Of a stretch of 64,000 nucleotides of DNA, positions 1 through 64,000 are shown piece after piece. The stretch is from Candidatus Latescibacterota bacterium (GTDB lineage: Bacteria > Latescibacterota > UBA2968), in assembly GCA_038279365.1 (NCBI GenBank), contig JAYODI010000006.1, forward strand, positions 22,268 to 86,267, in the 5' to 3' direction. The number at the start of each line of letters is the position of its first letter. Positions within the stretch are counted from its first letter, which is position 1. A program made the translations under genes and the position numbers. The notes beneath the pieces are model-generated. The model ran no database searches and had not been told where the DNA came from. It was given only the letters and a program-made list of their open reading frames with translations.

Positions 1-191
1 GGGTCTTCATGCCCCCGCCCAGGAACCTTGTTACCACCTTCATAAAAATCGGTGTTGCGATAAATATTCACGCGCCCATTGATGGCCTCCTGAAAATCTG
101 CCCCCTCAATGGCCATCAACTGCCGCACATACCACAAACTCAGCTTCAAAAAGTGTGTGGCATAATGAATCCGAATATCATTTTGGCTCAT
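1..191 (-). CDS. Hypothetical protein, N-terminal part (runs off the window)
   Basis: Not in the ORF track. ATG at 191 follows a GAGGAGG RBS; the frame MSQNDIRIHYATHFLKLSLWYVRQ... is open to position 1. Confidence 0.7.
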   Translation of the reverse strand, partial: MSQNDIRIHYATHFLKLSLWYVRQLMAIEGADFQEAINGRVNIYRNTDFYEGGNKVPGRGHED

Positions 192-268
192 CGGTTACCC
201 TCCTCATTACAAAAAAGATGAAAGACGCGCCAAAATACGACATCCGCAGCTAAGATCAAAGTACAAAG

Positions 269-301
269 AAAAAACGGCGTGATAAAAACCACGCCGTTTT
301 T
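269..301 (-). terminator. Intrinsic terminator after flagellin
   Basis: AAAAAACGGCGTG-N-CACGCCGTTTTT inverted repeat with A/T tails, just past the fliC stop. Confidence 0.8.
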
Positions 302-322
302 GAGGGTACTGCCAGCCAATTG

Positions 323-1516
323 TTACTGCAACAACGTTAATGCACCTTGCGGAATCACATTGGCTTGCGCCAAAATAGATGTGCCCGATTGTACTAAAAC
401 TTGGGCCTGGGTAAAGGCCGAAACTTCTTCTGCAATATCGGCATCGCGAATAGACGATTCGGAAGCCTGGTTGTTTTCAATAGAGCTTTCTACCGTTCGC
501 AAGCTATAACTCAACCGATTTTGATAAGCACCCAAATCGCTACGAGTTTTGGCCACATTGGAAATGGCCAAATCAATTGTAGGAATGGCCGACTGAGAAG
601 ATGCCAGGGAAGACAATGACAAATTGCCCACATTGAGCATTGCCCCAGATGCACGCATATCGTGAATATTCACTTCAAGCCGATCCGCGGCGGTATCATC
701 AGCCCCCACCTGGAAGGTGCCTCCAGTACCTGCATTGATCACCAAGGTCGTCCCGTCCAAATCACCATCACGATACCCATCGGTTGCCGGTTTAATGCCT
801 GCAGCCGGTTTTTGCCCCGAAAGCGTCAATTGAATGCCCAAACGATCAAAATTGGCCACAATTGCACTGCCAGTGGCCACCACACCACCTGCCCCATCAA
901 TATCTAAAGAAGGCCCCAAATCCAGTGTTTGTGTGGCAACCCCATTGCCCAGCGTAATCTGATTATCGGTTGTGCCACTGTCAACAAACACATAATTCCC
1001 CGACTGTGCGCCAGACAGTTGCACATTGGCAACACCAGTTGTGCCCGATGCCAATGCCGTTGACGTGGCCACATTGTTGTCTAAGGTATTGCCATATCCC
1101 GTCAACAACGTGGTGTTGTTATAAGATGTAACCGATGCAATGCGGTCAATTTCATTGTTGAGTTGCACAAACTCGGCATTGATCGCTTCGCGGTTGTCGT
1201 CATTTACCGTAGAAGATGCCGATTGAACGGCCAGCTCACGCATCCGAATCAACATGGCACTCACTTCATTGAGCGCACCTTCAGCAGTTTGAACCAGATT
1301 AATGGCTTGCTCTGTATTGCGTGCACCTTGACGCAAACCACTGATATAACCTCTAAAACCTTCCGACACGCTCAATCCTGCGGCATCATCGGCTGCCCGA
1401 TTGATACGTAACCCGCTCGATAAGCGCTCAATGCGCACCTTCAGGTTCTTATTGTTAATATGCCCGATGCGTTGCACATTCATGCTCGGGATATTGTGAT
1501 TGACTCTAAGTGGCAC
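323..1516 (-). CDS. fliC: Flagellin
   Basis: N-terminal RLSSGLRINRAADDAAGL and C-terminal RSDLGAYQNRL...SIRDADIAEE...LAQAN flagellin motifs; GTG start after AAGGAGG. Confidence 0.97.
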   Translation of the reverse strand: MPLRVNHNIPSMNVQRIGHINNKNLKVRIERLSSGLRINRAADDAAGLSVSEGFRGYISGLRQGARNTEQAINLVQTAEGALNEVSAMLIRMRELAVQSASSTVNDDNREAINAEFVQLNNEIDRIASVTSYNNTTLLTGYGNTLDNNVATSTALASGTTGVANVQLSGAQSGNYVFVDSGTTDNQITLGNGVATQTLDLGPSLDIDGAGGVVATGSAIVANFDRLGIQLTLSGQKPAAGIKPATDGYRDGDLDGTTLVINAGTGGTFQVGADDTAADRLEVNIHDMRASGAMLNVGNLSLSSLASSQSAIPTIDLAISNVAKTRSDLGAYQNRLSYSLRTVESSIENNQASESSIRDADIAEEVSAFTQAQVLVQSGTSILAQANVIPQGALTLLQ

Positions 1517-1522
1517 CAGTAA

Positions 1523-1579
1523 CCTCCTTGTTCAACTTATCTTGGCATCCTTGCCGTTCAAAAATTGAGGCAATCCATT
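1523..1579 (-). promoter_or_regulatory. CsrA-type ANGGA sites in the flagellin 5' UTR
   Basis: Minus strand reads AATGGATT, then the hairpin GGCA-AGGA-TGCC (1544-1555), then CAAGGAGG overlapping the SD. Confidence 0.65.
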
Positions 1580-1657
1580 GATCACCCACAAACTTAATAC
1601 TACTTAGTATTCCAAAATCGTTTACTACTGATTGTTTCTAAACAATTTACACCAATA

Positions 1658-1684
1658 TTATCGTCACAGTTTCAAAGTCCTTGA
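1658..1684 (-). promoter_or_regulatory. Sigma28 (FliA) promoter of flagellin
   Basis: TCAA-N15-GACGATAA versus consensus TAAA-N15-GCCGATAA, upstream of fliC. Confidence 0.8.
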
Positions 1685-1789
1685 GCCTTTTTTCATGATC
1701 TAAAATCGGCAAAACAAACGAACCAACTTGATTTTAATGGGGGTTTATCTTAAGTTTTCATAACTATTTCTGCTCAAGGAGGAAATTAT

Positions 1790-2338
1790 ATGGCCGATGA
1801 AAACACGCCTGATGAAAATGATGTTGAAGCCGAAATGATGCGCATGATGCAAGAAGAATTATCTGGCGATGACGCAGAAAGCACAGGCTCAGAAGAAGAC
1901 GATGCGTTGGCAGAAATGGCTGCCGCCTTGGGAGGTGGCGACGATGGGGGCAACATTGACGAAATGCTTGAGCAAGAAATGCTCAAGGCCATGCAAAATG
2001 ATACCGGAGATGATTCCGGCGCTCATTTTGGTGCCCTCCCTGCTTTTGGGGGTGGCGCATCTGTCTCCCAAAACGCCGATGGCATTGAACGTTTGGCAGA
2101 TGTTGAAGTCAATGTAACAGTAGAATTAGGTGGTGCCTCCATCGAAATCAAAGACATTATGCAATGGACCAGCGATTCTATTGTCGAACTCGAAGCCCAA
2201 GAAAGTGACCCCGTAGACATACTCGTCAATGGCAAACTATTTGCCAAGGGCGAAGTGGTCGTTGTGGCCGACACATTTGGCGTTCGTATTATAGAGCTTG
2301 TTGACCCAACAATAGAGCCAACCTTTAGACATCAATAA
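1790..2338 (+). CDS. fliN: Flagellar motor switch protein FliN (C-terminal SpoA domain) with acidic N-terminal extension
   Basis: LADVEVNVTVELG...PVDILVNGKLFAKGEVVVVADTFGVRI; AAGGAGG RBS. Confidence 0.9.
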   Translation: MADENTPDENDVEAEMMRMMQEELSGDDAESTGSEEDDALAEMAAALGGGDDGGNIDEMLEQEMLKAMQNDTGDDSGAHFGALPAFGGGASVSQNADGIERLADVEVNVTVELGGASIEIKDIMQWTSDSIVELEAQESDPVDILVNGKLFAKGEVVVVADTFGVRIIELVDPTIEPTFRHQ

Positions 2339-2354
2339 ACGCAATCTTGACTGC

Positions 2355-2400
2355 AATAAAAAAAGCGGTGTGCTCACTTGGAGCACACCGCTTTTTTATT
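2355..2400. terminator. Bidirectional terminator between convergent fliN and fliL
   Basis: AAAAAAGCGGTGTGCTC-ACTTG-GAGCACACCGCTTTTTT. Confidence 0.9.
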
Positions 2401-2408
2401 TCTCTTTT

Positions 2409-2975
2409 TTACTCGCTCTTATATCCTGGCAGTGCTTGTATGGTTAATCGGCTAAAATAAATATCCACCACCTGCCCCTCATATAACAACTCATTCACAC
2501 GCAACTTCATGCGCTCCTTGACCACATCGCGTCCATCTCTTCCAGACAATTCTTTTGGCGTAGCATGTGTAAACTCATAAACAATCGCATCTTTTACTTG
2601 ATCTATTTTGGCGTCATCTTCAATTTCACCCTTTGCATCATCTGGTGACACAGCCAAGGTCACATCGACCGTCACCAACAATCGCAAATTCTCAGAACGC
2701 GGGTTGATCACAAACTTGCCCATGTCAACGCTGTCTTCTGGCTCATTGCTTTCAGGAATAACGCGTGGGCGCTCACCAAGCTCCCCTTCTGCACCGCCAT
2801 CTTTTTGAAACAAAAATCGCTCAATTCCCCAATAAACGCCCACTGCTTGTAACGCCAGAATAATGATTACAATTGGAAAATATCGCAACAAACTGGGCTG
2901 CTTAACCGGCGCAGCAGGTGGGGCGGCAGCACCTTGGGGGGCATCTTCTTCTGGGTCATCTTCCTCTTCTGCCAT
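2409..2975 (-). CDS. fliL: Flagellar basal body-associated protein FliL
   Basis: Single N-terminal TM, then FVINP...KDAIV...RVNELL..GQVVDIYFS FliL-like pattern; start taken at MAEEEDD. Confidence 0.8.
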   Translation of the reverse strand: MAEEEDDPEEDAPQGAAAPPAAPVKQPSLLRYFPIVIIILALQAVGVYWGIERFLFQKDGGAEGELGERPRVIPESNEPEDSVDMGKFVINPRSENLRLLVTVDVTLAVSPDDAKGEIEDDAKIDQVKDAIVYEFTHATPKELSGRDGRDVVKERMKLRVNELLYEGQVVDIYFSRLTIQALPGYKSE

Positions 2976-3026
2976 AGATGAAAAATCACTTTCAGTCCAA
3001 AAGCCAAACCACAACCAACATCTTAT

Positions 3027-3356
3027 TTACTCTACAGTTTCATCGGTTTCCACACGATGCCGCGTAGGTCTCCGAGAAGCCTGTTGTTGGCGAAATTGAT
3101 TAACCTCTTGTTCCATCTTTTTTTCTGTCTGCTCCAACGTATCAGATTCAGACTTAAGATCGGCCAACTGCTCAGCCAACTCTTCTGCACGGGCCTCATA
3201 TTCTTCAGCTTGCACAGCCACATCTTGCTGGTTACTCAGTGCAATCTCAATTTGGGCTTGGATGTTATCGACTTGACGACGATAAACCATTAAAATCTGC
3301 ACCGTCCAAGTTACAAAGGCGATGATAAGAATTAAGTAAATCCATTCCAAAAGCAT
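3027..3356 (-). CDS. Membrane-anchored coiled-coil hypothetical protein
   Basis: N-terminal hydrophobic helix followed by a Q/E-rich heptad region; AAGGA RBS. Confidence 0.7.
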   Translation of the reverse strand: MLLEWIYLILIIAFVTWTVQILMVYRRQVDNIQAQIEIALSNQQDVAVQAEEYEARAEELAEQLADLKSESDTLEQTEKKMEQEVNQFRQQQASRRPTRHRVETDETVE

Positions 3357-3374
3357 TTCCTTAAAAAAGTGGGC

Positions 3375-4634
3375 CTATACCTGACTTTTGGCAACCGGAA
3401 CACGCACCAAAAATGTAGCACCTTCACCTATTCGATTTTGCAATTCGATCTCGCCGGCATGGGCATTGACAATGCGCTGACAAATAGCCAACCCCAACCC
3501 CGTGCCTTTGTCTTTTGCCTTGGTGGTAAAAAACGCTTTAAAAACATCGGCCTCTTTGTTTGCAGGAACCCCACCTCCCGTATCAGTAACCTCCACCTCA
3601 ACATACCGCTTGCCCAATTTATCCACTTCTCGCGTTGCCAATCTCAGCGTACCTCCCCGCTGGCCCTGCATGGCTTGGGCAGCATTTTGAATCAAGTTCA
3701 TAAAGACCTGTTCCAAACGATTTGCATTGCCCAACACTGGCGACAACTCTGCCGCCATCTGCTGTTTGATCGTGACGCCAAATTTGACCAACAGACGCTC
3801 TGTAAGCATCAAGGCTTCTAACAAGACCCGATGGATATCCACCTCACCAAAAGAATCGGCATCACCCCGCGCATAATTTTGAATGCTATCGACCAAACTG
3901 GTAATGCGCTCCGTTTGCCGCACGATCACCCGAGATGCGTCCAACACATCCGATATTTCTGGAAATTTTACGGCCAAAATTTCGGCATTGCCCATAATAA
4001 CAGCCAATGGATTTTGAATATCATGTGCAACCGTACCTGCCAACAATCCCAACACCGACAGTTTTTCAGTCAACAACACCTGATCATAAGCTTCTGATAA
4101 TTTGTGGTTGGTGGTACGCAATTCATCAACCAACAATGCATTTTCCAATGCAACAGCGACCCCTGCGGCCATTGCCTGTAACAAAGCCTCATCGTCTTCA
4201 TCAAATAGGCCCGACTTTTTGTTTAACACCGCAAAAGCACCAATCACTTGCCCCATACGCCCCCGTAAAGGACAACACAACATCGAGCGCGTTGTATATC
4301 CATGTTTTTGATCCCAGGTGGGGTCAAATTCAGGCATTTCATATGCGTCGGCCACATTTAAAATATGACCAGAAGATACCACAAGGCCCGCAATGCCGCG
4401 GTTGGCCGGCATACGAATTTCATCTATTCCTTGCGCAACCCGCGTCCATAGCTCATCTTTAACCCGATCTACCACATAAACACTGCACCGATCAGCTACC
4501 ATGACCTGTACGGCAGCTTCTGCGATCAGAGCCAGCAATTTATCTAAATCTAATTCGCGAGCCAATTCTCGGTTGACATCCAACAGCGTTTCCAACTTTT
4601 CTAACCGCTGTAACAAAGGTATATTCTGATCCAT
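3375..4634 (-). CDS. Cytoplasmic GAF-domain sensor histidine kinase
   Basis: GAF (LNVADAY..PEFD...TRSMLCCP), H-box AHDIQNPL, N-box EQVFMNLIQNA, G-boxes DTGGG and GTGLGL. Confidence 0.93.
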   Translation of the reverse strand: MDQNIPLLQRLEKLETLLDVNRELARELDLDKLLALIAEAAVQVMVADRCSVYVVDRVKDELWTRVAQGIDEIRMPANRGIAGLVVSSGHILNVADAYEMPEFDPTWDQKHGYTTRSMLCCPLRGRMGQVIGAFAVLNKKSGLFDEDDEALLQAMAAGVAVALENALLVDELRTTNHKLSEAYDQVLLTEKLSVLGLLAGTVAHDIQNPLAVIMGNAEILAVKFPEISDVLDASRVIVRQTERITSLVDSIQNYARGDADSFGEVDIHRVLLEALMLTERLLVKFGVTIKQQMAAELSPVLGNANRLEQVFMNLIQNAAQAMQGQRGGTLRLATREVDKLGKRYVEVEVTDTGGGVPANKEADVFKAFFTTKAKDKGTGLGLAICQRIVNAHAGEIELQNRIGEGATFLVRVPVAKSQV

Positions 4635-4666
4635 ATCCACCCAATTATGAAAACAAACAACCGACC

Positions 4667-5359
4667 ATGAAACCACGCATATCTGTTATTATACCCGTAT
4701 TTAACGAACAAGATGCCATCGAAAAGGTCATTGGGGAAATTCCCAAAGAACTCGTGACCGAAATCTTGGTGGTAGACAATGGATCAACCGATCAAACCGC
4801 ACGTTTGGCCACCCAAATGGGTGCCAAAGTTATTCGAGAAGACCGCCGAGGATATGGATGGGCTTGTTTGGCAGGTATGGCTGCCGTTGACAACCCCAAT
4901 ATTGTGGTCTTTCTCGATGGCGACTACAGCGACCACCCCAATGAGATGACGGCACTTGTGGCTCCCATTTTAGAAAACCGTGCCGATCTGGTCATTGGTT
5001 CTCGCGTTTTGGGAAATCGGGAACCCGGTGCGCTCTTGCCTCAAGCGCGTTTTGGAAACTGGTTGGCCACCCGCCTGATTCGCTGGTTCTACGGGGTTGC
5101 ACACACCGATTTGGGCCCTTTTCGCGCCATTGCTCATCCAGCTCTCCAGCAAATCAACATGCAAGATAAAACGTTTGGCTGGACAGTTGAAATGCAAGTC
5201 AAGGCCGCAAAATTGGGTTTAAAAGCCACAGAAATACCCGTGAGTTATCGACGGCGAATTGGCGTTTCAAAAATTACAGGCACACTCAAGGGCACCGTAA
5301 AAGCTGGCTGGAAAATCTTATACACCATCTTCAAGTATACACTTGTTGGCGTAAAATAA
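4667..5359 (+). CDS. Glycosyltransferase family 2 (DPM1-like)
   Basis: SVIIPVFNE, VVDNGSTD, FLDGDYSD motifs. Confidence 0.92.
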   Translation: MKPRISVIIPVFNEQDAIEKVIGEIPKELVTEILVVDNGSTDQTARLATQMGAKVIREDRRGYGWACLAGMAAVDNPNIVVFLDGDYSDHPNEMTALVAPILENRADLVIGSRVLGNREPGALLPQARFGNWLATRLIRWFYGVAHTDLGPFRAIAHPALQQINMQDKTFGWTVEMQVKAAKLGLKATEIPVSYRRRIGVSKITGTLKGTVKAGWKILYTIFKYTLVGVK

Positions 5360-5399
5360 AGCCCATCATCCAAACAAAAATGCGCCCAACAAAGGCGCA

Positions 5400-5867
5400 T
5401 TACTTTTGAGCACGCAACATAAACCGAATTGTTTTGGCAAATGCTTCTGCTCCCTGCTGACTAATTTGAAAGGTCTCTTGGCGCCGTACCATTTCGCGAA
5501 GGGCCATCATACACCGCACCTTAGGTGGACCATCTAAGCGCACAGCCTGAACCATTGCTCGCCCGGGTTTGGGCACTGACACCTCAACGGGTGCAGAAAC
5601 AGGCACGGGCGTTGGGCGCTCATCTTCTTCGGGCCACCAACGAATAAAGAAATAGAGCGTAAATGAAACCAAAAAAATCGACATCAACATAGAACCAACG
5701 GGCAACAGACCATAATAAAAAGCCACCACACCCAACACACCCATCCCCACGCCCAACATCATAATCCAACGCGACAGATTATTGGCCACCACCTGCAATG
5801 GCCCAACGCCCGCATCCATCTGTTTTGCCTTTTCTTTAAGCGGCTTCTCCATCTTTTTGTACCCCAT
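5400..5867 (-). CDS. Two-TM hypothetical membrane protein
   Basis: Two hydrophobic segments; overlaps the end of zapA; start uncertain (5867 or 5852). Confidence 0.65.
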   Translation of the reverse strand: MGYKKMEKPLKEKAKQMDAGVGPLQVVANNLSRWIMMLGVGMGVLGVVAFYYGLLPVGSMLMSIFLVSFTLYFFIRWWPEEDERPTPVPVSAPVEVSVPKPGRAMVQAVRLDGPPKVRCMMALREMVRRQETFQISQQGAEAFAKTIRFMLRAQK

Positions 5868-6153
5868 CCAAAAACTGCCCCAAGCGCTTCACGGCAGAAA
5901 TCGTTCGCGTTTGATCCACATCTTGCATGGCGCGGTGTTGAAACAAACGATCCGCAATATCTAAAGCTGCCATAATGGCCACTTTTGCCGTATCGCCAAT
6001 GTTCATCTCGTGCGCAATTTCCTTCATCCGCCGATCCACATAACCTGAAATTTTATGGGTATAGGCTTCCGATTCACTGCTTTTAAGTACATATTCTTGA
6101 CCAAAAATGATCACACGCGTAATATGTACATCATAATCGTCCATTTTGGGCAT
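5836..6153 (-). CDS. zapA: Cell division protein ZapA
   Basis: VIIFGQEYVL...YVDRRMKEI...KVAIMAALDIAD ZapA signature. Confidence 0.9.
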   Translation of the reverse strand: MPKMDDYDVHITRVIIFGQEYVLKSSESEAYTHKISGYVDRRMKEIAHEMNIGDTAKVAIMAALDIADRLFQHRAMQDVDQTRTISAVKRLGQFLDGVQKDGEAA

Positions 6154-6261
6154 AACTTAACTCGCAAAAAGAAGCGTGTGTCGAGCGTGCAAGATCATAC
6201 TTGCTGCTGGGGGGCATTGCTCGTACCATTTCTTCTTAAAAAAAATAAGGGAGTGCTTTTA

Positions 6262-6291
6262 AATCTAAGCAGATTCGCTTTGGATTGTCAA
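6262..6291 (-). promoter_or_regulatory. Sigma70-type promoter for zapA
   Basis: TTGACA-N18-TAGATT. Confidence 0.6.
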
Positions 6292-6327
6292 GCACCATAA
6301 AAAATTAAAAAAAATTAAAAAAATAAC

Positions 6328-6355
6328 TCAAGAAATGATATGGACCTGTCGATAC
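6328..6355 (+). promoter_or_regulatory. Possible sigma28 promoter
   Basis: TCAA-N16-GTCGATAC; shares the TCAAG -35 of the fliC promoter. Confidence 0.45.
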
Positions 6356-6472
6356 TATGAGAGAGGGGTTGAGTTTTCTTTTTTCACTGAAGATTTCCAC
6401 TTCGCCATTGGCCGGCACAGTTTGAAACTCAACCCCGTTTTGCCGGTCTACACAATTGTAAGGTGGTTCAAT

Positions 6473-6952
6473 ATGCCGGGTCCTGTTACGTCAACAACTG
6501 ATATCATCCCAAATACACCACCGCCCCAACCTGCTCCACCCCCAACAACCGAACCAACGCCCCAATCGCCACCTGAAGATATTGTTGATATCTCCATTCA
6601 AGGCGATCCCAATGGCACATCTGCCAATACGGGGTTACAGACCTATGGCCCCCCATCAATAAAAGACCAGTTTCGTTTTGATATAGAAAATGGGCGATTT
6701 AGCAACCGTGGGCGTTACACACCATTAACCACCAACTTCGAAACCGTTGCAAAATCGACCTATCACTCACGTGCCAATTTGGGCGGGCAAGTCAACGGAC
6801 TTTCAGGGCACAGCAGCGCCCAGGCCACATTGTTTGCCCTGGGGTATCAAGACGCATCTCCAGATTCAACGCACGCCTCAAGCAATGTAGAAGCCCGGGC
6901 CCAAGAAACACGACGCATCAACAGCAACTTGGATCTTCTCAACATGCTTTAA
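6473..6952 (+). CDS. Proline-rich hypothetical protein
   Basis: AAGGTGG RBS, ATG 6473, P/T-rich N-terminus, terminator immediately downstream. Confidence 0.7.
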   Translation: MPGPVTSTTDIIPNTPPPQPAPPPTTEPTPQSPPEDIVDISIQGDPNGTSANTGLQTYGPPSIKDQFRFDIENGRFSNRGRYTPLTTNFETVAKSTYHSRANLGGQVNGLSGHSSAQATLFALGYQDASPDSTHASSNVEARAQETRRINSNLDLLNML

Positions 6953-6971
6953 ACAAGATTCCCCGTAAAAC

Positions 6972-7006
6972 AAAAAGGCCGAAGCGATTGCGCTTCGGCC
7001 TTTTTT
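6972..7006. terminator. Bidirectional terminator
   Basis: AAAAAGGCCGAAGCG-ATTG-CGCTTCGGCCTTTTTT between convergent genes. Confidence 0.9.
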
Positions 7007-7020
7007 AATGCCCTGCCATC

Positions 7021-7269
7021 CTACGAAGACTTGGCCATTGGATCTGTCCTGACAACACCATCGGTTGCAGGCACTTCGATCTCCACGATCCACCCCTTCA
7101 TCACCTTTCCCATCACCACAATTTCGCGCGGTGCTTTGTGAAGCAATTTGGCGTCTTTAGACACACGTTCCAACGCACGACAATTGTCGTCATCAACACA
7201 AAAATAACGCTGCACACGTCCTTCGGGAATGCCACCCAATCGGTCTATGGCTTTGGAAGTTTCTGACAT
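7021..7269 (-). CDS. Small hypothetical protein (82 aa)
   Basis: ATG 10 nt after the nadD stop; ends at the terminator. Confidence 0.65.
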   Translation of the reverse strand: MSETSKAIDRLGGIPEGRVQRYFCVDDDNCRALERVSKDAKLLHKAPREIVVMGKVMKGWIVEIEVPATDGVVRTDPMAKSS

Positions 7270-7279
7270 CGTATTGTCT

Positions 7280-7867
7280 CTATTGGTAAAGGTTGTGTGT
7301 TTCAATATATTCGATGACCGCATTGGGAACCCAATAGCGAATAGGCCACCCCATTCTTACGCGCTCGCGAATAACCGTAGACGATATTTCCAGCAACGGC
7401 GTTTTGACAAATTGCATTTTTGCTTTTAAAATGGGGTCGATACCCTCACGGTCAAAATGGGGGCGTTCGGCCACCAACACTTGAGCCAAATCCAAAACAC
7501 CTTCAGGATTGTGCCAAGACCGCATATCCACGGCATTGTCGGCCCCAATAATTAAAAAGAGCGAAACGCCATTCCCCATTTCATTGCGCAATGTGCGCAA
7601 CGTATCAACCGTATAAGACTTGCCTGCACGTTCTAATTCAAACAAGCTCACCGAAAATTTATCGTGGTCATCCAAGGCCAGACGCACCATTTCTGCACGA
7701 TCTTGTGCAGTGGCCATGCCTGAATATTGCTTGTGTGGCGGTATGCCAGACGGCATAAAGATCAAGTGGTCGAGTTGACATTGCAAAAACACCTCTTGGC
7801 CTACCAAGAGGTGTCCCATATGAATGGGGTCGAATGTGCCCCCATAAATCCCTACGCGCCCAGTCAT
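7280..7867 (-). CDS. nadD: Nicotinate-nucleotide adenylyltransferase
   Basis: GGTFDPIHMGH, SYTVDTL, IIGADN, ISSTVIR. Confidence 0.97.
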   Translation of the reverse strand: MTGRVGIYGGTFDPIHMGHLLVGQEVFLQCQLDHLIFMPSGIPPHKQYSGMATAQDRAEMVRLALDDHDKFSVSLFELERAGKSYTVDTLRTLRNEMGNGVSLFLIIGADNAVDMRSWHNPEGVLDLAQVLVAERPHFDREGIDPILKAKMQFVKTPLLEISSTVIRERVRMGWPIRYWVPNAVIEYIETHNLYQ

Positions 7868-7875
7868 AATAGCCG

Positions 7876-8634
7876 TTAATTTTTCTGCAAGTCTTTTTGC
7901 ACCTTCACCGTTAAATCAATCACCATTTTTTTGAGCTTAGGCTCCAAATCTTGTCCAGACAACAGAGTCAGGTCGTTTAAAGCACCTTTGAGATCTTGGG
8001 TTTTGATCTTCACTTTTGCAAGAACAAATTGGGCTTCTAACGCCGCCTCTGTATTCGGAAACTTTTCTATAATGGCGTCCGAATACAACTTTGCAGATGT
8101 GACATAGCCCCACTTTAGATAATTGTGGGCAATTTCAACATCTCTTAATGCCAGCTTGTTACGCAATTGTGTCACACGCGCTTGTGCGTCTTTGACAAGG
8201 TCACTGTTGGGGTAATCTTCTATAAAGCGCGTAAACTCCTGAATCGCTTTGTTTGTTTCATTTTGGTCGTGGTGAATGTCTCGTGCTTGCTGAAAATATG
8301 ATTCCCCAATTTGAAAACGTGCAGCAGGAGCATAGGGGCTTACCGGATATTCATTCAACAAACGTTCAAATTCAAAAATAGCGACCAAATATTCTTCTCG
8401 ACATTGTGCAGCCTGCCCCAACCCAAATTGGGCATCATCTGTCAAATGGGATCCCGGAAAATCCATTAACATATTGCGAAAGAGCAACTCCGCAGGATAA
8501 CATTTGCCATCTTTCAATGCTTTTTGCCCATTTTCATAATAGATTTCTGGGCTTGACCGCCGATACTTATTTTGGGCACATCCGCCAGATAAAGCAAGCA
8601 GTGCCGCACACCCCACAATCAAAAATCGTTTCAT
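7876..8634 (-). CDS. bamD: Outer membrane protein assembly factor BamD (lipoprotein)
   Basis: Lipobox LSGGC, TPR repeats, HDQNETNKAIQEF...YPNS...LALRDVEIA pattern. Confidence 0.88.
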   Translation of the reverse strand: MKRFLIVGCAALLALSGGCAQNKYRRSSPEIYYENGQKALKDGKCYPAELLFRNMLMDFPGSHLTDDAQFGLGQAAQCREEYLVAIFEFERLLNEYPVSPYAPAARFQIGESYFQQARDIHHDQNETNKAIQEFTRFIEDYPNSDLVKDAQARVTQLRNKLALRDVEIAHNYLKWGYVTSAKLYSDAIIEKFPNTEAALEAQFVLAKVKIKTQDLKGALNDLTLLSGQDLEPKLKKMVIDLTVKVQKDLQKN

Positions 8635-8658
8635 AACCCTCACAATCGCCAAATTTAC

Positions 8659-9423
8659 TTATGGGCCAGCATTTTGAGCCGCACGAATTCGGCGAATATA
8701 TGCCTCCGCCCTCCCAATGTATTCACTGTTCGGATAATCAATCTTCAGTCGATTAAACTCGACCAACGCACTGTCAAAGTTGCCCAACTGGTGATAAGAC
8801 TGCCCCAACATAAACTGTGCGTCATCATCCTTTTCTGTTTTGTCAAACTGAAAAACTTTATGAAATGCATCTAAGGCCGTTTGATAATTCTTTTGTCCAT
8901 ACTCACATTCGCCAATCCAATATTGCGCATTGTCGGCCAAGTTGCTGTTGGGATAATCGGTCAATAGACGTTCAAACAGATCTTGAGCCGTCTCATATTT
9001 TCGGTCATAATACGCACTTAAACCTTGCTCATACAACCGATCCAGGCTCACAGCAGGAACCATGGTGGTGTTGGTTTTAGGCATTTGTGCAGATGGTGTT
9101 GGAGCCATCATCTCTTGAGGTGCATTTTGCACTTGTTTGCTCAATGCTTCCAATTGCTCGGCCAAAACCATAACCCGTGTGGCCAAATCACCGTGTGATG
9201 TTTCAATGCCCGTAAAACGGGTGACCAACTCGGCTTCCAACAACCCAACGCGCGTTTCCAAATCCTGAATGCGCCGTTCCAAAAGCGGCATGGTTTCTAC
9301 TGCACTGTTGCGCATCAAAGCATCTTTGGGTGGATCACCAAACTCTTCATACCGCGTACTGGCACACCCCAAACCAAATACGACCAACAACACATACCTG
9401 CAAATTGTATAAAAATGTGTCAC
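8659..9423 (-). CDS. cpoB: Tol-Pal/cell division coordinator CpoB (YbgF)
   Basis: Lipoprotein-like signal, coiled coil, TPR with YPNSNLADNAQYWIGE. Confidence 0.85.
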   Translation of the reverse strand: MTHFYTICRYVLLVVFGLGCASTRYEEFGDPPKDALMRNSAVETMPLLERRIQDLETRVGLLEAELVTRFTGIETSHGDLATRVMVLAEQLEALSKQVQNAPQEMMAPTPSAQMPKTNTTMVPAVSLDRLYEQGLSAYYDRKYETAQDLFERLLTDYPNSNLADNAQYWIGECEYGQKNYQTALDAFHKVFQFDKTEKDDDAQFMLGQSYHQLGNFDSALVEFNRLKIDYPNSEYIGRAEAYIRRIRAAQNAGP

Positions 9424-9618
9424 ACGTCCCCCTCGTTCATAAACGATACAGCATCAGGATTGTTCCACCTGGCCATTTTAACTGTGCTGAGGTTTTGGTT
9501 TTTCCGCAAGGGGAAATCGCGGTCAAATCGCAGTACAACACCCTCATCAACAAAGGCTTACCCAAAATAAGCAAACGACCCAAACAAGTCAAGAACCGTC
9601 ACCCAAATGCGTTGCAAC

Positions 9619-9647
9619 TTGACCGAAAGATAGACAAAGACTACCTT
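9619..9647 (+). promoter_or_regulatory. Sigma70-type promoter (probably leaderless transcript)
   Basis: TTGACC-N17-TACCTT ending 6 nt before ATG 9654. Confidence 0.6.
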
Positions 9648-9653
9648 TTGGCC

Positions 9654-10433
9654 ATGAATTTTAACATCAAAAAACAGGTACAAAAAGGGTATTCTCGCGC
9701 TTGGGTGGTCGATAAGTATGCGGTTGTTGGGTTGTGGCCATCCGAAGACGAACTCTTCCAAAAGTTTTGGCCATATGGCACCCGCGTTTTAGATCTGGGC
9801 TGCGGTGCAGGCAGAACCACCCTCCCCATTGCCCAACAAGACTATTGGGTAACAGGAGCAGACATTTCTTTTCCGATGGTCCAACGAGCACGCGATCAAG
9901 CCGAACGTTGGCGCTTGCCCATTACCTGGGCCACATTAGATGCAACAGACTTGCCATTTGCCAATGAAACTTTTGGCGCCGTGCTTTTTTCATACAATGG
10001 TATTGAACTGGTTCCCGATGGCAAATTGGGCAAACAACGTGTTTTGAGTGAAGTTTGGCGTGTATTAAAACCAGGTGGTCATTTCATTTTTACCACACAC
10101 GCCATAGAGGCCTTGAACCAATATACCTTTCTTCGTTTTTCACGCCTCATTTCCTTTCTCGTTTCAAAAACGTTGCGACGCCCCACCTTAGAAAAAGAAA
10201 TTGGCGAAGTGGTGAACGACCCCAACCGCAATTTGGAAGTCTATTATATGCAAATCATTTCGCCACGCACCTATCGCAAAATGCTCGCCAACACGGGTTT
10301 TGAAGTGGTCTATTACAACAGCAGGCAACGCATCGACCAACAAAAACCGCCCAGTTGGATTGCCGATATAGACCCCGATTTTAAATTTTATGTCGCAAGA
10401 AAGCCCATTGCCCCTTCAATCTGTGACCCTTGA
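9654..10433 (+). CDS. Class I SAM-dependent methyltransferase
   Basis: VLDLGCGAGR, DATDLPF, RVLKPGG; start re-called at MNFNIK. Confidence 0.9.
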   Translation: MNFNIKKQVQKGYSRAWVVDKYAVVGLWPSEDELFQKFWPYGTRVLDLGCGAGRTTLPIAQQDYWVTGADISFPMVQRARDQAERWRLPITWATLDATDLPFANETFGAVLFSYNGIELVPDGKLGKQRVLSEVWRVLKPGGHFIFTTHAIEALNQYTFLRFSRLISFLVSKTLRRPTLEKEIGEVVNDPNRNLEVYYMQIISPRTYRKMLANTGFEVVYYNSRQRIDQQKPPSWIADIDPDFKFYVARKPIAPSICDP

Positions 10434-10441
10434 GGTTTCCA

Positions 10442-11359
10442 ATGCCACATGTTCTTGTTGTTGGCAGTTCAAACACCGATTTGGTGATGAATACCCCACG
10501 TTTACCCACCCCTGGTGAAACATTATTGGGGGCCACATTTTTCTCCGTTCAAGGCGGCAAAGGTGCCAATCAAGCCGTTGCTGCAGCACGTGCCGGTGCA
10601 AAAACCACGTTTATTGCACGTATGGGAAATGACAATTTTGGCCAACAAGCCTTATTGAGCTTACAAAAAGAAAACATTCATACCGACCACATTCTATTAG
10701 ACCCAGATTGGCCTTCGGGAGTGGCCTTTATTTTGGTCGATGACCATGGAGAAAACAGCATCATCGTAGCATCGGGAGCCAATGCGGCCCTATCACCCAT
10801 TCAGCTTGAAACTGCCGAAAGAGTTTTTGAACACGCCGATATCTGCCTGCTTCAGCTTGAAACTCCCATAGACACCGTGCTATATGCTACGCAGTTGGCC
10901 AGCCAATACCAAACTCCCGTCATTCTCAACCCCGCCCCAGCCACACAGCTTCCAAGTGAAATATGGCCCCATCTGTATCTTATAACCCCCAACGAAACCG
11001 AAACCGAAATGCTCACTGGCATTTCTCCCAATACCGATCAAAATGCACAAAGGGCAGCTCAGATGCTTTTAAACCGTGGTGTTCAAAATGTAATTATCAC
11101 ATTAGGCGCACGCGGAGCCCTTCTGGTTACCCCCACCCAAACCCATCACATAGCAGCCCCTCACGTAACCCCAGTCGATACCACTGCGGCAGGAGATGCC
11201 TTTAATGGTGCCCTTGCTTATGCCCTTGCCAATGATCAAACATTGCCACAGGCGACCCGTTTTGCCTGTGCAGCAGGGGCACTTACCGTGACCCAAGCAG
11301 GCGCACAACCCGCGATACCCACAGCAACACAAATTTGGCAATTACTTAAAAATCAATAA
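10442..11359 (+). CDS. rbsK: Ribokinase
   Basis: GGKGANQAVAAARAG, LNPAPA, PNETE, DTTAAGDAFNG. Confidence 0.95.
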   Translation: MPHVLVVGSSNTDLVMNTPRLPTPGETLLGATFFSVQGGKGANQAVAAARAGAKTTFIARMGNDNFGQQALLSLQKENIHTDHILLDPDWPSGVAFILVDDHGENSIIVASGANAALSPIQLETAERVFEHADICLLQLETPIDTVLYATQLASQYQTPVILNPAPATQLPSEIWPHLYLITPNETETEMLTGISPNTDQNAQRAAQMLLNRGVQNVIITLGARGALLVTPTQTHHIAAPHVTPVDTTAAGDAFNGALAYALANDQTLPQATRFACAAGALTVTQAGAQPAIPTATQIWQLLKNQ

Positions 11360-11392
11360 AATATCCCAAAATATGCGCCCATAAAATCACCC

Positions 11393-11421
11393 TTGACCCT
11401 TCGATCAGGTTGTCCTATATT
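11393..11421 (+). promoter_or_regulatory. Sigma70-type promoter
   Basis: TTGACC-N17-TATATT. Confidence 0.65.
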
Positions 11422-11507
11422 TTCCTTCCCGACTAAAGGGATCCCCCATTTTCCTTTCTCTCCCTTTAAGCCACCCCTGTTTGTATTGAAACATAGAAAG
11501 GACTTTT

Positions 11508-11705
11508 ATGAGCTGGCGGGAAACAGATACCATCAAACTCGACTTTGAAGATTTGGTCAAAGAACTTGACCAGTTTGAACAAGACATCCAATCCCTTCAA
11601 AGTCGTATCGACGATTTTATGAACGAAGCGCGACAAACACACGGTGACCCTGTAGAAACAGCCGAGGTAAGCGCATCTGACATGGGCGATATGAGTGGTA
11701 CCTAA
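11508..11705 (+). CDS. Small acidic coiled-coil protein (65 aa)
   Basis: GAAAGGA RBS; has its own promoter and terminator. Confidence 0.75.
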   Translation: MSWRETDTIKLDFEDLVKELDQFEQDIQSLQSRIDDFMNEARQTHGDPVETAEVSASDMGDMSGT

Positions 11706-11724
11706 ATAAGAAGCAGATCACTTT

Positions 11725-11768
11725 AAAAAAGCAATAGGCGGGGCAAATGCCCCGCCTATTGCTTTTTT
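11725..11768 (+). terminator. Intrinsic terminator
   Basis: AAAAAAGCAATAGGCGGGGC-AAAT-GCCCCGCCTATTGCTTTTTT. Confidence 0.92.
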
Positions 11769-11883
11769 ATTGCAAAATACTTTAGATTATACAAAACCAC
11801 AGGGGTGCCATCTGGTAAATTATGCGCAGTTCATGCATAAAATCCATTGCCCTTAGAACACAAAAAACGAAAGTTCGTAAACG

Positions 11884-12081
11884 ATGTTTATTACCCTTCT
11901 TTTTGCAGGCGTCCTCATCGTGGTTGTCGCACTCAAATATTTACACAAACCTACCCCACGTTGCCCAGAATGTCACACCCCCCGAGATGGTGACCACCCC
12001 ATTTGTGAATGTGGGTATGTGTTTGAATTTCCCGATGACGACGAACCTTTTGAATACAGTGACTCTAATGACACCCCTTAA
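11884..12081 (+). CDS. Small membrane-anchored zinc-ribbon-like protein
   Basis: N-terminal TM, CPEC...CECG, acidic tail. Confidence 0.7.
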   Translation: MFITLLFAGVLIVVVALKYLHKPTPRCPECHTPRDGDHPICECGYVFEFPDDDEPFEYSDSNDTP

Positions 12082-12093
12082 AAGGAATCCGCT

Positions 12094-13131
12094 ATGAAAT
12101 GCGCTTGGATATCTGCGCTTATTGTGAGCCTCTTAACCATTGGCCATTCCGTTCCCGTCGAAGCCGACATTGACTCGACCAACACGTTTACGTATTCAAG
12201 CATTGGAGATGTCGATGGTTCATTGGGGCTTATTGCACTCTATCTCAAACAACAAAATCGGCGAGAAGGTGCCACCTATGTATCTCGCGAAGTAGAATCA
12301 GGGATTGTTGGATATCAACTCAAATATTTTGATGATGGCAATGGCGATGTTGACAATGCCGATTGGTTCAGTGTAAAACGATACCGTATTCCTGCCGAAC
12401 CTGACACACTCAAACCTGTGGGCTATTACAAAAGCGACTATATCGAACTGGTTGATTTGGGGTTGGACGGCCTTGATGCAAAAGACTATTACTTTATCAA
12501 AGGTCGTCGATTCGATTTAAGAGGCCAAACGGAAGAGGTATTGCGTCAATATCAAGTACAAATAGAAAGCGGCGTAACGGCCTTTCTACAAAAAATCACT
12601 GCCGCAAAAGTTGCCGATGCCATTGGTTCAAAGGCACAAACTGGCATCAAAAAAACACAATCTTATGACGATGGCTCGTTGCCTGCTCGATTGGTATTCG
12701 GTTTGGATATGGGATATGTTTTTAAACCCATAGAGCGCAGTGGCAACAAACTCTCCGAAAAAGAGATGATTGAAGAAATTCGCCAACGAGTGGGCTTTGT
12801 TTTTAGTGCCGCCGTCGAATATACCGATCTCAATGGCTATCGTTTTCGCGAAGTTGCCGATCAAACAGCCCTTTTGCAGCGCACGTATGACCCCGTAGAA
12901 AAGATCATCCTCAAATTGGTCATAGATGCCCTCTTTGATACAGACGGTGATGGAGTGATCACCTCAGACAACATTTCAAATGGCTACACCCGCTTTCGAG
13001 AAATTCACCAACAACTCATCGAGCAAGCCCGTGCCAAAAACCAACGTATTGTTTTACCAACCGACAAACTCTTCCAATTGCGTGAAGAATATCAGGCCCT
13101 TCATGGACAAGCTTATAAAATACCCAATTAA
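12094..13131 (+). CDS. Secreted hypothetical protein with Ca-binding-like loops
   Basis: Signal peptide ending VEA; DDGNGDVD and DTDGDGVITSDN motifs; AAGGA RBS. Confidence 0.8.
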   Translation: MKCAWISALIVSLLTIGHSVPVEADIDSTNTFTYSSIGDVDGSLGLIALYLKQQNRREGATYVSREVESGIVGYQLKYFDDGNGDVDNADWFSVKRYRIPAEPDTLKPVGYYKSDYIELVDLGLDGLDAKDYYFIKGRRFDLRGQTEEVLRQYQVQIESGVTAFLQKITAAKVADAIGSKAQTGIKKTQSYDDGSLPARLVFGLDMGYVFKPIERSGNKLSEKEMIEEIRQRVGFVFSAAVEYTDLNGYRFREVADQTALLQRTYDPVEKIILKLVIDALFDTDGDGVITSDNISNGYTRFREIHQQLIEQARAKNQRIVLPTDKLFQLREEYQALHGQAYKIPN

Positions 13132-13145
13132 ACGTTTCCAACCTT

Positions 13146-15089
13146 CTAATACACAGGAATGCGGTTCCCTGTTGTGCCTGTCATCAAGTCAATGACCAGC
13201 CAAAAACCCGCCACACCAATTTGCCCCAATATCACACCATAAACCAAATAGCGCGATCGGTTGTAAAGCGTAAGACTCCCAAAGCGCAACATCAAAGACT
13301 TCAACACCCACGCCAACAAAAACGGAAACCAAAGGGCATTCATAATCCACGCAGGGCTTACCATATATCCCAAGGGGCTTAACGGCCACCACGTAAAGCG
13401 ATAAGACAACACCGTCAACAACGCCATTACCCCCGCACCAACACCCGTCCACATCCAACCACCTGCATCGGCCAATGTGGGGTTGCGCAATTTGTTGGCA
13501 GCAATGGCCGCAGGAAACTGTGCAAACCCCTGAAAGTATTGCTGGTGTAAATTGGCCGCACCGTGTTGATGCCCCAACCAAATCGTCACCCCCACAGAAA
13601 CCACCAAACTGCACACCATGGCCAACAACAAGGCCCACACAAAACGCCACTTGCCCACCTTCACCTCATCGGCAATGCGCACCGAATGTGCGGTGGGCAC
13701 CATCATAAAGGTGAGCAAATCGCCACACCACACCAGCGTAAACCCAATGGCCACCACACCAGCCACACCCAATGCCTCAGAACCAAAAGCCGATAGCGTG
13801 AACCCAAGTGGGATCATAGCCGGTACAATGGTGGCCAACCCACCATCGGTTACTGAGCGTGTAAGTGCCACAAATATCACAAAGGCCACCAACACCACAA
13901 CAGGCGCAATCCATAGCGGAATGCCCGTTTGCCACAACCACCCCACCATCACACTCCAGCCCACCACCAGCCCCCAAAATGCCCGCCGATACGACATCAT
14001 CTCTTGCTGATCTTCGCCTCCTCCATTGCCCACAACAGCCGCCCAAACGGATTTTAAGTGCTGTCGCCCTGCCCACAAACCAAACACCACCAGCACAATC
14101 ATTGCCCCCATGCCTTGATGTGCAAATATGGGTGCAACAGGTCCAGAATCGGTCCACTCACCCAACTCTTCTTTGTTGCTAATGCCCAACACACTAAATG
14201 CACCAAACAAACAAACCTTAATCAAATAGAAAAACCACAAACTCAAACTCACCCGCGTATTGACCAAATACGCAAACCCCAGCATCAACAAGTTGGTTCG
14301 AAACTGTAAATTGACAGCACCACGGAAAAGACTCACACGCGGAATGCCCCCCCCAAAAGCAGGAAATGTTGGAAAATAGTGGTGTATGGCCCCCCAAGAC
14401 CCAATAATAAAGGGAATGGCAAACCCTGCCCACACCAAAGGATCGCGAAAGAATCTGGGAAACCGCGTTTTATCTACATCCTCCACCATTGCCAGAGGCA
14501 CTTGCATCACCGGATACGTTAAGCGTTCACGCTCAACCCATTGGCGCCGAAAAATAACCATCAAACACAACACCGACACCCACAGTGCCAAAAAGAAAAT
14601 GCCCCACGCCAACAAGGGCTGAAACCAAATGGCCCAATCCGCTGTTTCATTTTTGGGCACCCCTTCAAAAAAATGTCTCAGCCCAACTTCACCGTGCGCC
14701 ACCATCCACGACTTGGTGTGCGGAATGAGAAGCTCCATCCACTGGTTCTCTGCCGAAGCATAATAGTGCGTCCCCGTAATCATCGACAACAAAGGCCCCG
14801 TTACACCCCGCGTAGGAATGGCCGTGGCCACCATCATCATCCCAAAAACCAACAGCAATTCACTGCGTCTTAAACCCCAGTCTGGGCGAATTGTTTTCAG
14901 TAGAGGATTCACAATCAGCATCCACACCAAAAACACAAAAAATGCAGCCGGTGTTAAACTCGACAACCCCAACCGACTGCCGCGCACCATCATTTCATTA
15001 TAAGGCGTTGCCGCCGCAATCAACACCACCAAGCCAAGCCCAATCCACAAAGCATAAAGCCGAGGGGCATCCGAAGTCTCTTGTATCAT
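13146..15089 (-). CDS. Polytopic membrane protein, DUF6785/DUF6784 (OPT-like putative transporter) family
   Basis: 647 aa with many TMs; motifs RRQWVERERLTYP and WWPLSPLGY recalled from this family. Confidence 0.75.
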   Translation of the reverse strand: MIQETSDAPRLYALWIGLGLVVLIAAATPYNEMMVRGSRLGLSSLTPAAFFVFLVWMLIVNPLLKTIRPDWGLRRSELLLVFGMMMVATAIPTRGVTGPLLSMITGTHYYASAENQWMELLIPHTKSWMVAHGEVGLRHFFEGVPKNETADWAIWFQPLLAWGIFFLALWVSVLCLMVIFRRQWVERERLTYPVMQVPLAMVEDVDKTRFPRFFRDPLVWAGFAIPFIIGSWGAIHHYFPTFPAFGGGIPRVSLFRGAVNLQFRTNLLMLGFAYLVNTRVSLSLWFFYLIKVCLFGAFSVLGISNKEELGEWTDSGPVAPIFAHQGMGAMIVLVVFGLWAGRQHLKSVWAAVVGNGGGEDQQEMMSYRRAFWGLVVGWSVMVGWLWQTGIPLWIAPVVVLVAFVIFVALTRSVTDGGLATIVPAMIPLGFTLSAFGSEALGVAGVVAIGFTLVWCGDLLTFMMVPTAHSVRIADEVKVGKWRFVWALLLAMVCSLVVSVGVTIWLGHQHGAANLHQQYFQGFAQFPAAIAANKLRNPTLADAGGWMWTGVGAGVMALLTVLSYRFTWWPLSPLGYMVSPAWIMNALWFPFLLAWVLKSLMLRFGSLTLYNRSRYLVYGVILGQIGVAGFWLVIDLMTGTTGNRIPVY

Positions 15090-15750
15090 TCACAAACCTT
15101 TCGCTAAAATTTCCGCTCGCAAAATAACACACAACCCACGTAAAGCCAACACACAAAAAAAGGGTCTAAAAGAGTATCCACCCCTATCTAGAGTCCGTGC
15201 TTATTATATTGTATGCACCTGCCTCAACCTACTGTTTTAAGAAAACATTTTTTATTATAAAATCACCAAAATAACAAAATATTATTTATTAAACACTTAA
15301 GCGAACAGTGCACGTCATATAATTTTTCATATTTTAAAATAACTAAGTATTGAAGCAAAATAATTTGTGAGTTTATCGAATCCACTGGCGGTCCAGCAGT
15401 CAACTTAAACCCTAATCCAAAAGGTAAGGATGAGTGGGCACAATGCTAATCGCAGACTGCTTTTTATTCAAATGTGCCCAATAAAAGTGCGATGTCTTCA
15501 CAAGCTATTGTGCTCAACAACTTATTTATCCAAACCAGTAATTAATATTATTTATCAATTCGATGAATATTATAAATTTTGAAAATCCATCTGTATCCGT
15601 AAATTTTAAATGTCTCCTGTTTGTCCATGTTTGAGACAACATCCATCACGTATGTCACACCCCAATTTATCCGTTGCAAATTGTGTCATTGTCCCTTATC
15701 AATTATCACTTCTTGCACAGTCCCTTATTCACAGCCACTTGGAGTCTGCC

Positions 15751-17109
15751 ATGCCTCTCAATGCCATATCCCCACTCGACAATCGCTACACCAGCCAACT
15801 GACCGACCTTGTGCCTCACCTGTCTCATTTTGGCCTCATCTACTACCGCGTGCTCATCGAAATCGAATGGCTCCGTTTTCAGTCCAAACACCCCGACATC
15901 ACCCACGTGCGTGCATTCACTGCCGAAGAAGACAAAACCCTCCAAAGCTGGTTGGATAACTTTGATGAAAAACAAGCCCAACGCGTTACCGCAATAGAAC
16001 GCGAAACCAACCACGATGTGAAATCGGTTGAATACTATATCAAAGAACTGCTCGCTCCCACCACAATGGCCGATATCAGTGAGGCTGTTCACTTTGGGTG
16101 TACCTCAGAAGATATCAACAATCTCTCACATGCCCTCATGATCAAAAACGCCGTGGAAAAAGTTTGGCGCCCCCAAGCCGAAGCCCTCACCCAAGCCGTT
16201 GTTGAACGCGCCCAAGCCACCCGCGACATTGCCATTTTGGCCCATACACATGGCCAACCCGCCACGCCCACCACAATGGGCAAAGAAATGGCTGTGTTTG
16301 CTTATCGCTGGCAACGCCAACTCAAACAGCTCAACCACGTCGAATACCTCGGCAAATTTAACGGTGCCACAGGCAACTACAACGCCCACGTGTCGGCCTA
16401 TCCCAATCTCAATTGGGAAAACATCGCTCGCGAATTCATCGAATCACTCGGCCTCACATTTAACCCACTCACCACACAAATTGATCCACACGACTACATG
16501 GCCGAAGTCTTTCACCTCATGATTCGCTTTAATACCATCACCCTCGACTTTTGCCGAGATATGTGGACCTATATTTCCATGGGCTATTTCAAACAAAAGA
16601 CAGTAGCAGGTGAAGTGGGTTCGTCCACCATGCCCCACAAAGTCAACCCCATCAACTTCGAAAATGCCGAAGCCAACATGGGCATCAGCACCAGCTTGCT
16701 CGAACATCTGGCCACCAAACTTCCCGTTTCGCGACTCCAACGTGATTTGTCAGATTCCTCTGCCATTCGCAACATGGGGCCTGCCATTGCACACAGCAGC
16801 CTGGCCTTGCAATCGGCACTCAAAGGCTTGGCCAAAACCGAAATTAACGAAGCCCCCATTCAACATCACCTCAACACCGAATGGGCCGTTCTCGGTGAAG
16901 CCATTCAAACCGTAATGCGCAAAGCCGGCATCGCCAATCCTTACGAACAAATGAAAACCCTCACCCGAGGCGTACAAATCACCGAACAAGACATACAAGC
17001 CTTCATCCAAAAACTAGACATCCCAAAAGAAGACAAAGACTACTTATCAAAACTCACCCCAGCAACCTACATCGGCATCGCTTCACAACTGGTCGATCAC
17101 GTCTCTTAG
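15751..17109 (+). CDS. purB: Adenylosuccinate lyase
   Basis: AISPLDNRY, TNHDVKSVEY, GSSTMPHKVNPINFEN; GGAG RBS before MPLNA. Confidence 0.97.
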   Translation: MPLNAISPLDNRYTSQLTDLVPHLSHFGLIYYRVLIEIEWLRFQSKHPDITHVRAFTAEEDKTLQSWLDNFDEKQAQRVTAIERETNHDVKSVEYYIKELLAPTTMADISEAVHFGCTSEDINNLSHALMIKNAVEKVWRPQAEALTQAVVERAQATRDIAILAHTHGQPATPTTMGKEMAVFAYRWQRQLKQLNHVEYLGKFNGATGNYNAHVSAYPNLNWENIAREFIESLGLTFNPLTTQIDPHDYMAEVFHLMIRFNTITLDFCRDMWTYISMGYFKQKTVAGEVGSSTMPHKVNPINFENAEANMGISTSLLEHLATKLPVSRLQRDLSDSSAIRNMGPAIAHSSLALQSALKGLAKTEINEAPIQHHLNTEWAVLGEAIQTVMRKAGIANPYEQMKTLTRGVQITEQDIQAFIQKLDIPKEDKDYLSKLTPATYIGIASQLVDHVS

Positions 17110-17149
17110 CAGTTGACTTTGCCCAAAAGAACACACCTCTCCCTAAAAC

Positions 17150-17366
17150 ATCTCCCCGGTGGTGTGGGCCGTTGTGCAGTTGGTGCGGTGGTGGCGGGTG
17201 AGTGGTGTGGCGCGTGGAACGCGAGGTGTGATGTGGGAACGGCACGGGCAGGTAAGGGTGGTTTCTGTTAGAAATAAACACTGAGCAAAATTTAAGCCCC
17301 ACGCAGTGGCACCTTTCTTTTGCCTACTTTTCTTGGGTGTTCAAGAAAAGTAGGTCGCCGAAGGCA
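17150..17366. repeat. Structured REP/MITE-like intergenic element
   Basis: G/T-rich block, 14-bp stem CCTACTTTTCTTGG/TCAAGAAAAGTAGG (17323-17354) and GCC-GAA-GGC mini-hairpin. Confidence 0.5.
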
Positions 17367-17418
17367 AACAATATTAAAAAGTTAAAAACCTAAAATATTA
17401 TCTCAAAAAGAGCCCCCA

Positions 17419-17985
17419 ATGCCATTCGAATTCAAACCCCTAAAAATCCCCGACGTCATCCTCATCACCGCCAAACAATTCCCCGATGAGCGAGGTTTCT
17501 TCATGGAAACCTACAAAAAATCCGACTTCGAAGCCCACGGCATCACGCGCACATTCATTCAAGACAACTACTCTCGCTCTACCTATGGTGTCTTGCGCGG
17601 TTTGCACTACCAAAAAGATCCCATGGCCCAAGGCAAACTCGTCTCTGTCATCAAGGGCAAAATATTTGATGTCGCCGTAGACATTCGCCAAGGTTCTCCC
17701 TACTTTGGCCAATGGGTTGGCGTTGAACTTTCTGACGAACGCCCCGAACTTCTCTGGGTCCCAGAGGGCTTTGCTCATGGCTTTTGTGTCATGAGTGAAA
17801 CGGTCGACTTTACCTACAAGTGCAGCGGTGGTGAATATGCCCCAGACACCTATCGGGGCATCGCCTGGAACGACCCAGACTTGGATATTCCTTGGCCCGT
17901 AGAAACCCCCAACTTATCAGAACGCGACACACAACTCCCCCCACTCAAAGATGCCGACAACAATTATGTATACAAATCCGAATAG
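17419..17985 (+). CDS. rmlC: dTDP-4-dehydrorhamnose 3,5-epimerase
   Basis: DERGFFME, QDNYSRS..GVLRGLHYQ, DVAVDIR, PEGFAHGF. Confidence 0.97.
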   Translation: MPFEFKPLKIPDVILITAKQFPDERGFFMETYKKSDFEAHGITRTFIQDNYSRSTYGVLRGLHYQKDPMAQGKLVSVIKGKIFDVAVDIRQGSPYFGQWVGVELSDERPELLWVPEGFAHGFCVMSETVDFTYKCSGGEYAPDTYRGIAWNDPDLDIPWPVETPNLSERDTQLPPLKDADNNYVYKSE

Positions 17986-18151
17986 ACGAACCTGCGGGTG
18001 TGCGAAAGCGCAAGTTCTCGAAGAGAACGCACCGAAGGTGCCCCGCTGCTCACGTAATAGACGAATAGACGAATAGACGAATAGACGAGGATATTTTGAT
18101 CCGTTGATTCGCAGTTTCGTTAATTCCCTGACTCGTTGATTCGTTGACTCG
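17981..18151. repeat. 8-bp repeat arrays enclosing a four-way-junction hairpin cassette
   Basis: AATAGACG at 17981 and x4 at 18056-18087; seven degenerate TTGATTCG units at 18096-18151; three GAA(A)-loop hairpins at 17994-18046. Confidence 0.85.
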
Positions 18152-18206
18152 TCCCCTTTTTAATTTTACATTTTTAATTTTCTTCTTCCTTTCTCAAGGA
18201 GCCTTC

Positions 18207-21200
18207 ATGAGCCTGCTGCACTTCTTCCGTAAACCCGCTCTCTCCCCGGCACAAAAACAAACCTTGCTCAAAAATGCCCGGCAAAATGTATCAACCAACA
18301 TTCAAGACCTTGATACCGAATACTGTTTTAACATCGACGTAAGCACCCCACTCTCTGCCGAACAACAAAATCTACTCGCTTGGCTCTTGAGAGAAACCTT
18401 CGAAGCCGATGCATTTTCCAATCAAAGCTTTTTAAAAGGACACGTGCTCGAAGTGGGCCCACGCCTGAACTTTAGCACTGCCTGGTCCACCAACGCCACA
18501 TCCATTTGTCACGCCTGTGGGCTCACACAAATCACACGCATAGAACGCTCGCGTCGCTACCTCATCAAAGGCACGCTCAGTCCGGCAGAGCAAGAACAGT
18601 TCTTGGCTTTGGTTCACGACCGAATGACCGAATGCCCCTATCCAGAACCACTCACAACCTTTGAAACAGGTGTCACCCCAGAGCCCACTTTTGAAATCCC
18701 GCTCATTGAAGAAGGTCGTGCCGCCTTAGAACGCATCAACCGCGAAATGGGCTTGGCCTTTGACGATTGGGATATGGACTATTACACCGATCTGTTTCTC
18801 GATCAAATCAAACGCAATCCCACCAATGTCGAGTGTTTTGACATTGCCCAGTCCAACAGCGAACACTGCCGCCATTGGTTTTTTAGAGGGCGAATGATCA
18901 TCGACGGGCAAGAAATGCCCGACCACCTCATTGCCATGGTTCAAAAACCACTCAAGGCCAACCCCAACAACAGCACCATCGCCTTCAAAGACAATTCCAG
19001 TGCCATTCGTGGGTACCCCATTCGCACCCTCACTCCCACACAACCCGGAAAACCAGGCGCATTTATACTCACCGACCAAAACTACGACATCATCTTTACC
19101 GCAGAGACACACAATTTCCCGTCTGGTGTCGCACCGTTTCCCGGTGCCGAAACGGGTACTGGCGGTCGCATTCGCGACGTGCAAGCCACAGGCCGTGGTG
19201 CGCTCGTTGTGGCAGGTACATCGGCCTATTGCGTGGGCAATCTCTACATCCCCGGTTATGATCTTCCCTGGGAAGATCGCACATTCAAATACCCCGAAAA
19301 TTTGGCCACACCCTTGCAAATCGAAATTGACGCCAGCAACGGGGCCTCAGACTATGGCAACAAATTTGGCGAACCCATGATTCAGGGCTACACACGCTCA
19401 TTTGGTTTGCGCTTGCCCAATGGCGAACGGCGCGAATACATCAAGCCCATCATGTTTAGTGGTGGCATTGGACAAATGGATGCACGCCACAGCGACAAAG
19501 AAAAACCCGAACCCAAAATGCTCGTCACCAAAATTGGTGGTCCCGCCTATCGTATTGGCATGGGCGGTGGTGCCGCATCCAGTATGGTGCAAGGTGAAAA
19601 CGAAGCCGAACTCGACTTCAATGCCGTACAACGCGGTGATGCCGAAATGGAACAAAAGCTCAACCGCGTCATTCGCGCCTGTGTCGAATTGGGCGATGCC
19701 AATCCCATTGTCAGCATTCACGACCAAGGTGCCGGTGGCAACTGCAATGTACTTAAAGAAATTGTTGAACCCGAAGGCGCGCGCATCGACATTCGCTCGG
19801 TTATTGTCGGTGACAACACCTTATCGGTGCTCGAAATTTGGGGTGCCGAATTTCAGGAAAACAGCGCCCTACTCGTTCGCCCCGAACACGCCCAATTATT
19901 TGATGCCCTCTGCAAACGCGAAAAAATGCTCTACGCATTTGTAGGCGAAGTCACAGGCGATGGCAAAGTGGTCGTTTACGACAGCGAAACAGACACCACC
20001 CCCGTCGATTTGGAACTCGACAAAGTCTTAGGTGATATGCCACAAAAAACATTTAAGTTTGATCGTTTCCCCATCCAAACCCAAGCGCTCGCATTACCAA
20101 ACAATCTCACCGTTGTCGATGCCTTAGATCGCGTTTTGCGTTTGGTCTCCGTGGGCTCCAAACGCTTTTTAACCAACAAAGTAGATCGCAGCGTCACTGG
20201 GCTTATTGCCCAACAACAATGCGTGGGCCCTTTACAAATTACAGCCGCCGATGTGGCCGTTATTGCCCAAAGCCATTTCGCCACCACTGGTGCCGCAACC
20301 GCCATTGGCGAGCAACCCATTAAAGGCCTCATCGACCCCGCCGCCATGGCCCGTCTTTGTGTGGGTGAAATGCTCACCAACATTGCTTGGGCAAACATCA
20401 GTGCCATTGAAGACATCAAATGCTCTGGCAACTGGATGTGGGCCGCCAAATTACCCGGTGAAGGTGCAGCCCTTTACGATGCTGCCCAAGCCTTGGTCGA
20501 TATTCTACTCGACTTGGGCATGGCCATCGACGGGGGCAAAGACAGCCTGTCCATGGCCGCCATTGCACCAGGAGAAAACGGAAAAGACGAAACCGTTAAA
20601 ACACCAGGCACACTGGTGGTTTCAGGTTATGTCACTTGCCCAGACATCAACAAAACGGTCACCCCCGACCTCAAGTTGGCAGATTCTGGCAAATTGCTCT
20701 ATATCGACTTGGGCAATGGCAAACACCGTCTGGGTGGATCATCACTGGCCCATGTCTTTCAACAATTGGGTGATACATCTCCCGATGTTGATAACGTGGC
20801 CCAACTCAAACATGCCATAGAAGCATTACAAATCTGCATTGCAAATGGATGGATTTCAGCGGGTCACGACCGCAGCGATGGTGGGCTGATCACCACCTTG
20901 CTCGAAATGGCTTTTGCTGGCAATTGTGGCATCCAAATCAATCTCACATCTCAAGCCGATCCCATTTCAACTTTGTTTTCCGAAGAACTCGGTTTGGTCA
21001 TCGAAGTCGATCCCACACGTGAAGCCGATGTTGTAAACACTTTCCAAAACGCCAATGTGCCCATTGCCACAATTGGACACGTAACATCCGATACGGCCAT
21101 TCACGTTTCAGTTAATGCCACAACAGTGCTGCAAGCCAATATGACCGACCTGCGCAACACGTGGGAAGCCACCAGTTTCCAACTCGAGCGCCGCCAAACC

Positions 21201-22112
21201 AATCCAGAATGTGTCGATCAAGAAGAAGAAGGCTTGGTCACCCGCAGCGCACCACCTTATCAACTCACATTCACTCCCACGCCTACATCCAATGAAATAC
21301 TTTCGGCCAAAGACAAACCCAAAGTCGCCATCATTCGCGAAGAAGGCAGCAATGGTGATCGCGAAATGACGTCTGCCTTTTTTGCCGCAGGCTTTGAACC
21401 CTGGGATGTGACCATGTCCGATCTTTTAAATGGCTTGGTCACACTCGATGCATTTCGTGGTGTTGTTTTTGTGGGTGGATTTAGTTATGCCGATGTGCTC
21501 GATTCCGCCAAAGGCTGGGCAGGTGTCATTCGTTTCAATGAAAACCTTTGGACACAGTTCAATGCCTTTTACAATCGCCCAGACACCTTTTCACTCGGCG
21601 TCTGCAACGGGTGCCAACTTATGGCCTTATTGGGTTGGGTGCCATTTTCTGGCCTTGAAGATACCATTCAGCCCCGTTTCATTCACAATGCTTCAGGTCG
21701 TTTTGAATCGCGTTTTTCCACGCTTCAAGTTCAAGAAAGCCCATCCATTATGCTCAAAAATATGGCAGGGTCATCGTTGGGCGTCTGGGTGGCGCACGGT
21801 GAAGGCCAAGCCTTTTTTCCCAACAAAGACATTCTCAATCGCGTTCAAAACGAAAACTTGGTGCCCGTCAGTTATGTCGATGACAACAATGCCCCTACCG
21901 AATCTTATCCCTTTAACCCCAATGGTTCACCCAATGGCATAGCAGGCCTCTGTTCTCCCGATGGCCGTCACTTGGCCATGATGCCCCACCCCGAACGCGC
22001 CTTTCTCAAATGGCAATGGGGATGGATGCCCACCGATTGGAAAAATAACCTGCAAGCTTCTCCTTGGTTGCAAATGTTTCAAAATGCACGCGCCTGGTGT
22101 GACACCATCTAA
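18207..22112 (+). CDS. purL: Phosphoribosylformylglycinamidine synthase, large single-chain type
   Basis: NSEHCRHWFF, AETHNFP, HDQGAGG, glutaminase GVCNGCQ and MMPHPER; AAGGAG RBS. Confidence 0.98.
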   Translation: MSLLHFFRKPALSPAQKQTLLKNARQNVSTNIQDLDTEYCFNIDVSTPLSAEQQNLLAWLLRETFEADAFSNQSFLKGHVLEVGPRLNFSTAWSTNATSICHACGLTQITRIERSRRYLIKGTLSPAEQEQFLALVHDRMTECPYPEPLTTFETGVTPEPTFEIPLIEEGRAALERINREMGLAFDDWDMDYYTDLFLDQIKRNPTNVECFDIAQSNSEHCRHWFFRGRMIIDGQEMPDHLIAMVQKPLKANPNNSTIAFKDNSSAIRGYPIRTLTPTQPGKPGAFILTDQNYDIIFTAETHNFPSGVAPFPGAETGTGGRIRDVQATGRGALVVAGTSAYCVGNLYIPGYDLPWEDRTFKYPENLATPLQIEIDASNGASDYGNKFGEPMIQGYTRSFGLRLPNGERREYIKPIMFSGGIGQMDARHSDKEKPEPKMLVTKIGGPAYRIGMGGGAASSMVQGENEAELDFNAVQRGDAEMEQKLNRVIRACVELGDANPIVSIHDQGAGGNCNVLKEIVEPEGARIDIRSVIVGDNTLSVLEIWGAEFQENSALLVRPEHAQLFDALCKREKMLYAFVGEVTGDGKVVVYDSETDTTPVDLELDKVLGDMPQKTFKFDRFPIQTQALALPNNLTVVDALDRVLRLVSVGSKRFLTNKVDRSVTGLIAQQQCVGPLQITAADVAVIAQSHFATTGAATAIGEQPIKGLIDPAAMARLCVGEMLTNIAWANISAIEDIKCSGNWMWAAKLPGEGAALYDAAQALVDILLDLGMAIDGGKDSLSMAAIAPGENGKDETVKTPGTLVVSGYVTCPDINKTVTPDLKLADSGKLLYIDLGNGKHRLGGSSLAHVFQQLGDTSPDVDNVAQLKHAIEALQICIANGWISAGHDRSDGGLITTLLEMAFAGNCGIQINLTSQADPISTLFSEELGLVIEVDPTREADVVNTFQNANVPIATIGHVTSDTAIHVSVNATTVLQANMTDLRNTWEATSFQLERRQTNPECVDQEEEGLVTRSAPPYQLTFTPTPTSNEILSAKDKPKVAIIREEGSNGDREMTSAFFAAGFEPWDVTMSDLLNGLVTLDAFRGVVFVGGFSYADVLDSAKGWAGVIRFNENLWTQFNAFYNRPDTFSLGVCNGCQLMALLGWVPFSGLEDTIQPRFIHNASGRFESRFSTLQVQESPSIMLKNMAGSSLGVWVAHGEGQAFFPNKDILNRVQNENLVPVSYVDDNNAPTESYPFNPNGSPNGIAGLCSPDGRHLAMMPHPERAFLKWQWGWMPTDWKNNLQASPWLQMFQNARAWCDTI

Positions 22113-22123
22113 AATGAAAAAAG

Positions 22124-22166
22124 AAAAGCCCTTCAGAAATCTGATAAATTTCTGAAGGGCTTTTTT
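22124..22166. terminator. Bidirectional terminator
   Basis: AAAAGCCCTTCAGAAAT-N7-ATTTCTGAAGGGCTTTTTT. Confidence 0.9.
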
Positions 22167-22185
22167 AATGGCCATGCCATTCCAA

Positions 22186-22761
22186 TTATTTTTTCTTTTT
22201 TAATTCTGCAATCTTAGCCACAAAATCATCAAAATCGTAGCGGTCGCCATTGTTTTTTCCCACATACCGAAACACTTCTTTACCCTTTGGGTCAAGAATC
22301 ACCAGTGCAGGGTAGTGCACCACTTGACCGTGAAATTTATATCCAAACGGAATATCAAAAGCTTTGGCAAGTCCTGCTTCTGTGTCGCGATAAATAACAG
22401 GCAAATCATCTGCAACATTTTCACCAGATTGGTTTTTCTGATCTAACTTAACGCTCCATTCTTTTATCTCTTCGTCTGTATCAGGTTTTAAAAAAACGTG
22501 TACGGCTTCTGGCACTTCATTGGCACGCCACGCATAATCAATCGTATGGCGAATACAATAAGGACAAGCCGTCTTTAATAAAAAATGTAATGCAACATAC
22601 TTCCCCTTGGCATCCGACAATTTAAAAACGCCATCACCATCGGCCTCGTGTACCACAAAATTTGTTTTATCCACACCTTCCATCTTTTTGGCATCTTCTG
22701 CCCACACCGTTGTGACACCCCATACCAAAAGCAGCAAACAACCTACCCATATATTTTTCAT
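22186..22761 (-). CDS. Exported thioredoxin-fold redoxin (AhpC/TSA-like)
   Basis: Signal peptide, LSDAKGKYVAL, CPYC, PALVILDPKGK. Confidence 0.8.
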   Translation of the reverse strand: MKNIWVGCLLLLVWGVTTVWAEDAKKMEGVDKTNFVVHEADGDGVFKLSDAKGKYVALHFLLKTACPYCIRHTIDYAWRANEVPEAVHVFLKPDTDEEIKEWSVKLDQKNQSGENVADDLPVIYRDTEAGLAKAFDIPFGYKFHGQVVHYPALVILDPKGKEVFRYVGKNNGDRYDFDDFVAKIAELKKKK

Positions 22762-22879
22762 TCATTCATCTCCAAAAACAATATTGTGATTTATTCAAAT
22801 GAGAAATCATACTTTCTCCGGCTATGTGAATAAATGAAAATGTAATGTATTTTACACCTCCCGCCAGTCTAACAACTTA

Positions 22880-24043
22880 TCACTCAATACGCTCTGCGCC
22901 ATTGACCGCCGAGCAAACATAAATCTCAGGCGTGAGTTTTGTCGCCTGAGGGTACTTTTCATTGATTGTAGCCATAAAGCCATCAACAGCATCATCTTCC
23001 ACCAGATTAACCGTGCAACCACCAAATCCAGCCCCCGTCATCCGTGCCCCCAAAACCCCAGGCACCCCATTGGCAATATCCACCAACAGATCCAACTCCA
23101 TACCGCTCACTTCATAATCATCGCGCAAGCTCACATGAGATGCATGCATCAATTGTCCAAAGCCAGCCACATCACCTACCTGTAACAATGCCACAGCCTT
23201 TTTTGTGCGGTCATTTTCCGTAATGACGTGACGACATCGTTTAAATATCTCTTCCGACAATGCACCTTTATAGGTCTCCAACTGGTCCATAGATACATCG
23301 CGCAGTGCTTTAAAATCTTTTCCTGATGCCAATCCCAAATGCCGCACCCCATTCTCACATGCTGACCGACGTTCGTTATAAGCCGAAGTGGTTAACCCCC
23401 GTGTCACACCAGAATTACAAATCACAATACGCACACCCTCTTTCGCCAATGGCACCAAATCATAAGACAAGTCACGGCAATCCAAAAACAACGCGTGGCC
23501 AGCTTTGCCGTTGGCCGAAATAAACTGATCCATAATGCCACAATTAACACCCACAAATTGATTTTCGGCACGTTGCCCCAACAGCGCCAAATCGGGGCCA
23601 GAAAGATCGATATCATTTAACGCCAAAAGCATTTTCCCTACGGCCATCTCTACAGCCGCAGAACTGCTTAACCCTGCTCCCATAGGCACATTGCCCACCA
23701 CCGCAGCATCAAAACCTTTAAGAGAATGACCCAATTTTTGAAATTCTCTAATCACACCTTTTCCATAATCTGCCCAATGTTTTTTAGCCACCAATTCTTT
23801 GTCCAAGGCATATTCTACCAATTCCTTATGCATGCCCGAAAACACACGCACCAACTGATCATTTCGGGCACGCACAGCAATCACCACCCAGCGATCAATC
23901 GCAACTGGAAACACAAAACCATCATTATAGTCCGTATGTTCACCAATTAAATTCACGCGACCTGGTGCTTGTACCAAAAACTCAGGTGAACAATCAAAAG
24001 CCGATTCAAATGCACTTTGCGCCTGCACAACAATGGGATGCAC
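22880..24043 (-). CDS. galK: Galactokinase
   Basis: APGRVNLIGEHTDYNDG, GAGLSSSAA, CGIMDQ, GARMTGAGFGGC. Confidence 0.98.
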   Translation of the reverse strand: MHPIVVQAQSAFESAFDCSPEFLVQAPGRVNLIGEHTDYNDGFVFPVAIDRWVVIAVRARNDQLVRVFSGMHKELVEYALDKELVAKKHWADYGKGVIREFQKLGHSLKGFDAAVVGNVPMGAGLSSSAAVEMAVGKMLLALNDIDLSGPDLALLGQRAENQFVGVNCGIMDQFISANGKAGHALFLDCRDLSYDLVPLAKEGVRIVICNSGVTRGLTTSAYNERRSACENGVRHLGLASGKDFKALRDVSMDQLETYKGALSEEIFKRCRHVITENDRTKKAVALLQVGDVAGFGQLMHASHVSLRDDYEVSGMELDLLVDIANGVPGVLGARMTGAGFGGCTVNLVEDDAVDGFMATINEKYPQATKLTPEIYVCSAVNGAERIE

Positions 24044-24100
24044 ACTCGCCTCCTTCTCACTTATCAGATAAGTATTTTAAATTTTACTGCCTCTCACCCA

Positions 24101-26248
24101 TTATCCACACATGGCATGACGCAACTCTTCGGCGGTGATATCTGGGTCCGATGGATTAATCAAATTTCCAAAAATATCGGCACCAACCACGTGCTTTCGC
24201 AAACCTGGCCCACGCAAAAGAGAGGTGATATGAATTTGCATGTGGTATCCATAATCAACCCCATTGGTTGGCGTTTGCAACAATGCCAATGTATAATGAT
24301 AAGGCGAATCAAATAAACCATCCAACCCCACCAATACACGTTTCAAAACACTGGCCAATCCCCACCGTTCACGGCCATCCAATTCAACCAAACTGGCCAC
24401 ATGGCGCTTGGGTACAATCATTACATCATAAGGAAATTGTGCCGCGTAAGGCACATAAGCCACCACATCTTCCTGATCAGCGAGAATACGCCGTCCATCA
24501 TCTCTTTCAACCTGATTGGCATCACATACAAAACATCGGCCGTGATCTTTTTGATATTGTGAAAACATGGCCAATTGGGGTTTGATAATCAGATCCGGAA
24601 TTTCGCCATAGGCATACACTTGTCCATGTGGGTGAGGTTGTGAATTGCCCATCACCGTGCCTCTGTTTTCAAAAATCAACGGATACACAATCTCTATCTG
24701 TTTACCCAACCGATCATAAATATCTGCCCAAGCATCCACCACTTTCACAATGGCATCTACCGACAGCGTAGACAACCTTTGTGAATGATTGGGGCCATAA
24801 ACCACCACCTCACACACACCGCGCGATGTTCGTGAGGCATACGGGCCATTTTGTGAAGAAGCTTCATATGCATCCAAAACCAATGATGAAAAATCATTGG
24901 CAAATGTCCAAACCCCTTCATACTTTGGGTTCACATCTCCCGTAACACGCGTATTGGTGGGGCACAAATAACACTCAGGTTCATAAGTTACATCCCCCCC
25001 AGTCTCCATCGCTTGGGTTTCCCCACGCCATGGTCTATTACCCCGATGGGCCGCAATATTCACCCATCGATTCCAAAATGGGTTAAACCGCTCTTCTTGA
25101 ACAACACGATATCCTTGCGGATGTAAACGATGCCAATGCCATGCCGATTCCAATGTCTCTAATAGCGTTTCTTTCGTTTTCCATCCCAACTCTTGTGCAA
25201 TTTTATCGGCATTGGCAATCAGTGTCGCAGGATCCCCACTTCTGCGCTGTCCAGAAATTTCAGGAATGGCATGCCCCGTCACCTCTCTGGCCGCTTCAAT
25301 AATTTCTCTGACCCCAAACCCTTTGCTCGACCCCAAATTATAGGTCATGGAAGGTGCACCGGATATTAATTTATCCAAACACAAAACATGGGCATCGGCC
25401 AATTCGGGCACAGAAATATAATCTCTAACCGCCGTGCCATCAGGCGTGTCATAATCGTTTCCAAAAACTGTAATGTGGGGCCTTTGCCCCAATGCCACTT
25501 GTAAAACAATCGGAATCAAATGTGTTTCAGGATCGTGATCTTCACCAATCAACCGAGAACGATCTGCACCTGCTGCATTAAAATAACGCAAAGCAGCAAA
25601 CCGACGCCCCGAACGGATCAACAAACGTTCATCCATCACCTTGGTGATACCATATACATTGGTCGGAATTTTTAAATGCGCAACATCATCACCACCCAAT
25701 GCAAGCAAATCATTTTGTTCGGCAACCTCTTTTGTATACCAATTTAACAGTGTTTCAAAATCCACCGAAGCGGGCATCAACTGACTCTGATCAAACCCAC
25801 CAGAAGACAAAAGCATATCCTGATAATTTTCTTTGAGAGGAATATGCTTTGAGGCAGGTTCACCATAGGTCGCAGCCGTTGAAGATTTAACAATTGGCAC
25901 ATCACCCGATACAGCAACAAGATTTCGAAAAGCAATCACATTGTTGTCAAAATAAAATCTCGGTTTCTGTTGAGATTCACCCACCAAGCTTTTGGCTGCA
26001 AAATCAATAATTCCCACAAAGGAATGACGGTTAAAAACCTCAGATAATGCAGGCAAATCCAACAAACTCACTTTTTCAAAACAAAATTGTCCTGGGCCAT
26101 AAACCCGTTCAAACAATGTCAATACCTCTTTGTGCCCTGTAGACAAGTCGTCTAAAACCACAACGCGTCGATTGTCTTCTAACAGTCGGCGTGCCGTATG
26201 GCTACCAATATATCCTGCCCCACCCGTAATCAAAATCGCATCCGTCAT
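24101..26248 (-). CDS. galE-galT: Bifunctional UDP-glucose 4-epimerase / galactose-1-phosphate uridylyltransferase (GalE-GalT fusion)
   Basis: aa 1-380: TGGAGYIGSH, YGITK, RYFNAAG, GNDYDTPDGT. aa ~385-715: HRGNRPW, CYLCP, FENRG..MGNSQPHPHGQ. One uninterrupted frame. Confidence 0.93.
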   Translation of the reverse strand: MTDAILITGGAGYIGSHTARRLLEDNRRVVVLDDLSTGHKEVLTLFERVYGPGQFCFEKVSLLDLPALSEVFNRHSFVGIIDFAAKSLVGESQQKPRFYFDNNVIAFRNLVAVSGDVPIVKSSTAATYGEPASKHIPLKENYQDMLLSSGGFDQSQLMPASVDFETLLNWYTKEVAEQNDLLALGGDDVAHLKIPTNVYGITKVMDERLLIRSGRRFAALRYFNAAGADRSRLIGEDHDPETHLIPIVLQVALGQRPHITVFGNDYDTPDGTAVRDYISVPELADAHVLCLDKLISGAPSMTYNLGSSKGFGVREIIEAAREVTGHAIPEISGQRRSGDPATLIANADKIAQELGWKTKETLLETLESAWHWHRLHPQGYRVVQEERFNPFWNRWVNIAAHRGNRPWRGETQAMETGGDVTYEPECYLCPTNTRVTGDVNPKYEGVWTFANDFSSLVLDAYEASSQNGPYASRTSRGVCEVVVYGPNHSQRLSTLSVDAIVKVVDAWADIYDRLGKQIEIVYPLIFENRGTVMGNSQPHPHGQVYAYGEIPDLIIKPQLAMFSQYQKDHGRCFVCDANQVERDDGRRILADQEDVVAYVPYAAQFPYDVMIVPKRHVASLVELDGRERWGLASVLKRVLVGLDGLFDSPYHYTLALLQTPTNGVDYGYHMQIHITSLLRGPGLRKHVVGADIFGNLINPSDPDITAEELRHAMCG

Positions 26249-26336
26249 ACCACACCCTTTTTCTAATAAACAATGAAACAGACCTATCTTCTTACCCTGG
26301 CATCATCTGCAAAAAGATGTCCCTACCGAAAACCAC

Positions 26337-26876
26337 CTATTCATCCATTTTCATTTGAATAGGAAGCAATACCGTAAATGTTGTGCCTTCTCCCAGTTTG
26401 CTAAAAACGCGAATTTCTCCATGATGATCTTCTATAATTTGATAGCAAATTGACAACCCCAGCCCAGTTCCCACGCCGACCCCTTTGGTCGTAAAACCAG
26501 GGTCAAAAATGCGAGAAATATTTTCTTTTGATATGCCTCGCCCATTATCAACAATATCTATTTCAACCATTTCCCCAACCTTGCGTGTGCGAATCGTGAT
26601 CTGCCCTTTACCCTCTATGGCCTGAGCCGCATTGACCAATAAGTTGAGAAATACTTGATTCACACGTGAAAAATAAACATCCGTGCTGTCAACCTCAGAC
26701 ATTATGGTCAAATCATACGGATCATGTTTATATGTGCTGTCCATATAAACGGGTTTTATCTCTTGGGCATTAACCGTTCCCCAAATGCACCACATAAGAA
26801 TCATCCACCCGCCCAAACGCAGAAGACACCCTATTGTTCTTTCCAAAACACACCTCACACAAGCCAGGTAAAACAC
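26337..26876 (-). pseudogene. Internally deleted sensor kinase: signal-peptide-like stub joined to HATPase_c only
   Basis: NQVFLNLLVNA, DNGRG, DPGFTTK, GTGLGL are present; there is no H-box/HisKA; the N-terminus looks like an export signal. Confidence 0.6.
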
Positions 26877-27157
26877 CCACTATTATCCACAGAGACCCAA
26901 AAAACATGTCCATTGCAATGGCCAATCATACCATAAGATAGGTACATTTACTGCTTTTGCAATAGCTTCCAATGCCCCAATTACACAGGTAGGTTATAAA
27001 ATATAAAACCTTTCATGATCTCCATGACAAGTAATCTCTATGCATTCAAAAGCATGTCTAACCCCATCTTCCCCCAAAAGGTGTAGATGTCACTCAAGCC
27101 CAGTCAAACACGACACAACCATAGGCGCCCACAACCAAAAAACTGACCTTAAATCCC

Positions 27158-27186
27158 TTGACATATGCTACAAAAGTACTTATGTT
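27158..27186 (+). promoter_or_regulatory. Sigma70-type promoter for greA
   Basis: TTGACA-N17-TATGTT. Confidence 0.75.
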
Positions 27187-27202
27187 TTTTGAACATAAGA
27201 TG

Positions 27203-27296
27203 AATAGCGGCGTTAGGCCGCTGTTTTTATATTCCAATCTATCCCGAGGTTCTATTTCTCTGTTATTGAGGAATCGAGTTTCGGGATAGGTTTTTA
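27203..27296 (+). promoter_or_regulatory. greA leader with two hairpin + U-tract elements (putative attenuator)
   Basis: ATAGCGGC/GCCGCTGT-TTTT and AATCTATCCCGAGG/TTTCGGGATAGGTT-TTT. Confidence 0.55.
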
Positions 27297-27319
27297 ATAT
27301 TAACCTTGTAGGGAAACAT

Positions 27320-27793
27320 ATGGATCGTGTCTATTTAACCAAAGAAGGTTACGAAAAAATTCGTAGCGAATTGATTCGTTTGCAAACGGAAGACCGCCCA
27401 AATGTCATCGCGGCCATCAAAAAAGCCCGTGAATTTGGCGACTTAAGCGAAAATGCCGAGTATCATGCAGCAAAAGAAAGACAAGCATTTTTAGAAAATA
27501 AAATTGCAGGTCTTCAGACCAAACTTACCAATTCGGAAATCATTGACGAAAGCCTCATCCCCAAAGACAAAGCCTATTTGGGAGCTACGGTAAAGCTCAA
27601 AGACCAAAAAACAGGAAATGAGATCCAATATAAGTTGGTCAGTACCGATGAGGCCGATATTTCAGAAAACAAAATATCTACTGCCTCACCCATTGGCAAA
27701 GCACTTTTGGGCAAAGCAGTTTCAGATGTGGTTGAAATCAAAGTACCAGTTGGTCTTCTGACTTACGAAATTCTCGAAATTTCACGCGACTAA
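27320..27793 (+). CDS. greA: Transcription elongation factor GreA
   Basis: AREFGDLSENAEYHAAKE, ISTASPIGKALLGK. Confidence 0.98.
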   Translation: MDRVYLTKEGYEKIRSELIRLQTEDRPNVIAAIKKAREFGDLSENAEYHAAKERQAFLENKIAGLQTKLTNSEIIDESLIPKDKAYLGATVKLKDQKTGNEIQYKLVSTDEADISENKISTASPIGKALLGKAVSDVVEIKVPVGLLTYEILEISRD

Positions 27794-27806
27794 AGCTTTT
27801 TATTAT

Positions 27807-27850
27807 CAATTAAAAAAGGCGACGCATTTTTGCGTCGCCTTTTTTAATTG
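27807..27850. terminator. Bidirectional terminator greA/rlmD
   Basis: 20-bp inverted repeat CAATTAAAAAAGGCGACGCA-TTTT-TGCGTCGCCTTTTTTAATTG. Confidence 0.92.
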
Positions 27851-29214
27851 CCATCAACCAATCGAATCAGCACCTCGCAATGCGGGGTGTGTGGAAACAT
27901 ATCTACCAACTGTCCATAATCTACCCGATAACCTGCCTCCGAGAGCACTTTGAGGTCTCGTCCCAAAGCCTGTGGATTACAAGAAACATATACTATTTTT
28001 CGAGGACGCAACCCGATCAATGCCTGCAAGGCCTTTGGATGCATTCCCACCCTTGGCGGATCGGTAACTACCAAATCAAAGCGTTCGGTTTGCTCCGCCA
28101 ATTGCCCCAACAGATCTTCTACTTGCCCAGCCATAAAAGCACAATTAGAGATTCCATTTTGAGCACTGTTTTGAATGGCATCTTGGATGGATGCGTCTGA
28201 TACTTCAATACCCAAAACCTGCTGAACACGTTCTGCCAAGAAAAAGGATATGCCCCCCATACCACAATACAAATCCAAAACCCGGTCCTGTGGTTGAGGG
28301 TTTGCCAAATCAACAACTCTTTGATAAAGTTTTTCCGCCTGATGGGTATTGGTCTGAAAAAAAGAACTGGGTGAAATTTCAAATGTAAATGTGCCCAATG
28401 TTTCAAAAATGTGATCCCGACTCGCCAAAGACACCTCTTCATCTCCAAAAGCAACCTGCGCTTTTCGCCGATTGATGCTATGGATCACACATTTAACCTG
28501 CGGAAAAGTGTCTTGGAGCCCAAGAGACAATGCCTCTGCATCAGCAAAGTCTTCACCAGAGGTGGTCAATATAACCATGGTTTCATCGGTATTTTTGCCT
28601 TCACGAATGGTTAAAAAACGCAACAAACCCTGATGGTGTTTGAGGTGGTAAACCGACAATTCACGATCACGCAAAAATTCTCGCACATAAGAGACTATGT
28701 CATTCGACAATTCAGATTGCAAATAACAGGCTTTCAGGTCAAATACATGATCAAAACGTCCGGGTATATGCAATCCCAAATCCATACCACCGTCTTGGGA
28801 GATCCCAAAAGAAAATTCCATTTTATTGCGATAAAAAAAAGGGGTCTCCATAACCAATGGTTCTTCTAATTTGACATCAATACCCGACGTAGCCAAACAG
28901 TGTTGAACCAACTGCAGCTTAATCTCCACCTGATCCACATAATTTACATCTTGCCAGACACATCCACCACAGGTTCCAAAGTGCTCACAACGGGCTTCTG
29001 TGCGTTTTTTTTCTGCATCTAACAACTCAGTTTTACGAATCTCTACTTCCCGCTGTCGGTTGCGAACCTTTCGGATATACCCTCGAATCAAATCTCCAGG
29101 AATGGCACCACGCACTTTCACAGTATAATCAGACCACAAACCGATGCCTTGTCCCTTCTCATCTATATGAGTAATTTTTACATCAACAACTTCCCCACGA
29201 CGTGGTTTTGCCAT
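27844..29214 (-). CDS. rlmD: 23S rRNA (uracil-C5)-methyltransferase RlmD
   Basis: TRAM domain, CEHFGTCGGC Fe-S motif, SFFQTN, DPPR, YVSCNP, DMFPHTPHCE. Confidence 0.95.
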   Translation of the reverse strand: MAKPRRGEVVDVKITHIDEKGQGIGLWSDYTVKVRGAIPGDLIRGYIRKVRNRQREVEIRKTELLDAEKKRTEARCEHFGTCGGCVWQDVNYVDQVEIKLQLVQHCLATSGIDVKLEEPLVMETPFFYRNKMEFSFGISQDGGMDLGLHIPGRFDHVFDLKACYLQSELSNDIVSYVREFLRDRELSVYHLKHHQGLLRFLTIREGKNTDETMVILTTSGEDFADAEALSLGLQDTFPQVKCVIHSINRRKAQVAFGDEEVSLASRDHIFETLGTFTFEISPSSFFQTNTHQAEKLYQRVVDLANPQPQDRVLDLYCGMGGISFFLAERVQQVLGIEVSDASIQDAIQNSAQNGISNCAFMAGQVEDLLGQLAEQTERFDLVVTDPPRVGMHPKALQALIGLRPRKIVYVSCNPQALGRDLKVLSEAGYRVDYGQLVDMFPHTPHCEVLIRLVDGN

Positions 29215-29225
29215 AGTATCCTCAC

Positions 29226-29260
29226 AAAAAAGGGCAAACTGAATAACATCAGTTTGCCCT
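29226..29260 (-). terminator. Terminator ending the alpha operon
   Basis: Minus strand AGGGCAAACTGA-N6-TCAGTTTGCCCT-TTTTT. Confidence 0.85.
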
Positions 29261-29293
29261 TCTAATTTTGGTTCACACAAAGTGCTATGCGTC

Positions 29294-29695
29294 TTATTTC
29301 TCTTCTGCCGCATCACTTGCTGGTGCTTCAACACGCGCTTCTTCACCAACGAGTTGGATCATACAAAGTTCTGTACTGTCACCGCGTCGAGGGCCAATTT
29401 TCAAAATGCGTGTATACCCACCCGACCGATCAGAAAAAGATGGGCCAATTTCATCACACAACTTTGACACAATTACTTTGTTGCGAATACGACGCAAAAT
29501 TTGGCGTCGAGCGGCCAAATCGCCACGCTTAGCAAATGTAATCAACCGCTCAGCAACACCACGCAATTCCTTTGCTTTGGGCAATGTGGTGCGAATGGTA
29601 CCATGCTCAAATAAGGACGTTGCCATATTATTAAGCATTGCACGCTTGTGGCTTGCTGTGCGCCCGAGTTTACGTCCTTTTTGTCCGTGCCTCAT
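29294..29695 (-). CDS. rplQ: 50S ribosomal protein L17
   Basis: [20 protein letters not shown]; operon position. Confidence 0.98.
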
Positions 29696-29713
29696 AATAT
29701 CTTCCTAACCTCA

Positions 29714-30730
29714 CTAAAATTCGTCTTCCAAAACCGCCATCTGTTCGGCATTTGCAGCAACATCGCTGTAGCTGTCAATGTCCATGCCAAAAGAAAGACC
29801 GAGCGTTTCGAGAATAGCATTGAGTTCATTGAGTGACTTACGCCCAAAGTTACGGAATTTGAGCATTTCTGTTTCTGGTTTTTGTACCAAATCTTCAAGG
29901 GTGTTAATATTGGCCGCTTTCAAACAATTTGCCGAACGAACCGATAATTCCAACTCGTCAACTTGCATTTTTAACAAGTTTGCAATGCGACGGGTTTCTT
30001 CATCAACCACCTCTGTTGGCTCTTCTTCGGGCTCATCTTCAAAGTTAATAAAGAGCTCTAAGTGATCCTTCAAAATTTTGGCAGCATGAGAAACCGCATC
30101 ATCGGGTCTAACAACCCCATTTGTCCAAATCTCCATTGCGAGTTTATCATAGTCTGTTTGCTGGCCAACGCGCGCATTGTCAACTTCGTAATGCACTTTA
30201 CGAACAGGTGAAAATGCTGTGTCCAAAGCAATTGTGCCCATGGGTTGATCTGCACCCTTGTTTTGATCGGCCAAAACAAAACCACGACCTTTCCCAATCG
30301 TCAACTCCATATCAAGCACACCATCTTTATCTAAGGTGGCAATATGCAATTCTGGGTTCATGACTTCCACATCGGCATCTACTTGCAGATCAGCCGCAGT
30401 CAAAGTGCCAGCACCTTCTTTTTTGATATGGATGACTTTGTCGTCGTCGGAGTGTACGCGCACACAAACTTCTTTAAGATTTAATATAATTTCAGTTACG
30501 TCTTCAACAACCCCATCAATCACTGTAAATTCGTGTTGCACACCTTCGATTTTGGCTGCTTTTACAGCAGATCCTTCAATCGAAGACAACAACACACGAC
30601 GAAGTGCATTCCCTATGGTCGTTCCAAAACCACGCTCAAGTGGTTGAACCGTAAACTTCCCATATTCATGAGTGAGGGTATCTTCATCAATTTGTACAGA
30701 TCGGGGCATCTGGAAATTTTTCAATTTCAT
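29714..30730 (-). CDS. rpoA: RNA polymerase alpha subunit
   Basis: PLERGFGTTIGNALRRVLLSS; CTD LELSVRSANCL. Confidence 0.98.
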   Translation of the reverse strand: MKLKNFQMPRSVQIDEDTLTHEYGKFTVQPLERGFGTTIGNALRRVLLSSIEGSAVKAAKIEGVQHEFTVIDGVVEDVTEIILNLKEVCVRVHSDDDKVIHIKKEGAGTLTAADLQVDADVEVMNPELHIATLDKDGVLDMELTIGKGRGFVLADQNKGADQPMGTIALDTAFSPVRKVHYEVDNARVGQQTDYDKLAMEIWTNGVVRPDDAVSHAAKILKDHLELFINFEDEPEEEPTEVVDEETRRIANLLKMQVDELELSVRSANCLKAANINTLEDLVQKPETEMLKFRNFGRKSLNELNAILETLGLSFGMDIDSYSDVAANAEQMAVLEDEF

Positions 30731-30783
30731 AAAACAGACTCCTTGTGCATTATGCTGGTTGCACAACGTGTATCGAAAGCGAA

Positions 30784-31413
30784 TTATTTAGAGTAAAGTT
30801 CGACGATAAGTTGTTCTTCAACTGGCGTTGGGATATCATCGCGTTGCGGATATTCCAAGATCGAACCACTCAAATTGGCCTTATCTACCGACAACCAAGC
30901 GGCTTGACGGCCATCGCCAACACGTCTGAGCGCATCGTGAATAAGAGGAATCTGACGACTTTTTTCGCGAATCTGAACGGTCTCCCCAGGAGATACTTGA
31001 AAGGAGGGAATATCAACAAGTTGACCATTAACCGTTACATGGCGATGGCGCACCAACTGCCGAGCAGCCTTGCGTGATGGCGCAAAACCCAACCGGTACA
31101 AAATATTGTCTAACCGGCATTCCAACAGTTGTAAGAGGACTTCGCCCGTAACACCTTTGCGACGCGCTGCATTGGTATAATAGGTGCGAAATTGATTTTC
31201 TAAAACGCCATAAATGCGCTTGGTTTTTTGTTTTTCACGTAACTGCAAAGCGTATTCTGAGGGTTTCCGGCGCATATTTTGCCCGTGCATCCCAGGTGCA
31301 TAACTACGACGGTCAAATGCACATTTGTCAGAATGACACCGCGCGCCCTTCAGGAATAATTTCATACCTTCACGACGGCATAATTTACAGTTGGCTTCCG
31401 TATACCTCGCCAT
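30784..31413 (-). CDS. rpsD: 30S ribosomal protein S4 (Cys-containing type)
   Basis: MARYTEANCKLCRREG, LECRLDN. Confidence 0.98.
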   Translation of the reverse strand: MARYTEANCKLCRREGMKLFLKGARCHSDKCAFDRRSYAPGMHGQNMRRKPSEYALQLREKQKTKRIYGVLENQFRTYYTNAARRKGVTGEVLLQLLECRLDNILYRLGFAPSRKAARQLVRHRHVTVNGQLVDIPSFQVSPGETVQIREKSRQIPLIHDALRRVGDGRQAAWLSVDKANLSGSILEYPQRDDIPTPVEEQLIVELYSK

Positions 31414-31450
31414 TCAGATCTTCTCCTCGGTTCAGTCAATTTGCAAAAAG

Positions 31451-31837
31451 TTATACGCGACGCCGTTTTGGCGGGCGACAACCATTGTGCGGAATAGGGG
31501 TCACATCTTTAATTGCAGAAATTTCTAAGCCCGCACCTTGTAGTGAACGGACTGCGGCCTCACGCCCCACGCCTGGGCCTTTAACCCAAACTTCTACGCG
31601 GCGCAACCCCATCGACATCGCCACACGAGCAGCATCAGTGGCCGCCATTTGTGCAGCATATGGGGTACTCTTTTTAGAGCCTTTAAAACCTACTTTTCCC
31701 GTTGATGACCACGAAATAACTTCACCTTCGCGATCGGTTAGGGTAACAATCGTATTATTAAAACTGGCATTGACATGCGCAACGCCGTTGGCATCGACAC
31801 GTTTTGTACGACGCTTTGTTCCTGTTCTTGGTGGCAA
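31451..31837 (-). CDS. rpsK: 30S ribosomal protein S11
   Basis: [30 protein letters not shown] start. Confidence 0.98.
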
Positions 31838-31870
31838 CCGACTCCTCCTTGTGCGCTAAAACCTAAAGGT

Positions 31871-32242
31871 TTAGCCCTTTTTTCGACCTATTTGGCCTTT
31901 CTTTGGCCCTTTTCGAGTGCGAGCATTGGTACGCGTACGCTGTCCACGAACCGGTAAACCTCTTCGCCAGCGAAGCCCTCGATAACACCCAATATCCATC
32001 AATCGCTTAATATTCATAGCGGTTTCGCTACGTAAGTTACCTTCAACTTTATAACCGCCTTCAATCACCGAACGCAACTTGGCCACATCGTCTTCGGACA
32101 AAGATGAAACACGCGTTTCTGGTGAAATTTGTGCTTGTGACAAAATTTTACGCGACGAGCTTGGCCCTATGCCAAAAATGTAAGTCAACGCCACGACAAC
32201 ACGTTTTTCTCTTGGAATATCGACACCAGCAATTCGTGCCAT
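31871..32242 (-). CDS. rpsM: 30S ribosomal protein S13
   Basis: [27 protein letters not shown]. Confidence 0.98.
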
Positions 32243-32276
32243 TCATTTACCCCTAAAATTGATGAAAAGTTTTCAA

Positions 32277-32393
32277 TTAACCTTGGCGTTGCTTGTGACG
32301 CGGATTGATTTTGCAAATAACACGAACAACTCCACGACGCCGAATGACTTTACAATGATTACAGCGTTTACGAACAGAAGACTGCACTTTCAT
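32277..32393 (-). CDS. rpmJ: 50S ribosomal protein L36
   Basis: Below the ORF cutoff; translates [38 protein letters not shown]. Confidence 0.97.
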
Positions 32394-32416
32394 GATAACA
32401 CTCCCTTAAGTGACGC

Positions 32417-33757
32417 CTAACCGCGACGACCTTTGATTCGACCTTTTTTCATAAATCCATCATAGTGGCGCATCAGCAAATGAGATTCAACTTGTTGCAA
32501 TGTGTCCAATGCCACACCAACCATAATGAGCAAGCCCGTTCCACCAAAAACTTGTTCTAAACCAGGATGCACACCCAAATAGTTGATGACAAAAAATGGT
32601 GCCACTGCAATTGCTGCCAAAAATACAGAACCCGGTAAATTGATACGGGTTAAGACATGATCTATATATTCCGCTGTTTTCTTACCCGGGCGCACACCAG
32701 GGATAAAACCACCCTGACGTTTCATATTGTCGGCCAAATCAATCGGGTTAAAAACAATTGCCGTATAAAAATAAGCAAAGAATATAACCAAAATGCTGTA
32801 AATACTCCAGTATGGAAATGATTGCCAAGTCATACTGGGTGAAAACGAAGCTGCCAAATTTTGCATAAACTCATTCCCTGGCGCAAACCCTGCTAACGTG
32901 GCCGGTAAAAACATAATGGCCTGTGCAAAAATAATGGGCATCACACCCGAAGTGTTAACTTTTAATGGGATGTGGGTACTTTGCCCACCATAAACGCGCC
33001 GTCCAACAACGCGTTTGGCATATTGAACGGGGATTTTCCTCGAACCTTGTGTGATCAGTACAACCAATCCCGTAACAATGACAATGAGAATAACCACAAG
33101 CAATTCTAATAAAATGCTTTTGTCATTTGTAACAAAATCCAAATATTCCATCCGCACCACATAAGGCAGTGCTGCAATAATACCAATAAAAATGATCAGA
33201 GACATTCCGTTACCAATACCATGCGAGTCAATCTGTTCGCCCAACCACATAATGAACACAGTACCCGCAGTAATGGTCAACACTGTCAACAACCGAAATC
33301 CCCACCCATGATACAAAACGACATGAGAACCTGTTTCTGGAGATTGGAGACTTTCCAAGAAGAAACTAACACCCAGCGACTGCGCAGCAGCAAGTGCCAC
33401 GGTGCCATATCGGGTAAACTGCATAATCTTCTTGCGACCGGCTTCGCCCTCTTTTTGCAATTTTTGTAGGGTTGGTACCACGGCACCCATTAATTGTAAA
33501 ATAATGGACGCACTGATATAGGGCATGATACCCAATGCAAACACAGTTGCACGCGTAAAAGCCCCACCTACAAACATGTCATAAAGGCCGAATAAACTGT
33601 TTCCGGCCCCAGCAAAAAACTCCGTCAGCGCAACCCGATCAATACCAGGAATAGGTATTTGACCGCCTAAGCGATAGATTGCCAAAATGCCCAAAGTGAA
33701 CAACACTTTATTACGCAATTCTGGTATCTTAAAAATACTCTTAATACTTTCGAGCAA
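32417..33757 (-). CDS. secY: Preprotein translocase SecY
   Basis: FALGIMPYISASII, GFIPGVRPG; TTG start after GAGGAG. Confidence 0.98.
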   Translation of the reverse strand: MLESIKSIFKIPELRNKVLFTLGILAIYRLGGQIPIPGIDRVALTEFFAGAGNSLFGLYDMFVGGAFTRATVFALGIMPYISASIILQLMGAVVPTLQKLQKEGEAGRKKIMQFTRYGTVALAAAQSLGVSFFLESLQSPETGSHVVLYHGWGFRLLTVLTITAGTVFIMWLGEQIDSHGIGNGMSLIIFIGIIAALPYVVRMEYLDFVTNDKSILLELLVVILIVIVTGLVVLITQGSRKIPVQYAKRVVGRRVYGGQSTHIPLKVNTSGVMPIIFAQAIMFLPATLAGFAPGNEFMQNLAASFSPSMTWQSFPYWSIYSILVIFFAYFYTAIVFNPIDLADNMKRQGGFIPGVRPGKKTAEYIDHVLTRINLPGSVFLAAIAVAPFFVINYLGVHPGLEQVFGGTGLLIMVGVALDTLQQVESHLLMRHYDGFMKKGRIKGRRG

Positions 33758-33782
33758 CGTCTCCTCCCGCCAACCAAGTGCC

Positions 33783-34250
33783 TTAGTCGTCTTCTCCATC
33801 AGGGCCTATAGCTACTGTAACCACTTGGCCACCAGCCTTAACGATTTTCTCTGTTGCAGACGCCGAAACGGCCTGCACCTTAACTTGTAATGCTTGTGTC
33901 ACATCACCCCGACCCAATATTTTCACTGGACGGTTTTTTGAAGATATAAGCCCAGCTTTTTTGAGAATTGACGGTGTAATTTCACCCGAAAGTTCTTTGC
34001 GTGCCAAATCACCGAGATTGACAACCTGATAAACAGTACCAAATGGGTTGTTAAAACCCACTTTAGGTAAGCGTTGTTGCAAAGGCATTTGCCCACCCTC
34101 AAACCAAGCATGGTGTTTTGCACCTGAGCGTGCTTTTTGCCCTTTATGCCCTTTACCTGCTGTTTTTCCTTGTCCAGAGCCAACCCCAATACCCAAACGC
34201 TTGCTCTTTTTGACAGCTCCCTTAGGTGGAGCCAATTGACCCAATTTCAT
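33783..34250 (-). CDS. rplO: 50S ribosomal protein L15
   Basis: GKTAGKGHKGQKARSG, FEGGQMPL. Confidence 0.98.
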   Translation of the reverse strand: MKLGQLAPPKGAVKKSKRLGIGVGSGQGKTAGKGHKGQKARSGAKHHAWFEGGQMPLQQRLPKVGFNNPFGTVYQVVNLGDLARKELSGEITPSILKKAGLISSKNRPVKILGRGDVTQALQVKVQAVSASATEKIVKAGGQVVTVAIGPDGEDD

Positions 34251-34273
34251 TTTTAATACCCCAAAACCAGTTT

Positions 34274-34459
34274 TTAGGATGCTTCCTCAACATGAACTAA
34301 GTGAGATACAACATTGATCATTCCGCGAATCTCTGGTGTATCTTTTTGCTCTACAGAGTGCCGAATGCGGCGTATGCCCAAAGCTTCTAATGTTTGTGCT
34401 TGTTTTTTTGGGCGCTTAATAGCACTTCGTGTCTGCGTAATTCGCAAGGTACCTGCCAT
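34274..34459 (-). CDS. rpmD: 50S ribosomal protein L30
   Basis: LRITQTRS...LEALGIRRI...IRGMI; position. Confidence 0.96.
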
Positions 34460-34465
34460 AAGTCA

Positions 34466-34981
34466 TTATCCTCGTGCTGGAATCAAATCTTTCTCATCAA
34501 GGCCGCGAAGCTGTGCAACATTTTTTGCATCACGCAGGTTCATCAACCCAATCAATGTAGCCTTCACAGCATTTTGCGGATTCTGCGCCCCCAATGACTT
34601 TGTCAAGACATTGTGAACCCCCGCCAGCTCTAATACCGCCCGAACACCACCACCAGCAATAATACCAGTACCGGGTGCGGCGGGTTTTAGCAAAACGCGC
34701 GCAGCACCAAAACGGCCGATAATATCGTGGGGCAATGTCCCATCAACAACTGGCACCCGCACCAAATTCTTTTTGGCATCGTCCGTTGCTTTACGGATCG
34801 CTTCGGAAACTTCGCCTGCTTTTCCGGTGCCTACACCAACAACATTGTTCTTGTCACCGACAACAACCAATGCGTTAAAAGCAAAGCGTCTACCACCTTT
34901 GCGCACATGAGATACGCGCTTGATGCTGTTGTTGATCACAATTTCTGTTAAATCAAGTCCAGTTGGATCGATTCTGGCCAA
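34466..34981 (-). CDS. rpsE: 30S ribosomal protein S5
   Basis: [31 protein letters not shown] start. Confidence 0.98.
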
Positions 34982-34994
34982 CGTGTACTCCTTT

Positions 34995-35369
34995 TTAAAG
35001 TTGCAAACCGCCCTCACGGGCACCTTCTGCCAATGCTTTCACCCGACCGTGATAAAGGTATCCACCACGATCAAAAACTGCCTGAGCAATACCCGCTTCT
35101 TTTGCTTTCGCGGCCAGTGCTTTACCCACTTCTCGGCTCTTGTCACACTTGCTACCCAAATTTTGCAAAACATCCCGCAAATCTTTGGAATTAGATGATA
35201 CACCCAATAACGCTTGCCCTGTTGCATCATCTATCAAATGAGCATGAATGTGTTTCAAGCTGCGAAAAACCGCCAAGCGAGGGCGCACCGCAGTGCCATT
35301 TACCTTGTTTCTTATGCGCAATTTTCGACGTGTGCGCATCGCACGTTTTTTCGAATCATTATTCGCCAT
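34995..35369 (-). CDS. rplR: 50S ribosomal protein L18
   Basis: [25 protein letters not shown]. Confidence 0.98.
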
Positions 35370-35386
35370 GGAGCTTATCCTAACAA

Positions 35387-35950
35387 TTACGCAGCAGTCT
35401 TACCAGCTTTACGCCGCACATGTTCATCAATATACCGAATGCCTTTGCCTTTGTAGGGCTCAGGAGGACGGATGCCTCTAATATTAGCGGCAGTGCGCCC
35501 CACAAGTTCTTTATCTGCACCAGAAACCTTCACCAAAGCCTGAGCACTTTCAATACCTGCTGGCGCCCCCTCTACACTAAACACAATGCCTTCGGGCGCT
35601 TCAACCACAACAGGATGACTAAAACCCAAACTCATATCTAAGTTTTTGCCCTTTATCTCAGCGCGATATCCAACACCAACAACAACCAAGCCTCTATCAA
35701 AGCCTTCTGATACGCCAGTGATGGCATTGACCAACAATGCACGGGTCAGGCCCCACAAAGCACGTTGCTTGCGATCTTTGGGGTTTTGAACAGTAACGGT
35801 CAACTCACCACCGTCTTGTCCAATCCTTACTTCCTTGTTCAAAGGTACTTCTAAGTTGCCCTTAGGACCTTTTACTTGCGCCAAATCTGGGCCAAGCTTA
35901 ACATCAACACCGCTGGGCACCGAGATGGGGTTTTTTCCAACTCGCGACAC
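35387..35950 (-). CDS. rplF: 50S ribosomal protein L6
   Basis: MSRVGKNPI, RPPEPYKGKGIRY; GTG start. Confidence 0.98.
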   Translation of the reverse strand: MSRVGKNPISVPSGVDVKLGPDLAQVKGPKGNLEVPLNKEVRIGQDGGELTVTVQNPKDRKQRALWGLTRALLVNAITGVSEGFDRGLVVVGVGYRAEIKGKNLDMSLGFSHPVVVEAPEGIVFSVEGAPAGIESAQALVKVSGADKELVGRTAANIRGIRPPEPYKGKGIRYIDEHVRRKAGKTAA

Positions 35951-35966
35951 GTTATGACTCCTTCGT

Positions 35967-36362
35967 TTACCAAACGCTACAGATTAATTCGCCACCAACA
36001 CCAGCTTTACGTGCGTCGGTACCTGTTATAATACCCTTAGATGTCGAAAGAATGGCAACACCCAAGCCGTTGAGAACGCGTGGAATATCATCTTTTCCCA
36101 CATAATTGCGCAACCCAGGTCGACTTTCACGTTGCACACCTTGAATGGCACATTGTTCTTCAGAGTTATATTTCAGATAAAGCCGCAAATATCCCTGACG
36201 ATTGTCATCAACATATGCATAATTATGAATAAAGCCACCATCTTTTAAGATTCGTGCAATTTCCCGTTTGATCTTTGAACTTGGGATATCAACTTTTCGA
36301 TGGCCAGCCTTGCATGCGTTTCGCACGCGTGTGAGCAAATCCGCAATAGGATCAGTCATCAT
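35967..36362 (-). CDS. rpsH: 30S ribosomal protein S8
   Basis: TDPIADLLTRVRNA, GVGGELIC. Confidence 0.98.
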   Translation of the reverse strand: MMTDPIADLLTRVRNACKAGHRKVDIPSSKIKREIARILKDGGFIHNYAYVDDNRQGYLRLYLKYNSEEQCAIQGVQRESRPGLRNYVGKDDIPRVLNGLGVAILSTSKGIITGTDARKAGVGGELICSVW

Positions 36363-36377
36363 GATACGTATATCCTC

Positions 36378-36563
36378 CTACCAACTGGCCTTAGTGACGC
36401 CAGGGATTTCCCCAGCCAATGCCAAATCTCTAAAACAAATACGACACACACCAAATTTGCGCAAAAACGCTCTGGGTCGCCCACATCGGTGACACCGATT
36501 GTATTGACGAACTGAAAATTTTTGTTTGCGTTTGGCTTTGGCGATCATTGATTTTTTTGCCAT
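36378..36563 (-). CDS. rpsN: 30S ribosomal protein S14, short zinc-binding type
   Basis: 61 aa, RCHRCGRPR...CRICFR. Confidence 0.97.
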
Positions 36564-36582
36564 GAGATACAAACACCCTTTC

Positions 36583-37149
36583 TCACGCGGCTTCAGAAGC
36601 CTGATTCTGATTTTGGAAAGGCATCCCCAAACGGGTCAAAAGCTCAAGAGCCTCTTCGTCTGATTGGGCCGTCGTTACAAATGTGATATCCATCCCTCTG
36701 ATTTTATCGATTTTATCGTAATCAATCTCGGGAAAGATGATTTGCTCGCGAATTCCTAATGTATAATTCCCACGGCCATCAAAAGAACGGGTTGAAAGGC
36801 CTCGGAAATCTCGAATACGCGGCGTTGAAAAATTAAAAAAACGATCTATAAATTCATACATTCTGTCACGTCGAAGGGTTACCATACAACCAATGGGCAT
36901 TCCTTGGCGAAGTTTAAAATTCGACACGGCTTTTTTGGCACGTCGAATGGAGGGTTTTTGACCCGTAATGGCCGTCAAATCTTCCACTGCCCCTTCAATG
37001 GCTTTGGAATTTTGCACGGCTTCACCAACACCCATGTTGATAACAACCTTCTCCAAGCGAGGAATCTGCATCGCGCTTTTATAAGCGAAACGCTCCATCA
37101 GCTGAGGTGCTACCTCTTTTTCGTAAAATTCTTGTAATCTAACAGCCAT
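36583..37149 (-). CDS. rplE: 50S ribosomal protein L5
   Basis: [27 protein letters not shown]. Confidence 0.98.
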
Positions 37150-37165
37150 ATTCCCCTCGAGAAAC

Positions 37166-37492
37166 TTAAACAGCGTTTGGAATCTGTTCGCCACTTTTCA
37201 CTGAAATGCGCACACGAGAACCATCACCAAGTTGTTGACCACGAACGCGCGTGCGTTCATCTGTCTGTGGGTCAATCAACATCAATTTAGACAGGTGCAA
37301 AGGTGCTTCTTTTTCAATGATGCCCCCTTGCTGGTTATTTTGATTTGGGCGCGTATGGCGCTTGACATTGTTAACACCTTCAACCAAAGCTCTTTGTTTG
37401 TCAGGAAAAACCCGCAAAACTTTGCCACGCTGTCCAGCATTAACACCACTGATTACTTCTACTTGATCACCTGTTCGAATTCTGGCTTTCAC
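37166..37492 (-). CDS. rplX: 50S ribosomal protein L24
   Basis: [23 protein letters not shown] start. Confidence 0.97.
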
Positions 37493-37508
37493 AATATCAA
37501 ACCTTTCG

Positions 37509-37877
37509 TCAAATTACCTCAGGTGCCAGAGATACGATACGCATAAATTGTTTTTCTCGCAATTCGCGTGCAACTGGCCCAAAGATTCGCGTCCCACGGG
37601 GTTCACCATCTGGGGTAACCAAAACAGCAGCATTGTCGTCAAACCGAATATAAGAACCATCAGGTCTGCGCACTTCTTTTTTGGTTCTAACCACCACAGC
37701 ACGAGCAACGTCGCCTTTTTTAACGGCACTATTGGGTTGAGCGTCTTTTACTGCCACAACAATGGTATCACCAAGTCTTGCATATCTCTTCTTGGAACCT
37801 CCCAAGACACGAAAACACATAACTTTGCGTGCACCAGAATTGTCGGCACAAGTTAATACAGAATATTCTTGAATCAT
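37509..37877 (-). CDS. rplN: 50S ribosomal protein L14
   Basis: [19 protein letters not shown]. Confidence 0.98.
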
Positions 37878-37892
37878 GATTTCACCACGTTC

Positions 37893-38159
37893 CTATTGTG
37901 CTTTTTTGACAATTTCAGAAAGACGCCAACATTTGGTTTTACTCAAAGGGCGTGTCTCAGTCACCATGACCGTATCACCGATTCTGGCTTCGTTATTTTC
38001 ATCATGAGCTGCCAACTTAGAACTGCGTTGAACAACTTTTCCATAAAGCGGATGTGGAACCCGCCGACTGATTTTGACAATAATCGTTTTGTTCGACTTG
38101 TCGCTCACCACTAGTCCAATCCGCGTTTTTTTGCGACCGCGAGTTTGCGCTTCGGCCAT
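37893..38159 (-). CDS. rpsQ: 30S ribosomal protein S17
   Basis: [21 protein letters not shown]. Confidence 0.98.
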
Positions 38160-38205
38160 ACTGGTTCATCTCCTTAGATCACAACTTTAAATCGACGCTC
38201 AAATT

Positions 38206-38391
38206 TTATTGTTGCTCGCGCAAGATCGTTTTCAAACGAGCCAGTTCACGTCGCGTTTCTCTGACCAAAAGTGGGTTTTCCAACTGACGGGTGGTCAGCT
38301 GAATACGCATGTTGGCCAATTCTGCTTCTTGTTCTTGAATTTTTTCCCGAATATCACCGGGGCTTAAATCTCTAATTTCACTGGGTTTCAT
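38206..38391 (-). CDS. rpmC: 50S ribosomal protein L29
   Basis: MKPSEIR...[11 protein letters not shown]; position. Confidence 0.95.
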
Positions 38392-38804
38392 TCTTCATGA
38401 CTCCGTTCAACAAACCGCACTTTAATCGGCAACTTTCGACCAGCCAATTGGATGGCACGTTGTGCACTTTCGCGCGGTACGCCTTCAATTTCAAACATAA
38501 TACGTGCAGGCTTCACAACCGAAACCCAATATTCAGGATTGCCTTTGCCTTTACCCATGCGGGTTTCAGCAGGTTTGATGGTGATGGGTTTATCTGGAAA
38601 GATACGAATCCAAACCTTACCACCGCGCCCAAGTGAACGGCTAATGGCCACGCGAGCAGCTTCTATTTGCCGGCTGGTAATCCATCCAGCCTCCACAGCT
38701 TGCATCCCAAACTCACCAAAAGCAATATATGCCCCACCTTTGGTCATTCCTGTACGGCGCCCACGTTGTTGTTTGCGCCACTTTACGCGTTTTGGCATTA
38801 ACAT
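38388..38804 (-). CDS. rplP: 50S ribosomal protein L16
   Basis: [20 protein letters not shown]. Confidence 0.98.
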
Positions 38805-38832
38805 AAAAAATTACTCCCTATCCCCAAAAACT

Positions 38833-39489
38833 CTAATTTTGCTGTGGGTTTACAGCTTCTTTGCCCATTTTTTCACCGTGGCAGATCCATACCTTAACTC
38901 CTACTGCACCTGAAGTCGTAAATGCCGTAGCTTGTGCATATTCAATGTCTGCACGTAAAGTATGAAGAGGAACCCGACCAGCAGGCTCCGATTTTTCAAC
39001 ACGCGACATTTCGGCACCACCCAATCGGCCACTGCACACGATCTTAATGCCTTCTGCGCCCATCCGAACCGCTGACGCAACTGACTTTTTCATGGCGCGT
39101 CGAAACGAAACACGAGATTCTAGTTGGCGTGCGATGTTGTCGGCAACCAACTGAGCATTGAGTTCAGGACGTTTAATTTCATTAATGTTGATATAGATTT
39201 CTTTACCTGTCAGGTGCTTTAATTCGTCCCGCAACTTATCAACTTCAGTGCCTTTGCGCCCAATCACAATACCAGGACGTGCGGTATTAATGGTAATTGT
39301 CACGCGCTTAGGGGCACGCTCAATTTCAACCAAAGCCACACTGGCTCGTTGTAAACGGCTTTTCACATAACGCCGCAACATTAAATCTTCTTGCAATAAC
39401 TTTGGAAATTCTCGACCGGCAAACCAACGAGAGTTCCAATCTTTTACGATGCCTAATCTTATCCCGGTGGGATGTGTTTTTTGGCCCAA
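38833..39489 (-). CDS. rpsC: 30S ribosomal protein S3
   Basis: [30 protein letters not shown] start. Confidence 0.98.
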
Positions 39490-39514
39490 AGGAGCACTCC
39501 TAATCGGTTAATAA

Positions 39515-39856
39515 TTACTCGTCGTTGGCGACAACCAACGTAATGTGGCTATATCGTTTTCGAATGACACCCGCCGAACCTCTTGGCTGCGGACGCATTC
39601 TTTTCATACCAATACCACCATCGACAAATGCTTCTTTTACATACAATTCTTCTTCACGCACAGTTACCTCTTCTTGGTTGACGGCATTTGCAACCGCCGA
39701 CCGCAAGGTTCGCTCGACCAGGCGAGCTGCCTTTTTCGGCGTAAACTGCAAAATATTCATTGCCTCTCCGATTCCTTTACCTCGAACCAGATCAACCACT
39801 TGCCGTGCTTTGCGAGGCGAAACTTTGGTGTAACGCAATACAGCCTTGGCTTCCAT
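39515..39856 (-). CDS. rplV: 50S ribosomal protein L22
   Basis: SPRKARQVVDLVRG, SAVANA. Confidence 0.98.
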   Translation of the reverse strand: MEAKAVLRYTKVSPRKARQVVDLVRGKGIGEAMNILQFTPKKAARLVERTLRSAVANAVNQEEVTVREEELYVKEAFVDGGIGMKRMRPQPRGSAGVIRKRYSHITLVVANDE

Positions 39857-39885
39857 GTGTGACTCGTCCTTATTTAATATCCAGA

Positions 39886-40173
39886 TTATCTTAAGCTCGT
39901 TGCCCGTTCTGACGATTGACCACGCTGCCCACGATAGGTGCGGGTTGGTGCAAATTCACCCAATTTATGACCTACCATATTTTCGGTAATATAAACGGGA
40001 ATGAATTTATTGCCGTTGTGTACGGCTAAAGTATGACCAACAAAATCTGGGGCAATTGTAGAGCGTCGTGCCCAAGTTTGGATCACGCGCTTATTCCCAC
40101 CTTTGTTCATTTGTTCGATCTTTTTCTGCAAGCTGGCCTCAATAAAAGGGCCCTTTTTGACAGAACGTGCCAT
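39886..40173 (-). CDS. rpsS: 30S ribosomal protein S19
   Basis: [23 protein letters not shown]. Confidence 0.98.
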
Positions 40174-40190
40174 AGAGCATCAACTCCTAA

Positions 40191-41018
40191 TTATTTTTTA
40201 CGACGTTCTACAATCATTCGATTAGATTTCTTATTTTTCTTACGTGTTTTATAACCTTTGGTTGGCTTTCCCCAAGGTGTCACTGGATGACCACCACCAG
40301 AGGAACGACCTTCACCACCACCATGTGGGTGATCAATGGGGTTCATGGCAACACCACGAACCTTAGGCCGACGCCCTTTCCAACGACTGCGCCCTGCTTT
40401 GCCCAGAACAACATTTTCATGTTCAAGGTTGCCCACTTGACCCAAGGTTGCATAACAAACCAAAGGAACCAAACGACGTTCACCCGAAGGCAATTGGAGG
40501 GTTGCGAAACGACCATCTTTGGCCATCAACTGAATTTCAACACCCGCAGAACGACCCAATTGCCCCCCCTTGCCGGGTTGCAATTCAACATTGTGGATCG
40601 TGCTACCCAAAGGCATGTTCTCTAAAGGCAACGCATTGCCTACTCGTATGGGTGCTTGAGGACCTGCAACAAGCTGATCGCCTACTTGAAGACCATTGGG
40701 GCTCAAGATATAACGTTTTTCACCATCTGCATAATGCAACAATGCGATCCGCGCCGAACGGTTTGGATCATATTCAATGCTGTTGACGACAGCTGGAACA
40801 GAGAGTTTGTTGCGCTTAAAATCGATACGACGATAAGCCCGTTTGTGACCACCGCCAATGTGCCGACTCGTGATACGCCCTCTGCTGTTTCGTCCACCCG
40901 TTTTTTTGAGCGGTTCAAGCAATGATTTTTCTGGCGTTGTTTTGGTAATCTCGACAAATGATGAAACCGTTTTAAAACGCAGTGTCGGGGTTACTGGGCG
41001 AAATTTTTTGACCGGCAT
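40191..41018 (-). CDS. rplB: 50S ribosomal protein L2
   Basis: [25 protein letters not shown]. Confidence 0.99.
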
Positions 41019-41023
41019 ATTAA

Positions 41024-41311
41024 TTATCCTTCAAAAAAGTCGATGTTATGACCTTGTGCAAGTGTTACGACAGCTTTTTTCCAGTTAGACCGACGCCCTT
41101 GGAAACGACCCAGTCGTTTGAGTTTGCCGTGCATGTTAGATGTATTTACTTTAACCACATCAACATCAAACATGGACTCTACTGCGCGACGAATATCAAT
41201 CTTATTGGCACTTGAGAGCACTTCAAAAATATACTTCCCGTGCTTTTCTTGTAAAGCTGACGCACGTTCCGTAATCATTGGGCGTCGAATAATCGAATGG
41301 TGATTTGTCAT
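41024..41311 (-). CDS. rplW: 50S ribosomal protein L23
   Basis: [18 protein letters not shown] overlap with rplD. Confidence 0.97.
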
Positions 41312-41940
41312 GCCGCCCCCCACAAAGACTGAATACGATCAAGCGCACCTTGAGTCAAAATCAAAGCATCTGCTTGAACAACATCATAAGTTGAAACTTG
41401 AGAAATTGGCAAGATAGAAAGCCGAGAAATGTTCTGACAAGATCTGACCACATTATCAGACTTTTCAGCTGTCAACAACAATGTTTTCTGATCTTGAACT
41501 TTTAAATGCTGCGTCATTTGAGCCATGCGTTTTGTCTTTGGAGCTTCCAAATCAAAATCTTCCAAAACCCGCAAAGCCTCATCTTTTACCTTTTGAGAAA
41601 ATGCAGAACGAATGGCCAAACTCTTAACCTTCTTTGGCACGCGCTCGTGGTATGCATGGGGCTTAGGACCATGAGCAATACCACCACCAACCAACACCGG
41701 CGAGCCTGCAGTACCCTTACGTGCGCGACCCGTACCTTTTTGACGATACATTTTCTTTTTTGTTAAGTCGACTTCTGCACGCGTCTTTGTGGAAGCATTG
41801 CCTTGACGTTGATTTGTCAAATAAGCTTTGACCACATAATAGACCGCTTCGGAAGATGGTTCGATACCAAAGATATTGTCTGGCAGATCGACAGAACCGA
41901 CTTCTTTTCCATCGATGTTTTGAACCCCAATTGATGCCAT
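41308..41940 (-). CDS. rplD: 50S ribosomal protein L4
   Basis: RQGNASTKTRAEV, RQKGTGRAR. Confidence 0.98.
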   Translation of the reverse strand: MASIGVQNIDGKEVGSVDLPDNIFGIEPSSEAVYYVVKAYLTNQRQGNASTKTRAEVDLTKKKMYRQKGTGRARKGTAGSPVLVGGGIAHGPKPHAYHERVPKKVKSLAIRSAFSQKVKDEALRVLEDFDLEAPKTKRMAQMTQHLKVQDQKTLLLTAEKSDNVVRSCQNISRLSILPISQVSTYDVVQADALILTQGALDRIQSLWGAA

Positions 41941-41960
41941 GAATCACGTTCCTTAAAGTA

Positions 41961-42593
41961 TTAACTACGCTTTTTAATAATTACCGTCACTCCACGAGCA
42001 CCAGGCACCGCACCCTTTACAACCAACAAATTGCGTTCGGTATCTATTTGAATGATCTTAAGTCCCTTTACGGTGACTTGTCGATCACCCATATGGCCTG
42101 CCATGCGAGTGCCTTTGAAAACGCGAGAGGGATCAGAGCTTTGTCCAATGGAACCAGGGGCACGATGTCTATCGGATTGTCCGTGTGTTTTTGGACCACC
42201 GCTAAAACCATGACGTTTCACACCACCTTGAAAACCACGTCCCTTAGATTGCCCGGTTACATCTACAATGTCACCGACAGCAAACATGCTCACATCCAGT
42301 TTGTCTCCCACAGAAAAGGCATCAGCATCGTCAACACGAAATTCTTTTAGCCCTTTGTGGGGTGCCACATTTGTCTTTTTGAAAAGACCCATCTCTGCCT
42401 GTGACAAACGCTGTGCTTTGGTCTCATTATAAGCGACTTTCACAGCAGAATACCCATCAGCAGAAGATGTTTTTTTAACTTGAACAACAGGGTTGGGAGC
42501 GACTTCCAACACCGTTACGGGTGTTAGTTGTTCGCGCTCATCAAAGGCCTGTGTCATTCCTTTTTTTGTACCAATTAGTCCCTGCACGATCAC
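41961..42593 (-). CDS. rplC: 50S ribosomal protein L3
   Basis: [26 protein letters not shown] overlap with rpsJ. Confidence 0.98.
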
Positions 42594-42898
42594 ACCTTAA
42601 TTTCAATATCGATACCTGCTGGCAGATCCAACTTCATCAAAGCGTCTACCGTCTGCGGTGTCGAATTGTGAATATCAATTAAGCGCTTATGTACCCGCAT
42701 TTCAAACTGTTCACGCGATTTCTTGTTCACATGGGGTGAACGAAGAACCGTATACAAAGAGCGCTTGGTTGGCAGAGGGATAGGGCCAGAAATTAAGGCC
42801 CCAGTCCTTTTAGCCGTCCGAACAATCTCTTCAGCCGAACGATCCAATGCATTGTGATCGTAAGCTTTGAGGCGAATTCTAATTTTCTGAGCTGGCAA
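42590..42898 (-). CDS. rpsJ: 30S ribosomal protein S10
   Basis: [27 protein letters not shown] start. Confidence 0.98.
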
Positions 42899-42919
42899 TG
42901 AACACTCCTTGGGCCGCTA

Positions 42920-44113
42920 TTACTCAATGATTTCCGTGATCACACCAGCACCAATTGTACGACCGCCTTCACGCACAGCAAAGCGCAATTCGGTTTCCAT
43001 TGCAATGGGTGTAATCAATTCAACTGTCATCGTCACATTGTCACCAGGCATTACCATTTCAACGCCTTCGGGCAGTTGAACGTTGCCAGTCACATCTGTT
43101 GTACGGAAAAAGAATTGGGGGCGATAACCTGTGAAGAAAGGTTTGCTACGTCCACCTTCTTTTTCGGTCAACACATAAACTTCACCAACAAATTTTTTGT
43201 GAGGGGTGACCGTACCGGGTTTGGCAATAACCATACCACGATCGAGATCTTCTTTGTTGATACCGCGCAACAAAAGTCCCACATTGTCACCAGCCATACC
43301 TTGATCGAGCAATTTGCGGAACATTTCCACACCCGTTACAGTGGTCTTACGGGTTTCGCGCAAGCCCACAATTTCAACTTCTTCGTTTACATTTACCACA
43401 CCACGTTCGATACGTCCTGTACCGACAGTACCACGACCGGTAATTGTAAATACGTCTTCAACGGGCATCAAGAAGTCTTTGTCTACATCGCGTTGGGGCA
43501 TAGGAATATGCTCGTCCACAGCAGCCATCAATTCCCAAATACAAGCACATTCTGCAGAATCAGGGTCATCGGATTCCAGTGCCTTCAAGGCTGAACCGCG
43601 AATAACTGGTGCATCATCGCCAGAAAATTCATATTCAGACAACAATTCACGTACTTCCAAATCAACCAAGTCGAGCAATTCTTCGTCATCGACCATGTCG
43701 ACTTTGTTCATAAAGACCACAACGGCGGGCACATTTACTTGACGAGACAACAAAATGTGTTCGCGTGTTTGAATCATAGGACCATCAGCAGCGCTCACAA
43801 CCAAGATAGCACCGTCCATTTGAGCAGCACCAGTGATCATGTTTTTCACATAGTCAGCGTGTCCAGGACAGTCCACGTGTGCATAGTGGCGTGCTTCTGT
43901 TTGATATTCCACATGGGAGGTATTAATGGTAATACCACGCTCTTTTTCTTCTGGGGCTTTGTCAATATTTTCAAATGGTGTAAATTGAGCCAAACCTTTG
44001 CCTGCCAATGTTTTGGTAATAGCAGCTGTCAGTGTGGTCTTTCCATGATCCACATGCCCAATTGTACCAATATTAACATGTGGTTTGTCACGTTCAAACT
44101 TTTCCTTCGCCAT
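42920..44113 (-). CDS. tuf: Elongation factor Tu
   Basis: [21 protein letters not shown]. Confidence 0.99.
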
Positions 44114-44164
44114 GGTCTCCTCCTGTGAGAGCAAACGATCCTATAAAAGACGCATTGTTAACAT

Positions 44165-46255
44165 TTAAGTTGCAGCATTAATCTTAGACATAACCTCTTC
44201 AGCAATGCTACGTGGCACTTCTTCAAACTTCGCAAATTCCATTGAATAAATAGCGCGCCCTTGTGTACCTGAGCGCAATTTTGTTGCATAGCCAAACATT
44301 TCGCTCAAAGGGACAGTGGCATTAATAACCTGTGCATCTGGGCGGTTGACAATACCAACAATTTGGCCTCTGCGCGAATTCAAATCGCCCATCACCTCAC
44401 CCATATATTCCTCAGGCACAACCACTTCAACATCAAAAACGGGTTCCATCAAGTATGGCTTGGCGCGCTTTGCGGCCATTTGGAATGCCATTGAACCTGC
44501 GATTTTAAATGCCATTTCTGAGGAGTCTACATCGTGGTAAGAACCATCATGCAAAGTCACCTTGACATCTTCAATCGGATACCCAGCCAACACACCGCCA
44601 GCCATTGCTTCTTGAATGCCTTGCCGAACAGAGTTGATGTATTCACCAGGAATGGCACCACCCGATATCTTGTTTTCAAATATATATCCGGCACCAGGCT
44701 CACTGGGCTCCATATCAATCACAACGTGACCATATTGACCACGACCACCGCTTTGACGAACAAAACGAGCGTCCACATCGACAACTTTTTCTTTAATGGC
44801 TTCTTTGTAAGAGACTTGAGGCTTGCCAACGTTTGCATCCACCTTGAACTCACGCTTTAAGCGATCTACAATAATTTCAAGATGCAACTCACCCATACCA
44901 GAGATAATGGTTTGTCCTGTATCCTTATCTACGGTAACGTGAAATGTCGGATCTTCTTCAGCAAGCTTGGCAAGAGCAGAGCCCAATTGATCTTGATCTG
45001 CTTTTGTTTTTGGCTCTATGGCAACAGAAATCACGGGCTTTGCAAATTCCATCGATTCCAAAACAATAGGATCGCTTTCAACACAAAGGGTCTCCCCTGT
45101 GCCCGTGTCTTTAAGACCTACAACGGCAGCAATATCGCCAGCAAAAACTTCGTCAATTTCTTCACGTGTATTGGCATGCATTTGGAGCACACGCCCAATA
45201 CGCTCGCGTTTGCCTTTATTCGAGTTTAACACATAAGAACCCGTAGGCAGATGCCCAGAATAAACGCGGAAGAATGTCAAACGTCCAACGTAAGGATCTG
45301 TCATCACCTTAAATGCCAACGCCGCAAAAGGAGCATCATCTGCAACAGGGCGTGTCAACTTTTGCTCAGTATCTCTTGGTGCATGACCTTCAATTTCTGG
45401 CACATCCAAAGGTGATGGCAAAAATGCAACAATGGCATCTAAAAGACGTTGTACACCTTTGTTTTTAAAAGCAGATCCACACAAAACTGGCACTGCAGTA
45501 CCATTGTTTACAGCTGCTCGAAGCGCGCTTTTAATTTCAACTTCGCTAATTTCTTGGCCATCTAAAAACTTTTCCATAAGCGTGTCATCAAAGTCTGAAA
45601 TAGACTCAAGCAACAACTCACGCCCCTTATTGGCCCGTTCTTCCAAATCGTGAGGAATATCGCTTTCAATAAACTTGGTGCCCATTGTATCATCTTCATA
45701 GGTCACCAATTTCATTTTGATTAAGTCGATAAGCCCCGTAAACATTTCACCAGCACCCACAGGCAACTGAACGGGCACAAAATTAGAAGCCAAACGTTCA
45801 CGCATCATCCCCAACACGCGGTCAAAGTCTGCGCCTGTGCGGTCCATCTTATTCACAAAAGCAATACGAGGCACACCATATTTATCGGCTTGGCGCCATA
45901 CGGTTTCCGATTGTGGCTCAACACCACCTACGGCACAAAACAAACCAACAGCACCATCCAACACACGCAATGAACGCTCGACCTCAGCAGTAAAGTCTAC
46001 GTGACCTGGGGTATCAATGATATTAATGCGGTGATCATCCCAGAAACAAGTGGTGGCAGCAGAGGTAATGGTAATACCGCGCTCACGTTCTTGTTCCATC
46101 CAGTCCATGGTGGCAGCACCATCATGAACCTCACCCATTCGGCGCAAAACCCCTGTATAATAGAGGATGCGTTCGGTTGTTGTTGTTTTACCCGCGTCAA
46201 TATGGGCCATAATCCCAATATTTCGGGTTCGTTCTAAGCTAAATTTTCTTGGCAT
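44165..46255 (-). CDS. fusA: Elongation factor G
   Basis: [21 protein letters not shown]. Confidence 0.99.
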
Positions 46256-46263
46256 AGTTTCAA

Positions 46264-46731
46264 TTACCAGCGATAATGAGCAAATGCTCTATTGGCGTCA
46301 GCCATCCGATGAGTTTCTTCTCGTCTTTGCATGGCACGCCCTTGTCCACCAGCGGCATCCATGAATTCACCTGCAAGTCGTTGTGCCATTGTCTTTTCAC
46401 CACGTTCGCGTGCAAACTGAATGAGCCAGCGAATAGACAATGCCAACCGTTCATCGGGCCGAACTTCTTCAGGAACTTGATAAGTGGCACCACCCACACG
46501 ACGTGAGCGAACCTTTACAACAGGCTTTACATTATCAACTGCTTTTTCAAACACTTCAAGCCCGTCATTGCCCGAGCGTTCTTGAATTAAATCAAGAGCT
46601 TGATACAAAAGACGCTCTGCGACACTCTTTTTGCCATTGCGAAAAAGGCAATTGACAAAGCGCGTAATCAACACACTGTGAAACTTCGGATCTCCTGGAA
46701 GCCTTCTTTTTTCTGCCCGTCTCTTACGCAT
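46264..46731 (-). CDS. rpsG: 30S ribosomal protein S7
   Basis: [27 protein letters not shown]. Confidence 0.98.
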
Positions 46732-46811
46732 AACACTTCGACCTTTTCATAATAAGGGGGATAGACCACCACATTGCAGTGACATCCCCCATGTTTTAAT
46801 GCTTTAAAAAC

Positions 46812-47186
46812 TTATTTACTCGATTTTTTGGTACCGTATTTCGACCGGCCTTGTTTGCGATCGTCAACACCCGTGGTATCCAACACACCACGAAGAATGT
46901 GATAACGAACAGATGGCAAATCTTTTACACGTCCCCCTCGGATCAATACCACCGAGTGTTCCTGAAGATTGTGCCCTTCTCCTGGAATATAAGCTGTTAC
47001 TTCAATTCCATTGGTCAATCGAACACGAGCTACTTTTCGCAAAGCAGAGTTTGGTTTCTTAGGCGTGGTGGTATAAACTCGTGTGCAAACACCACGTTTT
47101 TGAGGACACCCTCTGAGCGCTGGTGCAGAAGAGCGTTTCCGTTTAACCTTCCGCCCCTTGCGAACCAACTGATTAATCGTGGGCAA
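46812..47186 (-). CDS. rpsL: 30S ribosomal protein S12
   Basis: [22 protein letters not shown] start. Confidence 0.99.
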
Positions 47187-47223
47187 ATCCTACCTCCTTG
47201 AGCGTTTCTTATGAGAGACTTCC

Positions 47224-47252
47224 AATATAATAAGCTGAGCGTTTAGTGTCAA
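47224..47252 (-). promoter_or_regulatory. Sigma70-type promoter for the str operon
   Basis: TTGACA-N17-TATATT; the -35 contains the rpoC TGA stop. Confidence 0.75.
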
Positions 47253-50200
47253 GCATTAATTGGGGGCAAACCCACACTTTCAGCCCCATCTTCTGCCAAT
47301 TGGACAAAAGAATCATCTTCTTCCACAACTTCATCTTTCATACTGCGATATTTCAATGCCCCTGTGCCAGCTGGAATCAAGTGTCCAATGATCACATTTT
47401 CCTTTAAGCCCAGCAGTTGATCAACCTTGCCCTGAACAGCAGCTTCGGTTAATACGCGTGTTGTTTCTTGGAATGAGGCTGCTGAAATAAAGCTTTCAGT
47501 CAACAACGAAGCCTTGGTAATGCCGAGCAAAATCGGTTGAAATGTGGCTGGGTCGCCACCTTCAGCTATTACTTTGTCGTTGTCGTCTCTAAAGCGGAAC
47601 CGATCTATCAATTCGCCTTCCAAAAAGTTCGTGTCACCCGGATCGGTAACCTGAACCTTTTGAAGCATTTGACGCACTATCGTTTCGATATGTTTGTCAT
47701 TGATTTTCACACCTTGCAAACGATACACCTGTTGAATCTCATCTACGAGATATTCTTGTACTTTTTGAATACCCAAAATAGCAAGAATATCGTGTGGGTT
47801 GACCGAGCCTTCAGACATGCGCTCACCCGCAGTAACCCGATCCCCTTCTTGAACGCGCAGATGACGTCCATAGGGAATGGTGTATTTGCGTTCTTCACCA
47901 TCATCGGCAGTCACAAAAACGATCCGAGAACCGCGCACCAAGCCACCAAAGCTAATAATACCGTCTATTTCGGTTACGACGGCAGGATCTTTGGGGCGCC
48001 GTGCTTCAAACAACTCGGCCACACGTGGCAGACCACCCGTGATGTCGCGTGTTTTGCTGCGCTCACGAGGAATTTTGGTCAGGGTATCACCCGCTTTAAT
48101 CTTATCGCCATTACGCACAACCAAACGCGCACCCAATGGGATAATATAGTGACCCAATTCTTCACCGTCATCGCCAACAATCATGATACGAGGAGACAAA
48201 GTACGGTCTCGGTGCTCAATAACCACCTGAGCCGCAATGCCGGTGGTTTCATCGGTCTCTTCTCGGTAAGTCACGCCTTCAGCCAAATCAACAAACTGAA
48301 CCGTTCCTGCCCGAGGAGAACAAATCATATTATTATACGGATCCCAATCGTAGAGCGTTTCATTTTCTTCAACCATTTGTCCTTCAGCTACACGAAGAAC
48401 AGAACCATGAGATACATAATAGTGGCCACCACGTGGGCGTCCCTGATCGTCTTGAACTTCCAATTCACCATTTCTGGAAACAACAATCCAAGAATTTTCA
48501 TCTTTTGGTACGTATTCAAGATTCTTAAAGACTACTTTTCCAGCGCGCTTGGCACCAATTTCGGCCTGTTCTGCAATACGACTGGAAGTACCACCAATGT
48601 GGAAAGTGCGCAAAGTCAACTGAGTACCAGGCTCGCCAACACTTTGTGCAGCAACAACACCAGCCGCTTCACCAGTATTGACCAGTTCTGCAGTTGCAGG
48701 GTTACGACCATAACACAAAGCACAAATACCACGCCGTGTTTCACAGGTAAGCACAGAACGCACATAGACACGTTCAACCCCAGCGTCTGCAATCTTGGCG
48801 GCCATTTCTTCGTCTAACAAAACACCCGCCTCAACAATAATATCTCCCGTAACGGGATCTTCGATATCATCTTGTGTTGTGCGCCCTAAAATGCGGTCGG
48901 CCAAAGACTCCACAATCTCTTCACCCTCTTTGAGGGCTTCCATGTCAATGCCCAAAATGGTGCCACAATCGTGTTCGGAGACAACCATATCTTGGGCCAC
49001 ATCGACCATACGTCGGGTCAAATAACCGGCTTCAGCAGTTTTCAAAGCCGTATCGGCCAAACCTTTACGCGCACCATGTGTGGAGATGAAATATTCAAGA
49101 ACCGTTAGACCTTCTTTAAATGAAGAAATAATCGGTGTTTCAATAATTTCACCTATGGCCCCCGTCAATTTCTTTTGGGGTTTGTTCATCAAACCACGCA
49201 TACCACCCAACTGCTTGACCTGGTCATCATTACCGCGTGCACCAGAGTCTTTCATGATGTAAATATTATTAAAGCCATCTTCGGCTTTTTCAAGGGCCCC
49301 ACTCATCACTTGAGCAATATTGTTTGTGGTATGTTGCCACACATCGATCACTTTGTTATAGCGCTCACCTTCCGTAATCACACCATGTGCATGTTGTTGC
49401 AAAATCTTTTCAACTTCAACCATTGCAGTGGTGATCAAACGTTCTTTTTCTGGAGGCACAACCACATCGGCCACAGAGATTGAAATGCCCGACTTGGTGG
49501 CATAACGATATCCCAAACCTTTTAAGCCATCTAAAAAGTCTGTGGTAACACGGTTCCCAAAGCGCGCATGAACATCGGCGGTTACTTTTCGAATACCCTT
49601 GTCATCAATCAACTCATTGATAAAAGGCATGCTTTCGGGCACAACTTCATTAAAAATAACCCGACCAACCGTTGTCGTAATCATCTTGCCATTTACGCGA
49701 AGGCGAATGGCATCGTGCAAATGGAGTTGTCCATGATCAAAAGCCATACGAGCTTCCAACGGACTGCTAAATGCAGACATTTGATCGGCATCGCGGTGCA
49801 CTATTTTGGTCAAATAATACAAACCCAAAGCAATATCTTGGGGTTTGTCAACAACCACGGGCGAACCATCGGCTGGTTTGAGCAAGTTGTTGGAAGACAT
49901 CATCAACAACCGTGCTTCAATTTGCGCCTCAAACGACAAGGGCAAATGCACAGCCATTTGATCGCCATCAAAGTCAGCGTTAAAGGCAGCACAAATCAAA
50001 GGATGGCAACGAATGGCCTTACCTTCAACCAATACAGGCTGAAAAGCTTGAATTCCCAAACGGTGCAAAGTTGGTGCACGGTTGAGCAACACGCAGTGGT
50101 CTTGAATAATCTCTTCTAAGATATCCCAAACCTCAACCCGTTCGCGCTCGACCAATTTCTTTGCACTTTTCACTGTCTGCACAAGACCTTTTTCTTCTAA

Positions 50201-51340
50201 ACGACGAATAATAAAAGGCTTGAACAATTCCAAAGCCATGTGCTTTGGGAGACCGCACTGATACAAACGCAAATTGGGGTCAACCACAATAACCGAACGC
50301 CCAGAATAATCAACACGTTTACCCAACAAGTTTTGGCGAAAACGACCTTGTTTCCCCTTAAGCAAATCTGAAAGGGATTTGAGCGAACGATTGCCATCTC
50401 CTCTTACAGCACGTGAACGACGCCCATTATCAAACAGCGCGTCTACGGCTTCTTGTAACATTCTCTTTTCGTTGCGTAAAATGACTTCGGGCGCTTTGAT
50501 TTCGATCAATTTTTTCAACCGATTGTTTCGATTGATTACGCGACGATAAAGATCATTTAAGTCGGAAGTAGCAAAACGACCACCCTCTAAAGGCACCAAT
50601 GGGCGCAGGTCGGGCGGTATAACAGGAATGACATCCAAAATCATCCAATCAGGGTTGTTGTCCGATTGGCGAAATGCCTCGACCACTTTGAGGCGCTTGA
50701 GTGCTTCTTGTTTGCGCTGAACCGATGTTTCCATGCGAGCTTGTGTACGCAATTCTGCTGAGAGTTCTTCAACATCAATAGAACCCAAAAGCTTTTTGAT
50801 GGCACCAGCCCCCATATCCACTTCCAGCTTGTGGCCATTCTCTTCAAGCTCAATCACTTCATCTTCTGTTAAAAGATCTTTGAACTTAAGATCGGGTGCA
50901 TCACCAGGATCGAGAACAACATAGGATTCATAATAGATAACACGTTCAAGATTTCGAATAGATAAGTCTAACAAATAACCCATTCGAGAAGGCAATGACT
51001 TAAAAAACCAAATATGTGTTACCGGAACAGCCAACTCAATGTGGCCCAAACGCTCACGCCGCACTTTGGATTGAGTCACCTCAACCCCACACCGATCACA
51101 TACCACACCACGATAACGGATACGCTTGTATTTTCCGCAATGGCATTCCCAGTCTTTAACTGGGCCAAAAATGCGTTCACAAAACAAACCATCACGCTCG
51201 GGTTTAAAAGACCGATAATTAATGGTTTCAGGCTTGGTCACTTCACCCCGAGACCATCCTCGGATGGTGTCGGGAGAAGCCAATTGAATGCGAATCGAAT
51301 TAAAATCTAAAGGTCGATGAGAATGATTGATATCGGCCAC
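47249..51340 (-). CDS. rpoC: RNA polymerase beta' subunit
   Basis: [13 protein letters not shown]-terminal Zn finger; GTG start. Confidence 0.99.
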
Positions 51341-51405
51341 GGGAAGTACCCCCTTTTACGATCGATCGAATGACAAAAACAATATCACAAGAGACATAAC
51401 GAAGA

Positions 51406-54400
51406 CTAATCTTGTGTGTCTTCTAGAACCACGTCGAGGCAAAGACTTTGCAACTCTTTTACCAACACGTTGAAAGACTCTGGAACGCCAGGTTCAGGTG
51501 GGTTCTCTCCCTTCACGATCGCCTCATAAATCCTCGAACGTCCGGCAACATCATCGGACTTAACGGTCAACATTTCTTGCAACATGTGTGCGGCACCATA
51601 TGCCTCCAATGCCCACACTTCCATTTCGCCAAACCGCTGCCCACCAAACTGTGCTTTGCCACCTAATGGCTGTTGGGTGACCAACGAATAAGGTCCAATA
51701 GAACGGGCATGAATCTTGTCGCTGACTAAATGCGACAATTTCAACATATAGATGACACCTACCAACACTTCTTTATCAAAGCATTCACCCGTTTTGCCGT
51801 CGTAGAGTTTTGCCTTGCCACTTTCTGGCAAATTGGCTTCTCTCAACAGCGCTTGCACATCTGAAAGATCTGCACCGTCAAAAACAGGCGTTGCAGTATG
51901 TATCCCCAATGTTTGGGCCGCCCACCCCAAATGGGTTTCGAGAATTTGGCCCAAGTTCATTCGAGAAGGAACACCCAATGGATTGAGAACCAAATCAATA
52001 GGTGTGCCATCTTCTAAGTAAGGCATATCCTCTTCGGGCACAATAATGGAAACAACACCTTTATTTCCATGCCGACCGGCCATTTTGTCGCCAACCATCA
52101 ACTTGCGTTTGCGGGCAACATATACTTTGACCAGTTGCACAATGCCCGGTGGCAATTCATCTCCACGAGCTATTTTTTCAAGCTCACGCTCCAACTCTTC
52201 TTCGGCCTGATAGATCACCTGTTCAGACAAATCGATCAGTCGATCAATCTTCTGGTTAATTGCTGGGCTATCACACCAACCTTCATCTGCTTGAAGCATA
52301 CCAAAATCAATCTTTTCGACTACTTTTTCGTTAAATGCAGTACCTGCACGTACCACCACAGAACCATCTTCCGTGTTGCGCAAAGTATTTACTTTTCGGC
52401 CGTCTAATAAGGCCAAAATTTGCTCAACGCGACTTGCCTTAATCGAAGCAATCTTTTCGGTTGCTTGTTTTTTAGCAATATTGGCCTTTTCTTTGTCTTC
52501 TTTTCGCGTTTTTTCATCACGTTCTTTGCGTGAAAAAACCTTGCGATCCATCACCACACCATCCATACCTGGTGGTGCTTTTAATGATGCATCACGCACG
52601 TCTCCGGCTTTTTCGCCAAAGATCGCACGCAACAAACGCTCTTCAGGTGACAGTTCCGTTTCACCCTTTGGTGTCACTTTACCGACCAAGATATCGCCTT
52701 GGCCGACTTCTGCACCCACGCGAATAATACCATGCTCATCTAAGTTTCTGACTGCCTGCTCACTCACATTGGGAATTTCACGCGTAATCTCTTCACTTCC
52801 GCGTTTGGTATCGCGAACTTGAAGTTCAAACTCCTCAATATGGATGGAGGTGAAAATATCTTTCTTGATCAAACGCTCAGAAATAATAATGGCATCTTCA
52901 AAGTTGTAACCATTCCAGGACATAAATGCAACCAACACATTTGCGCCCAATGCCAAATCACCACGATCTGTGGCACTGCCGTCGGCAAGTACTTGACCTT
53001 CTTCTATTTTATCACCCGCACGCACCAAAGGCCGCTGGTTGATGCACATATCTTGATTGGAACGTTTAAACTTTGTCAACCAATAGATGTCTTCATCAGA
53101 CAGGTCGATGCTTTCTACACTGCGACCTTTCCGACGTTTAATCACAATTTTATTGGCACTGACATAGGTAACAGTACCTGCATTTTTTGCCGTCACAACA
53201 GCTTTGGAGTCAATGGCAACCTTGCGCTCCATACCCGTACCAACACGTGGCGCATCGGTAATAAGCAAAGGAACACCTTGACGTTGCATATTCGAGCCCA
53301 TTAAAGCACGGTTGGCATCATCGTGCTCCAAAAATGGGATCAAACCTGCAGCCGCACTCACCATTTGAAAGGGTGAAACGTCCATGTAGTCGATTTGTTC
53401 GGGACTTACAACCGGAAAATCACCCCGACGCCGTGCTTGATTGACGTTGTTTTCGAACTTTCCGTCTGCAGAAACGGGCACATTGGCTTGTGCAATCGTA
53501 TGACGATCTTCCAAATCTGCAGGGAGATATTTAACTGTTTCGGTTACAGTGCCATCAACAACCACACGATAAGGTGTTTCTAAAAAGCCAAATGGGTTCA
53601 CGCGTGCATAGGTTGCAACCGATGCAATCAAACCAATATTGGGCCCTTCAGGCGTTTCAATAGGACAAATACGGCCATAGTGGGTATGATGTACATCGCG
53701 CACTTCGAAACCTGCACGATCACGGGTCAAACCACCTGGGCCTAAAGCAGACAAACGACGTTTGTGTGTCAATTCATCTAAGGGATTGGTTTGTTGCAAA
53801 AACTGAGACAATTGGCTGCTGCCGAAAAACGCTTGCACAACAGTAGACACTGTGCGCGCATTAACCACATCATGTGGGGTTAATTGATCGGAATCGCGCA
53901 AGCTCATACGCTCACGGATGGTGCGTGCCATTCGTGCCAAACCAATTGAAAATTGATTGGACAACAACTCGCCCACAGACCGTACACGGCGATTACCCAA
54001 ATGATCTATATCATCGGTAAAGCCTTGCCCCATTGCCAAACCCAACAAGTATTGGATGACCAAAATAAAATCATCGACACACAATGTGGTAAAGTTGAGT
54101 GGGATATCCATATCCAAACGTTGATTGATACGATATCGCCCAACCTCACCCAGGTGGTAACGACGGGGGCTAAAGAAATGACGCTCAAGCAATCCGCGAG
54201 CTGTTTCAATATTGGGCGGATCACCAGGCCTTAAAAGACTGTAAATGCGAGACAAAGCTTCTTCTTCATTGTCACAAGGATCTTTTGCCAATGTGTTAGA
54301 AACAATGCCACCATCATTTTTAGGATCAAGATCGAGCAAGGTCACTTGCGTGATCTTTTTTTCTTGAAGGGTTACAATCAATTCATCCGTTAAAGTCGTA

Positions 54401-55173
54401 TAGGCTTCAACAATGACTTCACCCGTTTTTTTATCAACAACATCTTCACTCACAACAGCATCGATCAATTCAGCATCCACTTTTGCCTGAGTATCACCAT
54501 GGAAGATACCCAAAATTTCTTCGCCTTTACCAAAACCCAAGGCACGAAGAAATGTGGTAACAGGCAACTTACGTTTCCTGTCAATATGCACATACATGAT
54601 GTCGTTGATGTCGAGGCTAAATTCCAGCCAAGCACCTTTGTATGGAATGATACGCGCGGAAAACAGCCGCTTGCCATTTGGATGAATGGTGTCATCAAAG
54701 AAAACACCCGGTGAACGATGCAACTGGCTGACAATGACCCGCTCAGAGCCATTGATGAGGAATGTGCCCTCATCTGTCATAAGGGGCAGTTCACCTAAGA
54801 AAACGGTCTGCTCGACAATATCCTTCACGCGAAAATCATTATCGCCTTGTTTTTCTCGTGAAATCAAACGCAAAGTTGCACGCAAAGGCGCGGCATATGT
54901 CGTGCCGCGCTCAAGGCATTCAACAACACTGTACTTGGGTGTTCCAATAGAATAATCCACAAACTCTAACGAATAAAGGTTGTGGACATCGGTAATCGGG
55001 AAGACACTATTGAAGACCGCCTGGAGGCCTTGTTTGGCACGTTCTCCAGGCGGTACATCTCTCTGCAAAAACCAGTTGTATGAATCGATTTGAATATCAA
55101 GAAGATCTGGCATCTCGATTGCAGATTTAATCTTTCCGTACGACTTCCTCTCGATAAAGCCTTTATCTGCCAA
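51406..55173 (-). CDS. rpoB: RNA polymerase beta subunit
   Basis: [24 protein letters not shown] start. Confidence 0.99.
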
Positions 55174-55244
55174 GGGCTCACGCTCCTGTGCTGAAATAAC
55201 GATCGGTGACGGGTTGGAGATCTGTGCGTTTCACCACTGAAAGA

Positions 55245-55616
55245 CTACTTAACTTCGACCATAGCCCCAGCTTCTTCCAACTCAGCCTTGATTTGTGCGG
55301 CTTCTTCGGCGGAAACAGCTTCTTTAATGGTGTTGGGAGCATCATCAACAAGTGCTTTGGCTTCTTTCAAGCCCAAACCTGTGATGCCACGAACAACCTT
55401 GATGACTTGAATTTTCTTATCACCAGCTGCAGACAAAATCACATCAAACTCAGATTGTGCTTCTGCTGCAGGAGCCGCATCGCCACCACCTGCTGGGGCA
55501 GCCATTACGGCAGCTTGTGCTGTAACACCAAATTTTTCTTCCAATGCCTTGACCAACTCAGCCAACTCGAGCACAGAAAGTTTTTCAATTTCACCAATAA
55601 TTGATTCGACTGCCAT
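55245..55616 (-). CDS. rplL: 50S ribosomal protein L7/L12
   Basis: [28 protein letters not shown]. Confidence 0.98.
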
Positions 55617-55687
55617 TTTACGTCCTCCGTCCACCTTGTAAGAATTGATGTGGCAATATAAAGTTAATAAAAATTAAGGCTTTACGT

Positions 55688-56215
55688 TTAGCCTTCTGCT
55701 TGCTTTTTATCTGCAACAGCTTGTAATGTAGCAACAAATTTTTGTATGATACCATTAAGGGTATAAACCAAGCCCGTAATAGGACTCTGCATGGCTGTAA
55801 CCATTTGAGACAGCAACACTTCGCGCGAAGGCAACTTTGCCAAAGCTTCAAGTTGGGCATCGACGTATACATCCCCGTCAACATATCCAGCCTTAATGAC
55901 AGGCTTGCCATCACTGCCTTCGGCAAATTTGCTCAAAACCCGAGCAGGTGCAACGGGATCCCCTTCGGAGCAAACCAAGCTCGTAGGCCCAACAAATAAA
56001 TCATCGAGGCCTTCTACACCCGCTTCTTTAACGGCAATTTTGGCCAAACGATTTTTAACCACCAAAAACGAAACATCTACATCACGCAATTGCTTGCGCA
56101 ACTCTGTTACAGTGGGCACATCAAGACCTGTAAAATCTGTCAGGTAAATCCCTTTAGATTGCTTGAGCAATTGTGTGAGATTTTCAACTGTGGCCACCTT
56201 CTGGGCAGTAGGCAT
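55688..56215 (-). CDS. rplJ: 50S ribosomal protein L10
   Basis: DFTGL, VVKNRL, LAKLPSREVL. Confidence 0.97.
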   Translation of the reverse strand: MPTAQKVATVENLTQLLKQSKGIYLTDFTGLDVPTVTELRKQLRDVDVSFLVVKNRLAKIAVKEAGVEGLDDLFVGPTSLVCSEGDPVAPARVLSKFAEGSDGKPVIKAGYVDGDVYVDAQLEALAKLPSREVLLSQMVTAMQSPITGLVYTLNGIIQKFVATLQAVADKKQAEG

Positions 56216-56240
56216 CTACATTTCCTTCCTACACAAAAAA

Positions 56241-56939
56241 TCAATTGGCTAATGTTGTTCGGTCCAAGCGGATGCCCGGGCCCATTGTCGATGACAGTGT
56301 CACCGAACGCAAGTATTGCCCTTTTGCAGCCGAGGGCCGTGCCCGCACAATGGCATCGATAACGGCTTGTGCATTTTCAACAAGACGTTGAACATCAAAC
56401 GAAGCCTTGCCAATAGGAGAATGAATATTGGATGTTTTATCTACACGAAACTCAACGCGCCCAGCCTTAGCTTCTTCGACTGCGCGAGCAACATCGGGTG
56501 TAACCGTACCACTTTTGGGGTTGGGCATCAAACCACGCGGGCCAAGAACGCGCCCCAAACGCCCCACTTGCCCCATCATGTCAGGTGTGGCGATGGCAAC
56601 ATCAAAGTCTGTCCATCCACCATTGACTTTTTCAACCAAGTCTTCAGCACCGACCACATCAGCACCAGCGGCTTCTGCAGCGGCAGCAGGATCACCCTTT
56701 GCAAAGACAATAATGCGAACCGATTTGCCCAAGCCATGTGGCAAGGCAACGGTTCCACGCACTTGCTGGTCAGCATGGCGTGGATCAACCCCTAAACGGA
56801 ATGTGAGTTCAACGGTCTCATCAAATTTCCGTGAAGGCATTTTTTTTAAAATACCGACTGCATCAGCCAAAGGATATTGACTTTGGCGATCATACAGTGT
56901 AGCGGCTTCCTGATAAATCTTAGATTTTCCCCGTGCCAT
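56241..56939 (-). CDS. rplA: 50S ribosomal protein L1
   Basis: [30 protein letters not shown]. Confidence 0.98.
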
Positions 56940-56952
56940 TGTATCTCCTGCG

Positions 56953-57378
56953 TCACTTTTCGACGGTTAATCCCATACTACGAGCGGTACCAGCGATCAT
57001 GCTCATGGCAGATTCAACACTCGCTGCGTTCAAGTCTACCATTTTTTGTTCGGCAATTTCTTTGAGTTGGCTTTGCGTAACTTGCCCAACTTTGGTGCGA
57101 TTTGACTCAGGTGATCCTTTTGGGATACTTGCTGCACGCATGAGCAAAACAGCTGCAGGCGGGCTTTTCAACACAAAAGAAAAGCTACGATCTGCATAAA
57201 CCGTAATGAGAGCCGGAATGATCAGACCTTGTCTGTCTTGGGTTTGCGCATTGAACGCTTTGCAAAATTCCATAATGTTCAACCCGTGTTGACCTAATGC
57301 GGGGCCAACGGGAGGGGTTGGTGTTGCTTGCCCTCCTGGAATTTGCAACTTAATAGTGGTAAGAATTTTTCGAGCCAT
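56953..57378 (-). CDS. rplK: 50S ribosomal protein L11
   Basis: [22 protein letters not shown]. Confidence 0.98.
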
Positions 57379-57395
57379 CTGCCCCTCTTAATTTG

Positions 57396-57935
57396 TTAGG
57401 CATCAACCGCTTCTTCAACCTGCAAAACGTCTAATTCAACAGGCGTGTTGCGGCCAAAGATGCTGACCATCACTTTGATTTTACTTTTTTCTGGGTTGAT
57501 ATCGTCAACCAAACCAATAAAGTCGCTAAAAGGACCATCTATCACTTTTACACGATCACCCACTTGATATGGAATATCTTCCGACTCTTCAACCAGACGA
57601 CGTTCTATTTGTCCTAAAATACGTTCAACTTCATCCGTACGCAGCGGCTGTGGTTTACGCCCAGGACCAACAAAGCTGGTCACCCCTGGCACATTGGTCA
57701 CAAAATGGAGAGATTCTTTGTCCATATCCATTTCAACCAACAAATAGCTGGGCAAGAATTTTTTCATAGATGTTGTCTTGCGACCATCGCGCATTTCAAC
57801 AATTTCTTCTTGTGGCACAACAACTTGCGAAATCTTATCGCCAATCTCAGAATTTGCCTTGGCGTTTTCGATATAGCTTTTAACTTTGTTTTCGTGCCCA
57901 GAATATGTATGAACTACGTACCAACGCTGTGCCAT
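57396..57935 (-). CDS. nusG: Transcription termination/antitermination factor NusG
   Basis: WYVVHTYSGHE, KOW VIDGPF, SIFGRNTPVEL. Confidence 0.98.
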   Translation of the reverse strand: MAQRWYVVHTYSGHENKVKSYIENAKANSEIGDKISQVVVPQEEIVEMRDGRKTTSMKKFLPSYLLVEMDMDKESLHFVTNVPGVTSFVGPGRKPQPLRTDEVERILGQIERRLVEESEDIPYQVGDRVKVIDGPFSDFIGLVDDINPEKSKIKVMVSIFGRNTPVELDVLQVEEAVDA

Positions 57936-57948
57936 TGGGCATCTCCAA

Positions 57949-58134
57949 TTATATCAACACCAAATCCATAATGCCAGCCAAAATGTAATCAACAACAAAA
58001 ATGAAGACCGCCAAAGCGAGCGACAGCCCCAACACAATCGTTGTTGAAGACTTCAGCTCCTCTTGGGTTGGCCAAGTCACTTTTCCCATCTCAGCTTGAA
58101 CTTCTCGAATAAACTGGGCAATTTTTCCAAACAT
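57949..58134 (-). CDS. secE: Preprotein translocase SecE (single TM)
   Basis: EMGKVTWPT motif then a TM; position before nusG. Confidence 0.95.
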   Translation of the reverse strand: MFGKIAQFIREVQAEMGKVTWPTQEELKSSTTIVLGLSLALAVFIFVVDYILAGIMDLVLI

Positions 58135-58196
58135 AGTATTTGTCTCAAGAGAGCACCGAATGTGATCCAACTTAACATGTCGGAACTGTCATAAAA

Positions 58197-58272
58197 TGGC
58201 AGGCCAGCCAGGACTTGAACCCGGAACCACCGGTTTTGGAGACCGACGCTCTACCAATTGAGCTACTGACCC
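58197..58272 (-). tRNA. tRNA-Trp (CCA)
   Basis: 76-nt cloverleaf, anticodon loop CT-CCA-AA, encoded CCA end. Confidence 0.97.
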
Positions 58273-58301
58273 ACCCGATCAGAACGGATGAAACAAAAAA
58301 G

Positions 58302-58377
58302 TGGAGCCCACGACCGGACTTGAACCGGTGACCTCCTCCTTACCAAGGAGGTGCTCTACCGACTGAGCTACATGGGC
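58302..58377 (-). tRNA. tRNA-Thr (GGT)
   Basis: 76-nt cloverleaf, CCTCC-TT-GGT-AA-GGAGG. Confidence 0.97.
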
Positions 58378-58395
58378 AACATAAGTGCCATTTTC

Positions 58396-58472
58396 TGGAG
58401 CGGGAAACGGGATTCGAACCCGCGACCCTCAGCTTGGAAGGCTGACGCTCTAGCCAGCTGAGCTATTCCCGC
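58396..58472 (-). tRNA. tRNA-Gly (TCC)
   Basis: 77-nt cloverleaf, TCAGC-CT-TCC-AA-GCTGA. Confidence 0.97.
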
Positions 58473-58551
58473 CCATAAATCAATAAAAAACAACCCTTTT
58501 CACTAAAAGGGCGCTGGTAGACCATGAAAAATTTTCTTCCGAAGAATTTTT

Positions 58552-58580
58552 AATATATGCAAAAGAGGAGAGGCCGTCAA
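58552..58580 (-). promoter_or_regulatory. Sigma70-type promoter for tRNA-Gly/Thr/Trp-secE
   Basis: TTGACG-N17-TATATT. Confidence 0.7.
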
Positions 58581-58662
58581 GATTTTTTTGTCGTAAGTAT
58601 ACGGTAGGTAAGGAGTTTTGTGAAATGACACCCAACTCCCTTATTTGGAAGGAAAATAAAAA

Positions 58663-58748
58663 TGGTGGGAAGTGGCGGATTCGAACCACCGAAGGCAAGA
58701 GCCAGTAGATTTACAGTCTACCCCATTTGGCCGCTTTGGTAACTTCCC
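58663..58748 (-). tRNA. tRNA-Tyr (GTA)
   Basis: 86 nt with long variable arm, GTAGA-CT-GTA-AA-TCTAC, encoded CCA. Confidence 0.96.
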
Positions 58749-58770
58749 ACCCATTTTTTAACAGGCGTAG

Positions 58771-58799
58771 AAAATACAAGTGTAACGCCCGATAGTCAA
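58771..58799 (-). promoter_or_regulatory. Sigma70-type promoter for tRNA-Tyr
   Basis: TTGACT-N17-TATTTT. Confidence 0.65.
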
Positions 58800-58843
58800 G
58801 TCAAAAATGCGAACAAAATACCACAAATTAAGCCATTTGCACA

Positions 58844-58872
58844 TTGACAAAGCCAAGACCCTTTGCTATTAT
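58844..58872 (+). promoter_or_regulatory. Sigma70-type promoter
   Basis: TTGACA-N17-TATTAT. Confidence 0.75.
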
Positions 58873-58923
58873 TGGCGCCACTTATGCATTTTTTGTCTTT
58901 CACAACAAAGGAGTTGCTTTCCA

Positions 58924-59838
58924 ATGACAGAGCCCATTCAAAATTATGCACGTATTGGCATTGTGCACTTTATGGCATACAAAGCTTGTATCGGTGGTGA
59001 AGGCCCCATCGTTGAAACCCTTGAAAAAATTGCCACAGATCCTTATTTCCAAGTGGTAGAAGTCACCCATATGAAAGATGCCACAGTGCGTGCCCAAGCA
59101 CGAGACTTGCTTAAATCCGCTCATATGGATGTTGCATTTGGTGCCCAACCCATTTTATTGGGAAACAAATACAATATCAACTCTCCAGACGCCAACCATC
59201 GCAAAGAGGCCATTGCTGCCGTTAAAGCAGGCATCGACCAAGCCGAAGAATTGGGAGCACCCAGCTGTGCACTGCTTTCTGGTGCAGACCCAGGTGATGC
59301 GGCACGTGAAGAAGGCTTAGATCTTTTGGTGGACTCTCTCAACCAATTGTGTGATTATGCTGGCAATAAAGGTATGGGTATTACCTTAGAGACCTTCGAC
59401 CGCCTGCCATTTGGCAAAAATTGTATTATTGGGCCCAATGCTTTGGCCGTGGAAGTGTCCAACCGCTTGCGTCGCCAATATCCAAACTTTGGCCTGATGC
59501 TCGATTTGAGCCATTTTCCACTTCAAGGTGAAAGCACCGCCTATTCTCTTAACATTGCACGTGACCACATTGTCCAAATGCATTTGGGAAATTGTGTGAT
59601 GACCAACCCAGACCACCCAGCTTATGGCGACAATCACCCTCGTTTTGGGTGCGAAGATGGCGAAAATGATGTGCCAGAAGTGGTAGACTTTTTAAAAGAA
59701 TTGCTCAATATTGGTTATCTCGACCCAGAAAAACGTCCTATCTTAAGCTTTGAAGTTGCGCCAATGCCAGGAGAATCTTCAGAAGTGATTATTGCCAATT
59801 CAAAGCGCGTGCTCGATGAAGCGTGGGCATTGGTATAA
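58924..59838 (+). CDS. Xylose-isomerase-like TIM barrel (sugar phosphate isomerase/epimerase family)
   Basis: ITLETFD, LMLDLSH, QMHLGN, LSFEV metal-ligand pattern; AAGGAG RBS. Confidence 0.85.
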   Translation: MTEPIQNYARIGIVHFMAYKACIGGEGPIVETLEKIATDPYFQVVEVTHMKDATVRAQARDLLKSAHMDVAFGAQPILLGNKYNINSPDANHRKEAIAAVKAGIDQAEELGAPSCALLSGADPGDAAREEGLDLLVDSLNQLCDYAGNKGMGITLETFDRLPFGKNCIIGPNALAVEVSNRLRRQYPNFGLMLDLSHFPLQGESTAYSLNIARDHIVQMHLGNCVMTNPDHPAYGDNHPRFGCEDGENDVPEVVDFLKELLNIGYLDPEKRPILSFEVAPMPGESSEVIIANSKRVLDEAWALV

Positions 59839-59857
59839 CTTGCCGCTTAAACATTTT

Positions 59858-59898
59858 AAAAGCCGGTGTTTTCCAAAGGAAGACGTCCGGCTTTTTTT
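59858..59898 (+). terminator. Intrinsic terminator
   Basis: AAAAGCCGG...TTCC-AAA-GGAA...CCGGCTTTTTTT imperfect hairpin with U tract. Confidence 0.7.
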
Positions 59899-59912
59899 AT
59901 AAGGAATGGCAG

Positions 59913-61637
59913 ATGGGTTTTGACAAACGCAAATTACAATTTTACACGGCCAGCGTTTTAACAGTGCTCTTGGTGGTCATGGCCGTCGCATGGGCCACAC
60001 ACGCCCTTGCCATTTATCGCACAACCCTCGAACGCCAAATGGCAGAAGACAACGAAATCGTCAAGGCCAATTTAAGCATCATTATAGATCAGGTAACCAA
60101 ACAATATGTAGAAAAAAACCAAGTAATCCATCAAATACAAAATGTCTTAGAAGCCCTTGAATCCAAAGGCTGGAAGGGTTTTGCCTGTGTCTTAGACGAA
60201 CAAGGCAAAGTGCTTGCCCACCCCAATCGTCAAATGGTGGGCATGCGCGCACCATTTGAAACCTACAAACCCCAGACCCTATTGGGACAAATGCCACCGC
60301 CTGTTACAAAACTTTCCGAAGGACATCAAAAAACTTCGGCCATTTATCGCACCCAATCAGATATTATTGCCATAGACTGGTTACCAGACCTGATGACCTA
60401 TCTTTGCGTGCACAAATCGCACCGCCCCGTATCTGATCAAATCAATAACCTGCGCCAACGCCTCATGGGTGTGGGGCTTATCATCATCGGTCTTGCCAGC
60501 ACAGGGTCTTGGTTCTTTGTGGGCTGGCTGGTTGAACGCTATGAAAACCATCTTGCCCAATCTGAACAACGAAACCGAACACTTGTTCAAAACAGTGCCC
60601 CTATTGTCATTTCCACCCCCGATGGTCTCATCCTAGACATCAATCCTGCAGCTGAAAATCTCTTTCAGGCCCATCGCAGTGAATTGCTCAACTCGGCCTT
60701 TGAAAAACTTTGGCCTACCAAACACCACGCAAAATTTCAAACCCTGCTCCTTGTAGCCCCCCAGCAAACTGCCGAATACCACAACTTAGATATCATCACG
60801 TCTCCAAAACACCCCAAGCCTGTCGATGTGCGCGCCTGTCGCATTGAATATGGCAACCAAGATGCCATATATTTTTTACTTCGCGACGTAACTGAAAACA
60901 GACGGGCCCAAGAAGAAATGCTGGCGGCAAACCAGCGTCTTAAAGACCTCGACCAACTCAAAACAGACTTTATCAACACCGTCTCTCACGAATTGCGCAC
61001 CCCGCTCACTTCTATGCGTTGGTCAACAGAATCTTTATCCCAACTTGTAAGTCAAAATGACGAAACCGTTGCTAAATTGTTGCGCATTCTCCGTGACGAC
61101 AACCAGCGTTTGGCCACTATGATTGAAGAGCTGCTCAGTTTTGCCCGTTTGGATGCTGGCAAGTTACAACTGAATATGTCAACAATAAACCTGTCTCAGA
61201 TCTTGCGTGCCGCCCAAGAAGAAATCGCACCACTTGCCCAACAAAAAAATATCATATTCAATGAAATAAATATGTTAGAAGAAATAGGCCTTCTGGCAGA
61301 TCCAGAACAAATTCATCGTGTTGTCATTAACTTATTAGACAATGCCATAAAATACACCCCTCAAAATGGACACGTGTCTATCGCAATGACCGCAACCAAC
61401 CAAGAGGCAACCTTCACCATTTCAGATACTGGCATCGGTATTGCAGATCGAGACCAAAGCCATATTTTTGATAAATTTTACCGTACAGACCAATCGGATG
61501 TTCAAAAAGAACGCGGCACAGGACTGGGCCTATCTATTGTAAAAGGCATCGTTGAGGCACACGCTGGCACCGTTACTGTCAAAAGTGAAATCGGGCAAGG
61601 TACCACATTTCAAGTTATTTTACCACGCAACAGCTAA
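59913..61637 (+). CDS. Membrane sensor histidine kinase (Cache-like periplasmic domain, PAS, HisKA, HATPase)
   Basis: Two TMs, VLDEQGKVLAHP, PAS ending RDVTE, SHELRTPL, NLLDNAIKYT, GTGLGL. Confidence 0.93.
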   Translation: MGFDKRKLQFYTASVLTVLLVVMAVAWATHALAIYRTTLERQMAEDNEIVKANLSIIIDQVTKQYVEKNQVIHQIQNVLEALESKGWKGFACVLDEQGKVLAHPNRQMVGMRAPFETYKPQTLLGQMPPPVTKLSEGHQKTSAIYRTQSDIIAIDWLPDLMTYLCVHKSHRPVSDQINNLRQRLMGVGLIIIGLASTGSWFFVGWLVERYENHLAQSEQRNRTLVQNSAPIVISTPDGLILDINPAAENLFQAHRSELLNSAFEKLWPTKHHAKFQTLLLVAPQQTAEYHNLDIITSPKHPKPVDVRACRIEYGNQDAIYFLLRDVTENRRAQEEMLAANQRLKDLDQLKTDFINTVSHELRTPLTSMRWSTESLSQLVSQNDETVAKLLRILRDDNQRLATMIEELLSFARLDAGKLQLNMSTINLSQILRAAQEEIAPLAQQKNIIFNEINMLEEIGLLADPEQIHRVVINLLDNAIKYTPQNGHVSIAMTATNQEATFTISDTGIGIADRDQSHIFDKFYRTDQSDVQKERGTGLGLSIVKGIVEAHAGTVTVKSEIGQGTTFQVILPRNS

Positions 61638-61727
61638 TGGAAAAACTTTACAACTGGAGAAATTCTCCAAAAAGCCGATAACATTGAATAACGATCTGCC
61701 TCATAAACCAAACACCATAAATTCTCC

Positions 61728-62927
61728 ATGAAAACCATTCTCCCCTACACAATGGTAGTCTTCTTGGCATTGGGCTGTGCCACCACATTGCCCCAACAAA
61801 GCCCAAGTGCTCCCCATTCAACACCACAATTACCTAAAAAAACAAATAGAAATGCAACGGCCTATGAAGCTTCGGCTTGGCAACTGTTTCGCAGTGCTGA
61901 TTATGTCAGAGCGCTTCGCCTTGCGTATCTGGCAACAGAAATTCGCCCCCAAGAGCCCAGCAGCGCGCTTTTGGTTGGCCTCATTTATGACCAAGGATTT
62001 AATCGCCCCGATTTGGCCTTATCTGCCTATAACCAAATTTTACAGCAAACGCCTCACTATGAAGGGGTTGACCTTTTACAGCCACGCCTGCCCTACCTGT
62101 TTCGTCGCACCCAAGAAAGAGCAGCCCAAATCTCATTGCAACATCAAAATGTGCCCCCGCTTCAAGGAACGCCATTGGCCCTGTTTCCCATACTGCCTTG
62201 GTCGCCTAACAAAACCGACGCCGCATTTGCACTTGGTTTAACAGATATGTTGCTTTCCGAGTTTTTGGGTGATCACACAACACTTCCATTTTTACGCACC
62301 CAACTGCTTGCCCACGCTTACCTCGAAGCCTTTCCCAATGCCGATGCAAAAGCATTTGCCCAATGGGCAGGCGCAGATCAAACACTGTCTGGCATTTTGA
62401 TACATAGCAGAAATCACAAAATCACTCTCACCCTCACATTAACCAATGCGTGGGGGCAAACCATTCACGAATTTCCACCTGTTGTTGGGCACATGAATGC
62501 CCTCCCAGAATTTCGGGAAAGTCTGATTCACACCGTTTCTCAAATTCTTGACCATTCCATCTCTGAGGATCCTCAATCATTCCCATCATCCTTAGCGCTT
62601 ACCCTCTACGGTCAAGCCCTCGGCGCTTACCTTGCAGGAGATTCTGAACAAGCGCAAAAACACATTGCTGGCGCCATAAGCCTTGCCCCAAACACAGCAC
62701 GAATAATTCAATTGGATCAATGGATTCGGGCCGACCATGTAGGCAGTCAAATTGGTAATGACCTTATAGCACTTTACCAGTCGCTAAAATTTCAGCCCAA
62801 CCCTCACCAAGCCGCCTCACAACGCATTTTGGCCACACAAAACCTATTGATGCCAAACAACAGCTTAGATACGGCAAAAGAAACTTTAATGCCTTTTACC
62901 CCCCCCAAACCGGAGACTGTGCCATGA
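61728..62927 (+). CDS. TPR-containing lipoprotein, hypothetical
   Basis: Lipobox LALGC; helical repeats; central region loosely TolB_N/CsgG-like. Confidence 0.7.
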   Translation: MKTILPYTMVVFLALGCATTLPQQSPSAPHSTPQLPKKTNRNATAYEASAWQLFRSADYVRALRLAYLATEIRPQEPSSALLVGLIYDQGFNRPDLALSAYNQILQQTPHYEGVDLLQPRLPYLFRRTQERAAQISLQHQNVPPLQGTPLALFPILPWSPNKTDAAFALGLTDMLLSEFLGDHTTLPFLRTQLLAHAYLEAFPNADAKAFAQWAGADQTLSGILIHSRNHKITLTLTLTNAWGQTIHEFPPVVGHMNALPEFRESLIHTVSQILDHSISEDPQSFPSSLALTLYGQALGAYLAGDSEQAQKHIAGAISLAPNTARIIQLDQWIRADHVGSQIGNDLIALYQSLKFQPNPHQAASQRILATQNLLMPNNSLDTAKETLMPFTPPKPETVP

Positions 62928-63901
62928 GGGGTTTATTGTGCATGATTTGGTTGTTTTGTGCGTCATCGACCTTTGGTGCAGAACGCGCACACACCCACAT
63001 CAGCAGCTTTGTTCATCAAATCACCCTCACCCGTGATTCAACGCAAACGCGTTTAACGCAGTGGGTTGCCCCCATTCGCCTCCAAATTCCTATTGCCAAA
63101 GGCAATATTCAAATTCGGTCTGCTGCGATGATTTTCCATCAAGATGCAACGGCCAATGACCAAATATGGGGCGCGACAAATACAGACATTCAAGGGCAGT
63201 GGGCAGTGGGCAAAGTCGCTCACTTAAGCCTACATGCATCCATTCCAACAGGCAAGCATGCCTTAAGCACTTCTGATGCTACGCTCGCCCAAAATCTTTT
63301 CCGAAACGACCTGAATTTTCCTGTAAAAACATTTGGGCAAGGTTTGGATTATGGAGGCGCATTCAGTTTGGTTCGCCACCGTGGCTTTTGGACGTGGAGT
63401 GCTGGTTTTGCCTACCAACGCAAAGGTGCTTATGAACCCCTTACGGGCGTGACCAACTACAAACCAGGGGATGTCATATCGGGTTCCATCGGTTTTGACT
63501 ATACTCATGGCTCTTTTGTTTATCGTCTCAGTGCGGCGGGTACTTATTATTTAACAGATCGCCAAAACAACCTCGTGGTCTTTCAAAATGGCAAACAAAT
63601 TTTGTTACAAGGCGCAATAATCTACACGGCGGGAAAATTTAAAGTCATATCAGAAATCACAGAAATTGCCCGTCTCAAAAACCAAGCACTCACCAATGGT
63701 GCCTTTTTGTATGAAACCAGAGACAGCAATGGAAATGATTTGCGAGGAAATCTTGAAATCAGTTTTATGCCAACCCAATACCTCACCCTCTATGGCACAG
63801 GTTATGCCAAACATTTAACGGCCAATGCCCACCCAGCAAACACCCCACTCTATCAAGGCGACGCTTATTTGATAGAAGGTGGCGGGGGCGTCGTTTTTTA
63901 A
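62924..63901 (+). CDS. Putative outer-membrane beta-barrel protein (3' end unreliable)
   Basis: Signal peptide, alternating beta-strand patterns, ATGA overlap with the upstream gene; sequence degrades near 63880. Confidence 0.6.
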   Translation: MRGLLCMIWLFCASSTFGAERAHTHISSFVHQITLTRDSTQTRLTQWVAPIRLQIPIAKGNIQIRSAAMIFHQDATANDQIWGATNTDIQGQWAVGKVAHLSLHASIPTGKHALSTSDATLAQNLFRNDLNFPVKTFGQGLDYGGAFSLVRHRGFWTWSAGFAYQRKGAYEPLTGVTNYKPGDVISGSIGFDYTHGSFVYRLSAAGTYYLTDRQNNLVVFQNGKQILLQGAIIYTAGKFKVISEITEIARLKNQALTNGAFLYETRDSNGNDLRGNLEISFMPTQYLTLYGTGYAKHLTANAHPANTPLYQGDAYLIEGGGGVVF

Positions 63902-64000
63902 ATTTTGGCCGATCAAAACAAACCACGCGCCCCCCAAAAAAAACGCAAAACACAAAACAAAAAAAAAAACCATAAAACAAATTAAAAAAAACCGGGGGTT

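Follow-up and report, generated by a model that had tools for sequence, protein, structure and literature searches.

The DNA analysed here, a stretch of 64,000 nucleotides (the window) from an uncultured sediment bacterium, raises the question of whether two galactose-pathway enzymes with consecutive reactions, GalE and GalT, are truly made as one polypeptide, and what such a protein would do. The features of the window that bear on this question are as follows.

24101 to 26248, minus strand: galE::galT fused ORF, 715 aa, stop codon at 24101-24103 (from the ORF list; both families above curated cut-offs, frame kept in relatives)
25106 to 26248, minus strand: GalE half, residues 1-381, with the GGAGYIG NAD-binding motif, T124/Y199/K203, and Leu343 at the position of E. 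coli Y299
25670 to 25813, minus strand: 48-aa GalE insert, residues 146-193 approximately, between the Thr strand and the YxxxK helix
25073 to 25123, minus strand: join, residues 376-392, where HPQGY (the natural GalE C-terminus) is followed by about 4 residues (RVVQ) and the GalT RFNPFW motif
24104 to 25105, minus strand: class I GalT half, residues 382-715 (TIGR00209; aligned to E. coli 1HXQ residues 12-331)
24962 to 24973, minus strand: CYLC (C426, C429), aligned to C52/C55 of E. coli GalT, invariant
24626 to 24634, minus strand: HPH (H539, H541), aligned to E. coli H164/H166 and followed by Q543, invariant
24524 to 24535, minus strand: second CxxC (C572-F-V-C575) in the C-terminal half of GalT, alignment columns 620-630
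22880 to 24043, minus strand: galK, 387 aa, the next gene after the fusion (TIGR00131, 392 bits, cut-off 226.65)
22124 to 22164, minus strand: terminator-like hairpin, 19-bp stem and T run, after an AhpC/TSA-like gene (consensus scan)

The preliminary description, made from the sequence alone, had read this locus as a linker-less GalE-GalT fusion, and our examination bears this out, revealing a single 715-aa ORF with about 4 residues between the halves. In the Pfam search, Epimerase was matched from residue 5, GalP_UDP_transf at residues 383-551 and GalP_UDP_tr_C at residues 560-710. HPQGY, which had been described as ending at aa 380 (about nt 25109), does end at that residue (nt 25107-25109), and the join codons hold no stop and no in-frame ATG, GTG or TTG, in agreement with the earlier claim that the join lacks both a stop and an internal start. 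A separate GalT made from an internal start is thus ruled out. When we aligned 25 homologues of 50-85% identity, the join was the sole gap-free segment, with zero gaps or insertions and equal length in 25/25 rows, and it showed the highest conservation (0.79, versus 0.69-0.73 in the catalytic regions and 0.55 in the GalE insert). The GGAGYIG motif, T124, Y199, K203, C426, C429, H488, H539, H541 and Q543 were invariant in these homologues. The fusion lacks an equivalent of the first ~10 residues of E. coli-type GalT, the match starting at E. coli residue 12. The galK gene follows on the same strand 57 nt downstream, as had been described. Based on these observations, the sequence supports the presence of two intact Leloir enzymes on one polypeptide, essentially without a linker, in an operon with galK.

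The GalE half brings the fused ORF to 321 bits against TIGR01179 (NCBIfam galE; cut-off 262.3), and the match is split into two stretches because of the 48-aa insert. Of the GalE motifs named earlier, GGAGYIG and YGITK (Y199, K203) stand, but the position of the catalytic Ser is occupied by Thr (T124, inside KSSTAAT). In the alignment to E. coli K-12 GalE, T124, Y199 and K203 take the positions of Ser124, Y149 and K153, respectively. The AF2 model of this half superposes on 8wxk, 2c20 and 1udc with a target-normalised TM of 0.91, and from its residues the GalE half would be expected to interconvert UDP-Glc and UDP-Gal. The insert is modelled as three short helices (142-148, 164-176 and 186-191), and the 10-residue block means of pLDDT in this region are 85-97. 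In the alignment it is missing from E. coli GalE and from another fusion type (type C, described below), and is found in the stand-alone GalE P0082; the insert-bearing GalEs form one clade in the tree (SH-aLRT 96).

The class I GalT motifs that had been reported are all present (RFNPFW...HRGNRPW, CYLC and HPHGQ), and the fused ORF reaches 250.5 bits against TIGR00209 (NCBIfam galT_1, equivalog-level; cut-off 102.1); against the stricter PRK11720 model it stays below the cut-off (294.6 versus 448). The AF2 model matches 6gqd and 1gup with TM values of 0.86-0.89. When aligned to E. coli GalT, H539, H541 and Q543 correspond to H164, H166 and Q168, and C426, C429 and H488 to C52, C55 and H115, so that the Cys-Cys-His-His zinc site, the HPH nucleophile and the Gln are all represented. 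We take C52 and C55 of the E. coli enzyme to be zinc ligands, hence the CYLC residues to be putative zinc ligands, and E. coli H164 is presumably a further zinc ligand and H166 the nucleophile that accepts the uridylyl group. The GalT half falls into a subfamily of its own, in which one of four iron-site ligands is retained: among E182, H281, H296 and H298, which we assume to form the second (iron) site of E. coli GalT, H296 is kept as H673, E182 is replaced by Pro, H281 by Leu, and H298 is deleted. The iron site of E. coli GalT is structural and dispensable for catalysis, and we therefore did not take it as defining. The second CxxC is missing in E. coli GalT and in 8/25 fused homologues.

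Since the window comes from a metagenome-assembled genome (199 contigs, 98.5% completeness, 7.4% contamination), we need to consider that the fusion may be an assembly or sequencing artefact, or read-through of a pseudogene, the true genome having a stop or frameshift at the join. In one relative, L045 (= G070), both the GalT part and galK do contain frameshifts. However, three independent studies yielded contigs that run across the join at nt 25109 with no indels, and the fused frame recurs in dozens of independent assemblies, single-contig chromosomes among them. When 168 species genomes of the phylum were scanned, the frame was uninterrupted in 28 other species genomes. The window's own family gave matches in 30/30 other genomes, with one stop-free frame from residues 1-5 to 712-715 in 26 of them; in a second family of the phylum, 2 genomes have a full-span fusion in one frame. 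The join is covered in 34 of 36 related loci, all 34 of which are fused in frame. Together with the conserved catalytic residues, these results leave an artefact practically no chance, and the bridging contigs and the frame in 28 genomes refute it as far as public data allow.

Both halves also have stand-alone relatives. Long GalEs related to the GalE half occur as separate proteins (P0080, P0082, P0083, P0121, P0125, P0128 and P0142), indicating that the insert is not confined to the fusion, and separate GalTs related to the GalT half are P0122 and the KSB1 locus L041. Since stand-alone relatives of both exist, neither half needs the other covalently. In a KSB1 single-cell genome (G170, 2.9 Mb, completeness unstated), the stand-alone GalT was the only match at E <= 1e-30. 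A metagenome scan with P0082 returned 80 loci, which were canonical GalEs of 38-44% identity matched through a generic motif. The insert, the divergent GalT subfamily and the stand-alone versions of both halves had been overlooked in the preliminary description.

That description had also allowed for an architecture already widespread and characterised. It is widespread, with 66 full-length clusters of the present type in the sequence database, the 28 species genomes, and two further types; characterisation was not found, the literature search having yielded neither papers nor biochemical work on any natural fusion of GalE with GalT. Public databases hold natural GalE-GalT fusions of at least three independent types, mostly under single-function names, and in all of them GalE precedes GalT in one ORF. 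Type B (~680-692 aa, for example in a Dermatophilaceae MAG, where the JGI name gives both functions) differs from the present type in that its GalE is canonical and insert-free, with ~40 residues between the matched parts. Type C (~850 aa) joins GalE to a class II GalT (galT_2), and its cluster includes a Vallitaleaceae isolate. Because the GalE halves of types B and C fall among canonical GalEs in the tree, apart from the insert-bearing clade, these two types have independent origins. PMC5720513 was considered as a precedent and rejected; in the parts of that paper available to us, the enzyme that is fused is AdhE, with galT and galE kept apart.

Compared with E. coli GalE and GalT (galETKM; 1XEL/1UDC and 1HXP/1HXQ), the fusion shares the reactions, the E-T-K gene order, the aligned catalytic Tyr/Lys, zinc ligands, HPH nucleophile and Gln, and the folds (TM 0.86-0.91). 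While E. coli makes two separate proteins, there is one chain here, in which the GalE half has the 48-aa insert, Thr for Ser124 and Leu for Tyr299, and the GalT half is without the first ~10 residues, keeps 1/4 iron-site ligands and carries an additional CxxC. Gal10p of Saccharomyces cerevisiae (PDB 1Z45) is likewise a bifunctional Leloir protein of natural origin whose N-terminal half is GalE, and 1z45 matches the GalE half. However, the partner in Gal10p is an aldose 1-epimerase, and its two reactions are not consecutive, whereas GalT shares a UDP-hexose pool with GalE; in the Pfam search the fused ORF contained no Gal10-type mutarotase domain (Aldose_epim, PF01263). In the E. coli 'galE stop0' mutant, GalE and GalT become one chain upon loss of the galE stop codon (PMC9239205). 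That fusion is artificial and links canonical genes through a short read-through linker, and the accessible parts of the paper give no enzymology, while the fusion described here is ancient and fixed in its family, with a join of invariant length and divergent GalE and GalT subfamilies.

The Leloir gal genes of the window are clustered on one strand, and 30/34 fused loci have galK downstream in the same orientation. The hairpin at 22124 to 22164 possibly marks the end of the transcription unit. The promoter scan gave 9 promoter-like sites versus 11.8 expected from shuffles, and none could be named. Two galM-like genes are located elsewhere in the genome, on other contigs. In one RNA-library run (X16), a single 368-nt contig covered 24101-24418, which possibly reflects DNA carry-over, and four other RNA runs contained 0.05-0.11 of the sampled words.

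When we modelled the 715 residues as a monomer with AF2, the protein was compact, with a mean pLDDT of 86.2 and a pTM of 0.86. With the halves folded as separate chains, the score was 0.51 (0.65, 0.47 and 0.51 in the individual runs), and the best of 3 controls gave 0.00. Of 157 solved complexes, 116 reach the mark, as do 2 of 215 mismatches, but 18 of the 157 and both passing mismatches do so with 0.60 or less. The two-chain runs agreed in at least 88% of contacts, with a partner pLDDT of at least 87. The two-chain result lends weak support to a defined GalE-GalT interface.

Based on these observations, we consider it probable that the protein is a genuine bifunctional Leloir enzyme, inferring both activities and the advantage of the fusion from conserved residues and gene context. 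The product of the adjacent galK would make galactose-1-phosphate for the GalT half, which would convert it with UDP-glucose into glucose-1-phosphate and UDP-galactose via uridylyl-His541. The GalE half, NAD-dependent and using T124/Y199/K203, would then return UDP-galactose to UDP-glucose, so that one polypeptide would turn Gal-1-P into Glc-1-P with UDP-hexose cycling as a catalytic carrier. The joining appears to be rigid, the GalE C-terminus running straight into the first conserved GalT motif. The fusion would guarantee 1:1 synthesis of the halves, would keep both UDP-hexose sites in one particle for local UDP-hexose recycling, and would remove the intercistronic re-initiation step at which galT expression is partly lost in E. 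coli. In the sections of PMC9239205 available to us, 10.7% of E. coli transcription ends at the galE/galT junction if galT initiation fails, continuous translation across this junction lowers the Rho-dependent termination there, and replacement of the galE stop codon likewise lowers termination.

It may instead be that the halves are tethered but independent enzymes, the products of a stop-loss event that became fixed and gave at most equimolar co-expression, with no interface, channelling or special assembly. Three species of the phylum have galE and galT in frame with each other and divided by a single stop codon, so the fusion is one mutation away, and the independent GalE-GalT types, together with the GalE-GalK and GalT-GalK fusions that also occur, suggest that such joins are easily tolerated. 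Since GalE-GalT fusions arise easily, a weak or purely expression-level benefit would suffice; the stand-alone occurrence of both halves in the same clades and the weakly supportive interface score point the same way. However, a passive tether would not be expected to have an identical length in 25 homologues, some with as little as 50% identity, and to be the most conserved segment. The missing N-terminal ~10 residues of GalT, the pTM of 0.86 over the whole two-domain chain and the retention of the fusion family-wide (matches in 30/30 genomes, 26/30 full-span in one frame) also argue against it, and we regard such mere tethering as unlikely.

Residues of the GalE half also raise a shifted substrate range, in which a group-2-like epimerase would take UDP-GlcNAc/UDP-GalNAc as well and serve amino-sugar or glycan-precursor metabolism as much as galactose catabolism. 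Campylobacter jejuni Gne, a group 2 UDP-Glc/GlcNAc 4-epimerase, has T122 and L294 where the fusion has Thr124 and Leu343, and the Y299C exchange lets E. coli GalE accept acetylated substrates, according to the portions of bioRxiv 10.1101/2020.09.22.308395 that we could consult. Unlike the GalE half, Gne has no insert and acts as a separate protein in glycan synthesis. In addition, the fusion is the sole GalE match over the cut-off in its own genome (98.5% complete), and the sole GalT match, and it may thus also supply biosynthesis. On the contrary, galK is a fixed neighbour in 30/34 fused loci, the GalT half scores as an equivalog-level galT_1, the data examined gave no sign of a GalNAc-1-P pathway, and Leu at the Y299 position broadens specificity and does not replace it. 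We consider this shift to be very unlikely.

For the bifunctional Leloir enzyme that we favour, kinetic channelling between the halves is conceivable but doubtful. Class I GalT is a homodimer whose active sites are formed at the subunit interface. A more elaborate arrangement, to which we give a small chance, is that the rigid join and the clade-specific 48-aa insert hold the UDP-hexose sites together and the nucleotide sugar is passed on or retained, making the protein in effect a galactose-1-phosphate 4-epimerase that keeps UDP-hexose as a bound cofactor. Since the dimer surfaces of GalE and GalT differ and the geometry is fixed, this arrangement would force a closed higher-order assembly, such as a ring or D2 tetramer, seen for neither enzyme alone, and a stand-alone long GalE would form the same complex non-covalently with its matching GalT.

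As GalT and GalE share a catalytic UDP-hexose pool, the fusion would be a natural test of whether proximity alone speeds up a cofactor-recycling pair, and it may provide a compact one-protein catalyst for the conversion of Gal-1-P to Glc-1-P or for UDP-galactose regeneration in glycan synthesis. The fused family and the two other types are recorded under one function, and galE or galT may be scored as missing; wrong absences of these genes are therefore possible in pathway reconstructions of Latescibacterota and of MAGs labelled Poribacteria. Finally, the phylum shows the whole series from separate adjacent genes, through genes one in-frame stop apart, to the fixed fusion.

The GalE-GalT fusion is encoded by a single ORF of 715 aa, and the features of the region are as follows.

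24101..26248 (-): GalE-GalT fusion, with Pfam Epimerase/GDP_Man_Dehyd at the N-terminus, GalP_UDP_transf at residues 383-551 and GalP_UDP_tr_C at residues 560-710
24524..24535 (-): second CxxC (C572, C575) of the fusion, in the C-terminal half of GalT
22880..24043 (-): galK (galactokinase), 57 nt downstream of the fusion
26337..26876 (-): 179-aa ORF that immediately precedes the fusion
22186..22761 (-): gene after galK, encoding a thiol peroxidase (AhpC/TSA-like) whose N-terminus is hydrophobic
22124..22164 (-): terminator-like hairpin with a 19-bp stem, after the AhpC/TSA-like gene

When scored with NCBIfam models, the GalE half reached 321 bits with galE TIGR01179 (cut-off 262.3), the GalT half 250.5 bits with galT_1 TIGR00209 (cut-off 102.1), and GalK 392 bits with TIGR00131 (cut-off 226.65). 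At the join, the C-terminal GalE motif HPQGY is followed by four residues and then by the GalT motif RFNPFW, and no in-frame stop, ATG, GTG or TTG is present among the join codons. The preliminary description of a join lacking a stop or internal start, with galK next, thus holds. Public databases contain 66 clusters (90% identity) of this type of fusion, with at least 98% query coverage and 49-100% identity, which merge into one at 50% identity. When 25 homologues hand-picked across the identity range of these full-length clusters were aligned, the join region (376-392) showed no gaps or insertions in any row, and its conservation (0.79) was the highest of five compared segments, the catalytic parts scoring 0.69-0.73 and an insert in the GalE half 0.55.

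The upstream 179-aa ORF matches only HATPase_c (residues 71-174), and the domain search recognised no dimerisation/His domain in it; possibly, it encodes a sensor kinase that is orphan or truncated. At two other loci (L011 and L023), a similar piece also precedes the fusion. Since the strongest terminator-like hairpin of the region stands after the AhpC/TSA-like gene, this gene may be co-transcribed with the gal genes, and a homologue occurs downstream of galK at locus L030. GC skew is negative in all 32 bins of 2 kb (cumulative -5.06), indicating that the window lies entirely on one replichore with a G-poor + strand.

A stop or frameshift at the junction had been named as one observation that would refute the fusion. 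Runs of three studies, none of them the probable source, yielded contigs that cross nt 25109 without indels and with few substitutions.

Contigs bridging the join (window positions)
X5 record 2: 24101-25155
X6 record 7: 24968-25206
X7 record 14: 24981-25205

When one genome per species was scanned, 36 related loci were obtained; the join is covered in 34 of them and is fused in frame in all 34, the remaining two being a GalT alone (L041) and a locus that begins at a contig edge (L043). Of the 34 fused loci, 30 have galK downstream in the same orientation, and two of the four without it are at contig ends. One fused locus, L045, is frameshifted further on. This locus (G070:C1:1937148-1939278) belongs to a genome of the window's family assembled as one 8.4-Mb contig; its fused gene is interrupted past residue ~456 and its galK is spread over three frames, which could reflect gene decay or long-read assembly indel errors.

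The catalytic, zinc and second-metal roles of the E. coli residues used for comparison are those described with the structures of the E. coli enzymes, H166 of GalT being the nucleophile. Alignment with E. coli K-12 GalE placed T124, Y199 and K203 of the GalE half at the positions of S124, Y149 and K153, and Leu343 at that of Y299. All motifs of the preliminary description were recovered apart from its catalytic Ser, whose position holds Thr124. In the GalT half, C426, C429, H488 and H539 align with C52, C55, H115 and H164 of E. coli GalT (1HXQ), while H541 and Q543 occupy the positions of H166 and Q168. The match starts at E. coli residue 12, indicating that the first ~10 residues of E. coli-type GalT have no counterpart in the fusion. 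All catalytic and zinc residues are invariant in the 25 fused homologues (50-85% identity). Of the second metal site (E182, H281, H296 and H298), H296 alone is retained, as H673. The second CxxC is present in 17 of the 25 homologues, and in the other eight a Cys-free segment shorter by 7 residues replaces it (alignment columns 620-630); taken with the depleted iron site, it could be a substitute structural metal site.

The GalE match of the fusion falls in two stretches separated by a ~48-residue insert (146-193), which follows the Thr strand, precedes the YxxxK helix and is modelled by AF2 as three short helices (mean pLDDT of 10-residue blocks, 85-97). The insert is also present in the stand-alone protein P0082 and absent from E. 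coli GalE and from the type C fusion listed below. In a quick GalE tree (45 rows, LG+G4, SH-aLRT support only), which included nine stand-alone canonical GalEs chosen by hand from the matches plus P0089, a branch with support 96 separated all insert-bearing GalEs, comprising 25 fused and seven stand-alone sequences, from the remaining rows, and three stand-alone members were basal. The insert is thus diagnostic of a subclade of GalE; it is older than the fusion or, at the least, independent of it. In the GalT tree (40 rows, leaving out L054 and L055, where no motif-bearing ORF was found), P0122 and the GalT of KSB1 locus L041, both stand-alone, grouped with the fused GalT halves in one clade with support 99, and the E. 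coli-like GalTs that this phylum encodes split from GalE formed a separate clade.

The databases also hold two other GalE-GalT architectures.

GalE-GalT fusion architectures
Window type: ~715 aa; GalE with insert and class I GalT, ~4-residue join; Latescibacterota and Poribacteria-labelled MAGs
Type B: 678-692 aa; canonical GalE and class I GalT, ~40 residues between matched parts; Dermatophilaceae MAG
Type C: ~850 aa; canonical GalE and class II GalT; cluster shared with a Vallitaleaceae isolate

Since types B and C have GalE halves that group with canonical GalEs in the GalE tree, at least three independent origins of GalE-GalT fusion are indicated. Both functions of type B were named by JGI; NCBI names the window type as GalT only or GalE only, and once as 'GDP-mannose 4,6-dehydratase, partial'. 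We also observed a GalE-GalK fusion (P0173, 700 aa) and a GalT-GalK fusion (P0214, 752 aa), both halves of each matching curated models.

In the phylum of the window, 100 of 168 species genomes have a match at E <= 1e-30. All 30 other genomes of its own family match, 26 of them over the whole protein in one stop-free frame, the remaining four being cut at contig ends (three) or frameshifted (one). A second family has the fusion in 2 of 22 genomes, and in other families canonical galE and galT are separate genes, often side by side in this order. In three species of the phylum, at L048 (G121:C23), L049 (G115:C49) and L050 (G113:C20), the canonical genes share a frame, stand exactly one stop codon apart and are a single point mutation from fusion. 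Most loci carry Latescibacterota as record title; two MAGs titled Gemmatimonadetes bacterium (L032 and L040) have contig coordinates identical to G043 and G066 and are the same genomes, and this label conflicts with their placement in the window's phylum by the genome collection. Three MAGs labelled Poribacteria lie outside this phylum, and 3 of 121 sampled genomes of their phylum carry the fusion. The genome that contains the window is 98.5% complete, with 7.4% contamination, and has the fusion as its sole GalE match over the cut-off and sole GalT match; the SDR epimerases ranking next stay below every curated cut-off, and two galM-like genes lie elsewhere. Some fusion carriers (G063:C657, G068:C211 and G043:C48) have an additional stand-alone E. 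coli-like GalT with 36-39% identity to the fused GalT half.

AF2 with the 25-row alignment gave a mean pLDDT of 86.2 and a pTM of 0.86 over all 715 residues, which favours a defined position of the two halves relative to each other. Using Foldseek, each half matched its own family (target-normalised TM 0.86-0.91), no single chain covered both halves (best query-normalised TM 0.44), and no PDB sequence spanning both was found. When the halves were folded as two chains, the score was 0.51 (runs 0.65, 0.47 and 0.51; best of three controls 0.00), in a range (<= 0.60) that holds just 18 of 157 solved complexes plus both passing mismatches, the mark itself being reached by 116 of the 157 complexes and 2 of 215 mismatches. 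The runs showed at least 88% contact agreement and partner pLDDT of at least 87, and the predictions lend weak support to a GalE-GalT interface.

Based on sequence and conservation, a true bifunctional Leloir enzyme is the best-supported reading. GalK would supply Gal-1-P, the GalT half would exchange it with UDP-Glc via uridylyl-His541, and the GalE half would regenerate UDP-Glc. The fusion would fix synthesis of both enzymes at 1:1, eliminate a re-initiation step at the junction and hold both UDP-hexose sites in one rigid particle; channelling and higher-order assembly are both putative. The Thr124/Leu343 pair resembles group 2 epimerases such as CjGne (bioRxiv 10.1101/2020.09.22.308395), and by this analogy a wider substrate range of the GalE half is possible.

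Neighbouring genes of one pathway are known to become fused. Passages of PMC9239205 describe a galE stop-to-Lys mutant with less Rho-dependent termination at the galE/galT junction, where 10.7% of transcription normally ends; these passages do not report the enzymology of the fused protein. As to the novelty that the preliminary description left to a search, the proteins are already in public databases, and word searches of openly accessible literature found neither a description nor a functional study of a natural GalE-GalT enzyme. We suggest that the fusion is worth bench study for its invariant linker-less join, its insert-bearing GalE clade and its GalT subfamily with a depleted iron site, and because all stages between separate genes and a fixed fusion occur within one phylum.
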